From: Minisyncoccota bacterium
GTDB lineage: Bacteria > Patescibacteriota > Minisyncoccia > UBA6257 > 2-01-FULL-56-20
Assembly (NCBI GenBank): GCA_025449695.1
Contig: JANWIW010000013.1
Coordinates: 1-56,023, forward strand
Reading direction: 5' to 3'
DNA length: 56,023 bases
Shown here: positions 1-56,023 of the stretch, in pieces
How the letters are laid out: each line of letters opens with the position of its first letter
Numbering within the stretch: position 1 is the stretch's first letter
Notes under the pieces: model-generated
Databases searched by the model: none
The model's input: the letters and a program-made list of their open reading frames with translations, nothing else
What the model was told of the DNA's origin: nothing
Made by a program: the position numbers and the translations under genes

Positions 1-120
1 ACAATCGTAACCCCCTCAACTGAAGTCCGTCCGGTATGGCCGGAGCGGTTGCTGCATGGACCGATTTGAACTGCCCGCATAATATCACTTTTCTGTGATT
101 ATGCAAGCAGAAGAACGAAC

Positions 121-143
121 ATCGCGCACCGTGAAGGTGCGCG
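121..143 (-). terminator. Putative hairpin terminator downstream of CDS 157..1707
   Basis: Inverted repeat cgcgcacc/ggtgcgcg with a short loop. It lies 14 nt past the minus-strand stop, and the following U-tract is weak. Confidence 0.35.
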
Positions 144-156
144 ACATTTTGTTCGA

Positions 157-1707
157 TCAATTGGCCGTTGCGGGAAATGTGTTATTCATGGACCATCCCC
201 TGGCAGTAAACTCCGCCCTGAAGCGGGAAGTGTACGCGATAACACCCCGCGCCTGGTCGCTCTTGCCTAGCGCAGGCTTGGGCGCCAGAGAGTACTTCTC
301 GTCGTGGTCTTCGTAGTTCGGAATGAGAATGCCCCAGCGGACCAGTAGAGCGAAGGCCGTTCTGTAGTTACGGCGGCGGAACTTCAGATCGAGCTTGTCG
401 TACTGCTTCTCGACCCGATCCTGAATGTCCCCTTCCGCACGGCAATCGCTGCCGAAGCTCTTCACGTCCCTGCCGAGGCCGAGTACCGCGATGAGGATCT
501 GCTTCGCCATGAGCACGTCGGGCCACCCTTCGAGAAACGGCTCGACCTGGAAACGGCGATTCGCCTCGACGCAAAGCTCCACGATGACCGTTGCCGGCAT
601 CGTCCAGTCGGCCGGATGCGCATTCTCGTTACCGTTTCCATTGCCGTTGCCGTTCCTCGGCACTTCTGCCTTAGGCCCGGACTGCGCTTCCGAAACCAAG
701 CGAGGAGCCTTCTCAAAACGCGTCGGCGGCCGGCGGGCGAGAGCCCTGTTCTGCATGCTCTCCCGAACCTCTTTCCTCTTCTCGGGCTTTACGTCAGGCC
801 GAAGCGCGCGCCTGATCTGGCGTGCTTCGCTCGAGGCGGGCGGGAACTTGAGCAAAAGGTCGCGCAGATCATTCTCGAGCTTGGCAAGTTTTTCTGCCGT
901 CCTCAGTTCGTCCGCCGTCTGCTTGACTCTTGCCCGCTCGGCCTCCAGCCGGGCGATCTTGGACCCCAAGCGTTCGTGCGTCTTTTGCTGAAGACGGATC
1001 AGCCGCAACGTCAGGACGAATTGCAGGAAGCCCGGGATCCGGACCGTCCCGGTCTCGCCGCCGGCAAGCCGCGCTATCTCGTGGAGCGGCTCATCGAAGG
1101 AGTTCCGGAACGCGCGGTACGCCGAATGCATGCCCCGTGGCCCGGTTCCGATGCACCACATCCCGGAGGCCGCGAAGATCGCTGCGATCAGGACCCAATA
1201 CGGCATTACGACGAAGGCTACTCCGAGATCGTGGTCGAGCGGGAAGATGACGAAGAGCCGCGCGTGTATGGGCGGCACCCTGACCGCTTGGTAGATCGGA
1301 TTGAGGAACGTCACGCCCACGATCGCGAACGGCAACCCGATCGCCTTGAGGAGTGCCAGGTTGCGGCCGCGGGTGATACGGGTGGACTTCTTGCAAAACT
1401 CGCCATAGAGCCATCCGCCCCACGTGAGGGCGACGACGCCCAAGAGCATGGCGGTAAGCGCGAATCCGATCTCGAGCTGGCGGCCCTCGAGGAACTGCCC
1501 CAACGGATCAGCCAAGTACCAGTCGATCAACCATTCGTTCCTCATGAACGGATGGGGCTTGGACTGTCCGATCTGGAGACGGTATCCATCGCGCGATAGG
1601 AGCACAAGTCCGGAGCCGGCTCTCATCAAGAACCATCCTCCCATGACGAGCGCGATCACGCCGCTTGCCACGAACACGAGCGCTTTCTGCTTCTTCTGAA
1701 TGGCCAT
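157..1707 (-). CDS. Membrane-anchored coiled-coil protein with an (NG)n linker and an unassigned C-terminal globular domain
   Basis: Track ORF 157..1737. I moved the start to the ATG at 1707 (MAIQKK...) because GGGAGGG lies just upstream. It has several N-terminal hydrophobic helices, a charged heptad-like stretch (ARLEAERARVKQTADELRTAEKLAKLENDL) and an NGNGNGNGN run. No family recognised. Confidence 0.6.
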   Translation of the reverse strand: MAIQKKQKALVFVASGVIALVMGGWFLMRAGSGLVLLSRDGYRLQIGQSKPHPFMRNEWLIDWYLADPLGQFLEGRQLEIGFALTAMLLGVVALTWGGWLYGEFCKKSTRITRGRNLALLKAIGLPFAIVGVTFLNPIYQAVRVPPIHARLFVIFPLDHDLGVAFVVMPYWVLIAAIFAASGMWCIGTGPRGMHSAYRAFRNSFDEPLHEIARLAGGETGTVRIPGFLQFVLTLRLIRLQQKTHERLGSKIARLEAERARVKQTADELRTAEKLAKLENDLRDLLLKFPPASSEARQIRRALRPDVKPEKRKEVRESMQNRALARRPPTRFEKAPRLVSEAQSGPKAEVPRNGNGNGNGNENAHPADWTMPATVIVELCVEANRRFQVEPFLEGWPDVLMAKQILIAVLGLGRDVKSFGSDCRAEGDIQDRVEKQYDKLDLKFRRRNYRTAFALLVRWGILIPNYEDHDEKYSLAPKPALGKSDQARGVIAYTSRFRAEFTARGWSMNNTFPATAN

Positions 1708-1847
1708 AAGCCCTCCCTTCCGATCCCAGTCTCTCAACAGCCATATTCTGGAGTCTGGGTTCTATTCTCAATCAATCACTCCTCGGGGGTTTTGTCAAAG
1801 GATGGCTGGGAAGGGCCAGGTTTGCCCGCGAGCAGCGGGCCGTACAA

Positions 1848-1873
1848 ACAAAAAACCGCTTAAGATGCTTAAG
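1848..1873 (-). terminator. Intrinsic terminator at the end of the 23S-5S unit
   Basis: On the minus strand the sequence reads CTTAAG-CAT-CTTAAG (a self-complementary hairpin) followed by CGGTTTTTTG. It overlaps the extended 5S helix I. Confidence 0.5.
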
Positions 1874-1990
1874 TGTCGGCACATCCTACTTTCCCCGATA
1901 AATCGAGTATCATCGGACATGCAGCGTTTCACTACTCTGTTCGGAATGGGAAGAGGTGGTTCCACTGCATATAAAGCACCGACGCTTAAA
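1870..1990 (-). rRNA. rrf: 5S rRNA
   Basis: The reverse complement contains CCCATTCCGAACAGAGTAGTGAAACGCTGCATGTCCGATGATACTCG. Helix I pairs GCGTCGGTGC with GTGCCGACAC. Ends are accurate to about +/-5 nt. Confidence 0.85.
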
Positions 1991-2048
1991 TGCCCTAAAC
2001 GGTTCTATGGCTGCGCTCTCGCGCTTCGCGCGAGACCTTAAAGATAGT

Positions 2049-2207
2049 CCCCTTTCGCTAAAGCTTCGGAGGGACATAAGAATCCCTAAAACGCGATTAC
2101 GCGTTTTAAAGATTGTTGCCCCACTTCGCTCTTACCAACGAAGCGGGTGTCCCCCTTCGCTAAAGCTTCGGAGGGACATAAGAATCCCTAAAACGCGATT
2201 ACGCGTT
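2049..2207 (-). repeat. Two ~57-nt direct repeats in the 23S-5S spacer
   Basis: Positions 2049-2106 and 2150-2207 are near identical (ccc(c)tt(t)cgctaaagcttcggagggacataagaatccctaaaacgcgattacgcgtt). Each holds a CCUUCG/CGGAGG hairpin and an aacgcg-atta-cgcgtt hairpin. Confidence 0.85.
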
Positions 2208-2519
2208 AAGGGATTCTAATGTAAGTCAGCATTGGGATGGTTGGCGGGTATTAGTACTCCTTGGCTCAAAACCTCACGGTCCTTACACCTGGAGCCTATC
2301 AACGTCGTAGTCTTCAACGAACCCATACTACCTAATCTTGGAGTGGGCTTCGTGCTTAGATGCTTTCAGCACTTATCCCGTCCGCACATAGCTACCCGGC
2401 GGTTCAGCTGGCGCCAAAGCCGGTAGACCAGAGGTACGTTCAACCCGGTCCTCTCGTACTAGGGTCAACTCTCCTCAAGTAGAAACGCCTGCAGCAGATA
2501 GAGACCAACCTGTCTCACG

Positions 2520-2973
2520 CATGTTCGAGTATTTAGTAACTGGTAATCAGTAACTAGGACTTCGAATCCGTTATTACTAACGGTTTGGACTATACCACCC
2601 TCTCTCGCGAGAGGATCGACGTATTAGCAGCCGCTATTGGCGGGCCGCTCCGTCCATCTTCAAAGAAGATGGAACAAGTCTCTACGGGGTTATATCTCGA
2701 TATCTTTTTCCACTGAGATCCGGACCAAAACACGCCCTTGGGCGGCGTCGATCGGATGATTCAGCGGGCGAAAAGATTGATCGAGGATAAACTTCCCTCG
2801 GAATTGTCCGCAGCGAAGTAGGTTGTGGAACTTCGCAGGGATTTCTCCGATATGAGTCGATTTGTGCACCCATGCGTTGCCGCATGGGGCCGCCGTGTAC
2901 GATGTCTTAACTTTCATTGGCACCCGGTCCAGTTGTTCGGGAGGACGCCTTCGCGCCCCTCGAACGGTTGTTG
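2520..2973 (-). mobile_element. Group-I-type intron in the 23S peptidyl-transferase region (about E. coli U2593), with no convincing ORF
   Basis: The exon reads ...GGGTTCAGACCGT | intron | CGTGAGACAGGTTGGTC. The joined exons match the conserved AGAACGUCGUGAGACAG. The 5' exon ends in U and the intron ends in G. Confidence 0.75.
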
Positions 2974-3622
2974 ACGGTCTGAACCCAGCTCACGTGCCCT
3001 TTTAATTGGCGAACAGCCAAACGCTTGGGAGCTTCTCCACCCCCGCGCTAGGGCGAGCCGACATCGAGGTGCCGAGCGATGCCGTCGCTATGGACGCTCG
3101 GGCATCACTAGCCTGTTATCCCCGGAGTAGCTTTTATCCGGTGTCTCCCACCTTTCTATGAAGAATGGTCGGGTCACTAAGTTCTGCTTTCGCATCTGCG
3201 CGACTTGTAGGTCTTGCAGTTAAGCCGGCTTCCGCCTTTACGCGTCCGGCCCGGTTTCCATCCGGGCTAAGCCGACCTTAATAAACTCCTCCGTTACTTT
3301 TTGGGAGGAAAACGCCCCATTTAAACTACCCACCAAGCACTGTCCCAGCGGAGTTTCCGTGTGGTCATCCGCCGGTGAGACGTCAAAGTCTTGAAGATGG
3401 CTGTTTCATTGTCGCCTCCACGATCCCCGAAAGGACCGCTTCAAAGGCTCGCCACTACGCTACGCATCAAAACTCTGAAATCAATACCAGGCTGCAGTAA
3501 AGCTTCCGGGGTCTTTTCGTCCCGCTGCAGGTATCCCGCGTCTTCACGGGAATCGCAATTTCACCGAGCTCATCTTTGAGACAGTTCTCCAGTCGTTACG
3601 CCTTTCGTGCGCTTCGGAACTT

Positions 3623-4381
3623 CATTCCATTTTCTTATCTTACGATAAGGATCAGACTATATCTTCATCTTTCCCGAAGAAGTTCTTGGATTTCCTCTTT
3701 CGTTTGCTTGCGCTTTCCAGAACCGTTCATCTAATATGTCAAATCCAGAATTTCCAAAAAACCATTCCTGGTCAGATGGAAATCTTGATTTATTTTTAGA
3801 CATATCATTCTGAACAGCTCGAAATCGCGTTGCTTGAACGAAAGCAGAGGAAACCTTCCAAAGTGAGGGATGATACGATGCATGAGATCATCGTGATCTC
3901 GAACTTCGAATTTCACGGTTTTATCTGCATAATCGCGGCGGATGTAGCCGCATCCGAAGTATTTCTGGATGATATCCAAAACTTGACGCCTGTCTTCGTT
4001 TTGGCTCACCGAGAAACTTGGACGCAGTTCCCAGCCCAATAATGCCTTATCCTTCATATTGAAGGTAACCGTAAAACACCCTTCACCATCGACATAACCA
4101 GAAATGTATTCCGGTATGTTCCTTGAACTCTTCGGCAAAGCGGTTGGCGTGTAATAGGCAGAATTTTCTGCGCTATTTCGGCTTTTCGCCTCAGTCGTTA
4201 CGGGGTCATTCCGGCTTTTCGCCGGAAGACTTCCCACGGTATTGTCCAGTTTGCTTGCAGCGCGGCCCATAATTCATTGTGAACAAGCCACAAGAACATG
4301 GCCAACTGTGCATAACTGGATTTCACCGTTATTAGCCAACTTCTTCGATCGAGATTGCTCTCGAAAGGGGCAAGTTCGTTT
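3623..4381 (-). mobile_element. Group-I-type intron at about E. coli U1951, carrying a LAGLIDADG ORF
   Basis: The mini-exon ends ...TTTTCGGGT and the 3' exon resumes AAGTTCCGAAGCGCACGAAAGGCG. The 5' exon ends in U and the intron ends in G. Confidence 0.8.
3731..4270 (-). CDS. LAGLIDADG homing endonuclease (single-motif type), intron-encoded
   Basis: 179 aa. Contains the motif YISGYVDGEGCFTV. Its size and position inside the intron fit an I-CreI-like enzyme. Confidence 0.85.
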   Translation of the reverse strand: MGRAASKLDNTVGSLPAKSRNDPVTTEAKSRNSAENSAYYTPTALPKSSRNIPEYISGYVDGEGCFTVTFNMKDKALLGWELRPSFSVSQNEDRRQVLDIIQKYFGCGYIRRDYADKTVKFEVRDHDDLMHRIIPHFGRFPLLSFKQRDFELFRMICLKINQDFHLTRNGFLEILDLTY

Positions 4382-4401
4382 ACCCGAAAAGGAATTGCGC
4401 T

Positions 4402-5080
4402 CAATTGTGTTACTCTGTCCGCTTCCTTTCGCGGACAACTCTCTATGTCGCCATAGAGTTCGGACTATATCTTCTCCGGCTTGCGCCGGGTCCGGCATAT
4501 AGTCTCTGAGGATTCTAAGAACGGATCTTTCTGCGGTTCGTCCTAGCAGCTAGCTTCAGAATGCTGTTCCATCCCGTTTCCTTGAGATGTTTCTTTTCAT
4601 ACATCATCGCAACAACTTTCTTGAATATCTCAAAATCGTTGCGCTTATATGTTCTGAGTGGAAACTCGTCGAAGAATGGAATGATGACATGATGAAGTTC
4701 TGAGATGGATCGTACGCAATACCGATATAGATGTTCATTATGGTCATCGTATCGTTTGTTAAGCACGATGCTACCGCAACCGAAGAAGTCTTTCGCTTCT
4801 TGCAGTGCAAGCAGGCTCTTCGCGCTCTGCGTGATCACAAACTCAGGAAATATCTGTTTTCCGAACCGAGTACTGGAATTACGGATCACCGAAACAGCAA
4901 AGCATCCTTCGCCGTCCGTGAATCCGGATATCCAGGAACCCATTATTAGCCTTTCCTGCTGATTGTCTGCACCACTCACATTTTCACTGTACTTCCGGAA
5001 GTATAGAACTTCCAAAGGCAGTAGTTGTGGATACTCAGATGTTCCAGCATATAGCCGAATTTTACTAAGGCAAGCAATTC
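4402..5080 (-). mobile_element. Group-I-type intron at about E. coli U1931, carrying a LAGLIDADG ORF
   Basis: The 5' exon ends ...AACTATAATCGTTCTAAGGT and the next exon begins AGCGCAATTCC. The 5' exon ends in U and the intron ends in G. Confidence 0.8.
4515..5015 (-). CDS. LAGLIDADG homing endonuclease (single-motif type), intron-encoded
   Basis: 166 aa. Contains the motif WISGFTDGEGCFAV. The real start may be the internal MGSW. Confidence 0.85.
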   Translation of the reverse strand: MEVLYFRKYSENVSGADNQQERLIMGSWISGFTDGEGCFAVSVIRNSSTRFGKQIFPEFVITQSAKSLLALQEAKDFFGCGSIVLNKRYDDHNEHLYRYCVRSISELHHVIIPFFDEFPLRTYKRNDFEIFKKVVAMMYEKKHLKETGWNSILKLAARTNRRKIRS

Positions 5081-5357
5081 ACCTTAGAACGATTATAGTT
5101 ATCGCTGACATTGACGAGGGCTTCACTCAGTCGGCAGTACGGGTTGCCCCGCACCACTGCCAAGTTTGACCTTCTCGCATCGGTCAGGCGTCACCCCCTA
5201 TACATCCTCTTGCGAGTTAGCAGGGAGCTGTGTTTTTGGTAAACAGTCGCCAGAGAGACTTTCACTGCGGCCTATCGAGGCTGGAAGAAGGAGACGAGAC
5301 GCTCCCACTTAAGGAGGGCCTCGTGCTCCGATTTGTTGTGATCGCGAAGGAAGGGAA

Positions 5358-5434
5358 TGGTTCCCAGGGACGGAATTGAACCGCCGACACGTGGGTTTTC
5401 AGTCCACTGCTCTACCAGACTGAGCTACCTGGGC
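5358..5434 (-). tRNA. tRNA-Phe(GAA)-like gene with encoded CCA, embedded in the 23S insertion
   Basis: GCCCAGGTAGCTCAGTCTGGTAGAGCAGTGGACTGAAAACCCACGTGTCGGCGGTTCAATTCCGTCCCTGGGAACCA. It folds as a full cloverleaf with anticodon loop CUGAAAA. The mismatches are G1-A72 and A31-C39. Confidence 0.7.
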
Positions 5435-5465
5435 ATGTCCCATTCTCCGCATTTTCGCAAAGAAT

Positions 5466-5500
5466 TGGTCGGGGCGACGGGACTCGAACCCGTGACCTCA
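5466..5500 (-). ncRNA. tRNA-like 3' module (variable loop, T-arm, acceptor 3' strand and ACCA; tRNA-Pro-like) with no recognisable 5' half
   Basis: GAGGTC-ACGGG-TTCGAGT-CCCGT-CGCCCCG-A-CCA. I found no adjacent D-arm or anticodon arm. Confidence 0.4.
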
Positions 5501-7350
5501 CGTTCTTCGCTTCGAGGAAACCGCAGAGAGCCGGAAGGAGCGGACGAAGCTTACCCCATCCACCCGCGCTGCCAGGCACCCTCCTGACTCTCCGCGTTTT
5601 CCTCGCAATTTATTCGTAATGGGCCGGCCGGAGGCGCGGTCGCTTACAGGAGGTTCTCCGGCGGCTTTACGCAGAGAACCGTTTTGCGGAAGCTGGGCCT
5701 GACCAGACTTCCAACCCGCCAGCGCGCTGCGCCTACCGGCCTTCCCGAATGTGCTACAACAAAAGAGACAGCATGCGGCAGGGTTTATCTCCCCGCATAC
5801 GACCCCGAGAGGCCGCATCACATCATGTGTGTAGGCAGCATGCGATCAGGAGGCGGTGAGCCGACCCCGATCGTGACGCAGCACTGACTCCTTCTTCCAA
5901 CCTCGACAGGCAGGCCTTATACCGAAGGTACGGCCGCTTTTTTGCCGAGTTCCTTAAAGATGACTCACTCGTTCCCCTTAGGCTTCTCGCCTCACCCACC
6001 AGTGGCGGTTTACGGTACGGTAACCGTACGCTCGTTTTCATTGGACTTTTCTCGGAAGGCTCTTCGGAAACATTTGCCCGGTAAAACCGGACATTCCCCC
6101 GCCCTCGGCCGGAGCCTTCGGGTAGGGATGCCAATCCAATAAGGCACGTCTCTTTATTTCCTTCGCATCCAACTATGATCGTACGGCTGTGCTGGAATAT
6201 TAACCAGCCTGCCATCGGCTGCGGCTTTCGCCATTGCCTTAGGGCCGACTAACCCGTGGTTGATTGCCAGTGCCACGGAAACCTTGGATTTTCGGGGTCA
6301 CATTTTCGCATTGTGATAGTGGTTACTCATGCCAACATTCTCACTTCCTGACGCTCCACAGGCCCTCGCGGGTCCTGCTTCGTCGCAGACAGGAATGCTC
6401 TCCTACCGCTCAGACGTTCCCGAAGGAACGATTGAACCCATAATTTCGGTACTATGCTTAGCCCCGATACATTTTCGGCGCGCCTTGCCGTCGAATAGTG
6501 AGTTGTTACACACTCTTTAAAGGATGGCTACCTCTAAGCCAACCTCCTATCTGTCTGTGGCACGACACTGCCTTTTACACTTAGCATAGATTTAGGGACC
6601 TTAATTGATGGTCTGGGCTGTTCCCCTCGCGTACATGGAGCTTAGCCCCCACGTACTAACTAGAGTACTTGCATGTCCGGTATTCGGAGTTTGACTAAGA
6701 GGCCGGCCTTTCGGCCATTACCCCTCAACCAGTAGCTCTACCCCCAGACATTACGTAGCTCCGCCAGTCCTAAAACTGTTTCGGAGAGAACTAGCTATTA
6801 CCGAATTCGATTAGCTTTTCACTCCTTACCTCAGCTCATCCCAAGGTGTTGCACAACCCACGGGTTCGGTCCTCCCCCCGTGTTTCCACGGGGTTCAACC
6901 TGGCCAAGGCAAGCTCATCCGGCTTCGAGTCTTAGGTATGCGACTGAAATTTTCGCGCTATTAACACTCGGTTTCCCTGCGGGTTCGCCCTCGAAAGGAC
7001 TTACCCTTGCCACATACCTAAAGTCGTTGGCTCATTCTTCAATAGGCACACTGTGGACCTTGCGGTCGCCAGTTCCTTGTAAACAGATGGTTTCAGGTTC
7101 TATTTCAACGGCCTCACCGGCCTGCTTTTCACCTTTCCCTCACGGTACTTGTGCACTATCGATCAACAAATGTATTTAGCCTTAGGAGATAGTACTCCCA
7201 GGTTCCCTCGAAGCTGTTTTACCTCGAGGTACTCAAGAAAAGAAACTGAAGAGTTCATCAGTTTTCGCCTACGGGGCTATCACCCGCTCTGGCGCGCCTT
7301 TCCAGGCGGCTTCGGCTAACCAACGAATTTGTGACTCTTTCTTAGAACAC

Positions 7351-7434
7351 AGGTGTTAGGTGTCAGGTTGCAGGTTATAGAGAAGAATACGATTGTTTCC
7401 GCTCTATGACCTGCAACCTTTAACCTAAAACCTA
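7351..7434 (-). repeat. Low-complexity hairpin insertion in 23S domain I
   Basis: aggtgttaggtgtcaggttgcaggttatagag pairs with ctctatgacctgcaacctttaacctaaaacct. It sits just 5' of the conserved CTGGAAAGGCGCGC...AGCCCCGTA block. Confidence 0.7.
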
Positions 7435-7475
7435 TCTTCCAGCGTTTCATCCTTTCAACACTGATCAAAAGATCA

Positions 7476-7508
<33 letters not shown>

Positions 7509-7747
7509 TAGGGAATGCTTCCACTTGCGTGGACTTTTTTTCATTTCCTCTGGCTACTGAAATGTTTTACTTCACCAGGTTTGCCCCTCCTTGCGGAGGT
7601 TACTGAGGTTTGCTCAATAGGGTTGCCCCATTCGGAAATCCCCGGGTCATCGGTCGCTCCGCACCTCACCGGGGCGTATCGCCGCTACGCGGCGTCCTTC
7701 ATCGCCATTTGTTGTCTAGGCATCCTCCATCTGCTCTTATGCCAACC

Positions 7748-7765
7748 ATCCCAATGCTGACTTAC
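7748..7765 (-). other. 23S leader arm of the processing stem (partner at 2221-2238)
   Basis: Positions 7742-7765 are the exact reverse complement of 2221-2244 (24 bp). The outer 18 bp extend beyond helix 1, as an RNase III-type processing stem does. Confidence 0.7.
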
Positions 7766-8052
7766 TTGTCCGCCATAGCTTGACGCGACGGCGGACTGCC
7801 CAACCTCCCTCTTTAAGCAAAGAGGCTGGACTTTTTTCCCTCCTGACCGCAATTGCGAGCGGTCGAGGGTTATCAGATCTTCATATCCGCGGCGCCCATT
7901 CGGACTGGCCCGCGGCAGGTTTCTCAAAATCCGGTCGGTTCAATCGATTACGAAAAGACCGCTCTGCCCGAGCGGTCGTCCCGAACGCCGTATAGGCGCG
8001 GGTTTCAGCCGCTCAGTTGGAGGTTTTTCGTGATGCTCATTTCGCGGGGTTC

Positions 8053-8080
8053 ATTATACCTGCTCGGAAAGGGGTGTCAA
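8053..8080 (-). promoter_or_regulatory. Sigma-70-type promoter of the 23S-5S unit
   Basis: The minus strand reads TTGACA (8080-8075), a 16-nt spacer, then TATAAT (8058-8053). This is about 290 nt upstream of the processing stem. Confidence 0.6.
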
Positions 8081-8260
8081 ACCCTTCCGGTACGGCCTTG
8101 GAAAGACTTGAGATTTCGTCCGGATTCCATTGATCCAATAAATAGAGTTGCTTTGCATAGCGGCGGGAAGCGTTCGCCATGCGAACGGTTTTTCGATGCC
8201 ATACAAGGAGCTCATGCGTCCCGAAGCATCTTCATGCGCAAGAACTTCATGCAAATACGG

Positions 8261-8283
8261 AAGGCTCGCGCGAAGCGAGCCTT
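8261..8283 (-). terminator. Hairpin downstream of the EEP gene
   Basis: aaggctcgc-gcgaa-gcgagcctt. The U-tract is weak. Confidence 0.4.
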
Positions 8284-8291
8284 GCCATACA

Positions 8292-9029
8292 TCAGATACG
8301 TGTGACATTCACGAGGAAGCCTTTGTGGTCGGAAAGGCCGCTCACGATCTGTACGTCTTCGACGAGGTATTGAGGACTCGTGAAAATCCCGTCTACCACG
8401 ATAGGCAACGCGCCGTCGTAATGGAACCTGCCGTCGATCGTGCTCTTCACGTGAGCCGGCACGTTATCTCGAAGACGGGCGGCGAGCCCGTCGAAGATCT
8501 CCGCGCCGCGTGCAGTGTTCAGATCTACGCCGAGCACGACCTCCGGAAAGAGATCGAGCACGCGCGACATCCGCTCCGCGCTCGCGAGTTGCACCTCAGT
8601 CGGATAGATCGCTCGGGGAGCCCAGGTGAAGTGAGTGGTCGCCAGCATGAAGGGAACTCCCTCGACATCGGCGGTCGCAGCAAAGACAAGCTCTCGCTGC
8701 GCAGGACGGATATCCGATCGGATCGAACGATCGGGAAAGCTGCCGTTTCCTACCCGATAAACGAATTCCCGCACTTCGGAAAGATCGCATCTCGAAAGGA
8801 TGCCGAGTCCCCATTGTCCCGTCGTCCGCCCATCGTCGTAGGTGGACATCGGCGCAAATTCAACCCGGTATCCCAGACGCTCGAACGCGGGGATGTCTCC
8901 GGTTCGGAGTTCCTGGCAAAGGACCACGCCCGGCCGTTCCTCACGGAGGAATTGCAGGACCTGCGCCAGCGTCTGTCCGCACCAAAAGTTCAGACAGAAG
9001 ACCAGAAGCTTGGCGTGAGGTGTACGCAT
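8292..9029 (-). CDS. Endonuclease/exonuclease/phosphatase (EEP) family protein
   Basis: 245 aa. The layout (LCQEL..., THFTW, GVDLN, final SDHKGF) is typical of the EEP fold. GAGGAGGGGG Shine-Dalgarno lies before the ATG. Confidence 0.8.
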   Translation of the reverse strand: MRTPHAKLLVFCLNFWCGQTLAQVLQFLREERPGVVLCQELRTGDIPAFERLGYRVEFAPMSTYDDGRTTGQWGLGILSRCDLSEVREFVYRVGNGSFPDRSIRSDIRPAQRELVFAATADVEGVPFMLATTHFTWAPRAIYPTEVQLASAERMSRVLDLFPEVVLGVDLNTARGAEIFDGLAARLRDNVPAHVKSTIDGRFHYDGALPIVVDGIFTSPQYLVEDVQIVSGLSDHKGFLVNVTRI

Positions 9030-9114
9030 TTCCCCCTCCTCAAATCAATTTCAACCGGATCCACCATACAACATTAACGTCATAGGGGTAAACATCACTT
9101 TCCTTCAGGTTACC

Positions 9115-10551
9115 CTAGTTGAGATCGAAATCCTGGGCGTTATTGCCCGTATCCATTGGCCCGGAGACCCACTGCCGGCGGCCAAGAACCTGCCCCGGCT
9201 CAGGATTTCCGGGGTATGGCTCCCCTTCGACGAATGGGGCGGTGTGGCCGCTGCCCCAAGCCAGGGCGTCCACCAGGGAATCATCGGGGCCAAAAAGGGC
9301 CACCGACCCGTCGGCGGAGAGGGTCTGGGTGGAAGTGACGTCTGCGCCGGTGGGATATTTGGCGTTCGCCCAGACGAAGGAGCTTCCACCGGCGATCTCT
9401 CCCGCGAGCACCCTGACCGATGACTCGGCGCCGCTCTTCGTGCGCTTGCGGAGTTTCCAGCCATTCACATCCACGGCGTCCGCGCCGGGATTGTAGAGCG
9501 TGATGCGATCGTCGTCGCTCGCCACGCCGGATATCTGCACGACGGAGATGATGATACCGTGGGCCGCCGCAGCCGGAAATAAATCTTCTTCCTCGGGTGC
9601 GGGCGGCGGCGGCATTGCGACGGTACTGCTCGCGAAGATCTCTTCCCATGACGGGATGTAGTTCTGCGAGCGCGGCGTGCCGCCGGCCGCATCGCTTGTC
9701 TGCCATCCTTCCGCAGCCACCCTGCGTTCCATCGTCCGCTTCGTTCTCGCGCTCCCTTCCGGCCAGCTGGACGACGCGTTGACCTCATCCATGAGATGGC
9801 AAGTCGCGTCGAGAAGCTTCAACCACGCGCCCGAGTTCGAAAGCGCGCCGTCGTAGATCTGATCCGCCGGCACCTCGGCGACCGTGCCGTCGGAATCACG
9901 CTCGAGAAGATAGAAGTCACCCGCGCGCAAGACCTTCGGCCGGATGCCGATGTCGATTTTTTTATCCCGCGACAAGATGCGCCACTCTCCGATCTCCACA
10001 TCGCGGCCCGCGATGTTCTTCAGTTCGATCCACTCCGCATCGGCATCGTCCTCCGAGCCCATCCAGGAGATCTCGTTCAATAACACGTCGCCGCGCGGAA
10101 GGCCGATCGTCTTCCAGGCGCACCGGACCGATGCCGCAGGAACGGGCGCGACCGGACTGGCAACGATGGATGCCGAGGCGGATGCTCCGCCGCCGGCAAC
10201 CTGGACGGGCAGAGATTTTGCCTTTGGCGCAGGCTTCCCTGCTTTCGCGGGCTTTGGAGCGTTCCCCTCTATATATAGAGGGAACGTAGAGGTGGCCGCC
10301 ACGGCCTTGTCTCCCGGAACGACGGCTGGCCGTTCCCGAAGCGGCACTTCCGACAGTGGCGCCTCTCCGGAGGTGCCGGCGATGTCCGGCAACGCTCCGA
10401 GCACGACGCTGATCGCGGATGATGCTCCGGGCAGATATTGCCGGGCAGCCCAGAGGACGACCGCGACCAGACAGATGCCTACCGCGCCGATCGCGAATCT
10501 CTTTTTTGGACCGAACCTCCTCATGAACGAAGCATACGGCACCCGGTTCAA
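9115..10551 (-). CDS. Secreted protein with two lamin-tail (LTD) domains
   Basis: 478 aa with an N-terminal TM/signal segment. LLNEISWMGSEDDADAEWIELKN and a second LTD-like half (ITLYNPGADAVDVNGWKL) are present. The start is uncertain: TTG at 10551 or ATG at 10524. Confidence 0.8.
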   Translation of the reverse strand: MNRVPYASFMRRFGPKKRFAIGAVGICLVAVVLWAARQYLPGASSAISVVLGALPDIAGTSGEAPLSEVPLRERPAVVPGDKAVAATSTFPLYIEGNAPKPAKAGKPAPKAKSLPVQVAGGGASASASIVASPVAPVPAASVRCAWKTIGLPRGDVLLNEISWMGSEDDADAEWIELKNIAGRDVEIGEWRILSRDKKIDIGIRPKVLRAGDFYLLERDSDGTVAEVPADQIYDGALSNSGAWLKLLDATCHLMDEVNASSSWPEGSARTKRTMERRVAAEGWQTSDAAGGTPRSQNYIPSWEEIFASSTVAMPPPPAPEEEDLFPAAAAHGIIISVVQISGVASDDDRITLYNPGADAVDVNGWKLRKRTKSGAESSVRVLAGEIAGGSSFVWANAKYPTGADVTSTQTLSADGSVALFGPDDSLVDALAWGSGHTAPFVEGEPYPGNPEPGQVLGRRQWVSGPMDTGNNAQDFDLN

Positions 10552-10730
10552 CGAAAATTAAAACCGCAGTTTCTATTTACAACATTAACTTGATAATCTG
10601 TCGAATATATTTCCTTATCTAGAGGCCAATTTTCATCAATTTTTGACCTTTTAGGCAAGAGTTGCTTGGTTTCTGAAACAACTCGCCAAAAAGAGCAAAA
10701 GATTTCATGTTTTTGTGGATAAGTAGGGCT

Positions 10731-10757
10731 TTGACTTCCCTCACCGGGATGTACAAT
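10731..10757 (+). promoter_or_regulatory. Candidate nrdAB promoter
   Basis: TTGACT (10731-10736) and TACAAT (10752-10757), with a short 15-nt spacer. The -10 sits inside an imperfect palindrome, CCGGGATGTACAATTGAATTCCGGG. Confidence 0.4.
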
Positions 10758-10840
10758 TGAATTCCGGGTCAATAAAACTCAATACCACGATGTCCTACAT
10801 TTTAACCTCTCTCAAATTCACCCAAAGGCCGGACATGAAG

Positions 10841-10915
10841 TTTATAGTTTTCAGTTTTTAGTTTGTAGAAAGACTAATTACCTCTGCTAAAAACTAAAAA
10901 CTGACAACTAAAAAC
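10841..10915 (+). repeat. Low-complexity hairpin abutting the nrdA start codon
   Basis: ttttcagtttttagttt pairs with aaactaaaaactgacaa. The right arm ends 1 nt before the ATG at 10917. Confidence 0.7.
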
Positions 10916-10916
10916 C

Positions 10917-13871
10917 ATGCCAATCACTCAGATCAAAAAAAGGAACGGTCTCGTCGCGCCTTTCGATCGCGTGAAGATCGAGAACGCGATAGGCAAGGCC
11001 TTCATGGCCACAGGGACTACGATCGAAAACGGGATCCTGCGCGGCATCACGGATGAAGTCATCGGAGAGCTCGAGGCCCAGTTCCCCGAGGCCATCGCGG
11101 GCATCGAAAACATCCAGGACATCGTGGAGCGGAAGCTTGCCGAGGACGGCTACTTCGAGGTAGCCAAAGCCTATATCATCTACCGGCGCAAGCGGGCCGA
11201 AGAGCGCGAGGAGGAACGCCTGCGCATGCTGGAGCGCATCGAACGGAGCGCCCTCAAGGTCAAGAAGCGCGACGGCAGCGTGGTGCGCTTCGCGATCGGC
11301 GAGATCCGCAAGGCCGTGGAGAACGTCGCCCGGCAGTTCCCCGATACCGAGTTCGACGTCGAAGGGATCCTCGCGGACTGCAAGGTGGGCATCTACGACG
11401 GCATCCCCACTCGCGAGGTGAACCAGGTGGTCTTGATGGCGATGAAGGCACGCATCGAGCGCGACCCCGCCTACTCGCAAGCTGCCGCCCGCTTCCTCAT
11501 CAACGATCTTTATAAGGACGTCCTCGGCGTGGACGAATCGCACGCGGATTTTGAAAAACTCTATCGGGAGAAGTTCGTCTCCGGCGTGCACTACGGCGTG
11601 AAGGACGATCGCCTCGACGCGCGCGTCGAGGCCGTGAACCTCGAGAAGCTCGCCGGCGCCCTCGTGCCCGAGCGCGATCATCTCCTCGAGTACATGGGAG
11701 CGCAGACGCTGAACGACCGCTACTTCCTGCGCGACCACAAGCAGAAGCACTTCGAGGTGCCCCAGCACTTCTGGATGCGCGTCGCGCTCGGCATGTCCCT
11801 CTCCGAGGACAACATCGAGGAATGCGCGATCAGGTTCTATAACACGATCTCCAACCTCTATTACGTGCCCTCGACCCCGACTCTCCTCCACTCCGGCACC
11901 ATCAAGCCGCAGATGAGTTCCTGCTACCTCTCCACCGTGGAGGACGACCTGCACCACATCTTCAAGTGCATCGGCGACAACGCCCAGCTCTCCAAGTGGT
12001 CCGGCGGCATCGGCCAGGACTGGACCAACATCCGGGCCACGAACGCCCTCGTGAAGTCCATCAATGTGGTCTCCCAGGGGCTCATCCCCTACCTGAAGAT
12101 CGTGGATTCCACTACCGCGGCCATCAACCGTTCCGGCAAGCGCCGCGGGGCCACTGCGGTCTATTTGGAAACCTGGCACCTGGACATCGAGGAATTCCTG
12201 GAATTGCGCAAGAATACGGGCGATGACCGGCGCCGTACCCATGACACGAACACGGTGCACTGGATCCCTGACCTGTTCATGAAGCGGGTCATGGAGGACG
12301 GCGAGTGGACCCTCTTCTCTCCGGAAGAAGTGCCTGAACTGCACCACATTTACGGCAAGAAGTTCGAGGAGAAGTACATCGAGTACGAGAAGAAGGCCGA
12401 CCAGGGCGATATCGCGCTCTTCAAGCGGGTCAAGGCGCAGGACATCTGGCGCAAGATGATCACCATGCTCTTCGAGACCGGCCATCCTTGGATGACCTGG
12501 AAGGATCCCTCGAACATCCGCTCCCCCCAGGATCACGTGGGCGTGATCCACAACTCCAATCTCTGCACCGAGATTACCCTGAACACTTCCGCCGAGGAAA
12601 CGGCGGTGTGCAACCTCGGCTCGGTGAACTTCGTCCGCCATTTCGAGAACGGCGCCATCAACTGGGAGCGCATGGCGGAAACCGTGGAGGTGGCGGTGCG
12701 CATGCTCGATAACGTCATCACCCTCTGCTTCTACCCGACCAAGGAAGCCGAGACCTCCAACTTCCGCCATCGCCCCGTCGGTCTCGGCGTGATGGGCTAC
12801 CAGGACCTCCTCTATAAATTGGGACTGCGCTTCGACTCCGACGAAGCGGTGCAGCTCTCGGACGAGCTCCAGGAATTCATCTCCTTCCACGCCATCCTCG
12901 GCTCCTCCAAGCTCGCCCTTGAGCGCGGCACCTACTCGAGCTACAAGGGCTCCAAGTGGGACCGTAATCTCTTCCCTCTCGACACCATAGACCTCCTCGA
13001 GGCGGAGCGCGGCATCTCCACCGGCATCAACCGCAGCTCACGCCTCGACTGGGCGCCGGTCAGGGAGCACGTCAAGAAGCATGGCATGCGCAACTCGAAC
13101 GTGATGGCCATCGCCCCGACCGCGACCATCGCCAACATCTCCGGTTGCCTGCCTTCCATCGAGCCCATCTACAAGAATCTCTACGTAAAGTCCAACTTCT
13201 CCGGCGAGTTCACGGTCATCAACCGCTATTTGGTGGAGGACCTGAAGAAGCTGAAGCTCTGGAACCAGACCATCATTGACAAGCTGAAGTACTATGAAGG
13301 CTCGGTCCAGCGCATCTATGAGATCCCGGCGGAGGTTCGCGCCAAGTACCAGGAGGTGTTCGAGCTCGACACGCACTGGATCGTGAAGCACGCCGCCCAC
13401 CGCGGCAAATGGATAGACCAGTCCCAGTCCATCAACATCTTCACCTCCACCGAATCGGGCAAGTACATCGCCTCGGTCTACATGGACGCCTGGCAGTCCG
13501 GCTTGAAGACCACCTACTACCTGCGAAGCCTCGCAGCCACCGCCATCGAGAAATCCACCCTGGATATCAATAAGAACTACACGAGCCCCAGCCTGGACCA
13601 GAACGCGGACGTCCCCACCGCCCAGGTCACGGTGACCGTCGCTATGGGCGCCCCTGCCGAAGGCCCCCTGTCGGCCATGGCCATGGCGAGCGCTATTCCC
13701 GCCGCTTCACCGGTCATGGCTGAACTCGCCTCCGCGCACGTGCTTAGGGAGAACCTGGAGGCGGCCGTGCACGCCACCGTGGAGCGCGAGAGTGCTGCCG
13801 ACCAGCCGGTTCTTTCCGCGTCAAAGGTCATCCATATCGCCGAGGACGGCCTCTGTGAGAGCTGCCAATAA
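10917..13871 (+). CDS. nrdA: Ribonucleoside-diphosphate reductase alpha subunit (class I) with an N-terminal ATP-cone
   Basis: 984 aa. It has an ATP-cone (VIKRNG-like ITQIKKRNGLVAPFD), the NLCTEI active-site motif and a C-terminal CESCQ. It is followed by the beta subunit. Confidence 0.95.
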   Translation: MPITQIKKRNGLVAPFDRVKIENAIGKAFMATGTTIENGILRGITDEVIGELEAQFPEAIAGIENIQDIVERKLAEDGYFEVAKAYIIYRRKRAEEREEERLRMLERIERSALKVKKRDGSVVRFAIGEIRKAVENVARQFPDTEFDVEGILADCKVGIYDGIPTREVNQVVLMAMKARIERDPAYSQAAARFLINDLYKDVLGVDESHADFEKLYREKFVSGVHYGVKDDRLDARVEAVNLEKLAGALVPERDHLLEYMGAQTLNDRYFLRDHKQKHFEVPQHFWMRVALGMSLSEDNIEECAIRFYNTISNLYYVPSTPTLLHSGTIKPQMSSCYLSTVEDDLHHIFKCIGDNAQLSKWSGGIGQDWTNIRATNALVKSINVVSQGLIPYLKIVDSTTAAINRSGKRRGATAVYLETWHLDIEEFLELRKNTGDDRRRTHDTNTVHWIPDLFMKRVMEDGEWTLFSPEEVPELHHIYGKKFEEKYIEYEKKADQGDIALFKRVKAQDIWRKMITMLFETGHPWMTWKDPSNIRSPQDHVGVIHNSNLCTEITLNTSAEETAVCNLGSVNFVRHFENGAINWERMAETVEVAVRMLDNVITLCFYPTKEAETSNFRHRPVGLGVMGYQDLLYKLGLRFDSDEAVQLSDELQEFISFHAILGSSKLALERGTYSSYKGSKWDRNLFPLDTIDLLEAERGISTGINRSSRLDWAPVREHVKKHGMRNSNVMAIAPTATIANISGCLPSIEPIYKNLYVKSNFSGEFTVINRYLVEDLKKLKLWNQTIIDKLKYYEGSVQRIYEIPAEVRAKYQEVFELDTHWIVKHAAHRGKWIDQSQSINIFTSTESGKYIASVYMDAWQSGLKTTYYLRSLAATAIEKSTLDINKNYTSPSLDQNADVPTAQVTVTVAMGAPAEGPLSAMAMASAIPAASPVMAELASAHVLRENLEAAVHATVERESAADQPVLSASKVIHIAEDGLCESCQ

Positions 13872-13968
13872 CGAGAATCGGGTATCGAGAATCGAGAATC
13901 AAGTAGACAAACAAGACAGGATCACTATAATGCACCTACTCGATTCTCGATTCTAAATTCTCAATTCT
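13872..13968 (+). repeat. Low-complexity inverted repeat between nrdA and nrdB
   Basis: cgagaatcgggtatcgagaatcgagaatcaagtag pairs with ctactcgattctcgattctaaattctcaattct. Confidence 0.7.
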
Positions 13969-13977
13969 TCCCCAATT

Positions 13978-15033
13978 ATGCCTAACGAAGCAGCTTCCTC
14001 CTTCAAGATATACGACGATTCCGCCGCGAACTCCGACAAGCGGATCCTGAATTCGGGCACCACCGACCCGAATAAGATCCTGCCCATGAAATACAAATGG
14101 GCCCGCCAGCATTACAAGAACGGCGTCGCCAACAACTGGACGCCGGAAGAGGTCAATATGCAGAAGGACTTCGAGACCTGGAAGAGCCCGAATGGCCTGA
14201 GCGAAGACGAACGCCGCCTCATCATGTGGAACATGGGCTTCTTCTCCACCGCCGAGTCCCTGACCGCGAACAACATCATCCTCATCATCTACAAGTATGT
14301 GGCGAATCCGGAGTGCCGCCAGTACCTGCTGCGCCAGGCCTACGAGGAGGCGGTGCACACCGATACCTTCGTCTACTGCTGCGATACCCTGGGGCTGAAC
14401 CCGGACGAGGTTTACTCCATGTACGCCACCATCCCCTCCATCCGCGCCAAGGATGAATTCGTGGTCGGGGTCACCCAGTCCATCCTTGATCCCAACTTCA
14501 CAACCGAAGGCAAGGAGAACGTGCAGAAGTTCGTGCACGATCTGATCAGCTACTACATCATCATGGAAGGCATCTTCTTCTACGCCGGCTTCGTGATGAT
14601 GCTTTCCTTCCTGCGCCAGAACCGCATGGTCGGCGTGGGCGAGCTCTTCCAGTACATCCTGCGCGACGAGACCATCCACCTGGCCTTCGGCGCCGACCTC
14701 ACGAACCAGATCGTCGAGGAGAACCCGGAGATCTGGACCCCTGAGCTGAAGCAGCAGATCACCGAAGAGATCAAGCAAGCGGTGGAGCTCGAGATCGCCT
14801 ACGCCAAGGACTGCCTCCCCCGCGGCATCATGGGACTGAACGTGGAGGGCATCGCCGAATATGTGCGCTATATCGCCGACCGCCGCCTGGAGCGCATCCA
14901 TCTGGAGAAGGTCTACAACGCCCAGAACCCTTTCCCCTGGATGAGCGAGATGACCGACCTCAGGAAGGAGAAAAACTTCTTCGAGACGCGCGTCACCGAG
15001 TACAAGAGCGGCGGCAACCTGAAGTGGGACTAG
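13978..15033 (+). CDS. nrdB: Ribonucleoside-diphosphate reductase beta subunit
   Basis: 351 aa. It has a ferritin-like fold with the diiron motifs EAVHTD and RDETIHL. Confidence 0.95.
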   Translation: MPNEAASSFKIYDDSAANSDKRILNSGTTDPNKILPMKYKWARQHYKNGVANNWTPEEVNMQKDFETWKSPNGLSEDERRLIMWNMGFFSTAESLTANNIILIIYKYVANPECRQYLLRQAYEEAVHTDTFVYCCDTLGLNPDEVYSMYATIPSIRAKDEFVVGVTQSILDPNFTTEGKENVQKFVHDLISYYIIMEGIFFYAGFVMMLSFLRQNRMVGVGELFQYILRDETIHLAFGADLTNQIVEENPEIWTPELKQQITEEIKQAVELEIAYAKDCLPRGIMGLNVEGIAEYVRYIADRRLERIHLEKVYNAQNPFPWMSEMTDLRKEKNFFETRVTEYKSGGNLKWD

Positions 15034-15034
15034 T

Positions 15035-15072
15035 GCCAATCAAAAACCCCCGCCCGGGGGTTTTTGATTGGC
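15035..15072. terminator. Bidirectional intrinsic terminator
   Basis: ccaatcaaaaaccccc-gccc-gggggtttttgattgg, located between convergent genes. Confidence 0.75.
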
Positions 15073-15160
15073 CTTTCCGCCAAGACCGTTCCATCGAGTA
15101 GCGCTTCGTGAGGCCTATCAAACCCCACGTGGAACCCCATATCCATTGGGAAAACCCCGG

Positions 15161-16675
15161 TCACGGCAAATAGCCCCGCGAACCTATGCGGCCTGCCCCG
15201 AAGTGGCTAATCATGAAGGTAAGGTCGCGGAGATCCACTACCCCGTCCTCGTTCAAGTCGTACCACGCGGACATCTTTTCGCCGTAGTGCGCGAGAAGGA
15301 TACTGACGTCTTTCAGGGTCAGGGTGCCGTCATTGTTCAAGTCGGCGCGGGCAGCGGCGGGCGAGAGCACTTCAAAGCCGAACGGCCCATAGGCGATCTC
15401 AAGCGGCGTGCCTGCGCCGTCGTTCCGGAGCAGCAGGCCTTGGTCAACGGTGATTTGCCCATCCCCCGGTACGGGCGCGGCGAGTCCGACATCGAACAGT
15501 TTTATCCTGCCGGTCACGCCTCCGGGTATGGCCCCGCTGAACTCGATGGTGGTAGAGCCGGTGAGGCGAGGCGGCACGATCCAGAAAACCGGCGCGCCGC
15601 TCGTGGCGATGGTGATCGTATCGAACATGGCCGGCAGGCGGACCATGGCGCCTACCGCATTCCAGGCCAGGTCGGAGCCCGCAGACACGCTCACGGTGAA
15701 AACCTGGCCCGCGATGATGTCCCGGCGCTCGGACATGTCTACGGTGATGTCCCCCTGACCGATCCGGGCGAACAGGAAGGACGCCGAGGCAGCCATGGCC
15801 ACGATGACCCCAATGAGGAGGATCGCCGCGGAATCGACGGTCAAAAGCAACTTGATCTTTTCGCCGCGCGGCGGGGGTGTTTCCTTGTGATGGCGATGCG
15901 CGAGGATCGTCCCGAGGAGCAGGAGCAGACCGGACACGACCAGTCCCGCATACACCTCGGGAAATGACGTGAGCGCGTTGTACCAGACCGTGGCACGGCT
16001 CACCACATACCACTCCCGGAAGCGCGCCAGGAGGAATACGATCCAACCGGCGATAAACAGCACAAGGCCGGTCCGCGACGTCCAATTGGCGACCGCCTTC
16101 CGGCCAGATATGAGCAAAGTGAAGCTGGCCGCCACGTTCATACCTACCACGAGATAGGTCACGACCTTCAATACCCAAAACGCCATCGCGAGCGATCCAA
16201 AGAACGTCACCGATCCCAGGCCTAGGACGAGCCCGCCGAGAGCGATGACGGCCGGCATTACGTTGACGAACCATACGTTCTCGGTGAAAAGGAGCACGAA
16301 CCCCCGGTTAAGCAATAAAAGGCCGACAATATAACAGACGAACACGAAAGAGTACATGCCGATCAAATGGTGCGGGAGGAGAGGCGCGCCGGCGGCGACC
16401 AGGATGACCGGGATCTTGTCTAAAATAAGCAACGCGTATCCCGTAGCCCAATGCCGGAAGATCCAGCGGTGCAAGCTGCGCTTGTCTTGGAAAGAGAATG
16501 TGGCGGTCAGAGCGCTCAGGATGGCCAGGATAACCGCGGAGAGGGTCGCGTAAAAGAAGGGTTGGGATATCAGCCCATGCATGACTTCATTATAGATGAT
16601 TGGCGGCCGGTCCAGGGTTGAATAACCGTCGTGATGCGATATACTGTGAGCGTTCGCGGCGGGGTTTAGATCCAC
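15161..16675 (-). CDS. Polytopic membrane protein with an extracellular domain and C-terminal dockerin-like repeats
   Basis: 504 aa. It has about 9-10 hydrophobic helices. The C-terminus carries DLNNDGTLTLKDV and DLNEDGVVDLRDL, a calcium-binding dockerin-type pair. Confidence 0.75.
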   Translation of the reverse strand: MDLNPAANAHSISHHDGYSTLDRPPIIYNEVMHGLISQPFFYATLSAVILAILSALTATFSFQDKRSLHRWIFRHWATGYALLILDKIPVILVAAGAPLLPHHLIGMYSFVFVCYIVGLLLLNRGFVLLFTENVWFVNVMPAVIALGGLVLGLGSVTFFGSLAMAFWVLKVVTYLVVGMNVAASFTLLISGRKAVANWTSRTGLVLFIAGWIVFLLARFREWYVVSRATVWYNALTSFPEVYAGLVVSGLLLLLGTILAHRHHKETPPPRGEKIKLLLTVDSAAILLIGVIVAMAASASFLFARIGQGDITVDMSERRDIIAGQVFTVSVSAGSDLAWNAVGAMVRLPAMFDTITIATSGAPVFWIVPPRLTGSTTIEFSGAIPGGVTGRIKLFDVGLAAPVPGDGQITVDQGLLLRNDGAGTPLEIAYGPFGFEVLSPAAARADLNNDGTLTLKDVSILLAHYGEKMSAWYDLNEDGVVDLRDLTFMISHFGAGRIGSRGYLP

Positions 16676-16679
16676 CGAT

Positions 16680-16751
16680 TCCGGCGTAGCTCAATGGTAG
16701 AGCGGCTCCCTGTTAAGGAGATGGTTCCAGGTTCGAGTCCTGGCGCCGGAG
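16680..16751 (+). tRNA. tRNA-Asn(GTT), CCA not encoded
   Basis: TCCGGCG TA GCTC AATGGTA GAGC G GCTCC CTGTTAA GGAGA TGGTT CCAGG TTCGAGT CCTGG CGCCGGA G. Confidence 0.9.
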
Positions 16752-16752
16752 C

Positions 16753-17301
16753 ATGAAACAAGAGGAAGATGAAAAAAGAGAAGAAAATCGTGAACTTGCC
16801 AACCTTATAGACAAAGTTGTCTTGGGGTTCAATAGTGTTGTAGCTAAAGAAAATGATCTATCGACCATTTTACTGAAAGGACATTTGTTCCTTGAAAATT
16901 TCCTTGAAGAACTTATTGCGACATTAGATATTAATATAGGCATGGCCGTGCATAAACTGACTTTCGCCGAGAAAATTGAAAAGCTAAGAAGTTACGTGGA
17001 AAAGACCACAGCTTACTTATGCGTTGATATAAGGAACCTTCTTCCTCTGTTGTCGGCCATTAACCAGATAAGGAACGATTTGGCCCATGATTATAACTTC
17101 TCCTTATCGGAAGCGAATATTGACAAGATCGGAGTCAATCTAGGAAGTAAATATATCTTAAATAAATATACCGAAGGTCGTGATCGTACAAAGGAAAACT
17201 TGCTGTTCTGTCTAAGAACCACAATTAGCGATGTGGGAAGGATTATGTATTGCAAAATTTGTGATCTAAAGCGGGAAAAAGAAATCAAGGAGGCAAAGTA
17301 G
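16753..17301 (+). CDS. Small Rx4H (HEPN-like) protein, first gene of the AT-rich islet
   Basis: 182 aa, all-helical-looking. It carries the motif AINQIRNDLAHDYNF (R-x4-H). The ATG lies 1 nt after the tRNA-Asn discriminator, so the start and expression signals are uncertain. Confidence 0.55.
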   Translation: MKQEEDEKREENRELANLIDKVVLGFNSVVAKENDLSTILLKGHLFLENFLEELIATLDINIGMAVHKLTFAEKIEKLRSYVEKTTAYLCVDIRNLLPLLSAINQIRNDLAHDYNFSLSEANIDKIGVNLGSKYILNKYTEGRDRTKENLLFCLRTTISDVGRIMYCKICDLKREKEIKEAK

Positions 17302-17499
17302 ATTTAGACAATTGGTTTGCTTGGTGAGATGCTAAAAATCTCTGCTCGTGGCGATCAAACCAAAACTTAAAACGGTCGCCTTTAAGCAATGGCAGGCGTA
17401 ACCACACTGCTGACCGTAAAGCAGGTTGGCAATGCTGATTTCATAATAAATATGGAAATTTTGATACAATAGACAGTAAATAACCAGCTAATTTACAGC

Positions 17500-17871
17500 A
17501 TGACAAAAGAAACATATGTTGACGGGTTCGTCATTTCCATCCCGAAGAAGAACACTGGCAAATACAAAAAGATGGCGAAAGAGGCAATGCAGGTATGGAA
17601 GCAATTTGGCGCGCTTGATTACAAAGAGTGCAAAATAGCTGATGTGCGGCCGGATAAGATCGTCACCTTCACCTTTCCCAAAATGGCGAAGACCAAGCCG
17701 AACGAAGCTGTATGGTTTTCGTTCATTACCTACAAGTCACGGAAACATCGCGATGAGGTGAACAAGAAAGTAATGGCGTACTTCGAGAAGAAGTATGGCA
17801 AGCACGAAATGCAGATGCCTTTCGACATGAAGCGATTCGCCTACGGCGGCTTCAAGGTGGAAGTGGGATAA
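17500..17871 (+). CDS. DUF1428 family protein
   Basis: 123 aa. YVDGFVISIPKKN...FGALDYKEC...VWFSFITYKSRKHRDEVN is typical of DUF1428 (recalled from memory). Confidence 0.75.
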   Translation: MTKETYVDGFVISIPKKNTGKYKKMAKEAMQVWKQFGALDYKECKIADVRPDKIVTFTFPKMAKTKPNEAVWFSFITYKSRKHRDEVNKKVMAYFEKKYGKHEMQMPFDMKRFAYGGFKVEVG

Positions 17872-17965
17872 ATACTCTATTGGCCGTGAAAAAGATTCGA
17901 AGTTCAGAAGCCAAGGGGGCAAACTCCTCTTGGTTAGCCCGAACGATTGCGGTATCATTCTGTCT

Positions 17966-18133
17966 ATGAAGAAAAGTAGATTAATATGCTCCGTTCTCGC
18001 AATAGTATTCGGGGCATTGATGTTCGTATATGGCGGGATTGACGATAGTCCCGGAGGGCAATTGCTCGGCCTCCTCGCATTTATCCTCGGCATTGTAGGC
18101 GTGATCAAGAGCAAGAAGAAAAATTCTGGCTAA
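17966..18133 (+). CDS. Small two-helix membrane protein
   Basis: 55 aa: MKKSRLICSVLAIVFGALMFVYGGIDDSPGGQLLGLLAFILGIVGVIKSKKKNSG. Confidence 0.5.
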   Translation: MKKSRLICSVLAIVFGALMFVYGGIDDSPGGQLLGLLAFILGIVGVIKSKKKNSG

Positions 18134-18231
18134 AATCGGGGTCTGACGTCCTCAGCCAAGCGGAGCTCGCGCAGCACAAACACGCTTCCGGGAAATTGCT
18201 CCAATGGGAGTGTGATCTTGGCTGCACGCTT

Positions 18232-18660
18232 TTAACTCTTGTGGTTTTTCTTCATCGCCACAAAAGATTCCTTGATAATTTGCTTGAGAACACTGAGGTT
18301 CACATCTTCCAACTTATTGATATACAGGCACCCTACGCTCTTCTTGTATTTACCTAACTTCTTGAGAAGGGGCGCATGCTCAGAAAATCCTGACATGATA
18401 TAGAGCGTCAGGTTCTGCTTGCGCGGGGAAAATCCGATAAGCAGCCAGTCACCCTCCTGGGTGCTTCTCTCCGATTTGTAGTGGTATGAGCCGAATCCGA
18501 TGATGCTTTGGCCCCACATCTTCGGCTTTTCTCCGGTGATACTTTTGAAAAGCTTAAGGAGCACGAGAGCGTCTTTTCTTTTACTCTCGTCCGGTACTTT
18601 ACGGATGAAATCCGTAACGCTTGCCTTAGTTACTTTTGTTTTAAGTTCTGCCATATGCAT
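18232..18660 (-). CDS. DUF1801 (YdhG-like) domain protein
   Basis: 142 aa. VTDFIRKVPDESKRKDALVLLKLFKSITGEKPKMWG...FSPRKQNLTLYI fits the family pattern as I recall it. Confidence 0.75.
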   Translation of the reverse strand: MHMAELKTKVTKASVTDFIRKVPDESKRKDALVLLKLFKSITGEKPKMWGQSIIGFGSYHYKSERSTQEGDWLLIGFSPRKQNLTLYIMSGFSEHAPLLKKLGKYKKSVGCLYINKLEDVNLSVLKQIIKESFVAMKKNHKS

Positions 18661-18786
18661 AGTCTACCTGTTCGAACCTCAGATATCCACGTCTAGCATC
18701 CGGGTACACACGCCCGACTCTCGGCAAGGAAGCCTCGGAGTTCTGGATCCAAAGGGAGCCAAGGAGAACGGCCCGAGAAGACAAAC

Positions 18787-20118
18787 TCATTTACATCCCA
18801 CGAGCTTGTTCGCGGCACGAAGAGTCGCCTGCAACCAATAGCCGGTAGGGCTGGCAATGCGGAGTGGACTAAGGATTTCTTTGGCATGCGCTGCCTGGAA
18901 CTTCTTGACTGCCGTTTCGGTCGGCTTGTCGAATTCACCTGCGGCATATATTCCGGAAAGTAATTTTTGGCCGGCGAGGAATGTTTGGATGTCAGCTACG
19001 TGAATGCCTTTGTCCCCTTTCTTGGCGTAGCCCACGAAATATGGGCAAGAGGGTTGCGAGGGAATGACCGGAGGAGAACCTGAGGGATTACAGGCGAGCT
19101 CGTTGATCCTTTGGACCGTCGTTTTGCCGACGTGGCCGGTCGGCTGGGTCTCATGCCAGGGATCCAGGATGGAGGCATGTTCCTTTTTTTGAAATCTCTT
19201 CACTGCGTCAAAAGTGGCCTGATCGTAAGTTCCAGATTCCTTGAGGGATTCTCCTTCTTTTTCGCGCAGGAAATCCTGAAGCTTCTTCACTTCGACCGGA
19301 TCATTTGTGCTTCCATACCGGATATAGGCAGTGAGATATGGCGTACAGGTCCGGAGGACGGTGCTTGAGGAGTTGACTGCCTGCTTCGCGTCTTTTGGCG
19401 GAGGTATCGGAGCGTGGAACAGGCCGGAAATTGCACCCAAAGCGTTCCGAAACTTTATATACACCGTTCTCGCGGTGCTGGAAGGGAGCGTCCAGGCAAG
19501 CGTTGCAGCGTAGGGCATCCAGGATGCCTGCGCGAAATCAGGGCTCACGCCGATCAGCATGGCCTGCGCTTCGGGAGCGTTCGACACGAGAACGACATTC
19601 TGGGGACCGGCTCCCGTTCCAGGCTGAACGGCAAATGAAAGATCTTTGAAGGCGGGCGATAACAGCGCTCCGCCGCCCCCGTGCATGACGGGTATCTGCG
19701 GGGCAATTGGGACGGGCGGAGCAGCGGCCATGCAGGGCGCGCCGGTAGGAGTTATGGTCAGCGTTTGCGGACTCGGATTCGTCGAGGGAATGTCGAGTAT
19801 GGCGACCTGATTGCTGTCGCAGGTCACATTCACGATAGAGCCGGAAGTTGCGCCGGCATGATCGATGCCGCTCGAAGCGGAAATCAGCGTAAACCCTTGG
19901 CCAGCCGGGACGGAAACAATGACGCTTGTCGCGTTCACGGTGATCGAATCGGCACCTGACCCCGCAAGCACCGTAAAACTGGCAGCGGGCGAGATCAGGG
20001 CATACGTCACGTCAGCCGCAAAGTTCAGGGTTGCTGCGTGGAGCGTCGCAGGAAAATTCATACCTGCGAGAAACACGATCATCCCCGCAACCGCCGAAGC
20101 TTTTCTCATGAGGCGCAA
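18787..20118 (-). CDS. Secreted protein with C-terminal peptidoglycan-binding (PG_binding_1-like) repeats
   Basis: 443 aa with a signal peptide. It has two repeats of the V..LQ.FL......G.(Y/F)D..T..AVK.FQ type. Confidence 0.7.
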   Translation of the reverse strand: MRLMRKASAVAGMIVFLAGMNFPATLHAATLNFAADVTYALISPAASFTVLAGSGADSITVNATSVIVSVPAGQGFTLISASSGIDHAGATSGSIVNVTCDSNQVAILDIPSTNPSPQTLTITPTGAPCMAAAPPVPIAPQIPVMHGGGGALLSPAFKDLSFAVQPGTGAGPQNVVLVSNAPEAQAMLIGVSPDFAQASWMPYAATLAWTLPSSTARTVYIKFRNALGAISGLFHAPIPPPKDAKQAVNSSSTVLRTCTPYLTAYIRYGSTNDPVEVKKLQDFLREKEGESLKESGTYDQATFDAVKRFQKKEHASILDPWHETQPTGHVGKTTVQRINELACNPSGSPPVIPSQPSCPYFVGYAKKGDKGIHVADIQTFLAGQKLLSGIYAAGEFDKPTETAVKKFQAAHAKEILSPLRIASPTGYWLQATLRAANKLVGCK

Positions 20119-20130
20119 GGGAGCCCTATC

Positions 20131-21753
20131 TTATTTGATCACGCGAATGATGTAGGGGCTCGCGGTAGGCGTTGAGAGCAGCACGGCGCAGACCTTGACC
20201 GTGACCGTATCCGCCGAGCTGACGTAGCCACGCCAATAGATACCATCGCCCGGATAGGTCTGGGGAGTCGTGATGACCGCCATGGTCGTTGCCGCGCCGG
20301 TCACGGTGGTCGCGGCGGAGGCGCAAGAACCCGCGGCAAGAAGGCCGCCGCCGATCGAGGCAGAGGTTGCGCTCAGTACCGTTGCCACATTCGTGCCGCC
20401 TACAGTGAGCGTGCCTGATATTTTGCCGTTACCGACGACGTCCAGGGCTTGAGCAGGGGTGCTCGTGCCGATCCCCAGCCGGGAAGCGGAGTTGTCCCAG
20501 AACAAGCTGGCGTTGTTCTGGGAATAGAGGCCGGAGGGACCGCTGAAAAGCACCGACCCTTGCGTGAAGGTGGTGGAGGTTCCAGTGCCGCCACGGGCAA
20601 TTCCAAGCGTGCCGTTCCACAGAGGAGTGAGAGTGTGGGTACCTCCTGCACTGGACACGGTAAGCTGTACGTTCGCATCCGTGCCGGTCGCGAAAGTCTG
20701 GGTCGAGCTCGAGGAACCGTTCAAGGAAGTGATACTCGAGGGACCGCCGGCGACGCTTTCCCAAGAGACGCCGTTCGGCGCGGTCGAAGATGCGGTAAGC
20801 ACCTTGCCGTCGGTGCCGGCCGGCAGCGTGGTCCACCCACTGCCCGCGTTCGCAACTGCGAGGTTGCCGGTCGAGGTCGCGAGATTGAAACCCATACTGC
20901 CAGTGGAAGCGTTATAGCTGATCGGGCTGGTTGCGGAAAAAGCCGCCCGAGCACGGCTATCGGTGTAGTAGAGGTTTCCGTTTTCCGGCACAACTCCGGT
21001 ATCGAGCGTTTGGAACGTCTTGTCACCACGCCAGTATTGTGCAGTACTCCCCGCGGAGATCTCCGGCTCTTTGGCCTTGAATTCGCTCCAGTCCGCTCCG
21101 GTCAGCAAGCCGCGGGCGGTCGCGGCTGCCGAAGGAAGCTGGAATACGTGAACGCCGCTCGAAGAGGTGATGGCGAAATCCGTGCCGGAGACGCTTGTCG
21201 CGAAAAGCTGGCTTCCATCGGCGAGGCCGTTTAGCGACGCAATACCCGCAGAAGACACACCGCTCGAAGCTGCGGAGAGCCGGCCCTTCCCATCAACGGT
21301 AATGGTCGGATTCGTATAAGTTCCGGGACTCACGGTCGTCGTCGCGAGCGTAAACGCGCCGCTGCTTGAGATGCTCCCCTCTCCGCCGACACTCACATAC
21401 GCGGCAATGCCGGAGTTGTCCGTCATGATGATCTTGCCCGGCGTGCTGGTCGCAAGATAATTGATCGGCACCCCGCGCAAAGGAACGAATGCGCCGCCTA
21501 CGGTGAGCGGGCCGTTGACCGTCATCAGCCCTTCGCCGAATACGACAGGGCCGTTGTTGATCGTTTGAAGCGAGAGGGTGCCTGTGGCCAAATCCCATAC
21601 TGAAGAGCTATTCACCGTCATGCCGATTCCCCCGTCACTCACGATGCCGGTACCGTTCAGGGTAAGCGCCGCGTAAGCGGTAGAGACCCCAAAAATGAAA
21701 AGGGTGGCGGCGAGAGTGCCTGCCAGCTTCCTTTGTTTTGGGAACGGCCTCAT
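20131..21753 (-). CDS. Secreted fibre-like protein with phage tail-fibre-type motifs
   Basis: 540 aa, with a signal peptide and Gly/Ser/Thr-rich beta repeats. Motifs: ARGLLTGADWSEFKAK, QYWRGDKTFQTLD, GTDGKVLTASSTAPNGVSWE. Confidence 0.7.
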   Translation of the reverse strand: MRPFPKQRKLAGTLAATLFIFGVSTAYAALTLNGTGIVSDGGIGMTVNSSSVWDLATGTLSLQTINNGPVVFGEGLMTVNGPLTVGGAFVPLRGVPINYLATSTPGKIIMTDNSGIAAYVSVGGEGSISSSGAFTLATTTVSPGTYTNPTITVDGKGRLSAASSGVSSAGIASLNGLADGSQLFATSVSGTDFAITSSSGVHVFQLPSAAATARGLLTGADWSEFKAKEPEISAGSTAQYWRGDKTFQTLDTGVVPENGNLYYTDSRARAAFSATSPISYNASTGSMGFNLATSTGNLAVANAGSGWTTLPAGTDGKVLTASSTAPNGVSWESVAGGPSSITSLNGSSSSTQTFATGTDANVQLTVSSAGGTHTLTPLWNGTLGIARGGTGTSTTFTQGSVLFSGPSGLYSQNNASLFWDNSASRLGIGTSTPAQALDVVGNGKISGTLTVGGTNVATVLSATSASIGGGLLAAGSCASAATTVTGAATTMAVITTPQTYPGDGIYWRGYVSSADTVTVKVCAVLLSTPTASPYIIRVIK

Positions 21754-21970
21754 TGGTTCAAGAAATCATCCCAATACGCATATAAGAGAAGATAAGCCGG
21801 AGTATAAGAAAACATTAAAACAACCTAAAGACATGGCCGTGTCTGGAGCGCCTTCGTTAAGGATGTCTAATAAAAGTTAAACGGCCGCTGCGGGTGATAT
21901 ACTATAAGCATATCTTCTGGAGATCCGCATCGTGCCCGAAGCTTTGTCCGCTCTTGGACCTACATATCTC

Positions 21971-22648
21971 ATGCGCATTCTGATAGTGGAAGACGAGAAA
22001 CAGATCTGCTCTTTTCTAAAGAGCAGTTTAGAGGAGAAATGCTTCGGCGTGGACATTGCCGAAGACGGGGAGCGCGGCTCCTTTCTCGCCCGAACCGCAA
22101 ATTACGATCTTATGATCCTCGACAATGTGCTTCCCAAAAAGACGGGGCTCGAAGTATGCAGGGAGGTTCGGGACAAGGGCCGGACCGTGCCCATACTGAT
22201 GCTGTCGGTGAAATCCGAAACCGCGACCAAAGTGGACCTCTTGAACGCCGGCGCGGATGATTACCTTATCAAGCCTTTCTCCCTGGATGAGCTTGTGGCA
22301 CGCGTGAATGCCCTCCTTAGGCGGCCCGCAGCGCTTGAGGGCGACGTTATAGAGATCGATGACCTGGTCTTTCACTCCGCAAATTACACCGTATCCCGGT
22401 CCGGCCAGGAAATATACCTTACCCGGAAAGAGTGCATGCTCTTGGCTTATCTTTTGAGACATCGGGGTTTTGTGGTTTCTCGCGGCATGATCCTGGAGCA
22501 CGTCTGGAACATGGATACGGATCCCTTTTCCAACACCATTGAGGCCCATATATCGGGCTTGCGAAGAAAGATCGATGCGCACGGCTCGAAGCGGCTGATC
22601 CATACCGTGCCCGGCCGTGGCTACAAGATCGATGTCTTGATGCGCTGA
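21971..22648 (+). CDS. OmpR-family response regulator
   Basis: MRILIVEDE receiver domain plus a winged-helix trans_reg_C domain (VPGRGYKI). Confidence 0.9.
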   Translation: MRILIVEDEKQICSFLKSSLEEKCFGVDIAEDGERGSFLARTANYDLMILDNVLPKKTGLEVCREVRDKGRTVPILMLSVKSETATKVDLLNAGADDYLIKPFSLDELVARVNALLRRPAALEGDVIEIDDLVFHSANYTVSRSGQEIYLTRKECMLLAYLLRHRGFVVSRGMILEHVWNMDTDPFSNTIEAHISGLRRKIDAHGSKRLIHTVPGRGYKIDVLMR

Positions 22649-22754
22649 CCCGGAACTTCATTTTTTCCTTATGTTTTTTTAATACTTACTTTATAAATTC
22701 TTAAATAGCCCTTTGGAAATGCATCCATGGGACTTTTCCGCGAAGGAGAGCGCA

Positions 22755-23747
22755 ATGCAAGGGAAAAGGAATTTGCTGAAGGAAGTGATCGAGGTCGCAG
22801 ACCTCCCAGATGAAGTTGAACCTGACCGCACATACCGGCTCCTCCCGAAAGACAGGGGTCTCCGGTTCTATGAGGAACGGACGGACCGCAACATCGGCTG
22901 GATCACGGCAGAAGAACAGGCGCTGCTGCGCCGGAGCGTGGTTGCCGTCGCGGGTTGCGGCGGCATGGGCGGAGTCGGCGCGGAGCTCTTGCTGCGGGCA
23001 GGGGTGGGCGAAATCCGTCTGGCGGACCTGGAGATCTTTGATACATCGAATATTCATCGCCAGATCGCAGCAGGCATACAAACGATCGGAACCTCAAAGG
23101 TTTTCGCCACCGCGCGCCGTTTGCGCAACATCACCGACGACACCACCCTCGTGGTCTACCCTCAGGGCGTGACGCCTGAAACCTTCGGGCACTTCGTCCA
23201 CGGTGCCGACCTGGTCCTCGACGAAGTGGAGGCCTGGGCCATCTCCGCGCGCATCGGCCTTCATCGCGAGGCCCGGCATCAAGGGATCCATGTCCTGAAC
23301 TGCAATTCCATTGGCGCCGGTACCCGGCTTTTCCTGTTCACGCCGGAAAGCGACACCATGGAACAATGCCTGGGACTCAGCTATGAAGAGGCCGAGGAAT
23401 TCCGCGTGCGCGTGCGCACGGGAGAAGCGACCACCGGCGAAAAGACGCGCATGGCAGAAGCCGTCATTCGCGGACTTTTGCCGGAAGTGCCCGAGTACTC
23501 TCCGCGGGACCCGTCGGAAAGGACGGCAGGAAATCTGCATCGGCGCCTCTCCGAGGAAGGCAAGGCAATGATATTGGCCTCGAACCCTTACGGCGCCGCG
23601 AGCTTCCTCGTGAACCACTCCCTCTTTCACCTCCTGCGGAACTCCGGGGTTCGCCGCGACATAATCTGGCCGGTGCCAATGCCCGGATACCTTTACCGGG
23701 ACGACCTGCTCGGCGTCCTCAAGGTAGAGCGGCAGAGGTGGTATTGA
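22755..23747 (+). CDS. ThiF/MoeB/E1-like adenylyltransferase lacking zinc CxxC motifs
   Basis: AAGGAG Shine-Dalgarno lies 7 nt before the ATG at 22755. Motifs: ERTDRNIGW, VAVAGCGGMGG, DLEIFDTSNIHRQ, GTSKV, LVLDEVE. Confidence 0.85.
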   Translation: MQGKRNLLKEVIEVADLPDEVEPDRTYRLLPKDRGLRFYEERTDRNIGWITAEEQALLRRSVVAVAGCGGMGGVGAELLLRAGVGEIRLADLEIFDTSNIHRQIAAGIQTIGTSKVFATARRLRNITDDTTLVVYPQGVTPETFGHFVHGADLVLDEVEAWAISARIGLHREARHQGIHVLNCNSIGAGTRLFLFTPESDTMEQCLGLSYEEAEEFRVRVRTGEATTGEKTRMAEAVIRGLLPEVPEYSPRDPSERTAGNLHRRLSEEGKAMILASNPYGAASFLVNHSLFHLLRNSGVRRDIIWPVPMPGYLYRDDLLGVLKVERQRWY

Positions 23748-24313
23748 TGTCCCCGCCGATTATGCTGGCCCAGGATGTCCGCGACCGGCGCCGGGCGCTC
23801 GCATTTGTCCGCAGGCACGTGCGGCAGCTCTATGGGGGCATCCCGCCGCCGGCACAGATCTTTTTCTATGCCGAGCATAGGCGCAGAATCTGCGGCACCA
23901 TCGCCCTGGACTTTGCGGGGCGGGGCGAGAAATTCCTCCTGGAATCGATTTACGGCATCGACTACGACCGGACGCCTTGGCCCTTCGAGCGGGAAAAGAT
24001 CGCGCAGTTCAGCAGATGGTGGACGACCCGGCCGGGGATCGGCGTCCATCTGATGTATGCCGCTCACGCATATGCGCTCGGCCAAGGCAAAAGGTTCGGG
24101 ATCGTGGAGGTCAAGCCCCGGATCGTGGCCCGGGTGGAAGAGTTCGGCATGACGCTCGTAAAGGTGGCCGGAGCTATCCTCCAGATCAAAGGCGAGTCTT
24201 CCCGGGGCGAAAGATACTACGCCATACCGCCCGCTCCGCAACTCTACATGTTCGCTCTGCGCGCCAACGCCGCGGCGTTGGCGCGCTCCATCAGCCTTCA
24301 AGGGGGCCCATGA
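23747..24313 (+). CDS. GNAT-fold-like acyltransferase (resembles the 'thermostable hemolysin' / N-acyl amino-acid synthase type); tentative
   Basis: 188 aa. It is translationally coupled to the ThiF-like gene (TGATG overlap). The segments FSRWW, GKRFGIVEVKPRIV and GERYYAIPP resemble that family as I recall it. Confidence 0.55.
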   Translation: MSPPIMLAQDVRDRRRALAFVRRHVRQLYGGIPPPAQIFFYAEHRRRICGTIALDFAGRGEKFLLESIYGIDYDRTPWPFEREKIAQFSRWWTTRPGIGVHLMYAAHAYALGQGKRFGIVEVKPRIVARVEEFGMTLVKVAGAILQIKGESSRGERYYAIPPAPQLYMFALRANAAALARSISLQGGP

Positions 24314-24320
24314 TTCTTCT

Positions 24321-24364
24321 CCGGCTTTGCGCACATCGCAAAGCCGGATCTTCTTTCGGATTTT
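24321..24364 (+). terminator. Intrinsic terminator after the ThiF/GNAT pair
   Basis: ccggctttgcg-cacat-cgcaaagccgg (11-bp stem) followed by ATCTTCTTTCGGATTTT. Confidence 0.7.
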
Positions 24365-24404
24365 AAGGCTCATTTCATGCTGTTATGATGAATGGGCAAA
24401 CGTC

Positions 24405-26489
24405 ATGAACTGGTTCTATGCCATCGTAGGCATGTTCGCCGCAGGCGACGCCGCGATCGGCGGCTACGTATTTTTCAAGAACCCCTCGCGGCCGCTTCAC
24501 CGCGTGTTTCTAGTGTTCGCTTTCGGCATGGGCCTTGTCGGCGGGGGCATGGTCCTGCTTTTTGCCACTCATCACCTGGTCTTCGACCGGATAGTGTTCG
24601 CCGGCGGTTATCTTATGATCTTCGGGTTGGTGCTCTTGTCCATGAAATTCCCGACCGATAAGAAGATAAGCCCGCGGGTGTGGCTGCTATTCCTCCCGCT
24701 CGCGATCCTTGCCCTGCTGACTCCCTTCGGTTTCCTGGTAAAGAGCGTGATATTCCGTCCGGACGGAATCCTTGAACCGGTGAATGGTCCCGGCATCGGC
24801 TGGTTCGCGATCATCATCGGCGCGTACGTCATCCTGAGCGTCTGGCAGTTTTGGAAGAGCTATCGTTCCCTTTCCGGGGTGCCGCGGTTGCAACTGCAAT
24901 ATCTGGCGTTGGGGGCCGGTACTTTCGCGCTCGTCACCTTCGTATGCAACGTGCTCCTGCCTGCGGTAGGGATATTCGACCTCAATCTACTTGGCCCGGT
25001 CTCTTCCTCGATATTTCTGGGCAGCGTGGGCTACGCCATCGTGCGCCACGAACTCCTGGACATCCGGGTGGTCGTCCAGCGAAGCGCGATCTATCTCGCG
25101 CTGATCGGCATCGTGATCGCTTTCTACCTGGGCATGATCTTTGTGCTCGGGCACCTTTTCGGAAAAGCATTCGATCTGGCCGTGGCGGTAAGCGGCGGGC
25201 TCACCGCCTGCGTCGGGGTGTTCACGGTCCCCATGATCGAGCGCTATTTCCGCCGCTTGACCGATCCCCTCTTCTTCAAAGACACCTACGACTACGCCTC
25301 GGCGCTGGAGGAGCTCAGCGAAATACTGAACCAGAACCTGGAAACCCTGAAAATACTGGAAGAAACCTCCTTGACCCTCGCCCGGTTATTCCGGACTTCC
25401 GTCGTGGAGCTTGCCCTCTCTCCTGATTTTTCGGAACTCCCCCGGCCGGATTCCTCCCGCTACTCCTCTCTTTTGGAGGATCTGCAACGAACGAGGAAGA
25501 TCATAAGGGTAGGCGGTCTCGAAGAGATTCCCCGGGACACAGCTTCTGGGGGAAAAAGAAAGTCGTCATCGGCGGACAAGGCAACGGGAATCGAAGTTGC
25601 CGTGCCGATCATCCTGGCGGAAAAGTTCATCGGCGGATTGCTCTTAGGCCCCAAACGCTCCGGCGAGCCCTACCGTCCGCAAGATATGCGCCTCCTGACC
25701 ACTCTCGCCTACCAGCTGGCGGCAGCCCTCGAAAAAGCGAGGCTGTACGAGGAGGTGCGGGCCCACTCCGAACACTTGGAAGAGCGGGTGCGCGAACGGA
25801 CGGCGGAACTTGAAGGACTGCAGGAAAAAGAGCGCAGCATGATGGCGGATATCTCCCATCGCCTCCAGACGCCCCTTACGGTGGTCAAAAGCAAGCTGGG
25901 GTCTTTGCGGATCGAGCCGGTCATGAAGCCGCATCTCGAGATCTTCGAGCGTTCCATCGATGACATCTCCAAATTCATCTACGATCTCATGAACCTCGTG
26001 AGGCTTGGCATGCCGCACCAAAAGGCCTCGCGGGTGCCGGTCGACACAAGCGCGCTGATCGAGAACATCATCGAATACTTTCAGGTGCTTGCGGAAGAGA
26101 AGAATATGAAGGTAGAGGCGGCGATCTCTCCGGATGTCTCCGTGCTCGGGAATAAGGACATGCTCGAAGAGCTCGTCACCAATCTTCTCAGCAATGCCTA
26201 CAAGTACATGGGCGATGCCGAACCGAAGAAGATATGGGTCCGCCTGTGGCAAGAACAAGGACAGGTCGTCCTTGAAGTGGAAGATAGCGGGCCGGGCATC
26301 CCGCGGGACGATCTGAGGCGGATCTTCGAACGGTCTTACCGGGGCCATCGCTCACAGAATTCCGACGGCATGGGCCTTGGTCTCGCCATTACGAAGCGCA
26401 TCGTGGAAAATCACGGCGGCGCTATTGCCATCCAAAGCGAACCCGGTCAGGGTACAAAGGTAACCGTCACTTTCCCCGCAGCTCCGTAG
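24405..26489 (+). CDS. Sensor histidine kinase: multi-TM N-terminal domain, GAF-like domain, HisKA and HATPase
   Basis: It has about 6-7 N-terminal helices, a GAF-like end (VPIILAEKFIGGLLLGPKRSGEPYRPQDMRLL), the H-box DISHRLQTPL and the G-box GMGLGLAI. Confidence 0.9.
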   Translation: MNWFYAIVGMFAAGDAAIGGYVFFKNPSRPLHRVFLVFAFGMGLVGGGMVLLFATHHLVFDRIVFAGGYLMIFGLVLLSMKFPTDKKISPRVWLLFLPLAILALLTPFGFLVKSVIFRPDGILEPVNGPGIGWFAIIIGAYVILSVWQFWKSYRSLSGVPRLQLQYLALGAGTFALVTFVCNVLLPAVGIFDLNLLGPVSSSIFLGSVGYAIVRHELLDIRVVVQRSAIYLALIGIVIAFYLGMIFVLGHLFGKAFDLAVAVSGGLTACVGVFTVPMIERYFRRLTDPLFFKDTYDYASALEELSEILNQNLETLKILEETSLTLARLFRTSVVELALSPDFSELPRPDSSRYSSLLEDLQRTRKIIRVGGLEEIPRDTASGGKRKSSSADKATGIEVAVPIILAEKFIGGLLLGPKRSGEPYRPQDMRLLTTLAYQLAAALEKARLYEEVRAHSEHLEERVRERTAELEGLQEKERSMMADISHRLQTPLTVVKSKLGSLRIEPVMKPHLEIFERSIDDISKFIYDLMNLVRLGMPHQKASRVPVDTSALIENIIEYFQVLAEEKNMKVEAAISPDVSVLGNKDMLEELVTNLLSNAYKYMGDAEPKKIWVRLWQEQGQVVLEVEDSGPGIPRDDLRRIFERSYRGHRSQNSDGMGLGLAITKRIVENHGGAIAIQSEPGQGTKVTVTFPAAP

Positions 26490-26558
26490 GAATTTCTTAG
26501 GGAATAGTCCAACCCAAAGAGCAAGCGCTCTCTGTTCAGTGAGCAATGGACACCTGCC

Positions 26559-27113
26559 TTACCCCTTGCCTGCATCTAAGGCTGCTCTCGCTTCCTCGAG
26601 CAACGGATCGAAGTAATACTTCTTGAGGTGGCGCCCTACGGCGTCGCTCGCTGCATAGAGCGCCTCTGTCCGAAGAATATTGAGATCTGGAGACGTATCC
26701 TGCAACCCCTTCTCAAGTTCCCGGATTTCCGCATCCAATGAGAGGAGCTTGGAATCGAAGTCTCTTGCGCTCTCCTCTGACACGCGCTCCATCTCTGCAA
26801 TGGCACTGGAAAGTCTCTGCGGCTCCACGCCCGGCCGGATAACCTTTCTAATTCCCTTTTCCCCAAAGACATCCGGGTATGCCTGGCTCGTGATGCGGTC
26901 GAAGGCCGCATTCATAGCTTGATTCACGCTCCTCCCCAGCTCCTTCTTAGCCTGGTAGAGCGCCACGAGCCTTCCAAGGCTGGGGTCCGATTCTAACCCG
27001 GAGCTTTGATCCGCAACCGGTCCTTCGCCCTGCTTGCGCAGCGCGGACTCAGCATCTTCGTCCTGGAGGCCGGTGCCTTCAAACCCTTTCTTGGACATCT
27101 CTATATAATACAA
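26559..27113 (-). CDS. Hypothetical acidic helical protein
   Basis: 184-aa ORF with GC3-rich codons. No family recognised. Confidence 0.55.
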   Translation of the reverse strand: MYYIEMSKKGFEGTGLQDEDAESALRKQGEGPVADQSSGLESDPSLGRLVALYQAKKELGRSVNQAMNAAFDRITSQAYPDVFGEKGIRKVIRPGVEPQRLSSAIAEMERVSEESARDFDSKLLSLDAEIRELEKGLQDTSPDLNILRTEALYAASDAVGRHLKKYYFDPLLEEARAALDAGKG

Positions 27114-27262
27114 GCATCTTGGTAATTCGTCTAGAATAATCTAGATAATTTGCTCCGATACAAAGCGCCTCCAGCATCCACCAGCCGGGAGAGCAGCGCT
27201 TGTCTTCTCTTCGCCGAGCCCTCATTTTATTTTCAGAGGATTTGCTTTATAGTTCTCGAATT

Positions 27263-28222
27263 ATGACTGACGACGCTATCGTGATCGAGGATCTCAGAAA
27301 GAATTTCAAGGACGTCAAAGTCCTGGAAGGCATAGACCTGAAGGTGGAGCGCGGTACCGTGCTCGCTCTTTTGGGACCGAACGGCGCGGGCAAGACGACC
27401 ACCATCAGGATCTTGAGCACCTTGCTCCAGCCTGATGACGGCAGGGCCTATATCAATGGCCATGACGTCGTAAAGGACCCGGACGCGGTGCGGGCGAGCA
27501 TAGGGCTGACCGGCCAGTACGCGGCGGTGGACGAGCTTCTGACCGGCAGGGAGAACCTGGAAATGATGGGGCGGCTCTACCATCTTTCCAAGGCGGACAG
27601 CAGGACCCGGGCGGAGGAAATGCTCGCTGAGTTCGAACTCACGGACGCCGCGAACCGGGCGGTCAAGACCTACTCCGGGGGCATGAAGCGGCGTCTGGAT
27701 GTCGCCGCCAGCCTGATCGCCGCGCCTCCCATTCTTTTCCTGGATGAGCCTACCACGGGCCTCGATCCAAGAAGCCGGCTCAAGGTCTGGGACATCGTCC
27801 AGCAGCTCGTGGACGCCGGCGCGACCATATTCCTCACGACCCAGTACCTGGATGAAGCGGATAAGCTCGCGGACCGCATCGCGGTCCTGGATCACGGCCG
27901 CATCATCGCGGAAGGGACTGCGGACGAGCTTAAGGAAAAAGTGGGCAAGGACAGGCTGGAAGTGACTGTGACGAAGGAAAGCGATTTCGATGCGGCCTTG
28001 CGGGCCGTGGAGGGCGCCGCGGCGCAATCCGACCCCGAGGAGCGGAGGGTGAGCGTGGCCATGGAAGGCGGAGTGCACGAAGTGAAAGAGCTTCTGGACC
28101 GGCTGGAACGGGCGGGCGTGAAGATCGAGGGGCTGGCTCTCCATAAGCCGACCCTGGACGACGTCTTTCTCCATCTGACCGGGCACGAAGCCATGGAAAA
28201 CGACCAAGTCACGAAAAAATGA
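27263..28222 (+). CDS. ABC transporter ATP-binding protein (DrrA / ABC-2 type)
   Basis: Walker A GPNGAGKTT, signature YSGGMKRRL, Walker B ILFLDEPTTGLD. It overlaps the next gene by 4 nt. Confidence 0.9.
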   Translation: MTDDAIVIEDLRKNFKDVKVLEGIDLKVERGTVLALLGPNGAGKTTTIRILSTLLQPDDGRAYINGHDVVKDPDAVRASIGLTGQYAAVDELLTGRENLEMMGRLYHLSKADSRTRAEEMLAEFELTDAANRAVKTYSGGMKRRLDVAASLIAAPPILFLDEPTTGLDPRSRLKVWDIVQQLVDAGATIFLTTQYLDEADKLADRIAVLDHGRIIAEGTADELKEKVGKDRLEVTVTKESDFDAALRAVEGAAAQSDPEERRVSVAMEGGVHEVKELLDRLERAGVKIEGLALHKPTLDDVFLHLTGHEAMENDQVTKK

Positions 28223-29037
28223 GCCGCAGCAAATTCGCCATAGGCAGCGTCAAGCCAGAACAACGCTCCAAGCTCTACTGGATGTTTTCCGACTCCGGAG
28301 TGCTCATCAAGCGCAGCTTGAGCCACATCGTGAAGAACAGGGACCAGGTCCTGGGTCTCACCATCCAGCCGATCATGTTCATGCTTCTTTTCCGGTATGT
28401 CTTCGGAGGCGCGATCAATACCGGCAGCGTAAGCTACGTGAACTTCCTGGTGGCCGGGATCCTCATCCAAAGCGCGGCCTTCGGAGCCCTGACCACATCG
28501 CTCAGCGTCGCGACGGACCTCCAAAAAGGGCTCATAGACCGGATCAAGTCTTTGCCTATCGTGGGCTGGGGCCTGCTCATGGGACATGTGGTCGGGGATC
28601 TCGCGAGAAACCTTATCCAATCGCTCGTCATGATCGGCATAGGCCTCCTCGTGGGCTTCCGCCCGAGCGCATCCCCGTACGAATGGCTCCTTATCGCCGG
28701 GATCGTGCTGCTTTTCACCTTCGCCATATCCTGGATCGCCGCCATCATGGGACTCGTAGCCCGTAGCGTCGAATCGGTCCAATGGATGGGGTTCTTCTTG
28801 GTGTTTCCTCTCACTTTCGCGTCCGCCGCCTTCGCTCCCACGCAAACGATGGCCAAATGGCTCCGCGTCTTCGCGGAAAACCAGCCGGTGACCCACGTCA
28901 TCGAAGCGGTTCGCGCGCTCATGATCGGTACCCCGATAGGCAACCATGCTTGGCTCGCGGCCGTCTGGTGCATCGGCATAATCGCCGTGGCCATGCCTTT
29001 CGCGACGCATCTGTTCCGAAAATACGGCGGCAGGTAA
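28219..29037 (+). CDS. ABC-2 type transporter permease
   Basis: 272 aa with six predicted helices, coupled to the ATPase gene. Confidence 0.85.
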   Translation: MSRSKFAIGSVKPEQRSKLYWMFSDSGVLIKRSLSHIVKNRDQVLGLTIQPIMFMLLFRYVFGGAINTGSVSYVNFLVAGILIQSAAFGALTTSLSVATDLQKGLIDRIKSLPIVGWGLLMGHVVGDLARNLIQSLVMIGIGLLVGFRPSASPYEWLLIAGIVLLFTFAISWIAAIMGLVARSVESVQWMGFFLVFPLTFASAAFAPTQTMAKWLRVFAENQPVTHVIEAVRALMIGTPIGNHAWLAAVWCIGIIAVAMPFATHLFRKYGGR

Positions 29038-29043
29038 GATCGC

Positions 29044-29190
29044 ATGGAAACAACGAAAAGGAAACTGAAGACCTGCAGCCGCGGCCACAAGTTCTACAAA
29101 AGCAGTGATCGTCCGGTATGCCCGACCTGCTGGCCGGGGTATTATCGGAAGGTAAAGGCAAAGGGGCTAAGACTCAAGAAAGGTGTATAA
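29044..29190 (+). CDS. Small zinc-ribbon protein (not in the ORF track, under 60 aa)
   Basis: METTKRKLKTCSRGHKFYKSSDRPVCPTCWPGYYRKVKAKGLRLKKGV, with a C-x3-H ... C-x2-C arrangement. Confidence 0.4.
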   Translation: METTKRKLKTCSRGHKFYKSSDRPVCPTCWPGYYRKVKAKGLRLKKGV

Positions 29191-29197
29191 TAAGGCC

Positions 29198-30322
29198 ATG
29201 AAATACATCACGTTCGGCGTGCTGGTCTTGGTGTTAGTGTTAGTACCCGCATACGCCCTTGGCGCAGAATTCCGGGCCAACGAGCAGGTGAGCCTGCCAG
29301 CTGGACAATCAGTGGAAGATGACCTCTATGCCGCAGGCAGTTCCGTGAATATCAGCGGCGAGGTAAAGGGTGACCTGTTCGCGGCGGGAGGATCGGTCAT
29401 CGTGAAAGGCGCCGTCGCGGAGGACCTCGTGGCGGCAGGCGGCACGCTGAACCTTCTTGGAGAGGTCGAGGGTGACCTAAGGGCGGGCGGCGGCACTGTC
29501 TTGATCCACGGAACGGTCGGAGGCGACGTTCTGGCCGGAGGCGGCGAGATCGATCTGGGAGCCGAAGTGCGCGGCGACGTGGCGGCAGGCGGCGGCGTCA
29601 TCCGCGTGGAGGCACCGGTCGGAGGCGACCTGCGCATCGGCGGAGGCGAAGTGTATTTGAACAGCTCCGTTCAGGGCGATGTATGGGTCAATGCCGACAA
29701 GCTGATCCTGGGAAGCGGCGCAGTCATTATGGGCGCTTTGAAGTACCGCTCCCCTCTGCCGGTGGTCATGGAGGAAGGCGCGCGGGTCCAAGGAGAGGTC
29801 TCTTACGAACGTCGTCCGGCCCGCGAGGAGAAGGACCACGGCGGCAAGTGGTTGTCCGTCGCGCTGTTCGTGAAATTCCTGATGCTGCTCGCAGGATCCC
29901 TCATCCTCGGTCTTTCCTTCCGGCGCTATTCCCGGGAACTGGTCCAAAGGGGCTTTGCGCGCCCTCTCGCGAACATCGGCCTCGGCCTTGTCTTCCTCAT
30001 CGTCGCGCCGATAGTATCGGTCCTGCTCATGGTGACGGTTATCGGCATTCCTCTCGGCATGCTCGGCCTTCTCACGTATATCGCCTTCCTCATCCTCAGC
30101 ACGCTCCTCGTCCCCCTGTTCGCGGGCAGCCTGGTCTATAAATGGATCAAGAAGGGCCAGGACTATGTAGTGAACTGGAAGACGATAGTTCTTGGGGCCT
30201 TCGTGTTCGGTATCTTGTGCATCATACCCTTCCTGGGCTGGCTCCTCAGCCTGGGGTTCGTCCTCTTCGCGCTGGGCGAGATGCTGCGGATCAAGTGGGA
30301 ACTTGCCAAAGGATGGAAATAG
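29198..30322 (+). CDS. Bactofilin-like (polymer-forming) repeat protein with a C-terminal multi-helix membrane anchor
   Basis: It has a signal/TM segment, then about 9 repeats of the (V/L)xGDLxAAGGxVxhxG type, then 4-5 hydrophobic helices. Confidence 0.75.
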   Translation: MKYITFGVLVLVLVLVPAYALGAEFRANEQVSLPAGQSVEDDLYAAGSSVNISGEVKGDLFAAGGSVIVKGAVAEDLVAAGGTLNLLGEVEGDLRAGGGTVLIHGTVGGDVLAGGGEIDLGAEVRGDVAAGGGVIRVEAPVGGDLRIGGGEVYLNSSVQGDVWVNADKLILGSGAVIMGALKYRSPLPVVMEEGARVQGEVSYERRPAREEKDHGGKWLSVALFVKFLMLLAGSLILGLSFRRYSRELVQRGFARPLANIGLGLVFLIVAPIVSVLLMVTVIGIPLGMLGLLTYIAFLILSTLLVPLFAGSLVYKWIKKGQDYVVNWKTIVLGAFVFGILCIIPFLGWLLSLGFVLFALGEMLRIKWELAKGWK

Positions 30323-30363
30323 CCGCCGCATGGGCGGGTGAAGAGGTGTCCGTCCCCCGGCTC

Positions 30364-30600
30364 CTAGCGGGAGCGCTTTCCCCGCGACGCTGAGCCTTTC
30401 TTCCGGACCGCAGCCGCGGAGCGGTTCCGCATCGGCAGCTTCTTGCGCTTGACCTTCGCCAGCTTGCGCAGCTCCTCCTCGCTCATCGAGACGTACATGC
30501 TCTTCGACGCGCCGCGCAGGGAAGCTTTGCTCCGCTCGCCGCGCTTCGCGGACAGGGCCGCTCCCGCGGCCATTTGCTGTTTCTTGCTCTTCGCCGGCAT
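30364..30600 (-). CDS. DUF3008 family small basic protein
   Basis: MPAKSKKQQMAAGAALSAKRGERSKASLRGASKSMYVSMSEEELRKLA. Confidence 0.7.
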   Translation of the reverse strand: MPAKSKKQQMAAGAALSAKRGERSKASLRGASKSMYVSMSEEELRKLAKVKRKKLPMRNRSAAAVRKKGSASRGKRSR

Positions 30601-30714
30601 AGCTCCATCCTATCCTGCCGCCGCATAGTTCCAGTGAAGGTAAGGGCTTACAGGGAACATGACTGTGCGTCAGATATAATGAGAGGGACAGCGGTCATCC
30701 CGCCGCGATCCCTC

Positions 30715-31710
30715 ATGGCCTTCACTCGGAAAAAGCTCTTCAAGCGCTACGGCGCGTTCATCTTCGGAGTCATCGTGCTTATCGTGATCGCGGGCGTCGC
30801 CAGGCACTTCGGCGAAGGCCGGCATTTCGTCGCGCTCCTCAGGGAAGCGGAACCGGGATGGCTCCTGCTCGCATGCCTTCTCCAGGCCAGCACCTATCCC
30901 GCGACCGCAGCAGTATGGGAAGCGACGCTCGGCCGCATCCGGCCGCGCGTGCCCTTCCGGCGGCTCATGAAGCTGAGTGTCGCCAAGCTCTTCCTCGATC
31001 AAGTCGTCCCTTCGGCCGGCCTCTCCGGCAGCATGATGGTGACGGAGAGCCTGGCCGGGAGCAATGTCCCGCGGGCAACCGCCGCCCGGGCCCTTTTTGT
31101 GGGGCTCACCGGCTACTATATGGCCTACACGGCGCTTTTCGCCTGCGCCATAGGCTACCTGATCCTCTTCTCGAGCGTGAACTACCTGGTACTCGCGACC
31201 TCGATCGCGTTCGGCGCGGTCGTCCTTCTCCTGGCCATCCTCGTCATGCTCATCCTCTTCGGCAACCTGGCCCACCGCCTGCCCCGCTTCATCACCCAAT
31301 GGCCTGTCCTCCAGCCTTCCATGACCGCTCTTCAAGAGGCGCCCCGGCACCTGTCCAAGGACTGGGCCATCCTCCTCGAAGCGGCTTTGGCGGCAGGGCT
31401 CATATTCATTTTGGATATCCTGACTCTGTGGGTGATCCTTCGTTCGCTCCACCTTCCGCTCACGCCCGGCCAATCGATCGTCAGCTTCATGGTATCCGCC
31501 GCGGCGGCGACCATCGCCATCATGCCTGGCGGGCTGGGGGTGTTCGAAGGCACGTCCACCGCGATGCTCATATCCTTCGGGTTGCCGTTTGAAGGCGCGC
31601 TCACCGCCACGCTTATCCTGCGCGGGCTGACCTACTGGCTGCCCATGCTGCCGGGACTCCTTATCACCCGCCATGAGATCCGCGCCCACCGGGTAGAAAC
31701 AAGATTGTAG
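30715..31710 (+). CDS. Flippase-like (UPF0104 / lysyl-PG synthase TM region) membrane protein
   Basis: I chose the start at MAFTRKKLFKRYG. It has about 8 helices. Alternative ATG at 30679. Confidence 0.7.
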   Translation: MAFTRKKLFKRYGAFIFGVIVLIVIAGVARHFGEGRHFVALLREAEPGWLLLACLLQASTYPATAAVWEATLGRIRPRVPFRRLMKLSVAKLFLDQVVPSAGLSGSMMVTESLAGSNVPRATAARALFVGLTGYYMAYTALFACAIGYLILFSSVNYLVLATSIAFGAVVLLLAILVMLILFGNLAHRLPRFITQWPVLQPSMTALQEAPRHLSKDWAILLEAALAAGLIFILDILTLWVILRSLHLPLTPGQSIVSFMVSAAAATIAIMPGGLGVFEGTSTAMLISFGLPFEGALTATLILRGLTYWLPMLPGLLITRHEIRAHRVETRL

Positions 31711-31721
31711 ATGTTGTAGAC

Positions 31722-31793
31722 GTTCTAGCCGTTCAAATCGTTCTAAACGCTCAATGCGTTGACTTCGTGTAGAACGATTTGAACGGCTAGAAC
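31722..31793. terminator. Perfect 24-bp inverted repeat between convergent genes
   Basis: gttctagccgttcaaatcgttcta (31722-31745) pairs with tagaacgatttgaacggctagaac (31770-31793). Confidence 0.7.
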
Positions 31794-31805
31794 CATCTTC
31801 CCGGC

Positions 31806-32204
31806 CTACGCAACCTCGTCGCGATACCCGTGGGTATGCCGCGTAACCTTCGGCGCGATGGAAAGCAGGCGGACAATGCCCCAGGCAGCCAGCCAGTAGG
31901 CCAGGACGGCAACCAGCGTGGCCCATTCGAGGACGCTCGCGCCGGCATGCGCAGAAGGTATGATCGCCCGGAACGGCGCGAGAAAGAACGCTGAAGCGCT
32001 GTAGATAAGGTTCGCGAACGGCGCGGCCGGATTAGCAGCCAGAAGCTTCAGGCCGAAACGCACCAGGAGCAGCGCCTCGACAATCGCAAGCAGGGACCAG
32101 ATGACCTGGATGGCCGCGAGGCGCGCGTTCATACCACGTTCTGCGGGAGCATGTACATGCCGATGACCATAGTAGTGGATAGCCATACTCCTCATTTGTA
32201 GCAC
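31806..32204 (-). CDS. YggT-family membrane protein
   Basis: LLLVRFGLKLLAANPAAPFANLIYSASAFFLAPFRAIIP fits the YggT pattern. Confidence 0.6.
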   Translation of the reverse strand: MLQMRSMAIHYYGHRHVHAPAERGMNARLAAIQVIWSLLAIVEALLLVRFGLKLLAANPAAPFANLIYSASAFFLAPFRAIIPSAHAGASVLEWATLVAVLAYWLAAWGIVRLLSIAPKVTRHTHGYRDEVA

Positions 32205-32223
32205 GGGTGCATGGAGAACCCGT

Positions 32224-32308
32224 GAATAGGTTGCAGGTTACAGGATTAACGCTCGGTAGTCTTGGCCTGTCTCGCTGTAACCTCGAACCTGTCACCTGTA
32301 ACCTATTC
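32224..32308. repeat. Low-complexity hairpin (AGGTT/GTAACC vocabulary)
   Basis: gaataggttgcaggttacagg pairs with cctgtcacctgtaacctattc. Confidence 0.7.
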
Positions 32309-32765
32309 AAGGCAGCGCCTGCGGCCACAACGCGTCGTAGAGCGCGGCCATCCCGGAATAGGGCAGGAAGATCACCCCCGCGTCCATGCCGCTGGGGCCG
32401 AAGCCACGGGCAAAGATCTGGGTGGCAGGCATGGGATGGTCCGGCACCGCCAGGGTCCAGGTCTGAAGGGTGCTGGTACCGGCTGTGAGCTTCGCTTCTC
32501 CCAGGAGTGCGTACTCCGAGCCGCCGGCGCCCGTTCCCGGAGGGACGGCCCGGACTTCCACTTTGCTCAACCCTCGCCCCAAAGCGACGAAGTTCGACTC
32601 CATGACGGTGAAACCGATGAGTTCCGCCCTGGATGCGGGAAGACCGCTGGCGGGAGCGGGGCTAAGATAAAGGCTTCCGGCCGCGATCACGAGCCCTGCG
32701 CCAATGGCGAGCGCAATGACGGCATTGCGGGACATGGACGCATCATAAGATTCCCCCGTGAACAA
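32307..32765 (-). CDS. Hypothetical membrane-anchored or secreted protein
   Basis: 152 aa with an N-terminal helix (NAVIALAIGAGLVIAAG). Confidence 0.55.
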   Translation of the reverse strand: MFTGESYDASMSRNAVIALAIGAGLVIAAGSLYLSPAPASGLPASRAELIGFTVMESNFVALGRGLSKVEVRAVPPGTGAGGSEYALLGEAKLTAGTSTLQTWTLAVPDHPMPATQIFARGFGPSGMDAGVIFLPYSGMAALYDALWPQALP

Positions 32766-32780
32766 CCCGTGAGCGCCGGC

Positions 32781-33974
32781 TTACCGCAACAGGTTCCAGA
32801 AGTTCTGGTCACCTTCCCCGTCAAACTTGAAGAGGTATGCGCCCTTCAGCCGGTACTTCCGTACCAACGAGACTTTCTCATTGATGGACTGCGCATCCGT
32901 GAACCAGGCCACCCGGATAACGGGCACGCCGAGGGAGGGCGAGGTCGTCGCATACACGAAGGATAGTTCCCCGGCCGCATTGCGGATGATCCTGGAATTG
33001 GTGCTTGTCGCGAGCTGGAGGGCCTGGGCATAGGTCACGCTGCGCGCACGAATCCAGCCCTGGGTCGGTATCGAAAAAGTGGCGGGCAGGTTGGAACCGT
33101 TCTGGTCCAGAATGGTTCCCGTCGAGGTCGCGGTGGTCGTAGCGATGTTCGCGATCTGCATCTGGAATTCATAGCCGTATGTGGGAATGCCGAGGACCAG
33201 CTTGCTCCGGGAGATGGATCCCAGGGCCTCCTGGATGACCTTCTCCACCCAGGCCGGGTCCGCCACGGGGAAATAGGGCGCGATGGAACCCTTGCTCTTG
33301 TTAAGCTTCACGTCGATATTGCCCTGGTCGTAGGCCATGATCCGCACTTCGTCGCAGTACTTATTGAGCACGGCGTAGTCGTTCGCGTATTCGACCGGCG
33401 GGCGGGTCACGTTGAACCGGGAGGAGAGCGGCGTACGGGGTTCGACCGTACAGGCCAGCACCTTGCGCGCGGAGTGCAGGACCGTGGCGAGCTCTTTAAT
33501 GAACGTGGAGAAGTAAGGCTTGGTCTCCACTCTCTTGTTCTCATAATCTATGTCTATGCCGTCGTAGTTCTTGAGGATGATGGTACCGAGGATGTCCTCG
33601 ATATGGGACTTGCGCCGTTCCGGATCGGAGAGAAGGGCGTGCAGGAGGTCAGGATCGAAATTGGCGATGGTCGGGACGATCTTCACGCCCCGCTTGCGGG
33701 CAAGGGCGAAGAGTTCCGGCCAGGGGGATTCGTCCACGTTCATAACGTCGGTCACCCCGATCTCGGCATCCAACTCGTAAGAGAAGGGGCTGAAGTAGGC
33801 CAGGCGGTCCAAATGGGCCATCACCTCATTCGCGCCGGACGCCTCCTTCCAGAAAGGCAGCCAGCCTCCATAGGCAGGCTTATAGGCGGGAGTGGCCGCC
33901 GACGCGCCGAAGGGCGCGACCAAGACGGCGATGGCCAGTACGGCTATGATCTTCGCGGTATGCCTCATGTACAT
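32781..33974 (-). CDS. Glycoside hydrolase family 18 (chitinase / YaaH-like)
   Basis: Signal peptide plus the catalytic motif YDGIDIDYE (DxxDxDxE). Confidence 0.85.
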   Translation of the reverse strand: MYMRHTAKIIAVLAIAVLVAPFGASAATPAYKPAYGGWLPFWKEASGANEVMAHLDRLAYFSPFSYELDAEIGVTDVMNVDESPWPELFALARKRGVKIVPTIANFDPDLLHALLSDPERRKSHIEDILGTIILKNYDGIDIDYENKRVETKPYFSTFIKELATVLHSARKVLACTVEPRTPLSSRFNVTRPPVEYANDYAVLNKYCDEVRIMAYDQGNIDVKLNKSKGSIAPYFPVADPAWVEKVIQEALGSISRSKLVLGIPTYGYEFQMQIANIATTTATSTGTILDQNGSNLPATFSIPTQGWIRARSVTYAQALQLATSTNSRIIRNAAGELSFVYATTSPSLGVPVIRVAWFTDAQSINEKVSLVRKYRLKGAYLFKFDGEGDQNFWNLLR

Positions 33975-34045
33975 ACGATATGACGGCTGGATGGAGTTTC
34001 CATGACATTGTAGCCCGGAACCCCTACCCCCGCTATAATGAAAAT

Positions 34046-35044
34046 ATGCGCAAGTTTGCCGCCGGCCTGGCGCTTACGACGGTGCTCCTGCCGGCTCTTG
34101 CCTCCGCCCACGAGGCGTACGTCCTGGATCAAGACTTCTTTTGGGACGCCCTTGGAAATCCCGGCACCAACCCCCTCGTGGCTCTCGCCGATCCCGCCAA
34201 TGCCCGGACCTTTCTCGTCATTGCCATCTGCATCGGATTGGTCTTCCTTGCGGCGTTCGTTTTCGGACACACTCTAACCGCCGCGCGGGCGCGCGCCTGG
34301 CTCGCCCGCCGGGCCGCCTGGGGCAAGCTTGCTTTGCGCGTGGCCGTGGGCACAGCCTTGATCATCGGCGCCTTGCATGGGTATTTCCTGGGTACGGAGA
34401 TACCCTTCGAAACGCTAGGTTCGCCTGCCTTCCTGCAGCTGACGGCCTTCCTCGCCGGGACGCTCCTCGTGAGCGGCGTGCTCGCGGAAGGAGGCGCGGT
34501 ACTCGGCATCGTGCTGTGGGCGGTCGCCGCGGGACGTTACGGCACTTACATGATGAGCTATGCCACCTACGTCGGCGCGTTCATCGCTCTTCTGCTGTGG
34601 GGCGGGGGTATGTTCTCCTGGAACCCCTGGCGGAGGTCAAAGAAGAAACCTGCGGCGGGATTGGAGACGGCTATGATCCGGGTGGGCTATGGCACCGCCC
34701 TGCTCTGGGCGGCAGTGTCGGTCAAGCTTCTCCATCCCATCCTGCCGCTCACCGTGGTCACCAACTATCATCTGACCCGCTTCTCTTTTCTTTTTCCGCA
34801 GGACCCGCTTCTTGTCACGCTCGGCGCGACGGTCGCCGAACTGATCATCGGCCTCTTTATACTCCTCGGTTTCCAGACGCGCCTCATTATCGGAATCAGC
34901 CTGTTCTACATCACGCTCTCCCTGTTCTACTTCGGCGAAGCGATATGGCCCCATCTCATCCTCTATGGAGCCTCTTGCTACCTCCTTGCCGCACCCCAGA
35001 GGTTCTCGCTGGACGCGTGGCTGTCGAGACACGCGCATCACTGA
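34046..35044 (+). CDS. Multi-helix membrane protein (DoxX-like C-terminus)
   Basis: Signal-like N-terminus followed by about 8 helices. TATAAT at 34034-34039 lies 6 nt before the ATG. Confidence 0.7.
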   Translation: MRKFAAGLALTTVLLPALASAHEAYVLDQDFFWDALGNPGTNPLVALADPANARTFLVIAICIGLVFLAAFVFGHTLTAARARAWLARRAAWGKLALRVAVGTALIIGALHGYFLGTEIPFETLGSPAFLQLTAFLAGTLLVSGVLAEGGAVLGIVLWAVAAGRYGTYMMSYATYVGAFIALLLWGGGMFSWNPWRRSKKKPAAGLETAMIRVGYGTALLWAAVSVKLLHPILPLTVVTNYHLTRFSFLFPQDPLLVTLGATVAELIIGLFILLGFQTRLIIGISLFYITLSLFYFGEAIWPHLILYGASCYLLAAPQRFSLDAWLSRHAHH

Positions 35045-35057
35045 TACCTTCCGATCC

Positions 35058-36359
35058 ATGACCGGACATCACGATAAAACCAAGCCGCGCGGGATCCGCA
35101 AGTTCTTCCGCATGCTCGGCCCCGGACTCATCACCGGTGCGGCGGATGACGATCCGTCGGGGATCGCCACTTACTCCCAGACCGGCGCGCAGTTCGGGTA
35201 CGGCCAGTTGTGGACCTCGCTTTTTCTCCTGCCCTTCATGACCGCCGTCCAGGAGGCCTGCGCGCGCATCGGGCAGGTGACGGGCAAGGGTCTCGTGGCC
35301 GTCATCAAACAGCGCTATCCCCGCGGAGTGGTGGTGGGCGTGGTCATGCTCGTGCTTATCGCAAACACCATCAACATCGGCGCGAACATAGGCGCCATGG
35401 CCGCCGCTGCCCAGCTCATCTTGCCGGTGAACTTCGTGCTCGCCACGCTGTTTTTCACCGCCTTCATCCTGACCCTCGAGATATTCACCTCTTACCGCGT
35501 CTATGCGCGCATACTGAAATGGCTGGCGCTGGCACTCCTCTCGTATGTCGCCACGGTGTTCCTCGTGCATGCTCCCTGGGCGACAATTCTCCGGGCAACC
35601 TTCGTTCCGCACATAGAGTTCAGTTTCCAGTTCCTCTTCATTATCACCGGGGTCCTGGGCACCACCATCTCGCCTTACATGTTCTTCTGGGAGGCGAGCG
35701 AGGAAGTGGAAGAAGATCGCGAACAGCATCTTCTCCGCAAAGACGGCAGGCCCCGCATAGGCTGGACCAACGTATGGACGATGCGGATGGACAATTTTGC
35801 GGGGATGCTCGCCTCGCAGATCGGGAGCTGGTGCATCATCATCACGACCGCCACGGTACTCCATGCGAACGGCATAACTGATATCGCCACTTCGGCCGAT
35901 GCCGCGAGGGCCCTGGAGCCTTTGGTGAACACTTTCCCGAACGCCGGCCTTCTCGCCAAGGCGATCTTCTCCGTGGGCGTGATCGGCCTGGGCCTTCTCG
36001 CGGTGCCGGTCCTCTCCGGTTCGGCATCGTACGCTTTCGCCGAGGCGGTGAACTGGCGGGCCAGCCTCAATTACAAGTTGAAGCGGGCCCACGGGTTCTA
36101 CGGGGTCATCACCATCGCCACGGTGATAGGCCTCTTCATCAACTTCATAGGCATAGACCCCATAAAAGCGCTCATCGTCACGGCAGTGATCAATGGCGTG
36201 GTCGCAGTGCCTTTGATCTTCCTGATTGCGAAGGTGGCCGGCGATGCGGGGATTATGGGCGAGTTCAAGAGCGGCCGGCTCTCCCAGACGCTCGTGTGGC
36301 TGACCTTCTTCGGCATGGCCGCCGCCGCGATCGCCATGTTCATATCCCTGCGGGGATAA
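35058..36359 (+). CDS. Nramp-family divalent metal transporter
   Basis: LGPGLITGAADDDPSGIATYSQTGAQFGY is the Nramp signature region. Confidence 0.9.
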   Translation: MTGHHDKTKPRGIRKFFRMLGPGLITGAADDDPSGIATYSQTGAQFGYGQLWTSLFLLPFMTAVQEACARIGQVTGKGLVAVIKQRYPRGVVVGVVMLVLIANTINIGANIGAMAAAAQLILPVNFVLATLFFTAFILTLEIFTSYRVYARILKWLALALLSYVATVFLVHAPWATILRATFVPHIEFSFQFLFIITGVLGTTISPYMFFWEASEEVEEDREQHLLRKDGRPRIGWTNVWTMRMDNFAGMLASQIGSWCIIITTATVLHANGITDIATSADAARALEPLVNTFPNAGLLAKAIFSVGVIGLGLLAVPVLSGSASYAFAEAVNWRASLNYKLKRAHGFYGVITIATVIGLFINFIGIDPIKALIVTAVINGVVAVPLIFLIAKVAGDAGIMGEFKSGRLSQTLVWLTFFGMAAAAIAMFISLRG

Positions 36360-36427
36360 CGGCCGCGGTTCACACGAATTTAATTGCGGCAATGGTAGGG
36401 TCGGGGTACTCACCCCTACGTACTGCC

Positions 36428-36709
36428 ATGTTCCGTAAGCTCTCCTATCTCTGCATGATAACGTCCGTGGTCCTTTCATGGGGATTGTTATTGAACGTGG
36501 CGCTCTCTTCGGACCGGAACGGGGAAGGGCAGCCTGGCGGCGAGGCTGTTGTTCCACTGGCAGTAGCGCAGAGCATCCGGTCATCCTTTGACGGCTTCTC
36601 TACAGTCTCGGAGACTCCCTTGAACCGCCATCCTCTAGCCAAGATCGCTGCCCTGCGCATAGCCTTGGACAGGCCGGCCAGGGTACGGCAAGCGAAAACG
36701 GCCCCCTGA
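36428..36709 (+). CDS. Possible small secreted protein
   Basis: Internal ATG of track ORF 36296..36709. It begins with a hydrophobic segment (MFRKLSYLCMITSVVLSWGLLL) and is followed by a ggccc/gggcc hairpin. Confidence 0.3.
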   Translation: MFRKLSYLCMITSVVLSWGLLLNVALSSDRNGEGQPGGEAVVPLAVAQSIRSSFDGFSTVSETPLNRHPLAKIAALRIALDRPARVRQAKTAP

Positions 36710-36740
36710 GGGCCATTTTCGGCAAAAATCTTCCCTATAT

Positions 36741-37163
36741 CTAAGACGCGCGTTTCGTCCGAGGGCGGACGGCCTTCTTTCCCGATGAGCGGGCGCGGCC
36801 CTTGCTCTTGCCCTTCTCGAACGATCCCGCGATGCTTTTCCAGTGACGCCGAAGATCGGCGGCGAGCTCCATGAATTCTGCGGACTTGATGTTCCGGGCG
36901 CCGCGATAGCTCGCCAGTACCTTATTGACCACGTTCTGATAGGTGCCTTCCGTGACCCGTTCCATGTTCTCCAGTTCGGAAAGGACCTCGCCCTTGGCCT
37001 TCAGCATCCATCCTTTCACCTTGGCCCGGTTCTTGGGGGCGTTCTTGCTGCCATAAAGAAGATATACTCCCAGCGCTGCGGCGGCGGCGGAGGCTGCGAT
37101 ACCGGCGCCGATCCCTGCCTTGTTGCTTTTGCCCATGATGTTGGTTTTGTTTTGTTTCGACAT
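36741..37163 (-). CDS. YtxH-like membrane-anchored helical protein
   Basis: 140 aa with a Gly/Ala-rich TM segment followed by an amphipathic helical region. Confidence 0.55.
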   Translation of the reverse strand: MSKQNKTNIMGKSNKAGIGAGIAASAAAAALGVYLLYGSKNAPKNRAKVKGWMLKAKGEVLSELENMERVTEGTYQNVVNKVLASYRGARNIKSAEFMELAADLRRHWKSIAGSFEKGKSKGRARSSGKKAVRPRTKRAS

Positions 37164-37164
37164 G

Positions 37165-37455
37165 TTATTTTTTTCCGCGCTTGCTGCGGCCGCCCCGGAG
37201 GCCGCTCAGGAAAGCAAGTATGCCGGGCAGGAACGAGCTCTCTTTGATCTTTGCCCGCAGCGCTCCAATGTCCGCGACCGCGTTCTCGGCCTCGCGCCGC
37301 ACGAGGCGGACTATTGCTTTGGCCTCGTTCATAAGGGTTATCAGGTAGATGATGGCTGCAACGAAAGCCAGCACGAGCACCGTAAGGAGAATGGTGCTCA
37401 CGAAGAAGAATACATCCGCGTGGATCAGGGCGCTATCCATAGGGTAGATGATCAA
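37165..37455 (-). CDS. Small single-pass membrane protein
   Basis: 96 aa. Adjacent to, and 1 nt apart from, the YtxH-like gene. Confidence 0.5.
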   Translation of the reverse strand: MIIYPMDSALIHADVFFFVSTILLTVLVLAFVAAIIYLITLMNEAKAIVRLVRREAENAVADIGALRAKIKESSFLPGILAFLSGLRGGRSKRGKK

Positions 37456-37532
37456 TTATACAATATTGCGTGAAAACGGCATGATGCCCGGCGCCCTTGC
37501 ATCCCGTCCCCGGAAGGCTATGCTTAAGGAAT

Positions 37533-38009
37533 ATGACCCAGCTCGTCACTATCCTCGTCATCGTCGCCGTCATCTTCGGCGGCTGGCTCTGGCTAAACCA
37601 TGAGAAGGCGGTGGCTCCCGGCGGCAGTGCCGGCCTGGGCGCGACGAGCACGCTTACGGGAACGAGCACGAGTCCCACTTCCTCCCAGCCGGCAGCAGCC
37701 AATAAGGACGGCGGCGGCGCTCATCCCACGCTCACCTATGGCGAGGCAGTCGCCACCTTCTCCACCCGGCGCATCCAGTTCGACGCGAATTGCGTCGCCA
37801 TTCCTTCGTCCATAGTACTGAAGAACGGCACGAACGTCATGTTCGACAACCGTTCCCCGGAGAGCCGCTCCTTCGCGCTGGATGGCACCCGCTACTCCCT
37901 CCGCGGCTACGACTTCCGGATTCTGACATTGCGCGCCTCCACTCTCCCCCATACCATCGTGGTGGATTGCGGGAACGGCCGCAACAACGGACAGATCATC
38001 CTGAACTGA
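37533..38009 (+). CDS. Hypothetical membrane-anchored or secreted protein
   Basis: Starts at MTQLVTILVIVAVIFGGWLW. Followed by the hairpin gacccgcc-ttg-ggcgggtc. Confidence 0.6.
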   Translation: MTQLVTILVIVAVIFGGWLWLNHEKAVAPGGSAGLGATSTLTGTSTSPTSSQPAAANKDGGGAHPTLTYGEAVATFSTRRIQFDANCVAIPSSIVLKNGTNVMFDNRSPESRSFALDGTRYSLRGYDFRILTLRASTLPHTIVVDCGNGRNNGQIILN

Positions 38010-38093
38010 CCCGCCTTGGGCGGGTCATCCTGCTGTGCCCTGCGTAGCGTTCGCGGATCAGGGAAGCCAGCAGGCTTAAGGATCCCCAGGACC

Positions 38094-38146
38094 TCTTCAC
38101 CATGCAAAAGGCTCCCGCGCGCGCGGGAGCCTTTTGCATGGTGAAG
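38094..38146. terminator. Perfect ~25-bp palindrome between convergent genes
   Basis: cttcaccatgcaaaaggctcccgcgc / gcgcgggagccttttgcatggtgaag. Confidence 0.7.
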
Positions 38147-38151
38147 GAGGC

Positions 38152-38361
38152 CTAGTATGCAGCGCCATCGGTGCCGCCGCCCTGGGTGGAGATGTTCACG
38201 CCGGGGCTTGCGTCATTGCCGCCATTGCCGCCGAGACCGGCCCAGCGGAACAAGGCGAACACGACGAGCAGAGCGATAATAACAATGGCGACCACCGCCG
38301 CCGCGCTCACGCCGGGATCAGCGGCGCGGACCGGATGTTCCTCTCGAATTACAGTAGCCAT
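38152..38361 (-). CDS. Small membrane protein
   Basis: 69 aa with a central helix (AAVVAIVIIALLVVFALF). Confidence 0.45.
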   Translation of the reverse strand: MATVIREEHPVRAADPGVSAAAVVAIVIIALLVVFALFRWAGLGGNGGNDASPGVNISTQGGGTDGAAY

Positions 38362-38578
38362 ATTCTAGTGAGTAGTTAGTAGTGCATAGTGAGTAGTGTA
38401 GTTATGGCAGTTTCCTACTCACTACAATCTGATGTTTGCGACCTTTGCGTATCAGACCTGCATTGTACGCGGGAACCTATGAAAAACCCGTGAGCGCCCC
38501 TTCTCAGCGCCGCGTCCTCTTCACAAGGACCCGCCGTTTGGTATTTACTGTTAGAATCCAGATAAGCCCATTTCCCCC

Positions 38579-39508
38579 ATGCGAAAGTTCTTCAAGCTGA
38601 TCGTGCTCGCGGCCGCCATAGGCGTCATCTGGCATTACCGCGATCCCCTGCTCGGGGTGATGAGCCGCGCCCGCGCCCAGTTCTTCCCTTGCCGGGCGCC
38701 CGTAAGTTACGTCCTCGCCGCCTTCGACGACCGCTTCGGCATATCCCGGGAGGAGTTCCTGCGCGCCGCGAAACAGGCGGAAGAGGCCTGGGAGGACGGG
38801 GCAGGGCGCGAACTCTTCAGCTATGATCCGGAAGGAAGCCCGGGGGCTATCGAGCTGAACCTTATCTACGACGAGCGGCAAGCCGCGACCGACAAGCTGA
38901 AAACGCTCGGTCTCGCGATCGACAGCAGTGAAAGGACATACCAGTCCCTGAACGCCGAGTATGCCTCTTTCAAGGCGGAGTATGATCGCAGCAAGGCCGC
39001 CCTTGATTCGCTGATCGTCGCCTACAAGAAAGCCAAGGCGGCATACGACGAGAAAGTGGCGTATTGGAACGCCCGCGGCGGCGCCCCGCGCGACACCTAC
39101 CGGGCCATGGAGGCGGAGCGGCAGCGCCTGAACGCCGACCTCGCCGCGATAAATGCCGCGCAGGCGAAACTGAACGCCGCGGCGGACGACATCAATGCCC
39201 TGGTCGTGACCCTGAACCGCCTGGCCCGCGAGCTGAACCTCACCGCCAGCCGGTACAACAAGCTTGGCACCGGAGAGGAATTCGAGGAAGGGCTCTATAA
39301 GGCCGATGCGTTCGGCCGGGAAATAGACATCTATCAGTTCGACACTGAAATGAAGCTGGTCCGCGTCCTCGCCCACGAGTTCGGCCATGCCCTGGGCCTG
39401 GAGCACGTGGACGATCCCCAGGCTATCATGTACCGCCTGAACCAAGGCCGCGACGCTGCACCCACGGCAGCGGATATCGCCCAACTGAAGGCGCACTGCC
39501 GGATATAG
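38579..39508 (+). CDS. Matrixin-type zinc metalloprotease with a coiled-coil spacer
   Basis: HEFGHALGLEH zinc motif, an N-terminal TM segment and a long helical Ala/Lys/Glu region. Confidence 0.8.
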   Translation: MRKFFKLIVLAAAIGVIWHYRDPLLGVMSRARAQFFPCRAPVSYVLAAFDDRFGISREEFLRAAKQAEEAWEDGAGRELFSYDPEGSPGAIELNLIYDERQAATDKLKTLGLAIDSSERTYQSLNAEYASFKAEYDRSKAALDSLIVAYKKAKAAYDEKVAYWNARGGAPRDTYRAMEAERQRLNADLAAINAAQAKLNAAADDINALVVTLNRLARELNLTASRYNKLGTGEEFEEGLYKADAFGREIDIYQFDTEMKLVRVLAHEFGHALGLEHVDDPQAIMYRLNQGRDAAPTAADIAQLKAHCRI

Positions 39509-39637
39509 CAACCAGGCAACGGCGGTTAGTAATAAGGGACAGACATTCCATGCCTCGTTACTGCACGCTCAACTACCGATTATTGCCCTCTGCGCTGGAC
39601 AATGCCGCCCGATTCTATATACTGACCTCACAATTGA

Positions 39638-39876
39638 ATACTTATAAAGAGACGGCGATCCTCCTTCGCTCTCCCTCCGCTGAAGCTTCGAGGGCACGGT
39701 AAAGATCCTGAAGGAGAACGAGAACTAGCTCGACGACCCGTCAGCAACCTATCCCCGCTTCCGCCTTCGCTAAAGCTTCGGCGGACAAGCAGGATAAGGT
39801 GCTCCATCTAGCCCTCCAGACAATGTCGAGGGGAAGATAGATTGTTGATATCTTCCCGCTCGTGGAAGTTTTTTCT
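39638..39876 (+). promoter_or_regulatory. Divergent SAM-I-like riboswitch with a terminator expression platform (tentative)
   Basis: CTTATAAAGAGACGG..., CCCGTCAGCAACC, a P3 stem TATCC...GGATA, AGGTGCTCCATCTAGC, a P4 stem CCCTC...GAGGG and GAAGATAGA. These are followed by TATCTTCCC and CTTCC-cgctcgt-GGAAG-TTTTTTC. It lies upstream of metK, and the P2 region is far longer than the consensus. Confidence 0.5.
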
Positions 39877-39881
39877 TTAAT

Positions 39882-39943
39882 TGTCATTCTTCGCCCTCTG
39901 TGGAGCCTGTCCCGCATGCGCTCGCGGCAGCCTCAGGATGACA
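39882..39943. repeat. GTCAT(T/C)C...GGATGACA palindromic element copy in the metK leader
   Basis: tgtcattcttcg...cctcaggatgaca. Confidence 0.55.
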
Positions 39944-39995
39944 GAAACTCCCTTCCTCATTATTACTCTTTACTGATTACCAGTTACTCATCATT

Positions 39996-41042
39996 ATGCG
40001 TTATCCCCCGAAATATACCGTGGAATCGGTCACTGCAGGCCATCCGGATAAGGTCTGCGACCAGATCTCGGACGCGATCCTGGACGCGATGCTGGCCCAG
40101 GACCCTTTGAGCCGGTCGGGAGTCGAAGCGTTCGGGAGCCACGGCACCCTTATGATCGGCGGCGAGGTCAGGACCAACGCGAAGGTGGATTTCGAGAGTA
40201 TTGCCCGCAAGATTTACAAGGACATCGGCTACGACGACGAGCTGGAGGTGCTCATTCGCATCGCCCAGCAGTCCGGGGATATCGCTATGGGCGTGGACAC
40301 CGGCGGCGCCGGAGACCAGGGCATCATGTACGGGTACGCCACCGACGAGACCCCGGAGTTCTTGCCGCGCGGCGTAGTACTGGCCCATGCGCTGGCAAGG
40401 AGGCTCGAGGCCATCCGGCGGGACGGTACCCTCCCCTGGCTCGGCCCGGACGGGAAGACCCAGGTCACCATAGACAACGGCCGCGTGGTCACCGTCCTCT
40501 CGAGCGCCCAGCACAGCGAGAGCGTAGGCCTGGAAGAGGTGCGCGCCGGCCTCACGAAACATCTCTTCGAGGCGGTCCTCGGCGATATATCCGCGATGGA
40601 GGTCCTCGTGAATCCCACCGGGCGCTTCGTGCAGGGAGGCTTCATGGCGGATGCGGGCCTTACCGGGAGGAAGATCATGGTGGACACCTACGGCGGCCTT
40701 ATCTCCCACGGCGGCGGATGTTTCTCCGGCAAGGAGGGCATGAAGGTGGACCGCTCCGCTTCGTATATGTGCCGGTTCGTCGCCAAGAACCTGGTCGCGG
40801 CCGGGCTCGGCAAACAATGCCTGGTATCGGTCGCCTATGCCATCGGGCGCGCCGAACCCCTCATGATCGAAGCGGTGAACGAGAAGGACGAGGACCTGTC
40901 TCCGTTCGTCGCCAAGCATTTCGACTTCCGGCCGCGGGCCATCATCGAGCGTCTCGGCCTCACGCGGCCCATTTTCCTCCAGACCGCGACCTACGGGCAC
41001 TTCGGCAAACCCGGCCTGCCGTGGGAGGAGATCGTTCTTTAG
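39996..41042 (+). CDS. metK: S-adenosylmethionine synthetase (short form)
   Basis: ESVTAGHPDKVCDQISDAILD, GAGDQGIMYGYA and SGKEGMKVDRSASY motifs. Confidence 0.95.
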   Translation: MRYPPKYTVESVTAGHPDKVCDQISDAILDAMLAQDPLSRSGVEAFGSHGTLMIGGEVRTNAKVDFESIARKIYKDIGYDDELEVLIRIAQQSGDIAMGVDTGGAGDQGIMYGYATDETPEFLPRGVVLAHALARRLEAIRRDGTLPWLGPDGKTQVTIDNGRVVTVLSSAQHSESVGLEEVRAGLTKHLFEAVLGDISAMEVLVNPTGRFVQGGFMADAGLTGRKIMVDTYGGLISHGGGCFSGKEGMKVDRSASYMCRFVAKNLVAAGLGKQCLVSVAYAIGRAEPLMIEAVNEKDEDLSPFVAKHFDFRPRAIIERLGLTRPIFLQTATYGHFGKPGLPWEEIVL

Positions 41043-41079
41043 TTTGTAGTGGATAGTTGGTAGTGAGTAAGCTTTAAGG

Positions 41080-41117
41080 CCAACACCCTTACGCTCTTAG
41101 GAGCATAAGGGTGTTGG
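41080..41117. terminator. Hairpin terminator between convergent genes
   Basis: ccaacaccctta ... taagggtgttgg (12-bp stem). Confidence 0.65.
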
Positions 41118-41146
41118 CGTATCGAGCGTTGCGCCGTGCGTGATGA

Positions 41147-41401
41147 CTACGCGGTGCGCCGGACCGCCCGGACGATCGCGATGAGCACGATCGCGCCGAT
41201 CAAGGCAACCACGAAGCTGTAGAGATTGAAACCCGTCACGCCGGCTTGGCCGAAGAGGCTCATCACCCAGCCCCCGAGCACGGCCCCTACCACACCGACC
41301 ACGATATCCATGAGCGGTCCCTGACTGGCATTGGTGCGCATGATCATGGAGGCTATCCAGCCCACCAAAGCCCCGAAGAGTATCCACAAAATGATGTTCA
41401 T
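41147..41401 (-). CDS. GlsB/YeaQ/YmgE family membrane protein
   Basis: MNIILWILFGALVGWIASMIM...DIVVGVVGAVLGGWV. Confidence 0.85.
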   Translation of the reverse strand: MNIILWILFGALVGWIASMIMRTNASQGPLMDIVVGVVGAVLGGWVMSLFGQAGVTGFNLYSFVVALIGAIVLIAIVRAVRRTA

Positions 41402-41533
41402 AACGTAAGTGGCAAGACCCTATGTATACCGACCTTTTATGTAGGTTTCAATATACGGACACCGAATGAGAATCCGGTGAATGGCCCCGCGAAGGTTGGT
41501 CCCGCCCTCCCGGCGCGTGGTACTATAAACTCA

Positions 41534-42433
41534 ATGAGGTTTGCCTGGTATGGCCCCCTGCTCATAGTTTTCGCCGCCCTGCTCTGGGGCGTGGACGGCA
41601 TCCTGCGCCGCAGCCTGCAAGCCCTGCCGCCGATCACCATTGTCTTCCTAGAGCACGCGATTGGGCTGATCATCCTTCTGCCGTTCTTTTTGCCCCTCAT
41701 CCGGAAAGAACGCTTCACGAGGCGTGAATGGGCCGCGCTGATCTTCGTGGCGATCCTCTCCAGCGTACTGGGCACGCTATGGTTTACCGGCGCGATCACG
41801 GCCACGAACTACATCTCCTTCTCGGTCGTGTTCCTGCTCCAAAAGCTGCAGCCGATCTTCGCCATTCTCGGGGCGATATTGATACTGAAGGAGCGGGTCA
41901 CCCGCAACTACGCGTGGTGGGCAGTGCTCGCCATCATCGCCGCGTTCTTCGTCACCTTCCCCGCCGGCCAGGTTAACCTCGACACGGGCCGGGGCACGCT
42001 CATCGCCGCCCTCCTCGCCATCGGCGCCGCGTTCGCCTGGGGCTTCACTACTCCCTTCTCGCGCTATGTCCTTTTGCAGCACAAGGCTACGGTGGTCACC
42101 GGCTGGAGGTTCCTTCTGGCGGTCGTCGTCGCGGGAGCATTCCTGCCGTTCATGGGAGGTATCGCTCCCATCTCCGATATCACCTCCCGCCAGGCCTGGA
42201 CCTTGGTTGCGATCGCGTTCTCAACCGGCATGGTGGCGCTTTGGATCTACTATCGCGGGCTCAGGTTCACCGAAGCGCGGGTGGCGACGATCCTGGAATT
42301 GGCCTCTCCTTTGGCCGCCATCGTTATAGATATCCTGTGGTACCGCAACTTCCTAGAGGGAAGCCAATACCTCGCGGCGGCCGTGCTGGTCTACGCCACC
42401 TGGCGGGTAGCGCGCCTGAATCGCGCGGCCTGA
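41534..42433 (+). CDS. EamA/DMT family transporter
   Basis: 10-helix pattern with LLWGVDGILRR near the N-terminus. Confidence 0.8.
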   Translation: MRFAWYGPLLIVFAALLWGVDGILRRSLQALPPITIVFLEHAIGLIILLPFFLPLIRKERFTRREWAALIFVAILSSVLGTLWFTGAITATNYISFSVVFLLQKLQPIFAILGAILILKERVTRNYAWWAVLAIIAAFFVTFPAGQVNLDTGRGTLIAALLAIGAAFAWGFTTPFSRYVLLQHKATVVTGWRFLLAVVVAGAFLPFMGGIAPISDITSRQAWTLVAIAFSTGMVALWIYYRGLRFTEARVATILELASPLAAIVIDILWYRNFLEGSQYLAAAVLVYATWRVARLNRAA

Positions 42434-42438
42434 CCTTT

Positions 42439-42825
42439 ATGATCCACTCCACGCGGGTCCTGACCGGGCGCGGCGAAGGCAAGCGCATCGGCATACCCAC
42501 TTTGAACTTGGATATCCCTCCCGGTTTTTCCGAACGGCAGGGCATATACGCCGGCTGGGTCACTATCGGGGACGCGCGCCACGCGGCGGCGTTCCATTGG
42601 GGGCCGATTCCTTCTTTCGGCATCGAGACCCTCTCGCTCGAGGCGCACCTCCTCGATATCGCCCTCGCGGCGGCGCCTCAAGAAGTATCCTTCGAGCTCA
42701 CCGGATTCATCAGGGAAATCAAGGCTTTTCCGGCGGTGACGGACCTCCAGGCCGCCATCCGGGAAGACATCCGCCAGGTACGCCGTGTCCTCAGATTACC
42801 TCCTGAAGCACCGGGATTGCTATAA
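42439..42825 (+). CDS. Riboflavin kinase domain protein
   Basis: GRGEGKRIGIPTLNL...GIYAGWV...AAFHWGP..F......LEAHLLD. Confidence 0.7.
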   Translation: MIHSTRVLTGRGEGKRIGIPTLNLDIPPGFSERQGIYAGWVTIGDARHAAAFHWGPIPSFGIETLSLEAHLLDIALAAAPQEVSFELTGFIREIKAFPAVTDLQAAIREDIRQVRRVLRLPPEAPGLL

Positions 42826-42898
42826 TCAAAAGGTGAGCGCGGCAGGAATCCTCCCGCCGCCGTAAAGGTCGGATATATTCCCCTTTTCAATTTCTATC

Positions 42899-43117
42899 AT
42901 GAAAGGAATGCATATAGCGGCCTTCATCCTCCTCGTGATCGGGGGCTTGAACTGGCTTCTCTTCGGCCTCTTCGGCACCGACATCGGCGCATGGCTCGGC
43001 GGCATGGACAGCATGATCGCCAAGGTGATCTACGTGCTTGTCGGCCTGGCCGCGATCTGGGAGATCGTCACCCACAAGAAGAACTGTGCGATGTGCGGGC
43101 AGCAGAAGATGATGTAG
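42899..43117 (+). CDS. DUF378 family membrane protein
   Basis: ILLVIGGLNWLLFGLFGTD...IYVLVGLAAIW. Confidence 0.8.
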   Translation: MKGMHIAAFILLVIGGLNWLLFGLFGTDIGAWLGGMDSMIAKVIYVLVGLAAIWEIVTHKKNCAMCGQQKMM

Positions 43118-43137
43118 GCCGCGGCTCTTCTGCGTCT

Positions 43138-43170
43138 GAACCATCCCCCCGCTTAGCGGGGGGATGGTTC
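43138..43170. terminator. Hairpin terminator
   Basis: gaaccatcccccc-gctta-gcggggggatggttc. Confidence 0.65.
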
Positions 43171-43196
43171 TTTAGGTACCTCTCTTTCTCCGGACC

Positions 43197-43237
43197 TGAA
43201 CAAAAAAGCGGCGTTCGTAATGCCGCTTTTTTGTTCA
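43197..43237. terminator. Bidirectional intrinsic terminator
   Basis: tgaacaaaaaagcggc-gttcgtaat-gccgcttttttgttca. Confidence 0.7.
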
Positions 43238-43408
43238 GTCCACCTTATTGGGTCGCATGGGGGAAAATTCCCCTTCATTCCTCTTAAAGATCCTGTCCCG
43301 GTTCGCTACCCGCTCCTGATACAGGAAAAGCCGGTTCACTCCCCGGTCGATCTTCGGCGGCAGGGGGCCTTTAGGCTGCCATACGGGGGCCGCATAATTG
43401 ACCTGCAT
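43235..43408 (-). CDS. Possible small protein (57 aa)
   Basis: MQVNYAAPVWQPKGPLPPKIDRGVNRLFLYQERVANRDRIFKRNEGEFSPMRPNKVD. Its stop abuts the 43197-43237 terminator. No Shine-Dalgarno seen. Confidence 0.35.
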   Translation of the reverse strand: MQVNYAAPVWQPKGPLPPKIDRGVNRLFLYQERVANRDRIFKRNEGEFSPMRPNKVD

Positions 43409-43452
43409 ACGTACGACTGTAGCATCCGCTTTCTGAACCTTTGATGAAAGGA

Positions 43453-43524
43453 AGGTTATAGGTTGTAGGTGACAGGTTGGGGCCTTGTGTTGCGCTGTAA
43501 CCTGCAAACTGTAAACTGTAACCT
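43453..43524. repeat. Low-complexity imperfect hairpin (AGGTT/GTAACC vocabulary) abutting the start codon at 43525
   Basis: aggttataggttgtaggtgacaggttgg pairs imperfectly with ctgtaacctgcaaactgtaaactgtaacct. Confidence 0.65.
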
Positions 43525-44466
43525 ATGCATATCCTCGTGACCGGCGGCGCCGGTTTTATCGGGGCCAACCTGGTCCGGCGCCTCCTTCAGGAAGGGCATC
43601 GGGTCACTGTGCTGGACAACCTGGAGACCGGTTCGCACGGCAACCTTGCCGGACTGGAAGGCGCCCTCGCCTTTCTTGAAGGCGATGTCACGCGCCCGCC
43701 CTCCTTCCCGGAAAAGTTCGACCGCATCTACCATCTGGCCTGCCCCGCCTCTCCGCCCCAATACCAAAAGGACCCGGTACGCACCTTGACCACGAACGTC
43801 GTCGGGACCCTGGCCATGCTCGATCTCGCGGCCGCATCGGGCGCGCGGTTCCTCCAGGCTTCCACCTCCGAGATATACGGCGATCCTCTTGAATCCCCGC
43901 AGAAGGAATCTTACTGGGGTCACGTGAACCCGGTCGGCCCTCGCAGCTGCTACGATGAGGGCAAGCGCGCCGCGGAGACGGCGGTTATGGACCATGGCCG
44001 TACGCGCGGAACGGACGCGCGCGTCGTACGCATCTTCAACACGTACGGCCCGTTCATGGACCCGGCGGACGGACGGGTCGTCTCCAATTTCATCGTGCAG
44101 GCGCTGAAGGGCGAGCCGCTCACCATCTATGGGGACGGTTCGCAGACCCGCTCCTTCCAATACATAGACGACCTGGTGGAGGGCATGATCCGGATGATGG
44201 AGAATGAGGCCGGCTTTGCGGGCCCGGTAAACCTCGGCAACCCCGAAGAGTTCTCGGTCCGCGAGCTCGCCGCGGAGGTGCTGCGGCTTATCCCCGAAAG
44301 CAAGAGCGCTCTCGAAGAACACCCCTTGCCGCTGGATGATCCCAAGCGCCGCCTGCCCGACATCTCCATCGCCAAGGAGAAATTGGATTGGGAGCCGCGC
44401 ATAAACCTCGCCTCAGGGCTCCAAATGACGATCCCTTATTTCCGAAAGGCGATCCATGGAACTTAA
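43525..44466 (+). CDS. UDP-glucuronate decarboxylase / NAD-dependent epimerase-dehydratase
   Basis: VTGGAGFIGANL, YDEGKR and a UXS-like C-terminus. Confidence 0.9.
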   Translation: MHILVTGGAGFIGANLVRRLLQEGHRVTVLDNLETGSHGNLAGLEGALAFLEGDVTRPPSFPEKFDRIYHLACPASPPQYQKDPVRTLTTNVVGTLAMLDLAAASGARFLQASTSEIYGDPLESPQKESYWGHVNPVGPRSCYDEGKRAAETAVMDHGRTRGTDARVVRIFNTYGPFMDPADGRVVSNFIVQALKGEPLTIYGDGSQTRSFQYIDDLVEGMIRMMENEAGFAGPVNLGNPEEFSVRELAAEVLRLIPESKSALEEHPLPLDDPKRRLPDISIAKEKLDWEPRINLASGLQMTIPYFRKAIHGT

Positions 44467-44890
44467 GCTTTTCGTGGCCACAAAGGGGTTCATCGAGCGG
44501 GACGGCAAGATCCTTCTTATCCGGGAATCCCCCGCGTACACGGACGGCACGAACGCCGCCAAGTACGGGCTTCCCGGAGGGCGCATCTCGCCCGGCGAGC
44601 ATCTGGAAGAGGCCCTTTCCCGGGAGGTGCTCGAAGAGACCGGCCTGCGCATCGAGGCGCTATCGCCCTTCTTCGCCGACGAGAGCCTGCCCCGGCCCAT
44701 GGTCCGGGGAGAGGAATGGCAGATCATCAAGATATTCTTCGCCTGTCGCGCGCTGCCAGGCGAGATCAAATTGAGCGAAGACCATGATGCGCATCTCTGG
44801 ATCGATCCCAAGGAGTACCGCGCCGTCGACCTGATCGCGAACGAGATCGCTCCTTTCGAGGCATACGTGCGCTTTCTGGAACGATCATGA
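44456..44890 (+). CDS. NUDIX hydrolase
   Basis: Nudix box GGRISPGEHLEEALSREVLEETGL. Confidence 0.85.
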   Translation: MELKLFVATKGFIERDGKILLIRESPAYTDGTNAAKYGLPGGRISPGEHLEEALSREVLEETGLRIEALSPFFADESLPRPMVRGEEWQIIKIFFACRALPGEIKLSEDHDAHLWIDPKEYRAVDLIANEIAPFEAYVRFLERS

Positions 44891-45921
44891 AATACATCAT
44901 CGCGACCATCTCCAAGAACTCGTACCCCGCGAAAAAGATCGAAGAGATCATCCGCGCGGGAGCGAACGTGCTGCGCTTCAACTTCTCGCACGGCAGTCCC
45001 GAGGAAGTGCGCGGCAAAGTCCAGGTGGCGCGCGAGGTGATCGCGAAGCTCGGGCTCTCCGGCAAGGTCGCCATCCTGGCGGACCTTCCCGGCAGCAAGC
45101 TCCGTCTCGGCAGGTTCGCCGCGGGAGATTACCCCGTGACCAAAGGACAGCGGATCATCCTGAAGAGCGCGGCCGAGTCCCCCGATCCGGCGCAGTTCAT
45201 TCCCGTCGATTTCCCCGAGATAGGCAATTACGTGGAGCCAGGCCAGGTGATCACCTTCGGCGACGGCGAGCTCGCCTGCAGGGTAGAGAAGGTCCTGAGC
45301 AAGAGCGAGTTCAGCGCGGAGATACTGAACGACCGGTCCGTCCCCCACATGAAGGCCCTGAACATCGGCCGGGCGATCGATGCCCTGGACCACTTCACTC
45401 CCCAGGCCCTCGCCCACATCCAGGGCCTCTCCGCCATGCGCCCGGAATGGGTGGCGTTTTCCTTCGTGCGAAGCGGAGAGGACATGCGGCGCTGGAAGGA
45501 GCTGCTCCGGCCGCATCTCGCCGCGGACTGGCAGCCGAAATCGGTGGCCAAGCTCGAAACCATCCAGGCTGTGGACAATGCGGAGGCCATCGCCGCCGAA
45601 TGCGACTGCCTCATGGTCGCGCGCGGGGACCTCGGCCTCGCCGCGCCGATCGAGAACCTGGGCCTATATCAGAAACGCATAGTCGCTGCCGCTAAGAAAG
45701 CGGGGAAAGAGGTCGTGGTCGCCACCCAGATCCTGGACAGCCTGCTTTCGTACTATATCCCGCAGCGGGCGGAGGTCCTGGACCTCACAAACATCGTCCT
45801 CGACGGCGCCGACGGGATCATGTTCGCCAAGGAGACCGGCATAAGCCTTACGCCCGGGCGCTCGGTGGAAACGGCGCGTGCCATCATCGATGCCGTCGAG
45901 CAAGGCATGGCACGGCAATGA
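44887..45921 (+). CDS. pyk: Pyruvate kinase lacking the C-terminal regulatory domain
   Basis: GANVLRFNFSHG, MVARGDLG and ATQILDS motifs. It ends after the A-domain at 344 aa. Confidence 0.8.
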   Translation: MKYIIATISKNSYPAKKIEEIIRAGANVLRFNFSHGSPEEVRGKVQVAREVIAKLGLSGKVAILADLPGSKLRLGRFAAGDYPVTKGQRIILKSAAESPDPAQFIPVDFPEIGNYVEPGQVITFGDGELACRVEKVLSKSEFSAEILNDRSVPHMKALNIGRAIDALDHFTPQALAHIQGLSAMRPEWVAFSFVRSGEDMRRWKELLRPHLAADWQPKSVAKLETIQAVDNAEAIAAECDCLMVARGDLGLAAPIENLGLYQKRIVAAAKKAGKEVVVATQILDSLLSYYIPQRAEVLDLTNIVLDGADGIMFAKETGISLTPGRSVETARAIIDAVEQGMARQ

Positions 45922-46433
45922 CGCTCGAGATCGAAAAGACCTATCTGCCGAAGGAGCTGCCGCCCGGCATGGCGGGCTCGCCGCACAAAGACATCGAGGA
46001 TGCATACATCCCGGTCCTGCGCGGGATGCCGCTACGCCTTCGCCGGAGCGGCGACGTGTTCGAGTTTACGAAAAAGATCCAGCTAGGGAACGACCCTTCG
46101 CGCCACGAGGAGATCAATGTCCCCCTCGCCGAAGACCAGTTTCTCCGGCTCGCCAAGGACGAGCCGCTGCGCATCCTGAAAACCCGCTATTACCATCCCT
46201 GGGCCGGGCTCACCGCGGAGATCGACGTTTTCCACGGGAAATTGGAGGGGCTGGTGGTCGTCGAGTTCGAATTCCCTACGGTCGAGGCGATGGCTGCCTT
46301 CGAGATGCCCCCTTTCTGCCTGGCTGACGTCACTTCCGAAGAACTCGTTTCGGGCGGGGTCCTGGCCGGCAAGACATATGCGGACCTTGTTCCTTTTCTG
46401 GAGCGGTTCGGGTATAAGCCGCTGCGGCCATGA
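45918..46433 (+). CDS. CYTH-domain (triphosphate tunnel) protein
   Basis: N-terminal EIEKTYL (ExExK) motif, 171 aa. Confidence 0.75.
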   Translation: MTLEIEKTYLPKELPPGMAGSPHKDIEDAYIPVLRGMPLRLRRSGDVFEFTKKIQLGNDPSRHEEINVPLAEDQFLRLAKDEPLRILKTRYYHPWAGLTAEIDVFHGKLEGLVVVEFEFPTVEAMAAFEMPPFCLADVTSEELVSGGVLAGKTYADLVPFLERFGYKPLRP

Positions 46434-46648
46434 CCATCACGGTCACGGTGAAGCCCCGGTCCAAGAAGCAGGGACTTATAGAGACGGTGCCTGGCTTTTT
46501 TGAGGCGCGGGTGGTGAGGCCTCCGTTCCAGGGACAAGCCAACGCGGAACTGATCGCCCTGCTCGCGAAGCATTTCGGCATAGCCAAATCGCGGATCGTC
46601 GTGGTCGCGGGCGGGTCGAACCGCAAGAAGATCGTGGAAATACATTGA
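46430..46648 (+). CDS. DUF167 (YggU-like) protein
   Basis: 72 aa: V.VKPRSKK......G.ANAELIALLAKHFGI.KS.I. Confidence 0.75.
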   Translation: MTITVTVKPRSKKQGLIETVPGFFEARVVRPPFQGQANAELIALLAKHFGIAKSRIVVVAGGSNRKKIVEIH

Positions 46649-46660
46649 GAGTCGTCCCCT

Positions 46661-46738
46661 CTGTCATCCTGAGGTACTCCGAAGGATCTTCTCCATCTTT
46701 ATAAACGGAAGGTCCTTCGGAGTACCTCAGGATGACAG
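46661..46738. repeat. GTCATCCTGAGG... palindromic element (78 bp)
   Basis: ctgtcatcctgaggtactccgaaggatc pairs with ggtccttcggagtacctcaggatgacag (27 of 28). Confidence 0.8.
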
Positions 46739-46824
46739 TCAATGTATAATGTAAGAGGAAGCTCAGCAGTACGTCTAAAGAAACAAATAAGGGCCCGTCG
46801 GAGGGCCTAAAAATAAATAACAAT

Positions 46825-47607
46825 ATGAACCCTAAAATAAAGGATGTGTTGGGCTGGGTGGCGGTCGCAGCTATAGTACTCGCGACCTTCGGCGCGCTGC
46901 GGTACGTGAACTCCTATGCGCGGTCGGTCCCCGCGGCGGCAAGCTTCTCCGCGACCGGCGAGGGCCATGCCACCGCCATACCCGATGTCGTCCAGTTCTC
47001 CTTCGGCGTGACCACGGAGGGCGGCAAGGATATCGGCGTCATCCAAAAAGAGAATACCGGGAAGGCAAACGCTTCGATCGCGTTCGTGAAGTCGAAGGGC
47101 GTGGACGCGAAGGATATCTCGACGCAGAGCTATACCATCTCGCCGCGTTACGAGTCCTGTCCCCCGGTCGTCTATTCTGCCGGTATCATGCCCTCGTGCA
47201 ACGGCAACACAATCATCGGATACGTCATCGACCAGCAGATCGCCATCAAGGTACGCGATTTCTCGAAGATCGGCGATGTCATGAGCGGCGTGACCGCGCA
47301 GGGCGCCAACAACGTCTCCGGCCTGCAGTTCATCGTCCATGACCGGACCGAAGTGGAGAACGAGGCCCGCGCGAAAGCCATTGTCGAAGCGAAGGCCAAA
47401 GCAGAGGCTTTCGCCAAAGCTGGCAACTTCCGCCTTGGCCGCATCATCTCCATCCAGGAGAGCGGCAACTACCCCAGCTATGTCTACAACCGGGCCCTGG
47501 ACATGGCGAAAGGTGGCGCGGGCCTGGAAGCGGCTCCGTCGCCTTCCATCGAGCCCGGCTCCCAGGAGATCTCTTCGAACGTGACCATCGTTTACGAAAT
47601 CAAGTAA
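46825..47607 (+). CDS. SIMPL (DUF541) domain protein
   Basis: N-terminal anchor. The layout and C-terminal PGSQEISSNVTIVYEI are typical of SIMPL. Confidence 0.8.
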   Translation: MNPKIKDVLGWVAVAAIVLATFGALRYVNSYARSVPAAASFSATGEGHATAIPDVVQFSFGVTTEGGKDIGVIQKENTGKANASIAFVKSKGVDAKDISTQSYTISPRYESCPPVVYSAGIMPSCNGNTIIGYVIDQQIAIKVRDFSKIGDVMSGVTAQGANNVSGLQFIVHDRTEVENEARAKAIVEAKAKAEAFAKAGNFRLGRIISIQESGNYPSYVYNRALDMAKGGAGLEAAPSPSIEPGSQEISSNVTIVYEIK

Positions 47608-47620
47608 CGGGAATGCCTTA

Positions 47621-47657
47621 GAACAAAACACCCCCGCTAAGCGGGGGTGTTTTGTTC
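47621..47657. terminator. Bidirectional intrinsic terminator
   Basis: gaacaaaacaccccc-gctaa-gcgggggtgttttgttc. Confidence 0.75.
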
Positions 47658-47940
47658 ACTGCTTCGGCACCAGAATCATCGTCTTTTCTCCAGGCAGGTG
47701 GTAGTTGAAGCGCGCCTTGAGCTCTTTTTCCAAGTTCGTGGAATTTGAGAAATAACGCAATTCCGACTCCAAGGTATCGTGATCATGCTGCGTCTCGTCG
47801 AGACGGTTCTTGGCGGTGGCATAGGCCGCGCTCGCATCTTCCGCTTTCCCGCTATAGACGTAGATCTGGGTGCCCACGAAAGCAAGGAAAAGGAAGAGAA
47901 GGACGGAGATGACTATCTTCGCGACGTCGCCGGATTGCAT
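47656..47940 (-). CDS. FtsB/DivIC-like septum formation initiator
   Basis: 94 aa with a single TM followed by a coiled coil. Confidence 0.65.
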   Translation of the reverse strand: MQSGDVAKIVISVLLFLFLAFVGTQIYVYSGKAEDASAAYATAKNRLDETQHDHDTLESELRYFSNSTNLEKELKARFNYHLPGEKTMILVPKQ

Positions 47941-48304
47941 AAGGATAGTTTATAGTTTTTAGTTGATAGTTGATAGTTGATATAAGCGAAACCCAAGATT
48001 AGCGGCATCTTGGCGGCCTTCAATGGTTATGCCACCAGGCTTATCAATCAGGATACCGTTATTGACCGGTGTCCACCCTTGGCAAGATTGTGCCCAAAGA
48101 GCGGCAAGTGCGGGATAACGGATTCTGTATAGCGCTGCAGGGGGATTTGACACGAGGGATGGATATCCGTAGGTTGACAGTAGTAAGAGACACGGCATCC
48201 GTTGCCGACATCAAAAACGACAGGTAATGCCCCACGGGGCACCAACTGGCCAGCCTTCCACGAAGGGATTGGTTAACTTATGGGCTACGGCCCGGAGGTG
48301 ATTT

Positions 48305-49342
48305 GTGTCAGAGGGAAAAAGCTACGAAACTGTTGTTCGTAAGATCCGCCGGGGCACCGATTACGCCCTGATCGATGCGCTGGAAGGAGCAAAGCCCGAC
48401 AAGATCCCGGGCATCCTTGTGCGCATCTGCAGGACCACGATCAAACACGGACAGGGACGACAGGAAGCGCACGATGCCGCGGAGGAGTTGTTCGGCTGGC
48501 ATCTGGATGCCATCACGGACCAAGAGTTTGAGCCGTTCATCCCGCACCACATCCATTCGCCGACATTCGTTCTGGAAGGAGATCCTACCCGGATCGAGAA
48601 AGCCCGGCAGACAGCCCGCCGTCGGCGTTGCCGGTCCGCAATGGAGGCGTTGAGCTGGTTCTACACTCCTCTCCATAAGATCTGTCTCAGAGAGATCTGC
48701 GGATGGATGCGCGACACCGAGGACGAGGCGGAGGTAGACCAGATGTGGAGCTTCCTGTTGGAGTGCTACGAGAGGCACGAGGATCTCATCAAGAACACCA
48801 TGCGCGACGCGATGGATGAGAAGTTCCCGTTGCAGCGCATCCAGCGCCTCTTCCTCGGCCTGATCCCGCCAACCACTCCTGCGGGACGACGTGCGGTCTC
48901 TCTCGTGAAGACGCTCCAGATGGCGTACGCGAAGCAGACCGATTCCACGAAGCTCGCGGGATGGATCATGCTCACGGAAGGACTCTCGCAGCAGGGGCTC
49001 AGACTTCTCTACCAGCACTCCCTCGAAATCCGCCGCATTGAGACGGCGGCGGCGGAACTCGGCGACCACGTGCGCTACGTACTGAGTCAGCATCAGGACA
49101 GCGGCGATATCCATGTCACGACGGGTTACAATCTGTCGAGGAATGAGCTGACGCTTTACGCCGAGACTACGAGGAGCGTTACGGCAGGATATGCCATGTC
49201 GCTCGCGTCCAGCATTCTTTCCATGTGCGTGCAGGCCGTGGAGCCAGAAGTGCTCGTCACATGGAAGGTCTATGTGTCAAGCAGGGTTGCCCATCCCAAG
49301 TCAGAGTGGACACCTGTTACCAAGACTCGAGAATTACCATAA
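48305..49342 (+). CDS. Hypothetical protein, no family recognised
   Basis: 345 aa. GTG start with GGAGG 7 nt upstream. Codon bias is GC3-rich. Confidence 0.7.
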   Translation: MSEGKSYETVVRKIRRGTDYALIDALEGAKPDKIPGILVRICRTTIKHGQGRQEAHDAAEELFGWHLDAITDQEFEPFIPHHIHSPTFVLEGDPTRIEKARQTARRRRCRSAMEALSWFYTPLHKICLREICGWMRDTEDEAEVDQMWSFLLECYERHEDLIKNTMRDAMDEKFPLQRIQRLFLGLIPPTTPAGRRAVSLVKTLQMAYAKQTDSTKLAGWIMLTEGLSQQGLRLLYQHSLEIRRIETAAAELGDHVRYVLSQHQDSGDIHVTTGYNLSRNELTLYAETTRSVTAGYAMSLASSILSMCVQAVEPEVLVTWKVYVSSRVAHPKSEWTPVTKTRELP

Positions 49343-49449
49343 GCTCAAGCCCCAGGCGCAACGCGCCTGGGGCAAGCTCGTTTTCGGGAGGTAGTTTTCT
49401 GTCATGCTTGATTCCCGCTGAAGTTTAGACCGCACTTGATGCGGGTCGC

Positions 49450-49627
49450 CTGTCATCCCGAGTGAAGCGAGGGACCTCTATGCTATGGAAAGGATTCGAA
49501 TTCAGAACTTTTTTTAAGTTATCCTACTTCGTAAGCCGGCTTGGACATTAAGCATCCTTCCATGTTGTCTGGAAGAGTGAAATATTGATATTCCCGGGAG
49601 GTCCCTCGCCTTTGCTCGGGATGACAG
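49450..49627. mobile_element. MITE-like element with ~29-bp terminal inverted repeats of the GTCATCCCGAG family
   Basis: ctgtcatcccgagtgaagcgagggacctc ... gaggtccctcgcctttgctcgggatgacag. The core is AT-rich with a nested repeat (atggaaaggat/atccttccat). A solo half-site lies at about 49649-49660. Confidence 0.65.
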
Positions 49628-49737
49628 AGTGTGAGCGCCGGAGTTTATTCGGGATGACAAAGCTGCAGATGCCTCGCCGGAGCTCATCCCAAGCATACCG
49701 AAGATCTCAGAGAATAGAGAAGTCTAGGAAAGGGATT

Positions 49738-49796
49738 CTACTCACTACTCACTACTCACTACTCACTACTCACTACTCACTACTCACTACTCACTA
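49738..49796. repeat. Eight tandem copies of the heptamer CTACTCA (TGAGTAG on the minus strand)
   Basis: Read directly from the sequence. It begins at the lepA stop codon. Confidence 0.9.
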
Positions 49797-51572
49797 TTTC
49801 TTCAATATCTCCCGGAACACCTCCACCGGCACATTGACCCGCGCGGATTCCTTGAGGCGTTCCTTGCCCCGCTCCTGCTTCCGCCACAGCTTCATCTTGC
49901 GGGTGATATCCCCGCCATTCTTGCCAAAATTGCCGAGTTCCTTCTTCATCGCGGGGATGGTCTCCCGGGCGATGATGCGGCCGCGCACCCTGGCCTGGAT
50001 GGCCTGCGGGAACTGCTGGCGGGGTAAAAGCTCCTTCAGCCGCTCCGCCGTCTTCCGCCCCTCGCGCTCTATGTCCTTCTTCGAAACGATGCGGGTCAGC
50101 GCGTCCACTACGTCGTCCGCGACCAGGATCTCCATCTTCTCCGCGTCCGTCTCCGCCTCTCCCGCCAGCTCGTAGCTGAAGGAGGCGAATCCTGCCGAGA
50201 TCGATTTCAACTGGTCGTCGAAGTCGCGCACCAGCTCGGAAAGGGGCATCGTGCCGTGCAGGACCAGGTTCTCACCCACGGTTTCGGTGTTGTTGATCGC
50301 GACGCCGTAAGACATCTGGAGCGACAAGACACCCTGCAGGTAGTGGGGCGGCGTCACGATCTCGATCGCGATCACCGGCTCCCACACCTTTTCGGGATTG
50401 TCCGGAAAGGCATGCGGCTCTTTGATGATCCGGTCCTCCCCTTTTTCCCGTACGCGGTAGGCGATGGAGGGGAAGCTGGTCAGGAACTCCAGGTTGAACT
50501 CGCGGGTAAGGCGGGTGGCGATGATGTCGAAATGGAGCTGGCCCAAGAAGCCTACCTTCAACCCCCTGCCGAGCGCCTCGTTCGCGTCCGGCTCGATGCG
50601 CAGGGCGGCATCGGTAAGCCGCAGGCGGTCCAGCGCTTTCTTCAGATCCTCGAACTTGGTTGACCCGTCCGGATAGAAAGAGATGAACACCACGGGCGAC
50701 GGTTCCTTATAGCCCGCCAGAGGCTCCGCTTCGCCCGATCCGAGGCCGCTCACGGCGATCGTGTCGCCGATCTTCACCTTCTCGGGTTCTTTGAGGCCCG
50801 TGGCCAGATAGCCGATCTCGCCGGCGGCAAGCTCTGGCGAGGCGGTGAGCTGGGGCATGAAATAGCCGACCTCCTTGGCCTTGAACTTCGCGTTCGCAAC
50901 GAGAAGCCCCGCATCGGCGCCCGCCTTGAACGTGCCGCCGAACACCCGGGCGTAGGCCAGGATGCCGCGATGATCGTCGTAGAGCGAATCGAAGATGAGC
51001 GCCCGGCCGGTGCCCGCGAGCTCCCTCGGCGCCGGAACCCTTTCCACCACCGCGTCGAGGAGCGCCGCTACGCCTTCACCGGTCTTCGCGGAGATGCGGT
51101 AGATGTCCTCCGGGTTCTGTCCCAAAAGCAGGGCCAGCTCGTGGATAACCTCTTCCGTGCGCGCCGCCGGCATGTCTATCTTGTTCACCGCGCCAACCAG
51201 GGTGAGCCCCGCCTTCTTCGCGGCGCGGAAGTTCGAAAGGGTCTGGGCCTGGATGCCCTTTGTAACGTCCACGAGAAGGATGGCACCCTCCACCGCGGCG
51301 AGCGCGCGCGAGACCTCGTACGAAAAGTCAGAATGCCCGGGAGTGTCTATGAGGTTCAGGATGTAAGAGGTGCCCTTGGAGGTATAGGTCATCCTGACCG
51401 GCGCCATTTTGATGGTGATGCCCCGCTCGCGCTCCAGATCCATCTGGTCCAGGTATTGGGCGCGCATGTGCCGGGCTTCCACCGTGCCGGTGATCTCCAA
51501 AAGGCGGTCCGCCAGGGTGGACTTGCCATGGTCTATGTGAGCGGTGATGACGAAATTGCGGATGTTCTGCAT
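49794..51572 (-). CDS. lepA: Elongation factor 4
   Basis: IRNFVITAHIDHGKSTLADRLLE, and the full-length LepA C-terminus is present. Confidence 0.95.
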   Translation of the reverse strand: MQNIRNFVITAHIDHGKSTLADRLLEITGTVEARHMRAQYLDQMDLERERGITIKMAPVRMTYTSKGTSYILNLIDTPGHSDFSYEVSRALAAVEGAILLVDVTKGIQAQTLSNFRAAKKAGLTLVGAVNKIDMPAARTEEVIHELALLLGQNPEDIYRISAKTGEGVAALLDAVVERVPAPRELAGTGRALIFDSLYDDHRGILAYARVFGGTFKAGADAGLLVANAKFKAKEVGYFMPQLTASPELAAGEIGYLATGLKEPEKVKIGDTIAVSGLGSGEAEPLAGYKEPSPVVFISFYPDGSTKFEDLKKALDRLRLTDAALRIEPDANEALGRGLKVGFLGQLHFDIIATRLTREFNLEFLTSFPSIAYRVREKGEDRIIKEPHAFPDNPEKVWEPVIAIEIVTPPHYLQGVLSLQMSYGVAINNTETVGENLVLHGTMPLSELVRDFDDQLKSISAGFASFSYELAGEAETDAEKMEILVADDVVDALTRIVSKKDIEREGRKTAERLKELLPRQQFPQAIQARVRGRIIARETIPAMKKELGNFGKNGGDITRKMKLWRKQERGKERLKESARVNVPVEVFREILKK

Positions 51573-51593
51573 GGTTTGCGAAGGTCAGTCTAC

Positions 51594-51630
51594 CTTATAA
51601 AAAACACTGGCGCCACTCGGAAGTGGCGCA
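51594..51630 (-). terminator. Intrinsic terminator between the small ORF and lepA
   Basis: The minus strand reads GCGCCACT-TCCG-AGTGGCGC followed by CAGTGTTTTTTATAAGG. Confidence 0.7.
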
Positions 51631-51653
51631 CAGTTATTTCACGAACCGACCTT

Positions 51654-51839
51654 TCAGCCGATCCGGAACTCGTTCCCGTGGCAGCCACGGATGCGGTGTT
51701 CGAGGAACGGGTACGGAGTGGTGGACATCTCGAGGCGCGAGGTGTCCGTTCTCCGGTCGCTCTCATTCCGCGTATGGCGCGGGGGCAGACCCAGGGCTGG
51801 GTCATCGAGGTGGGAAGTGTCCGGCAGTTCTCTTCTCAT
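51654..51839 (-). CDS. Small protein (61 aa) with complete expression signals
   Basis: AAAGAGGAGAGCT precedes the ATG. Codons are GC3-rich. It sits between a consensus promoter and a terminator. Confidence 0.5.
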   Translation of the reverse strand: MRRELPDTSHLDDPALGLPPRHTRNESDRRTDTSRLEMSTTPYPFLEHRIRGCHGNEFRIG

Positions 51840-51894
51840 AGCTCTCCTCTTTCACACAGAATCGGCGCCAGAACTGCAATTTGGAGCCAAAAGT

Positions 51895-51923
51895 ATTATA
51901 ACACGCCCCCGTGTTTTTTGCAA
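51895..51923 (-). promoter_or_regulatory. Near-consensus sigma-70-type promoter
   Basis: The minus strand reads TTGCAA (51923-51918), a 17-nt spacer, then TATAAT (51900-51895). Confidence 0.6.
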
Positions 51924-51982
51924 TAGCAAATCACCCTTTTGTCAAGAGCGTTATGGCGTTCGGAAAACTCGGCTTTCCCCGT

Positions 51983-52100
51983 TTGTCATCCCGGAAGCCC
52001 AGCGGGGCTATCCGGGATCCAGCATGCTCCGGCAATCCTGGATCCCGCATCCCTCCTTCGCTACAAGCTGCGGAAGGGCGCCGCAAGTGCGGGATGACAG
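51983..52100. repeat. GTCATCCCGG...CGGGATGACA palindromic element copy
   Basis: tttgtcatcccgg ... gcgggatgacagag. The interior holds ccttcgctacaagctgcggaagg, a variant of the CTTCGCTAAAGCTTCGG hairpin. Confidence 0.6.
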
Positions 52101-52123
52101 AGACATTCAGACCAACCCTAAAT

Positions 52124-54034
52124 TTAAGGTGAGACCAGGAGGGACAGGTCTAGCACCACGCGGCCCGGCGGGTCATCACTGTCATATTTGAAAATGGGCG
52201 AGCCGGTCTCGGCCCAGACGAAGCCGACCGGCGCCGTAAAAGAGGCGTGGAAGGAAGTGACCGCCCCGGATTGGCGCTCGAACACGAACTGGTAGCGCTC
52301 CCCCGCCGCCGGGGCATGCTCGAGAGGGCGCGAATATGTGAGCGTAATGTCCTTCCGCCCACCCGGTTCGATCTTCTGCCAGGTCGCGAAGACGTTGCGG
52401 CCGGACTGCTTGGAGACTTGCAGCTTGCCATCTTTGGAGACGATGAGTGCGCCCTCCTCTGCGACAACATCGGGGTCCTTGCGGAACCCGGAACCGTAGT
52501 CGCTCTTCGAGGTGATGAACCGCTCGCCGCCGCCGGCGAACGCGTCCACAGTCGCGCCGGAAGGGGTGAAGACCTGGAAGTAGTTCCAGTTGGTCGAGTT
52601 GTACCACCACTCTTTGGCCCGATCGCCGCGGTGCGTGCGCATTACCTTGAGCTCGTCGTGCCACACGCCCTCGTTGTCCAGATGGGCATCAAGCACGATG
52701 TCCTGGGAGATATGACGGTCGCTCTTGCCCCCGCCGATATTCGCGTTCACCACCGCCAGGTAATCCCCCTTGAACTGCTCACCGAGAGGGAAAAGCGCCC
52801 CGTCCATGAAATATGCCGCGAGGAACTTCGCCAGGTGCTCGTCGCGCGAGAAGGCAAGGAGGTCCTTGTGATCCGTCCAGTCCTTGGCATTCGCGGCCAA
52901 CTGCCGCCGCTCCTCGGCGCTGAGCGACGCGAGCCGTCCGATGAGAACCGGCACAAGCTCCTTTAGCACCGCCTTCGGCTCCGCGGTGCCCGCGGCCTGC
53001 CCGGCCTGCACCTCGCGCTGGACCTCGTCCACCACATTGTCGCTCCCGATCTCGGTGCCGTCCGCGAGCCGGACCGGTCCCGTCGCCTCTAGCACGTCCT
53101 GGATCACCCGCGGAGTCACGGTGACGAGAGCGTCCAGGGTGGCCGTGGCATACAGGCCGGATTCCTGCATGAAAGACAACACTTTCTCGGCGGAAGAGGG
53201 ATAATCGAAGAACCAGTTCGCATCCGCCGTGCGCCAGCGGCCGGTGATGGCCTGGAGGGGCCGCGGCGGGACCACGTTCACGTCACGGGCCCGGTCCACG
53301 TCGTTGATATCATGGACCGCGATCTCCACGAGAGTGCCGTCCCTGAACGTCAGGTCGGCGAAACTGCCTATGAAACCGCCGCCCGGACGCAGCTCGGAGG
53401 TGTTCGAGAAAATTACGATCACGTGGCGCGGATCCGGGCTGCCCAGGATGCCGATAAGCCCGGTGAGGAGGTCTTGGCCGCGCAAGAGCTCCCTTTGGAA
53501 TGTGAGGTAGTCCCCGAAGAACGGCAGGCCTTCCTTGATATCCGGCTGGATAGCGGCGATGCGGCCCAGGGCGTCGCTCAAGGCGGAAACATGGGCGCGG
53601 GCGGAGCCGAGGGTGGACAAGAGCGTAGTGGCGCCTCCCCGGAGGAACTCCGGCAGGACCCTCTCGGCCTGGCCAATATCTTCCATGATCCCGACCACGC
53701 CCGCGGATATTTCCTGAAAACCGCTATAGGTCTCGCCGCCGCTCTTGAGGAGATCGGTCAGGGTGTCCCAGCCGCCCAGCAGGAATGAGGCATCGGCGGT
53801 CGGCGGGACGTCCGCGGAGCGATAGAAATTGCGCGTGGCCCAGTAGGCACCTCCCGCCGCGACGGAGAGGATGAGAAGCGCCAGGGCAAGAAAATGCGTG
53901 CGTCGGCGCGGAGGAATAGTATCGGCCTGTCCCTCCAGAGAACGGGAGATCGGGCTCAGGGGATCCCTCTTCTTCGGCGCAGGAAACTGGATGTCGCGGA
54001 ACTTCTTGTCCTTATCGGGAGAATTCTCGTCCAT
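52124..54034 (-). CDS. DUF4012 domain protein
   Basis: N-terminal TM segment and the motif SELRPGGGFIGSFADL. Confidence 0.85.
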   Translation of the reverse strand: MDENSPDKDKKFRDIQFPAPKKRDPLSPISRSLEGQADTIPPRRRTHFLALALLILSVAAGGAYWATRNFYRSADVPPTADASFLLGGWDTLTDLLKSGGETYSGFQEISAGVVGIMEDIGQAERVLPEFLRGGATTLLSTLGSARAHVSALSDALGRIAAIQPDIKEGLPFFGDYLTFQRELLRGQDLLTGLIGILGSPDPRHVIVIFSNTSELRPGGGFIGSFADLTFRDGTLVEIAVHDINDVDRARDVNVVPPRPLQAITGRWRTADANWFFDYPSSAEKVLSFMQESGLYATATLDALVTVTPRVIQDVLEATGPVRLADGTEIGSDNVVDEVQREVQAGQAAGTAEPKAVLKELVPVLIGRLASLSAEERRQLAANAKDWTDHKDLLAFSRDEHLAKFLAAYFMDGALFPLGEQFKGDYLAVVNANIGGGKSDRHISQDIVLDAHLDNEGVWHDELKVMRTHRGDRAKEWWYNSTNWNYFQVFTPSGATVDAFAGGGERFITSKSDYGSGFRKDPDVVAEEGALIVSKDGKLQVSKQSGRNVFATWQKIEPGGRKDITLTYSRPLEHAPAAGERYQFVFERQSGAVTSFHASFTAPVGFVWAETGSPIFKYDSDDPPGRVVLDLSLLVSP

Positions 54035-54056
54035 CCCTAAATGGTATCATGAAGTC

Positions 54057-55973
54057 ATGCGCAGTTTTCTCCGCATGTATGCTGCGTGGACCGCAGCCTC
54101 TTCGTGGTTCCTGATGGGCATCGTGCTCCTCGCCGCCGCCGGGCTCATGGGCTACTCCGCCTGGCAGGAAAGCGCAATCATGGACGAGCTGGCGCACATA
54201 CCGGCGGGATACGGCTACGTCCACTCGCTCGATTACCGCCTGAACCCTGAGCACCCTCCGCTTGTGAAGGCGCTCGCCGCCGCGCCGCTCCTTCTCCTCC
54301 AGCCAGCGTTCCCGGAAACCGATCCCGCCTGGACCACTGCAGTGAACGGGCAATGGGACATGGGCACGAGCTTCCTCTATCACTCGGGTAACGATCCTGA
54401 ACGAGTCATACGAACATCGCGTATCCTGCCGATTGTCCTTACCCTGCTTTTTATCCTCGTGACCTACCTCTGGGCGCGCGAGCGCCTGGGGCCTCTTTGG
54501 GCGAACTTGCCTGCGGTTCTTCTGGCCCTTTCCCCTATCGTCCTTGCCCACGGCCACTACGTGACGACGGACATCGGCGCGGCCTTGGGCATAGTGCTTA
54601 CCGCTTGGAGCGCGACCCGCTATCTGGCATCGCCTACCCGCAGGAACTTCTGGTACGCGGTCCTGGCCCTCGGCGTGGCCGAGCTTATGAAGTTCTCCGC
54701 GGTTCTTCTCCTTCCTTACCTCGCGTTCCTCTTCCTCGTCCACTGGCTGGCGCACCGCCCCGAAAGAACCTTCTGGTCCTACGCCCGTGATCTCGTTCTC
54801 ATGTGCGCGATGGCGTATCTCGTCGTCGTGTACCCCGTCTATTTCTTGTTCACCGCGCAGTATCCCATAGACAAACAAGCATCCGACACTGTCGCCATCC
54901 TCAGCTCCTATGAGGGCGGTCCTCCCGAGGGGGGAACCGTTTGCCGTCCCGCCCGCTGCCTCGCGGAACTCGACATCTGGATGTCCCGCCATGCCCTGAC
55001 CCGGCCGATCGCGCAATATCTCCTGGGGGTCATCATGGTCCAGCAGCGGGCCACAGCCGGAAATACGGCGTATTTCGTGGGCGACGTTTCCGCCGCCGGT
55101 TCGCATTGGTACTTCCCCGTCGTCTACGCGCTAAAAGAGACTCTACCCGCCCTCCTCTTTCTGCTCGTGGGCCTTTGGGGCGGGCTCTCCCGCCTCGTTG
55201 ACCGGGCACGCGCCGCCCCATGGCTCCAGGCATTCCGGACATATCTCCGTTCCTCTTTCACTGAGTTCGCCATGCTCGCGTTCGTGGTGCTTTACTGGGC
55301 GTACAGCGTGAAGAGTCCCCTCAACATAGGCGTTCGCCACATCCTGCCCACCATACCCTTCATGTACCTCCTCGCCGCCTCGGCCTGGCGCCGCTGGCTG
55401 ATGCGCTTCGAGCTCCGGCGGGACCAGGGTCCGCTCACGATGATGAAGGATGCCGCTCGCGCCATGGGGTACGCCACCTTGAAGGGGGCCATGCTCGGGG
55501 CAATCCTGCTCTGGGTTGTGATAGAGACGGCGCTGGCTGCGCCGCACTTCCTGGCCTCATTCAACGAGTTCGGCGGCGGACCGACGGAGGGCTACCGTTA
55601 CGTGACCGACTCCAACTTCGATTGGGGACAGGACTTCCTCTACCTGCGGGAGCTCGTGAACGCTCATCCGGAGATAGACCGCATCGCCGTAGATTATTTC
55701 GGCGCGGCGAACTCCGCATATTACCTTGGCGCGCGCGCGGCCGACTGGTACTCCGCGAAGGGCGACCCGCGCGCGCAAGGCATCCATTGGCTTGCGGTAT
55801 CGGCGAACAACCTGCAGAACGCCATCCAGCCGAAAGCGGCGGGGTATTCGCGCAAGCCGGAGGATGAGTACGGCTGGCTCACCGCCATGCGCGCATCCTC
55901 GCCGGGACTGGGCGGCATCCCGGAGCCCGATTACCGGGCGGGAACTTCCATATTCGTGTACCACTTGCCTTGA
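54057..55973 (+). CDS. GT39/PMT_2-type phospholipid-carrier-dependent glycosyltransferase
   Basis: ESAIMDELAHIPAGYGY...NPEHPPLVKAL and many helices. Start set at the ATG at 54057. Confidence 0.85.
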   Translation: MRSFLRMYAAWTAASSWFLMGIVLLAAAGLMGYSAWQESAIMDELAHIPAGYGYVHSLDYRLNPEHPPLVKALAAAPLLLLQPAFPETDPAWTTAVNGQWDMGTSFLYHSGNDPERVIRTSRILPIVLTLLFILVTYLWARERLGPLWANLPAVLLALSPIVLAHGHYVTTDIGAALGIVLTAWSATRYLASPTRRNFWYAVLALGVAELMKFSAVLLLPYLAFLFLVHWLAHRPERTFWSYARDLVLMCAMAYLVVVYPVYFLFTAQYPIDKQASDTVAILSSYEGGPPEGGTVCRPARCLAELDIWMSRHALTRPIAQYLLGVIMVQQRATAGNTAYFVGDVSAAGSHWYFPVVYALKETLPALLFLLVGLWGGLSRLVDRARAAPWLQAFRTYLRSSFTEFAMLAFVVLYWAYSVKSPLNIGVRHILPTIPFMYLLAASAWRRWLMRFELRRDQGPLTMMKDAARAMGYATLKGAMLGAILLWVVIETALAAPHFLASFNEFGGGPTEGYRYVTDSNFDWGQDFLYLRELVNAHPEIDRIAVDYFGAANSAYYLGARAADWYSAKGDPRAQGIHWLAVSANNLQNAIQPKAAGYSRKPEDEYGWLTAMRASSPGLGGIPEPDYRAGTSIFVYHLP

Positions 55974-55995
55974 ACCACAAATGTAAGTGATGAAG

Positions 55996-56023
55996 CTTTG
56001 TCATTCCCGCGCAGGCGGGAATC
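55996..56023. repeat. Partial palindromic element at the window edge
   Basis: tttgtcattcccgcgcaggcgggaatc (ATTCCCGC-GCAG-GCGGGAAT). Confidence 0.5.

Follow-up and report, generated by a model that had tools for sequence, protein, structure and literature searches.

In the 56,023-nt stretch of DNA analyzed here (the window), helix 63 of the 23S rRNA gene bears at its tip an insert that, by alignment of the gene with its relatives, is genuine and specific to the lineage. With modest confidence, we read this block (positions 5272 to 5909) as a spacer of the intervening sequence (IVS) type that is not an intron, carries a variable tRNA cargo, is co-transcribed with the 23S rRNA, and is probably removed by RNase III, RNase P, or both, its tRNA-Phe unit serving as a processing handle or being a relaxed copy. 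The organism that hosts it belongs to the Paceibacteria (candidate phyla radiation) and is related to Liptonbacteria. New here are a closing helix conserved in three other Paceibacteria genomes, tRNA-bearing helix 45 inserts in five, the shared orientation of the nested units and the 23S genes, and a bias toward encoded CCA in these units.

The helix 63 tip carries a lineage-specific insert

The window 23S gene measures 5521 nt, against the 2925 positions of the Rfam bacterial LSU model, because it contains several lineage-specific insertions, which we located by comparison with loci L081 and L083. Both loci are syntenic with the window, with the same LTD-23S-5S order beside a ribonucleotide reductase gene, and their 23S genes are about 86% identical to that of the window by MAFFT alignment (87.6 to 88.9% by BLAST). 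At helix 63, these relatives have a 12-nt hairpin (GCC-CUUCGCAAGAAG-GGC) where the window carries 638 nt on the minus strand, and neither a tRNA nor an insert was found at their site. In the Rfam local alignment, the unaligned block is 617 nt long and sits at the helix tip (model positions about 1763 to 1767), between AAGGAACUCGGCAAA and CUGUUUACCAAAAACACAG; both flanks belong to one and the same 23S. The alignment and the comparison with L081 and L083 together bear out the original prediction of a large insertion in helix 63. The scaffold of the insert recurs in L220, L233, and L238. The best relative of the ribonucleotide reductase is 79% identical, and its contig stops short of the 23S; a scan of viral contigs for closer relatives matched nothing.

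Elsewhere in the window 23S, Rfam detected a group I intron (3633 to 4391; 55.3 bits). A search for group I and group II introns across positions 5150 to 6050 (Rfam covariance models, E ≤ 1) returned no ribozyme core in the insert, and we rejected both identities. The Rfam scan of the insert gave matches to the tRNA model, and the scores for transfer-messenger RNA (tmRNA) and the Y RNA-like YrlA were below the gathering scores. No promoter or terminator was found on the minus strand between 5200 and 6000, and Rfam identified no 16S upstream of the window 23S. The features of the insert are listed in Table 1.

Table 1. Features of the helix 63 insert and its host gene in the window
Feature	Positions	Strand	Basis
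Host 23S rRNA gene	2232-7752	minus	Rfam LSU_rRNA_bacteria, 2036.8 bits, model 1-2925
Closing helix, 5' strand, continues helix 63 (GCCUGUCGAGGUUGGAAGAAGGAG)	5888-5911	minus	Minimum-free-energy fold; conservation in 4 genomes
Highly structured cargo, 387 nt	5501-5887	minus	GC 0.62 vs genome 0.59
tRNA 3' fragment, 35 nt	5466-5500	minus	Sequence; T-arm motif scan
Spacer, 31 nt, with small hairpin 5443-5464	5435-5465	minus	Fold
tRNA-Phe(GAA)-derived cloverleaf with encoded CCA	5358-5434	minus	ARAGORN; Rfam tRNA, 56.2 bits
Hairpin adjoining the closing-helix 3' strand	5296-5322	minus	Fold
Closing helix, 3' strand (CUCCUUCUUCCAGCCUCGAUAGGC)	5270-5293	minus	Minimum-free-energy fold; conservation in 4 genomes

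A conserved helix closes the insert

The 22-bp stem previously described from the sequence (5909 to 5888 paired with 5293 to 5272, including two G-U pairs) is present, and the minimum-free-energy fold lengthens it to 24 to 25 bp (5911 to 5888 with 5293 to 5270). Its inner ends read AAGGAG on the 5' strand and CUCCUU on the 3' strand. As a whole, the insert is far more structured than shuffled versions of itself (z = −7.8).

A scan with a helix 62 30-mer yielded 30 Patescibacteria loci, among which L220, L233, and L238 share the closing helix. In the alignment of these three Paceibacteria genomes with the window, 98.8% of cells pair, with three doubly compensated pairs and conserved G-U pairs, and slid controls gave 41 to 60% pairing. 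On this comparative evidence, the closing helix is a feature of the RNA. All 11 of the stem-closed inserts that we examined have a helix of 18 to 25 bp and a hairpin placed 0 to 1 nt from the 3' strand. The interiors vary from 145 to 731 nt and have no similarity past the stem, between genomes that are 84 to 91% identical in 23S (all comparison sequences are metagenome assembled). The tRNA type differs from one homologous scaffold to another, and L220 and L233 are tRNA-free; a tRNA is therefore not required for the role of the scaffold.

The insert carries tRNA-derived units

ARAGORN calls the cloverleaf unit tRNA-Phe(GAA), and the Rfam tRNA model also recognizes it (56.2 bits versus a gathering score of 29), in agreement with the original prediction. 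Its anticodon loop (CUGAAAA), A73, CCA, the T- and D-loop signatures, and the bases of tertiary interactions are intact, and it is 93 to 96% identical to ordinary bacterial tRNA-Phe. Folded in isolation, the 77-mer has the cloverleaf as its minimum-free-energy structure (−25.7 kcal/mol, versus −34.1 kcal/mol for a canonical tRNA-Phe). The acceptor and anticodon stems are not fully paired, with exactly the two mismatches noted earlier, G1-A72 and A31-C39; in a comparison of about 120 tRNA-Phe variants, C72 and U39 were found in all of the 40 most common. There is also one extra base in the D loop, and the score is 15 to 17 bits below that of canonical copies (71.5 to 73.3 bits). Because of the two pair-breaking changes and the lower score, function as a working tRNA appears doubtful. 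As far as its sequence can indicate, the unit fits a relaxed or decaying copy, or a handle for processing, better than it fits the working tRNA-Phe of the cell, whose tRNA content is seen here within the 56-kb window. The earlier reading of the block as an IVS stands as regards a stem-closed, nonintron insert that is sporadic in relatives, and it is weakened as regards a working tRNA gene (56 versus 71.5 to 73.3 bits).

The second unit consists, as previously recognized, of the variable loop, T arm, and acceptor 3' strand of a tRNA, followed by A73 and CCA. Its assignment as Pro-like holds, but not as a unique type, since a tRNA-Leu(TAG) whose first pair is C1-G72 contains an exact 28-mer of it. 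A far-upstream CGGGGUC had been considered as its 5' acceptor strand; this heptamer occurs at chance level (5 observed versus 5.07 expected), and we rejected the pairing.

On the 5' side of the two units, the 387-nt cargo has no relative in phages, plasmids, or the fetched loci and belongs to no Rfam family; searches of these same sets with the insert matched the tRNA-Phe part only. The open reading frames inside the insert are short and of a composition unlike that of proteins, and they appear to be noncoding.

Nested tRNAs recur in other Paceibacteria

Stem-closed inserts bearing tRNAs were found in six other 23S genes (L238, L209, L211, L221, L223, and L230). Including the window, our sample of about 34 Paceibacteria 23S genes contains 7 with the arrangement, which uses two rRNA sites. 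The L238 insert occupies the same helix 63 site as that of the window and holds three tRNA-like units (52.0, 50.7, and 57.5 bits) whose bodies resemble tRNA-Ala and tRNA-Ile. Among them are units that cannot decode, combining a class I body with Ser anticodons or having a 9-nt anticodon loop. The other five inserts are in helix 45, the classic IVS site. They hold Cys in L211 (63 bits), Lys in L230 (68 bits), Trp in L221 (52.6 bits), a 51-bit unit in L223, and, between 23S blocks of L209, Leu, Met, and Ile (called by ARAGORN). The Lys and Cys units and the Leu and Met units of L209 look canonical. Across L238 and L223, the units have the anticodon AGA, GCU, or AUC in class I bodies or a 9-nt anticodon loop; the L223 unit has A34, and the L221 and L209 Ile units have C33. 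L226 carries an insert with only a decayed tRNA relic, and a relic is also present in L231. A scan of 6.5 kb of control 23S gave no T-arm motif.

The nested units differ from stand-alone tRNA genes in their 3' ends. An encoded CCA is present in 10 of the 12 nested units and in 1 of 13 stand-alone tRNA genes of these Parcubacteria-type loci (P = 0.0002 by Fisher's test), a contrast that spans different genomes and that within the window involves one stand-alone tRNA (Asn). This tRNA-Asn (16680 to 16752) is without an encoded CCA, ending in ...CGCCGGAG with CAUG next, and both units of the insert encode CCA, as had been pointed out before. All 12 nested units point in the direction of their 23S (P = 0.0005), and counted by insert the agreement is 7 of 7 (P = 0.016). 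Outside any insert, a CCA-encoding tRNA-Glu lies closely downstream of the 23S in L229.

Relationship to known rRNA spacers and inserts

Intervening sequences of 23S rRNA and spacer tRNAs of rRNA operons are each textbook phenomena. Bacterial IVSs reside in helices 9, 25, and 45 of the 23S rRNA of Salmonella, Yersinia, Campylobacter, Leptospira, Coxiella, and Rhizobiales, where RNase III excises them without religation. Like these, the window insert takes the place of the apical loop in a variable helix at the surface, it is closed by a long helix between its two ends (22 to 25 bp, where about 20 bp or more is usual), it has no ribozyme core, and it is sporadic among close relatives (present in the window, L238, L233, and L220; absent from L081 and L083); tRNA-bearing sister inserts occupy the classic helix 45 site. 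Unlike them, it is located in helix 63 rather than helix 9, 25, or 45, it has a conserved 3'-strand hairpin and the AAGGA(G)/(C)UCCUU inner end, and its cargo is tRNA derived, whereas known IVSs carry an open reading frame (S23p or IVP) or nothing. Our literature search found no description of helix 63 as an IVS site.

Spacer and distal tRNAs of rRNA operons are freed by RNase P and 3' processing. The nested units resemble these tRNAs (16S-tRNA-Ile/Ala-23S and distal tRNAs) in that they would be co-transcribed and are co-oriented and bracketed by long processing helices, but the spacer here interrupts the 23S gene itself, it is the spacer and not rRNA that the helix encloses, and several units cannot decode. 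In Tetrahymena pyriformis mitochondria, as PMC3318907 cites from Heinonen et al. 1987, the LSU rRNA genes are split with a tRNA gene between the parts. That arrangement is similar in placing a tRNA between parts of an LSU rRNA, with tRNA processing presumed to separate them; it differs in that the pieces are rearranged, another rRNA site is used, there is no closing helix, and the tRNAs are functional. The eukaryotic expansion segment ES27L also arises from helix 63 and is similar in size, but it is retained and conserved within lineages, unlike the window insert, which is missing in near relatives and hypervariable. The tRNA-like domains of YrlA and tmRNA likewise join a long terminal stem to tRNA-like modules, and both gave weak Rfam matches. 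The tmRNA match (18 bits versus a gathering score of 47) covers the 3' end only, at the second unit; ARAGORN reported no tmRNA, and pair 3:70 would be G-C rather than G-U. The YrlA match (28.2 bits versus a gathering score of 69) only joins the T arm of the second unit to the D arm of the Phe unit. Both identities were rejected.

The original prediction knew of no described bacterial 23S IVS with a tRNA gene, and our literature search likewise found none, nor any published account of a bacterial rRNA gene with tRNA genes or tRNA-shaped modules within it. In PMC11270868, the most comprehensive survey of rRNA inserts in the candidate phyla radiation, tRNA is nowhere mentioned.

Alternative explanations

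The Phe unit could instead be a working, perhaps the only, tRNA-Phe(GAA) of the cell, expressed from the strong rRNA promoter like the tRNAs of 16S-23S spacers, with the stem as a processing signal. We think this possible but rather unlikely. Its intact decoding and tertiary signatures, encoded CCA, and cloverleaf minimum-free-energy fold would be explained, as would the canonical look of the L230, L211, and L209 Leu and Met units, the co-orientation of every unit with its 23S, and the tRNA-Glu behind the L229 23S; moreover, no 16S precedes the window 23S, which deprives tRNAs of their customary place in a spacer. However, A72 and C39 fall at sites that are invariant among the 40 most common variants, the D loop is enlarged, the score is lowered by 15 to 17 bits, the closest homologous insert (L238) carries nondecoding units, A34 or C33 appears in units of L223, L221, and L209, and homologous scaffolds differ in tRNA type or have none. 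The tRNA pieces could also be pseudogenes that drifted into an unconstrained IVS loop, whether through recombination with tRNA genes or through the capture of tRNA cDNA, and that have no role in processing, RNase III acting at the stem alone. The tRNA-free scaffolds of L220 and L233, the lack of interior similarity past the stem, a decay series from canonical units to the L226 and L231 relics and the 3' fragment of the window, and a GC content of the insert equal to that of the genome, as expected of unconstrained sequence, all fit such inert cargo, which we nevertheless regard as a minority possibility. Inert pieces would not be expected to be co-oriented in 12 of 12 cases or to keep CCA in 10 of 12; units with scrambled anticodons still score 50 to 57 bits as cloverleaves, tRNA sequence is enriched in the insert loops while control 23S is free of the T-arm motif, and folded tRNA-like modules are in general expected to be RNase P substrates.

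It seems improbable that the mature 23S retains the 638 nt as an extension on its surface, at the ES27L site, with the tRNA shapes being structural. The very stable fold (z = −7.8) and the conserved basal helix agree with retention, and helix 63 is solvent exposed and dispensable in the candidate phyla radiation (PMC9297842). Against it, the interior is hypervariable (145 to 731 nt) even between genomes with 84 to 91% identical 23S, the insert is wholly missing from close relatives, and RNase P would probably be drawn to a cloverleaf exposed with its ACCA; according to a metatranscriptome comparison as relayed by PMC9297842, rRNA inserts of the candidate phyla radiation are mostly missing from transcripts. 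That the block is a chimera of metagenome assembly, or a mobile DNA element in the form of a miniature transposon whose terminal inverted repeats measure 22 bp, is very hard to credit. The end repeats do match at 20 of 22 positions as DNA, and the tRNA-Phe is nearest to copies from outside the candidate phyla radiation (93% to Azospirillum, against 80% to a Moranbacteria copy from within the radiation). But the same helix lies at the same rRNA position in three independent assemblies and the same 23S continues on both flanks, and a chimera is very unlikely because the same insert architecture recurs in six other 23S genes, each from another assembly. We also rejected a transposon or miniature inverted-repeat element, given the single copy in the window and the lack of a target-site duplication at the junctions; the G-U pairs kept and compensatory changes in the covarying arms fit RNA pairing and therefore do not fit transposase-binding repeats.

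A possible processing route

For the IVS-type spacer that we favor, a route can be proposed. A folded tRNA-like module within a transcript is an expected substrate of RNase P. The insert would be transcribed within the 23S precursor, its long closing helix would be cut by RNase III, and RNase P might cleave at the 5' end of the tRNA module. Removal of the cargo would leave the 23S in two pieces (once introns are gone, of about 1.8 kb and 1.1 kb) that would be held together by the remaining rRNA structure, and the tRNA-shaped pieces would be set free as by-products. The candidate phyla radiation keeps rnc, rnj, and pnp (PMC12641178); no RNase gene was seen among the window open reading frames scanned. 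Helix 63 is normally reduced in this radiation and lies on the ribosome surface (PMC9297842), and long, uncharacterized, nonintron rRNA inserts are known there and are suspected to be intervening sequences (PMC11270868). Part of this class now gains a concrete identity.

If the units are processed, ribosomes would be built from 23S fragmented by tRNA-processing enzymes, tRNA inventories that mask rRNA may miss real tRNAs or count pseudo-tRNAs, and the inserts would offer a natural test of the cooperation of RNase P, RNase III, and RNase J in minimal cells. A bolder conjecture, put forward tentatively, is that Paceibacteria systematically nest CCA-encoding tRNA genes in stem-closed 23S spacers at helices 45 and 63, from which tRNA-processing enzymes would free the tRNAs and split the 23S, in a bacterial parallel to mitochondrial tRNA punctuation. 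The rRNA gene might then be the sole place where some essential tRNAs, perhaps this tRNA-Phe among them, are encoded, and the carrier would be one IVS family recognizable by its 3' hairpin and by the AAGGA(G)/(C)UCCUU end of its helix.

Source of the tRNA sequences

The 28-nt 3' half of the Phe unit matches tRNA-Phe of many phyla exactly, with no candidate phyla radiation sequence among the listed matches. The full unit is 93% identical to an Azospirillum tRNA-Phe versus 80% to a Moranbacteria copy, the sole tRNA-Phe from the candidate phyla radiation that was compared. We did not adopt a foreign origin, as tRNA-Phe is too conserved to tell and the GC content of the insert equals that of the host. 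A donor with tRNA-Pro followed by tRNA-Phe was likewise rejected; the pattern occurs in only three alphaproteobacterial loci, in which ...ATCGCCCCGACCAAC... is promoter-region sequence upstream of tRNA-Phe and not tRNA-Pro. The exact 29-mer of the second unit had no match in the genome contigs database. The nested tRNAs of L209 show no unusual closeness to any plasmid-borne tRNA. The 31-nt spacer between the two units of the window has local similarity to the flanking spacers of the L238 tRNA-like units (ATTC...GCGGAGAAT).

Anatomy of the helix 63 insert and its host gene

When the window's 23S rRNA is aligned locally to the covariance model, 617 nt remain unaligned at the tip of helix 63, the helix lying between AAGGAACUCGGCAAA and CUGUUUACCAAAAACACAG. 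The alignment and the sequence bear out exactly the closing helix of the original prediction (24 to 25 bp in the fold), and the insert's folding energy lies 7.8 standard deviations below that of shuffles. ARAGORN calls the tRNA-Phe(GAA) that had been proposed inside it (the Phe unit); the unit's G1-A72 and A31-C39 mismatches and encoded ACCA, the sequence of the second tRNA-like unit (unit 2), and the lack of CCA on the tRNA-Asn at 16680 are likewise as described. The distant 5′ acceptor strand suggested for unit 2 did not hold up, as upstream CGGGGUC matches occur at shuffle frequency (5 versus 5.07). Its likeness to tRNA-Pro is plausible but not unique, because its exact T-arm-acceptor-CCA 28-mer also occurs in a metagenome-contig tRNA-Leu(TAG) with a C1-G72 pair. 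Covariance models and ORF and promoter/terminator checks found no intron cores, ORFs, promoters, or terminators in the insert. Its GC content (0.60) is close to that of the genome (0.59), compared with 0.52 in the 23S exons.

Rfam models detected no 16S rRNA in the whole 56-kb window (1-56023); the 23S-5S pair is unlinked from 16S and therefore lacks the usual 16S-23S spacer tRNAs. The genes adjoining 23S encode a lamin-tail-domain (LTD) protein and class I ribonucleotide reductase subunits. Among named relatives, the reductase is closest to proteins of Liptonbacteria and other Parcubacteria, lineages within the candidate phyla radiation (CPR), at 60 to 65% identity; metagenome proteins reach 76 to 79%. 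Two 23S insertions carry LAGLIDADG endonuclease ORFs, and one of the two is a recognised group I intron; this is the usual picture for CPR, where 82% of 23S genes have inserts (PMC11270868). The other, a 679-nt insertion, lies 20 nt upstream (RNA sense) of that intron and gave no match to the Rfam group I model. Four further small window-specific insertions have neither tRNA motifs nor the AAGGA/UCCUU motif.

Features of the window and of comparison 23S genes (L numbers)
Sequence	Feature	Position	Strand	Basis or remark
Window	5S rRNA	1874-1983		Rfam
Window	Bacterial 23S rRNA	2232-7752	-	Rfam; 5521 nt versus 2925 model positions
Window	Small insertion	2523-2559	-	Plain hairpin extension
Window	Small insertion	2627-2652	-	Plain hairpin extension
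Window	Small insertion	2700-2774	-	Plain hairpin extension
Window	Small insertion	7345-7406	-	Plain hairpin extension
Window	Group I intron in 23S	3633-4391 (Rfam) or 3623-4381	-	Rfam
Window	LAGLIDADG ORF	3731-4270		
Window	679-nt insertion	4402-5080	-	
Window	LAGLIDADG ORF	4515-5015		In 679-nt insertion
Window	Helix 63 insert	5272-5909	-	638 nt
Window	Phe unit	5358-5434	-	ARAGORN
Window	Unit 2	5466-5500	-	
L083	Helix 45 insert	~3393-3745	-	300 nt, tRNA-less, stem-closed; 20-bp helix, CUCCUC end
L211	Helix 45 unit, tRNA-Cys			63 bits
L230	Helix 45 unit, tRNA-Lys			68 bits
L223	Helix 45 unit, Asp-like, anticodon AUC			51 bits
L221	Helix 45 unit, tRNA-Trp with C33			52.6 bits
L209	Helix 45 units, Leu(UAA), Met(CAU), Ile(GAU, C33)			ARAGORN only
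L226	Helix 45, degenerate relic ending ...CUCUCCACCA			No score
L231	Helix 45, lone T arm			No score

Conservation of the closing helix

Two relatives, L081 and L083, keep the gene order (LTD protein, 23S, and 5S adjoining the reductase), with 23S genes ~86% identical to that of the window in a three-way MAFFT alignment (87.6 to 88.9% by BLAST). The original prediction had proposed comparing helix 63 among relatives; in these two the site is occupied by a 12-nt hairpin, GCC-CUUCGCAAGAAG-GGC or a near variant, and their 23S genes contain no tRNA at all. The 638-nt block is thus lineage specific. The short hairpin fits the reduced helix 63 that is normal in CPR (PMC9297842). L083 has a helix 45 insert that is absent from L081, its 92% identical sister, which indicates rapid gain or loss of such inserts.

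A scan of species-representative genomes with a conserved helix 62 30-mer yielded 30 Patescibacteria loci, most with a minimal helix 63 hairpin. The window's closing helix recurs in three, L220 (a Liptonbacteria metagenome-assembled genome [MAG]), L233, and L238, around interiors of 145, 731, and 459 nt, respectively. Of the helix cells in the four sequences, 98.8% are paired; three pairs changed on both sides, four changed via G-U, and one is a conserved G-U pair. Pairing falls to 41 to 60% when the partner strand is slid as a control, and from these results we conclude that the helix is maintained at the RNA level. The interiors share no significant similarity outside the helix, save for similar "tRNA 3′ end-CCA-AUUC...GCGGAGAAU" spacers in the window and L238. 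Several MAGs (L209, L221, L223, L233, and L238) are titled "uncultured Candidatus Saccharibacteria", a title that seems to serve as a generic tag for Patescibacteria and is not trustworthy for taxonomy: the 23S genes of L233 and L238 are 87 to 91% identical to that of the Liptonbacteria-like window.

tRNA units nested in other 23S genes

The helix 63 insert of L238, the window's closest 23S relative (91%), contains three tRNA-like units (52.0, 50.7, and 57.5 bits). Their bodies are like those of tRNA-Ala, tRNA-Ile, and a tRNA with U73 (Cys or Gly), and their anticodon loops (one 9-nt loop, AGA, and GCU) are unusable for decoding by class I tRNAs. Nested units also occupy a second 23S site, a hairpin aligned to L081 positions 1302-1323 (flanks CCGAA...GGUAGGGGAGC; model position, ~1205), which we take to be helix 45, the classic intervening-sequence site, from its flanks and model position. 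The arrangement is thus general beyond the window.

A motif scan found 13 T arms in tRNA-bearing inserts, including the lone arm of L231, and no match in 6.5 kb of ordinary 23S. All 12 nested units are oriented with the 23S strand (P = 0.0005; by insert, 7/7, P = 0.016). CCA is encoded after 10 of the 12, versus 1 of 13 stand-alone tRNA genes from Parcubacteria-type loci, the two sets coming mostly from different genomes (P = 0.0002 by Fisher's test).

In all 11 stem-closed inserts examined, tRNA-bearing or not, the closing helix is 18 to 25 bp long and a 17- to 35-nt hairpin lies 0 to 1 nt from its 3′ strand. In 9 to 10 of them, at two rRNA sites, the 5′ and 3′ strands carry RAAGGA(G) and (C)UCCUUY, respectively, at the inner helix end, a Shine-Dalgarno/anti-Shine-Dalgarno-like motif. 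The motif is seen in the window (5270-5293/5888-5911) and in L238, L233, L220, L223, L226, L211, L221, and L083. Homologous scaffolds hold different contents: Cys in L211 versus Lys in L230; Leu/Met/Ile in L209 versus the Asp-like unit in L223 versus the relic in L226; and Phe in the window versus Ala/Ile/Cys-like units in L238. The carrier is therefore conserved and its tRNA cargo variable; since tRNA-less scaffolds exist (L220, L233, and L083), the tRNA is not essential to the carrier.

The Phe unit as a tRNA

Ordinary tRNA-Phe genes that encode CCA, from groups including Alphaproteobacteria, Acidobacteriota, and Bdellovibrionales, are 93 to 96% identical to the Phe unit, which has the same T arm, a compensated 28:42 pair, and one extra D-loop base. 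The unit departs from C72 and U39, which are uniform in the 40 most common of ~120 tRNA-Phe genes, and both changes break pairs. Identity to the sole CPR tRNA-Phe compared, that of a Moranbacteria MAG, is 80%, and that gene lacks CCA. tRNA-Phe is so conserved that both a native and a foreign origin fit the sequence. The window has only one other tRNA.

In MAGs of Nitrospirae and Thermoanaerobaculia (L089, ~150-235; L121, 1709-1736 and 5947-5974), some tRNA-Phe 3′ fragments (anticodon stem to CCA) follow unrelated sequence and resemble attachment sites left behind by integrated elements. The tRNA-Phe of Azospirillum B510 (L085) has an annotated site-specific integrase ~320 nt downstream. Directly upstream of alphaproteobacterial tRNA-Phe (L086, 5230-5295; L088, 90-150) is a conserved sequence, GACUGGACAGGC...CUCUAUAUCGCCCCGACCAACACGGA, that is presumably its promoter; the tRNA-Pro 3′-end string CGCCCCGACCA within it is due to chance.

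Possible processing and alternative readings

From the insert's anatomy, the conservation of the carrier helix, and the recurrence, co-orientation, and CCA ends of the cargo, all directly observed, we lean towards an intervening-sequence-type carrier with tRNA cargo that would be removed. The insert would be transcribed within the 23S precursor, and its roughly two-turn closing helix is a candidate RNase III substrate. Any folded cloverleaf with ACCA is a substrate of RNase P, which could cut the nested units. Removal would leave a two-piece 23S and release tRNA-shaped RNAs; more speculatively, the helix and the hairpin by its 3′ strand could halt exonucleolytic trimming. Among the few ribonuclease genes kept by CPR are rnc, rnj, and pnp (PMC12641178).

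The Phe-unit cloverleaf is still the minimum-free-energy fold, yet it is 8.4 kcal/mol weaker than the canonical one and scores 56.2 bits against 71.5 to 73.3 for canonical copies, and a truly functional nested gene seems doubtful to us. Units with scrambled anticodons retain good cloverleaves and CCA, which may reflect some selection on their shape or simply recent decay; inert cargo is, to us, less likely than not. A retained expansion segment is improbable in our judgement. RNA-level upkeep of that helix across four sequences is evidence against DNA-transposon terminal inverted repeats and an assembly artefact, and we give either origin very little credence. The degrees of confidence expressed here belong to overlapping statements.

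The intervening-sequence-type reading has its closest known family in the bacterial 23S intervening sequences, whose structural features the insert shares; it differs in its nonclassical helix and tRNA cargo, and the comparison is one of structure. In its predicted function it resembles rRNA operon spacers that contain tRNAs, and also the mitochondrial large-subunit rRNA of Tetrahymena, which is split, with a tRNA gene between its parts (Heinonen 1987, as cited in PMC3318907). No description of tRNAs within a bacterial rRNA gene turned up in the full-text literature that was searched. A survey devoted to CPR rRNA inserts makes no mention of tRNA; among the inserts it lists are "long sequences (500-1,000 bp) of unknown function" (PMC11270868).

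Two contigs with reductase genes show further elements. A Logan contig with a 73% identical reductase (L082) packs 29 tRNA genes, all in one orientation, into 6 kb (1288-7265) alongside many small ORFs, and this looks like a phage or mobile tRNA array. In L084, a group I intron match (65.5 bits; 8593-8877, + strand) lies outside 23S, ~1.8 kb downstream of the reductase genes.

Follow-up and report, generated by a model that had tools for sequence, protein, structure and literature searches.

We report that four adjacent genes, all on the forward strand of a 56-kb stretch of DNA (56,023 nt; hereafter the window) from an ultra-small CPR/Patescibacteria bacterium, encode, in order, a response regulator (RR), a ThiF-family adenylating enzyme, a GNAT-fold N-acyltransferase and a sensor histidine kinase (HK). 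We favour, with a probability of roughly 55%, the reading that they form a conserved CPR/Patescibacteria cassette that is regulated, probably self-sensed, and makes a small molecule derived from an N-acyl amino acid. We know of no chemical signalling system in CPR/Patescibacteria, and the cassette looks like an undescribed one.

The first gene (21971..22648) encodes an OmpR/PhoB-type RR of 225 aa with Response_reg (E=2e-26) and Trans_reg_C (E=9e-25) Pfam domains. After a gap of 106 bp, the ThiF-family gene (22755..23747; 330 aa) starts at an ATG at 22755 preceded by a GGAG Shine-Dalgarno sequence, and is coupled through a TGATG overlap at 23745-23749 to the GNAT-fold gene (23747..24313; 188 aa); a second gap, of 91 bp, separates this pair from the HK gene (24405..26489; 694 aa), whose product combines approximately nine transmembrane (TM) segments with GAF, HisKA and HATPase_c domains, as judged from Pfam and the hydropathy profile. 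The four open reading frames and the translational coupling proposed in a previous sequence-only reading are therefore real. That reading also described the inner pair as inserted into, and splitting, a two-component system, which we do not sustain, because GC content is not anomalous and the lineage inherited the four genes in this order, which is the conserved state.

By its sequence, the 330-aa protein is a ThiF-type adenylating enzyme without catalytic Cys or zinc. It matches PF00899 (E=7e-27) over residues 44-208, its translation contains every adenylation motif that had been quoted, and residues R42, G67-G72, D91, R102, K115 and D156 are invariant. The protein has three Cys in total, with no CxxC pair, catalytic Cys, Zn site, rhodanese or other extra domain, as had been claimed. 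Its AF2 model (pLDDT 92.7) has AclA, ThiF, PaaA, MoeB and MccB as Foldseek neighbours, and its best NCBIfam matches are PRK08223, PRK14851, PRK14852 and PRK07877 ('Rv1355c family'), all below cut-off. The match to the Rv1355c (TrzS) family model reaches E=5.5e-20; the TrzS-type and PRK08223 scores are nonetheless far below their cut-offs, which counts against an oxazolone-type reading. The C-terminal region (residues 200-330) was matched in just 57 of 1.84e9 cluster representatives. The enzyme is predicted to activate and/or cyclise an N-acyl amino acid in an ATP-dependent manner.

Pfam matches of the 188-aa product were weak and did not reach the cut-offs: T_hemolysin (E=0.0023) and FeeM (E=0.0095). 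The top PDB matches of its AF2 model (pLDDT 91.2) were MesI, BjaI, TofI, LasI, RpaI and FeeM (E 6e-7 to 1e-5, TM ~0.6); as modelled, the protein has the fold of AHL synthases and of the FeeM type of N-acyl-amino-acid synthase, in agreement with the GNAT-like resemblance noted in the sequence-only reading. From 44 members of this GNAT family, 15 match T_hemolysin and eight match FeeM, and some relatives of the cassette carry GNATs matching Pfam Autoind_synth, Acetyltransf_5 or FeeM.

To survey the co-occurrence of these genes, we compared 53 related species-level genomes, nearly all of them Patescibacteria. The GNAT gene is directly downstream of, or fused to, the ThiF gene in approximately 47 of the 53, and the fusion proteins (495-544 aa), which involve two different GNAT types, keep the order ThiF then GNAT. 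Adjacency, fusions and fold together support a functional pairing of a carboxylate-adenylating ThiF-like enzyme with an N-acyltransferase of AHL-synthase/FeeM fold. A homologous kinase TM region occurs downstream of the pair in 45/53 loci and a co-oriented RR orthologue precedes the ThiF gene in 34/53, with both orthologous partners flanking the pair in 33 genomes. The cassette in the window is collinear with a Liptonbacteria chromosome (70% identity for RR, 70% for ThiF, 54% for GNAT and 52% for HK). The closest relatives of the pair, at 76-78% identity, are carried by mobile elements that have no two-component system, and therefore the enzymes also work without this sensor. These mobile copies sit among defence- or competition-type genes (TIR, NYN, caspase-helicase), and a conserved small ORF of 72-84 aa adjoins the mobile pairs as well as the pair of locus L021. 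Elsewhere, the partners of related ThiF genes are N-acyl, formyl or carbamoyl transferases, and several clusters add exporters and substrate-supply genes; examples are a plasmid cluster of R. etli (alpha/beta hydrolase, ThiF, GNAT, DMT, EctB, FadD), a cluster of Legionella norrlandica (ThiF, GNAT, hydrolase, MFS, MarR) and a Chitinivibrionales genome with FeeM plus ThiF. At one distant locus, the related ThiF gene follows a gene for an AMP-ligase/carrier protein. No flavin oxidase was found fused or adjacent to the pair.

The inner pair carries its own expression signals, as the sequence-only reading had supposed. Three direct repeats at 11-bp intervals (22678..22706; TTTAATA at 22678, CTTTATA at 22689 and CTTAAAT at 22700), with a weaker extra copy, CCTTATG, at 22667, lie upstream of the ThiF gene, where a search for OmpR-type repeats had been suggested. 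The pattern CTTWAWA-N4-CTTWAWA occurs at this one place in the 56-kb window, against 0.03 expected, and a [CGT]TTTA[CGT]A repeat at lag 11 recurs in 13/31 genome loci and 11/25 independent metagenome loci (0-6 for other lags). We infer that this is a putative RR binding site in a regulated promoter, probably bound by the OmpR-type regulator of the cassette. Downstream of the GNAT gene, an intrinsic-terminator-like hairpin with a T-rich tail (24320..24364) closes the unit ahead of the kinase gene; its perfect 12-bp stem, with 8 GC pairs, spans 24320-24348, and its folding energy of -25.8 kcal/mol (z=-3.7) was equalled by 0/200 shuffles. A perfect-stem hairpin followed by a T-run occupies the GNAT-HK gap in 17/35 related loci, against 0.5 expected from shuffles. 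ThiF and GNAT would then form a transcription unit of their own, from the repeat-bearing promoter to the strong terminator.

The link of the pair to the flanking sensor system proved stronger than previously supposed. The approximately nine hydrophobic segments of the kinase fall within residues 1-280 and are joined by short loops. In a reciprocal search, homologues of this TM region were usually preceded by a GNAT resembling N-acyl-amino-acid synthases, while the partner enzyme beside the GNAT varied (ThiF, methyltransferase or decarboxylase); likewise, when the genes immediately upstream of homologous kinases were examined in metagenomes, most of the 43 encoded proteins matched FeeM, T_hemolysin, Acetyltransf_5 or Autoind_synth. 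Kinase TM similarity tracks GNAT type when controlled for the kinase core and ThiF (score ratio 0.54 vs 0.91, p=1.6e-5; permutation test, p 2e-4), although the number of independent lineages behind this co-variation is small and phylogeny could account for part of it.

In our preferred reading, the GNAT-fold enzyme would use an acyl thioester to N-acylate an amino acid (or a related amine acid), by analogy with AHL synthases, FeeM and OxzA/TyzA/TrzA. [quoted passage not shown] This lipophilic product is itself what the 9-TM/GAF kinase most likely senses, so that the cassette would be an autoinducing synthase-sensor module. Several further points count against this explanation: the oxidase, a defining part of known oxazolone pathways, is missing; saturated azlactones are labile; the gene order is the reverse of oxzAB; the closest relatives of the pair do without the sensor; and the source of the acyl donor is doubtful, as many CPR genomes lack fatty-acid synthesis.

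It is possible, although rather unlikely, that the same enzymology makes an effector, a membrane-active or antibiotic lipo-amino acid with a 'hemolysin'-like action as for FeeM-type N-acyl tyrosines, whose production an epibiont, as we take the source bacterium to be, would trigger via the two-component system on receiving some host or envelope cue that has nothing to do with the product. The proximity of the GNAT family to Pfam 'thermostable hemolysin' and FeeM, the exporters of related clusters and the company of the mobile copies all speak for an effector, as do the antimicrobial N-acyl tyrosines in literature cited in PMC12856293. However, we found no exporter or immunity gene in the CPR cassette, the acyltransferase type co-varies with the sensor membrane domain, and a kinase family usually found beside such a synthase is more readily explained by product sensing than by an unrelated cue.

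We consider it improbable that the order of reactions is reversed, with the ThiF-like enzyme adenylating a fatty or amino acid and the GNAT passing the acyl moiety of the adenylate on to an amine; the two would then work together as a CoA-independent amide synthetase that needs no thioester donor. Such a scheme would suit the gene and fusion order, the AMP-ligase/carrier protein of the one distant locus and the poverty of CPR genomes in acyl-CoA and ACP metabolism. Conversely, AHL synthases, FeeM and OxzA use thioester donors, and the GNATs paired with a methyltransferase or decarboxylase in homologous cassettes imply that the GNAT can obtain its donor without ThiF. Moreover, characterised ThiF-family enzymes, which act on peptide or protein C-termini, tRNA t6A or N-acyl amino acids, never adenylate a free fatty acid (2025 review, PMC12596934).

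Modification of a peptide or protein C-terminus, of the MccB/PaaA/E1 type, appears more doubtful still; the substrate would be encoded elsewhere, for instance by the 72-84-aa ORF, and the GNAT would modify it or confer immunity. The peptide-modifying AclA, PaaA and MccB are among the best structural neighbours and the small ORF does adjoin some pairs, but its C-terminus is not conserved and no homologue occurs in the window or in most cassettes. In line with the earlier failure to find a ubiquitin-like carrier or microcin-type peptide, the 56-kb window contains no credible GG-ended small ORF, and no conserved micro-ORF fits the short intergenic gaps, whose repeats, Shine-Dalgarno sequence and terminator take up the space that a conserved precursor peptide would need. 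Additionally, the N-terminal peptide-clamp domain of MccB is missing, the ThiF domain starting at residue 44 versus ~111 in MccB. Finally, an ordinary ThiF/MoeB sulfur-carrier activator with these neighbours by chance is hardly credible: matches to ThiF and MoeB through the generic domain reach E=1e-11 to 1e-6, but the protein scores only 79.5 bits against the ThiF cut-off of 275 and 58 against the MoeB cut-off of 266, there is neither CxxC, catalytic Cys nor carrier gene, and the association with GNAT and kinase genes persists across phyla.

The sequence-only reading did not recognise the cassette as a described system, which holds for its organisation but not for its chemistry. N-acyltransferases and ThiF cyclases are known to make N-acyl oxazolones, requiring ATP and a conserved ThiF Asp (10.1101/2020.06.11.147165; PMC12856293; reviewed in PMC12596934), with cyclisation demonstrated experimentally for OxzB, TyzB and TrzS and a signalling role suspected by the authors, although unproven (10.1101/2020.06.11.147165; PMC12856293). 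For CPR bacteria, we found no published account of a cassette that lacks the oxidase and sits inside a two-component system. The closest in described chemistry are OxzA/OxzB (Pseudoalteromonas rubra), TyzACB and TrzAS (Mycobacterium tuberculosis). These systems need a flavin-dependent oxidase (nitroreductase), whereas the cassette contains no oxidase domain or gene, and hence its product cannot be their desaturated oxazolone. The cassette also differs in the distinct helical C-terminal region of its ThiF, in the gene order (ThiF then GNAT, the reverse of oxzAB), in a T_hemolysin/FeeM-like GNAT that is likened to OxzA by described chemistry and not by sequence, in the nesting of its genes inside a two-component system, and in its CPR host, as opposed to Proteobacteria and Actinomycetota.

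TcdA (ct6A), MccB and PaaA share the predicted mechanism, carboxylate adenylation followed by intramolecular attack, for which a catalytic cysteine is unnecessary, but act on tRNA or ribosomal peptides with extra recognition domains that the cassette ThiF lacks. LuxI-type AHL synthases and FeeM, which the 188-aa protein resembles most in structure although it falls under every Pfam cut-off, have the same predicted chemistry, N-acylation of an amino-acid-derived amine; LuxI itself lactonises, using SAM, whereas in the cassette a separate ATP-dependent ThiF would supply ring closure or activation. The kinase has the architecture of PrsK, the XrtA/PEP-CTERM histidine kinase, with many TM segments followed by GAF and the kinase core, and its TM+GAF part gives a weak collinear match to TIGR02916 (E=0.0023; 16.6 bits, cut-off 300); its partner regulator is, however, OmpR-type rather than NtrC-type, and there is no exosortase context. 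With respect to LuxM/LuxN, CqsA/CqsS and AgrBD/AgrCA, homology is limited to generic two-component domains, the cassette kinase adds a cytoplasmic GAF domain, and signal, sensing and density dependence are only putative for the cassette. Yet, as in these synthase-sensor quorum-sensing modules, the synthase genes adjoin a multi-TM, short-loop histidine kinase, the sensor domain diversifies with the synthase, and the RR and the repeats upstream of the synthase unit suggest autoinduction.

The four genes lie on the forward strand of the window in the order response regulator (RR, 21971-22648; Response_reg and Trans_reg_C domains), ThiF-like gene 1 (22755-23747; ThiF domain PF00899 at residues 44-208, E=7e-27), GNAT-like gene 2 (23747-24313; sub-threshold T_hemolysin and FeeM matches only) and sensor kinase (HK, 24405-26489; GAF, HisKA and HATPase_c domains, with about nine hydrophobic segments and short loops in the first 280 residues). 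All four ORFs, the motifs listed for the two enzymes by the sequence-only reading, and the TGATG stop/start overlap of the ThiF and GNAT genes were recovered as it had described them; a GGAG Shine-Dalgarno sequence stands ahead of the ATG at 22755.

An alignment of ThiF relatives was scanned against one genome per species, yielding 80 loci, 53 of which form the close family, almost exclusively from Patescibacteria. The pairing of the two enzymes is general in this family, with the GNAT gene immediately 3' of the ThiF gene, or fused to it, in about 47 of the 53 loci. A kinase whose membrane region is homologous to residues 1-330 of the window kinase (phmmer E=1e-18 to 1e-89) follows in 45; on the other side, 34 loci have an OmpR-type regulator ahead of the pair, and the two flanks occur together in 33. 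When the neighbouring genes of the 53 loci were clustered, nothing else recurred strongly; related loci occasionally carry an additional SAM methyltransferase, and one of them an arginine-deiminase/DDAH-like gene. The fusions encode proteins of 495-544 aa with ThiF N-terminal and GNAT C-terminal. The two enzymes thus belong together, in a cassette whose distribution is CPR-wide yet sporadic.

The enzyme genes had been read as inserted between the regulator and its kinase. This could not be sustained, and a horizontal island in the window is likewise ruled out: the GC content is unremarkable, the gene order is kept across loci, and a contig of Candidatus Liptonbacteria carries a collinear copy (identity to the window of 70% for the regulator, 70% for ThiF, 54% for the GNAT and 52% for the kinase) adjoining rpoBC, S6, SSB and S18.

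Several features of the surroundings deserve mention. In 11 of the 53 loci (L015, at 6725-7165, and 10 others), the regulator gene is adjoined, on either strand, by a conserved ORF situated about 1.3 kb 5' of the ThiF gene; the ORF encodes about 150 aa, has no Pfam match, and is either a system component or local synteny. In the window, the ORFs flanking the cassette encode secreted or peptidoglycan-binding proteins, a DUF1801 protein, a protein with coiled coils and an exporter of the ABC-2 family. The exporter, a DrrA/DrrB-like pair at 27200-29037, is situated about 700 bp 3' of the kinase, past the coiled-coil ORF (26559-27113), which is divergent. In this genome the pair could serve to export the product, but other loci do not keep it beside the cassette. 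Farther upstream, on the minus strand within 1874-7752, lies a 23S rRNA gene that matches the full Rfam model (2037 bits) and is expanded to 5.5 kb. A group I intron (3633-4391) and two LAGLIDADG-like ORFs (3731-4270 and 4515-5015) contribute to the extra length, and, oddly, a tRNA-Phe(GAA) call (5358-5434) falls inside the 23S span; the 5S gene occupies 1874-1983. An intron-bearing, lengthened 23S rRNA gene is a hallmark of CPR/Patescibacteria.

The expression signals attributed to the enzyme pair were borne out. The spacer between the regulator and ThiF genes contains three direct repeats phased by 11 bp (at 22678, 22689 and 22700), a pattern occurring once in the window (0.03 expected). The motif [CGT]TTTA[CGT]A is repeated at lag 11 in 13 of 31 genome loci (other lags, 0-3) and in 11 of 25 independent metagenome loci (other lags, 0-6), the latter set taking in cassettes with other cargo and cargo-free RR-HK pairs. 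After the GNAT gene, a strong terminator at 24320-24364 consists of a perfect 12-bp hairpin (folding energy -25.8 kcal/mol, z=-3.7) and a T-rich tail; a perfect-stem hairpin plus T-run is found in the GNAT-HK gap of 17 of 35 loci, against 0.5 in shuffles. The phased repeats and terminator-like hairpins indicate that the enzyme pair is a separate transcription unit, nested between the signalling genes and probably under the control of the regulator. An 18-codon micro-ORF (MILLRLCAHRKAGSSFGF; 24310-24366) overlaps the GNAT stop codon and traverses the terminator hairpin; it is probably a chance occurrence, because the gap elsewhere is too short or too different for conservation.

Gene 1 retains an intact adenylation site, R42, the G67-G72 loop, D91, R102, K115 and D156 being invariant in 39 sequences. 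As had been reported, it lacks CxxC pairs and any extra domain: it has three cysteines, Pfam recognises the ThiF domain alone, and cysteines beyond the P-loop are not conserved in the family. A fold search with its model (pLDDT 92.7) aligned AclA, ThiF, PaaA, MoeB, UBA5 and MccB. The C-terminal region of about 130 residues, previously called unassigned, is indeed rare as sequence (57 of 1.84 billion cluster representatives, all ThiF proteins or ThiF-GNAT fusions), but structurally it consists of the canonical terminal strands together with an inserted helical segment. The nearest NCBIfam models are PRK08223 (the best score, 136 bits; cut-off 266), PRK14851, PRK14852 and the PRK07877 'Rv1355c family' (71 bits; cut-off 476); the first three may be TyzB-like and OxzB-like models, a suspicion to which we give no weight as evidence.

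Other roles known for such enzymes were weighed. An activator of sulfur carriers, of the ThiF/MoeB type, would share the fold; gene 1 scores only 79.5 bits against the ThiF cut-off of 275 and 58 against the MoeB cut-off of 266, has no CxxC, and has no partner carrier in the 56-kb window, which contains no credible GG-terminated ORF, just three spurious ORFs in alternate frames, in agreement with the sequence-only reading. A peptide-adenylating enzyme like MccB of microcin C also aligned in the fold search; the ThiF domain begins at residue 44 in gene 1 and at about 111 in MccB, and the 106- and 91-bp gaps of the cassette are filled by the repeats and the terminator, with no conserved micro-ORF across loci that could encode a short precursor peptide. 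An anti-phage defence role, including that of CBASS/Bil-type E1-E2 systems, was rejected, as PADLOC matches to gene 1 are confined to the generic E1 adenylation core (about residues 37-221; best match, residues 37-126, E=3e-14) and the GNAT has zero PADLOC matches.

Gene 2 is poorly described by sequence, with 18.2 bits for T_hemolysin and 16.2 bits for FeeM (cut-offs, 27 bits); among 44 members of its family, 15 match T_hemolysin and 8 match FeeM. A search of the PDB with the single sequence gave no match, and a profile search gave marginal generic acetyltransferases only, so that a fold search was required; a profile of the GNAT alignment gained few further relatives from a large protein collection. 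The AlphaFold model (pLDDT 91) is nearest to FeeM and to the AHL synthases MesI, BjaI, TofI, LasI, RpaI and EsaI, confirming the acyltransferase fold suspected for the 188-aa protein. A LuxI-family AHL synthase is nonetheless discarded, with no Autoind_synth (PF00765) match at family threshold, although the fold similarity is real. The GNATs of the fusions are of two types, type A resembling gene 2 and type B matching Acetyltransf_5, Autoind_synth and FeeM.

The link between kinase and synthase was approached reciprocally, by scanning metagenomes with the membrane region of the kinase. The genes preceding homologous kinases encode ThiF plus type A GNAT, ThiF plus type B GNAT, a methyltransferase plus type B GNAT, an AdoMet-decarboxylase-like protein plus GNAT, a pyruvoyl or PLP decarboxylase, or a ketosynthase; a regulator immediately before the kinase is rare. 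When 43 proteins encoded directly upstream of such kinases were scanned against Pfam, 11 matched FeeM, 10 T_hemolysin, 9 Acetyltransf_5 and 3 Autoind_synth. The RR...HK frame also encloses other cargo in place of ThiF in metagenome loci (L112, L113, L116, L127-L130, L143 and L148), for example a SAM methyltransferase with a FeeM/Acetyltransf_5-type GNAT, sometimes fused, or else an AdoMet-decarboxylase-like protein plus GNAT, a pyruvoyl histidine-decarboxylase-like protein, a PLP Orn/Arg decarboxylase or ketosynthases. The cassette seems to be a modular family, whose variants exchange ThiF for methyltransferases or decarboxylases.

In the genome set, the similarity of the membrane region to that of the window kinase, expressed relative to the kinase core, has a median ratio of 0.54 with a non-type-A GNAT versus 0.91 (p=1.6e-5), and the similarity of the regulator and ThiF is not reduced in non-type-A loci. 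Likewise, sensor domains are more alike pairwise in loci with the same GNAT type, a relation that persists once ThiF and the kinase core are regressed out (permutation p=2e-4). This co-variation, seen in few independent lineages, fits a sensor that would read the product. Two traits are shared with pairs of autoinducer synthase and sensor: the genetic coupling of synthase and membrane kinase, and a sensor whose diversification goes along with that of the synthase. The PrsK/PrsR system of PEP-CTERM does not apply, with 16.6 bits for TIGR02916 (cut-off 300) and a regulator of OmpR type, not NtrC type.

The enzyme pairs most similar to that of the window (L001-L008 and L089-L090; ThiF identity 76-78%) lack the two-component genes. 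They are cargo of integrative or mobilisable elements, close to or between the relaxase (Replic_Relax) and the coupling protein (TrwB/TraG) where these are present, with serine recombinases, TIR, NYN, HepT and caspase-DEAD helicase genes as neighbours, and one is in a Thermoanaerobaculia MAG, which suggests that the module was exported from a Liptonbacteria-like lineage. A conserved helical ORF of 72-84 aa (H..DYFGTLATxLDLLRQ...LxYLQxxYxI, with a variable basic tail; L001:6661-6885, L004:6735-6971, L005:10727-10945, L021:6101-6325 and L089:5670-5924, in coordinates local to each locus) accompanies ThiF-GNAT on mobile elements and, in one CPR cassette, immediately precedes the regulator. The ORF was not found in the window by tblastn, has no Pfam or NCBIfam match, and could be an alternative regulator or adaptor.

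More distant ThiF relatives, of about 30% identity and equal length, adjoin other N-acyl, formyl and carbamoyl transferases, usually together with exporters and regulators. Plasmids of Corynebacterium (L092) and Lactiplantibacillus (L091) carry a divergent wHTH/ArsR regulator, ThiF, a formyltransferase and an MFS transporter, and Streptomyces a divergent regulator-like gene, ThiF and a formyltransferase-like gene. The four-gene unit recurs on Gram-positive plasmids, with a ThiF about 30% identical to that of the window over its full length; among L073-L086, a similar regulator-ThiF-formyltransferase layout was recognised by eye from ORF translations in several actinobacterial loci (L073, L082), and the regulator-ThiF-formyltransferase-MFS unit appears uncharacterised. 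Small plasmids of Staphylococcus epidermidis, exemplified by an 8.5-kb mobilisable one (L093), combine MFS, ArsR, ThiF and an 'aspartate carbamoyltransferase', which could form an N-carbamoyl amino acid plus ThiF pathway, perhaps of hydantoin type; 13 similar Staphylococcus plasmids share the ThiF match, the gene set being known from L093 alone.

In Rhizobium etli, plasmid pRetIE4771a (L094, 3950-10499) encodes a LysR regulator, an alpha/beta hydrolase, ThiF, a GNAT N-acyltransferase, a DMT transporter, the diaminobutyrate transaminase EctB and a long-chain acyl-CoA ligase (FadD). The cluster is predicted to supply diaminobutyrate and acyl-CoA, and reads like a complete pathway to a product derived from N-acyl-diaminobutyrate, possibly a lactam; profile comparison of its GNAT with the family of gene 2 gave an uninformative probability of 2%. 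Legionella norrlandica has ThiF, GNAT, hydrolase, MFS and MarR genes, and in a Chitinivibrionales genome a bona fide FeeM (E=2e-29) adjoins ThiF. From their annotated functions, all these distant sets would fit an N-substituted amino acid plus activation of its carboxylate. In an alphaproteobacterial MAG (L022:9102-16946), a polyketide-synthase-like ORF of 2616 aa directly follows ThiF, replacing the GNAT.

The proposal that the pair makes a small acylated or adenylated molecule tied to the sensor system is thus supported and sharpened. Substrates, product and sensing, as we infer them, would be as follows. A GNAT resembling N-acyl amino acid synthases, with a variable partner enzyme, would make signals derived from N-acyl amino acids; with a ThiF cyclase as partner, the product would be a ring similar to that of AHLs (an oxazolone, a lactone or a lactam), formed in an ATP-dependent and SAM-independent manner. 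Each signal would have its own 9-TM kinase as reader, and feedback on the promoter of the synthase would come from the OmpR-type regulator. Such a family of CPR signalling cassettes, serving cell-cell or epibiont-host communication, is a tentative reading, to which we assign a probability of about 0.3. CPR bacteria are reduced and mostly host-attached, and no chemical communication system is known in them. If the reading is true, the CPR radiation would have its first system of the quorum-sensing type, and the ThiF/N-acyltransferase chemistry of Mycobacterium and Proteobacteria would acquire a physiological role. The recurrent, compact synthase-sensor cassette offers a handle on how CPR bacteria sense kin or hosts and may point to new ThiF chemistry, in which azlactones, lactones or lactams would form with no oxidation step.

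Our literature searches found nothing tying ThiF/E1-like enzymes to thermostable hemolysin or N-acyl amino acid synthase, and nothing on ThiF plus GNAT in Patescibacteria, a CPR homoserine lactone synthase, AclA or 9EGB. The closest precedent is that of the oxazolone synthetases, according to a 2025 review the sole type of ThiF-like enzyme validated on a small molecule (PMC12596934). OxzA converts acyl-CoA to N-acyl tyrosine or phenylalanine, and OxzB, a ThiF-nitroreductase fusion, carries out ATP-dependent cyclisation and desaturation of its product (10.1101/2020.06.11.147165). In M. tuberculosis, TyzA, the oxidase TyzC and the stand-alone ThiF cyclase TyzB perform the same chemistry on tyrosine, and TrzA/TrzS (Rv1356c/Rv1355c) on tryptophan; the ThiF Asp is essential, and blocking oxidation leads to an observed saturated cyclised intermediate (PMC12856293). 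Like the N-acyltransferase genes of OxzAB, TyzACB and TrzAS, the gene for the GNAT of AHL-synthase/FeeM fold adjoins the ThiF gene, here overlapping its stop codon, and the adenylation site of the window ThiF is intact, with the conserved Asp in place; the window pair, on its predicted functions, thus shares their N-acyltransferase plus ThiF logic. Unlike them, it has no flavin-dependent oxidase (nitroreductase), fused or adjacent: none was found as a domain of gene 1 or among the window neighbours, and no extra family recurs in the 53 loci. For the oxazolone products, a role in signalling has been put forward, unsupported by evidence (PMC12856293; 10.1101/2020.06.11.147165). The window pair further differs from the oxazolone systems in lying between the genes of a two-component system. 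This oxidase-less ThiF/GNAT module, wired between a regulator and a co-diversifying kinase, provides a genomic argument for a signalling role.
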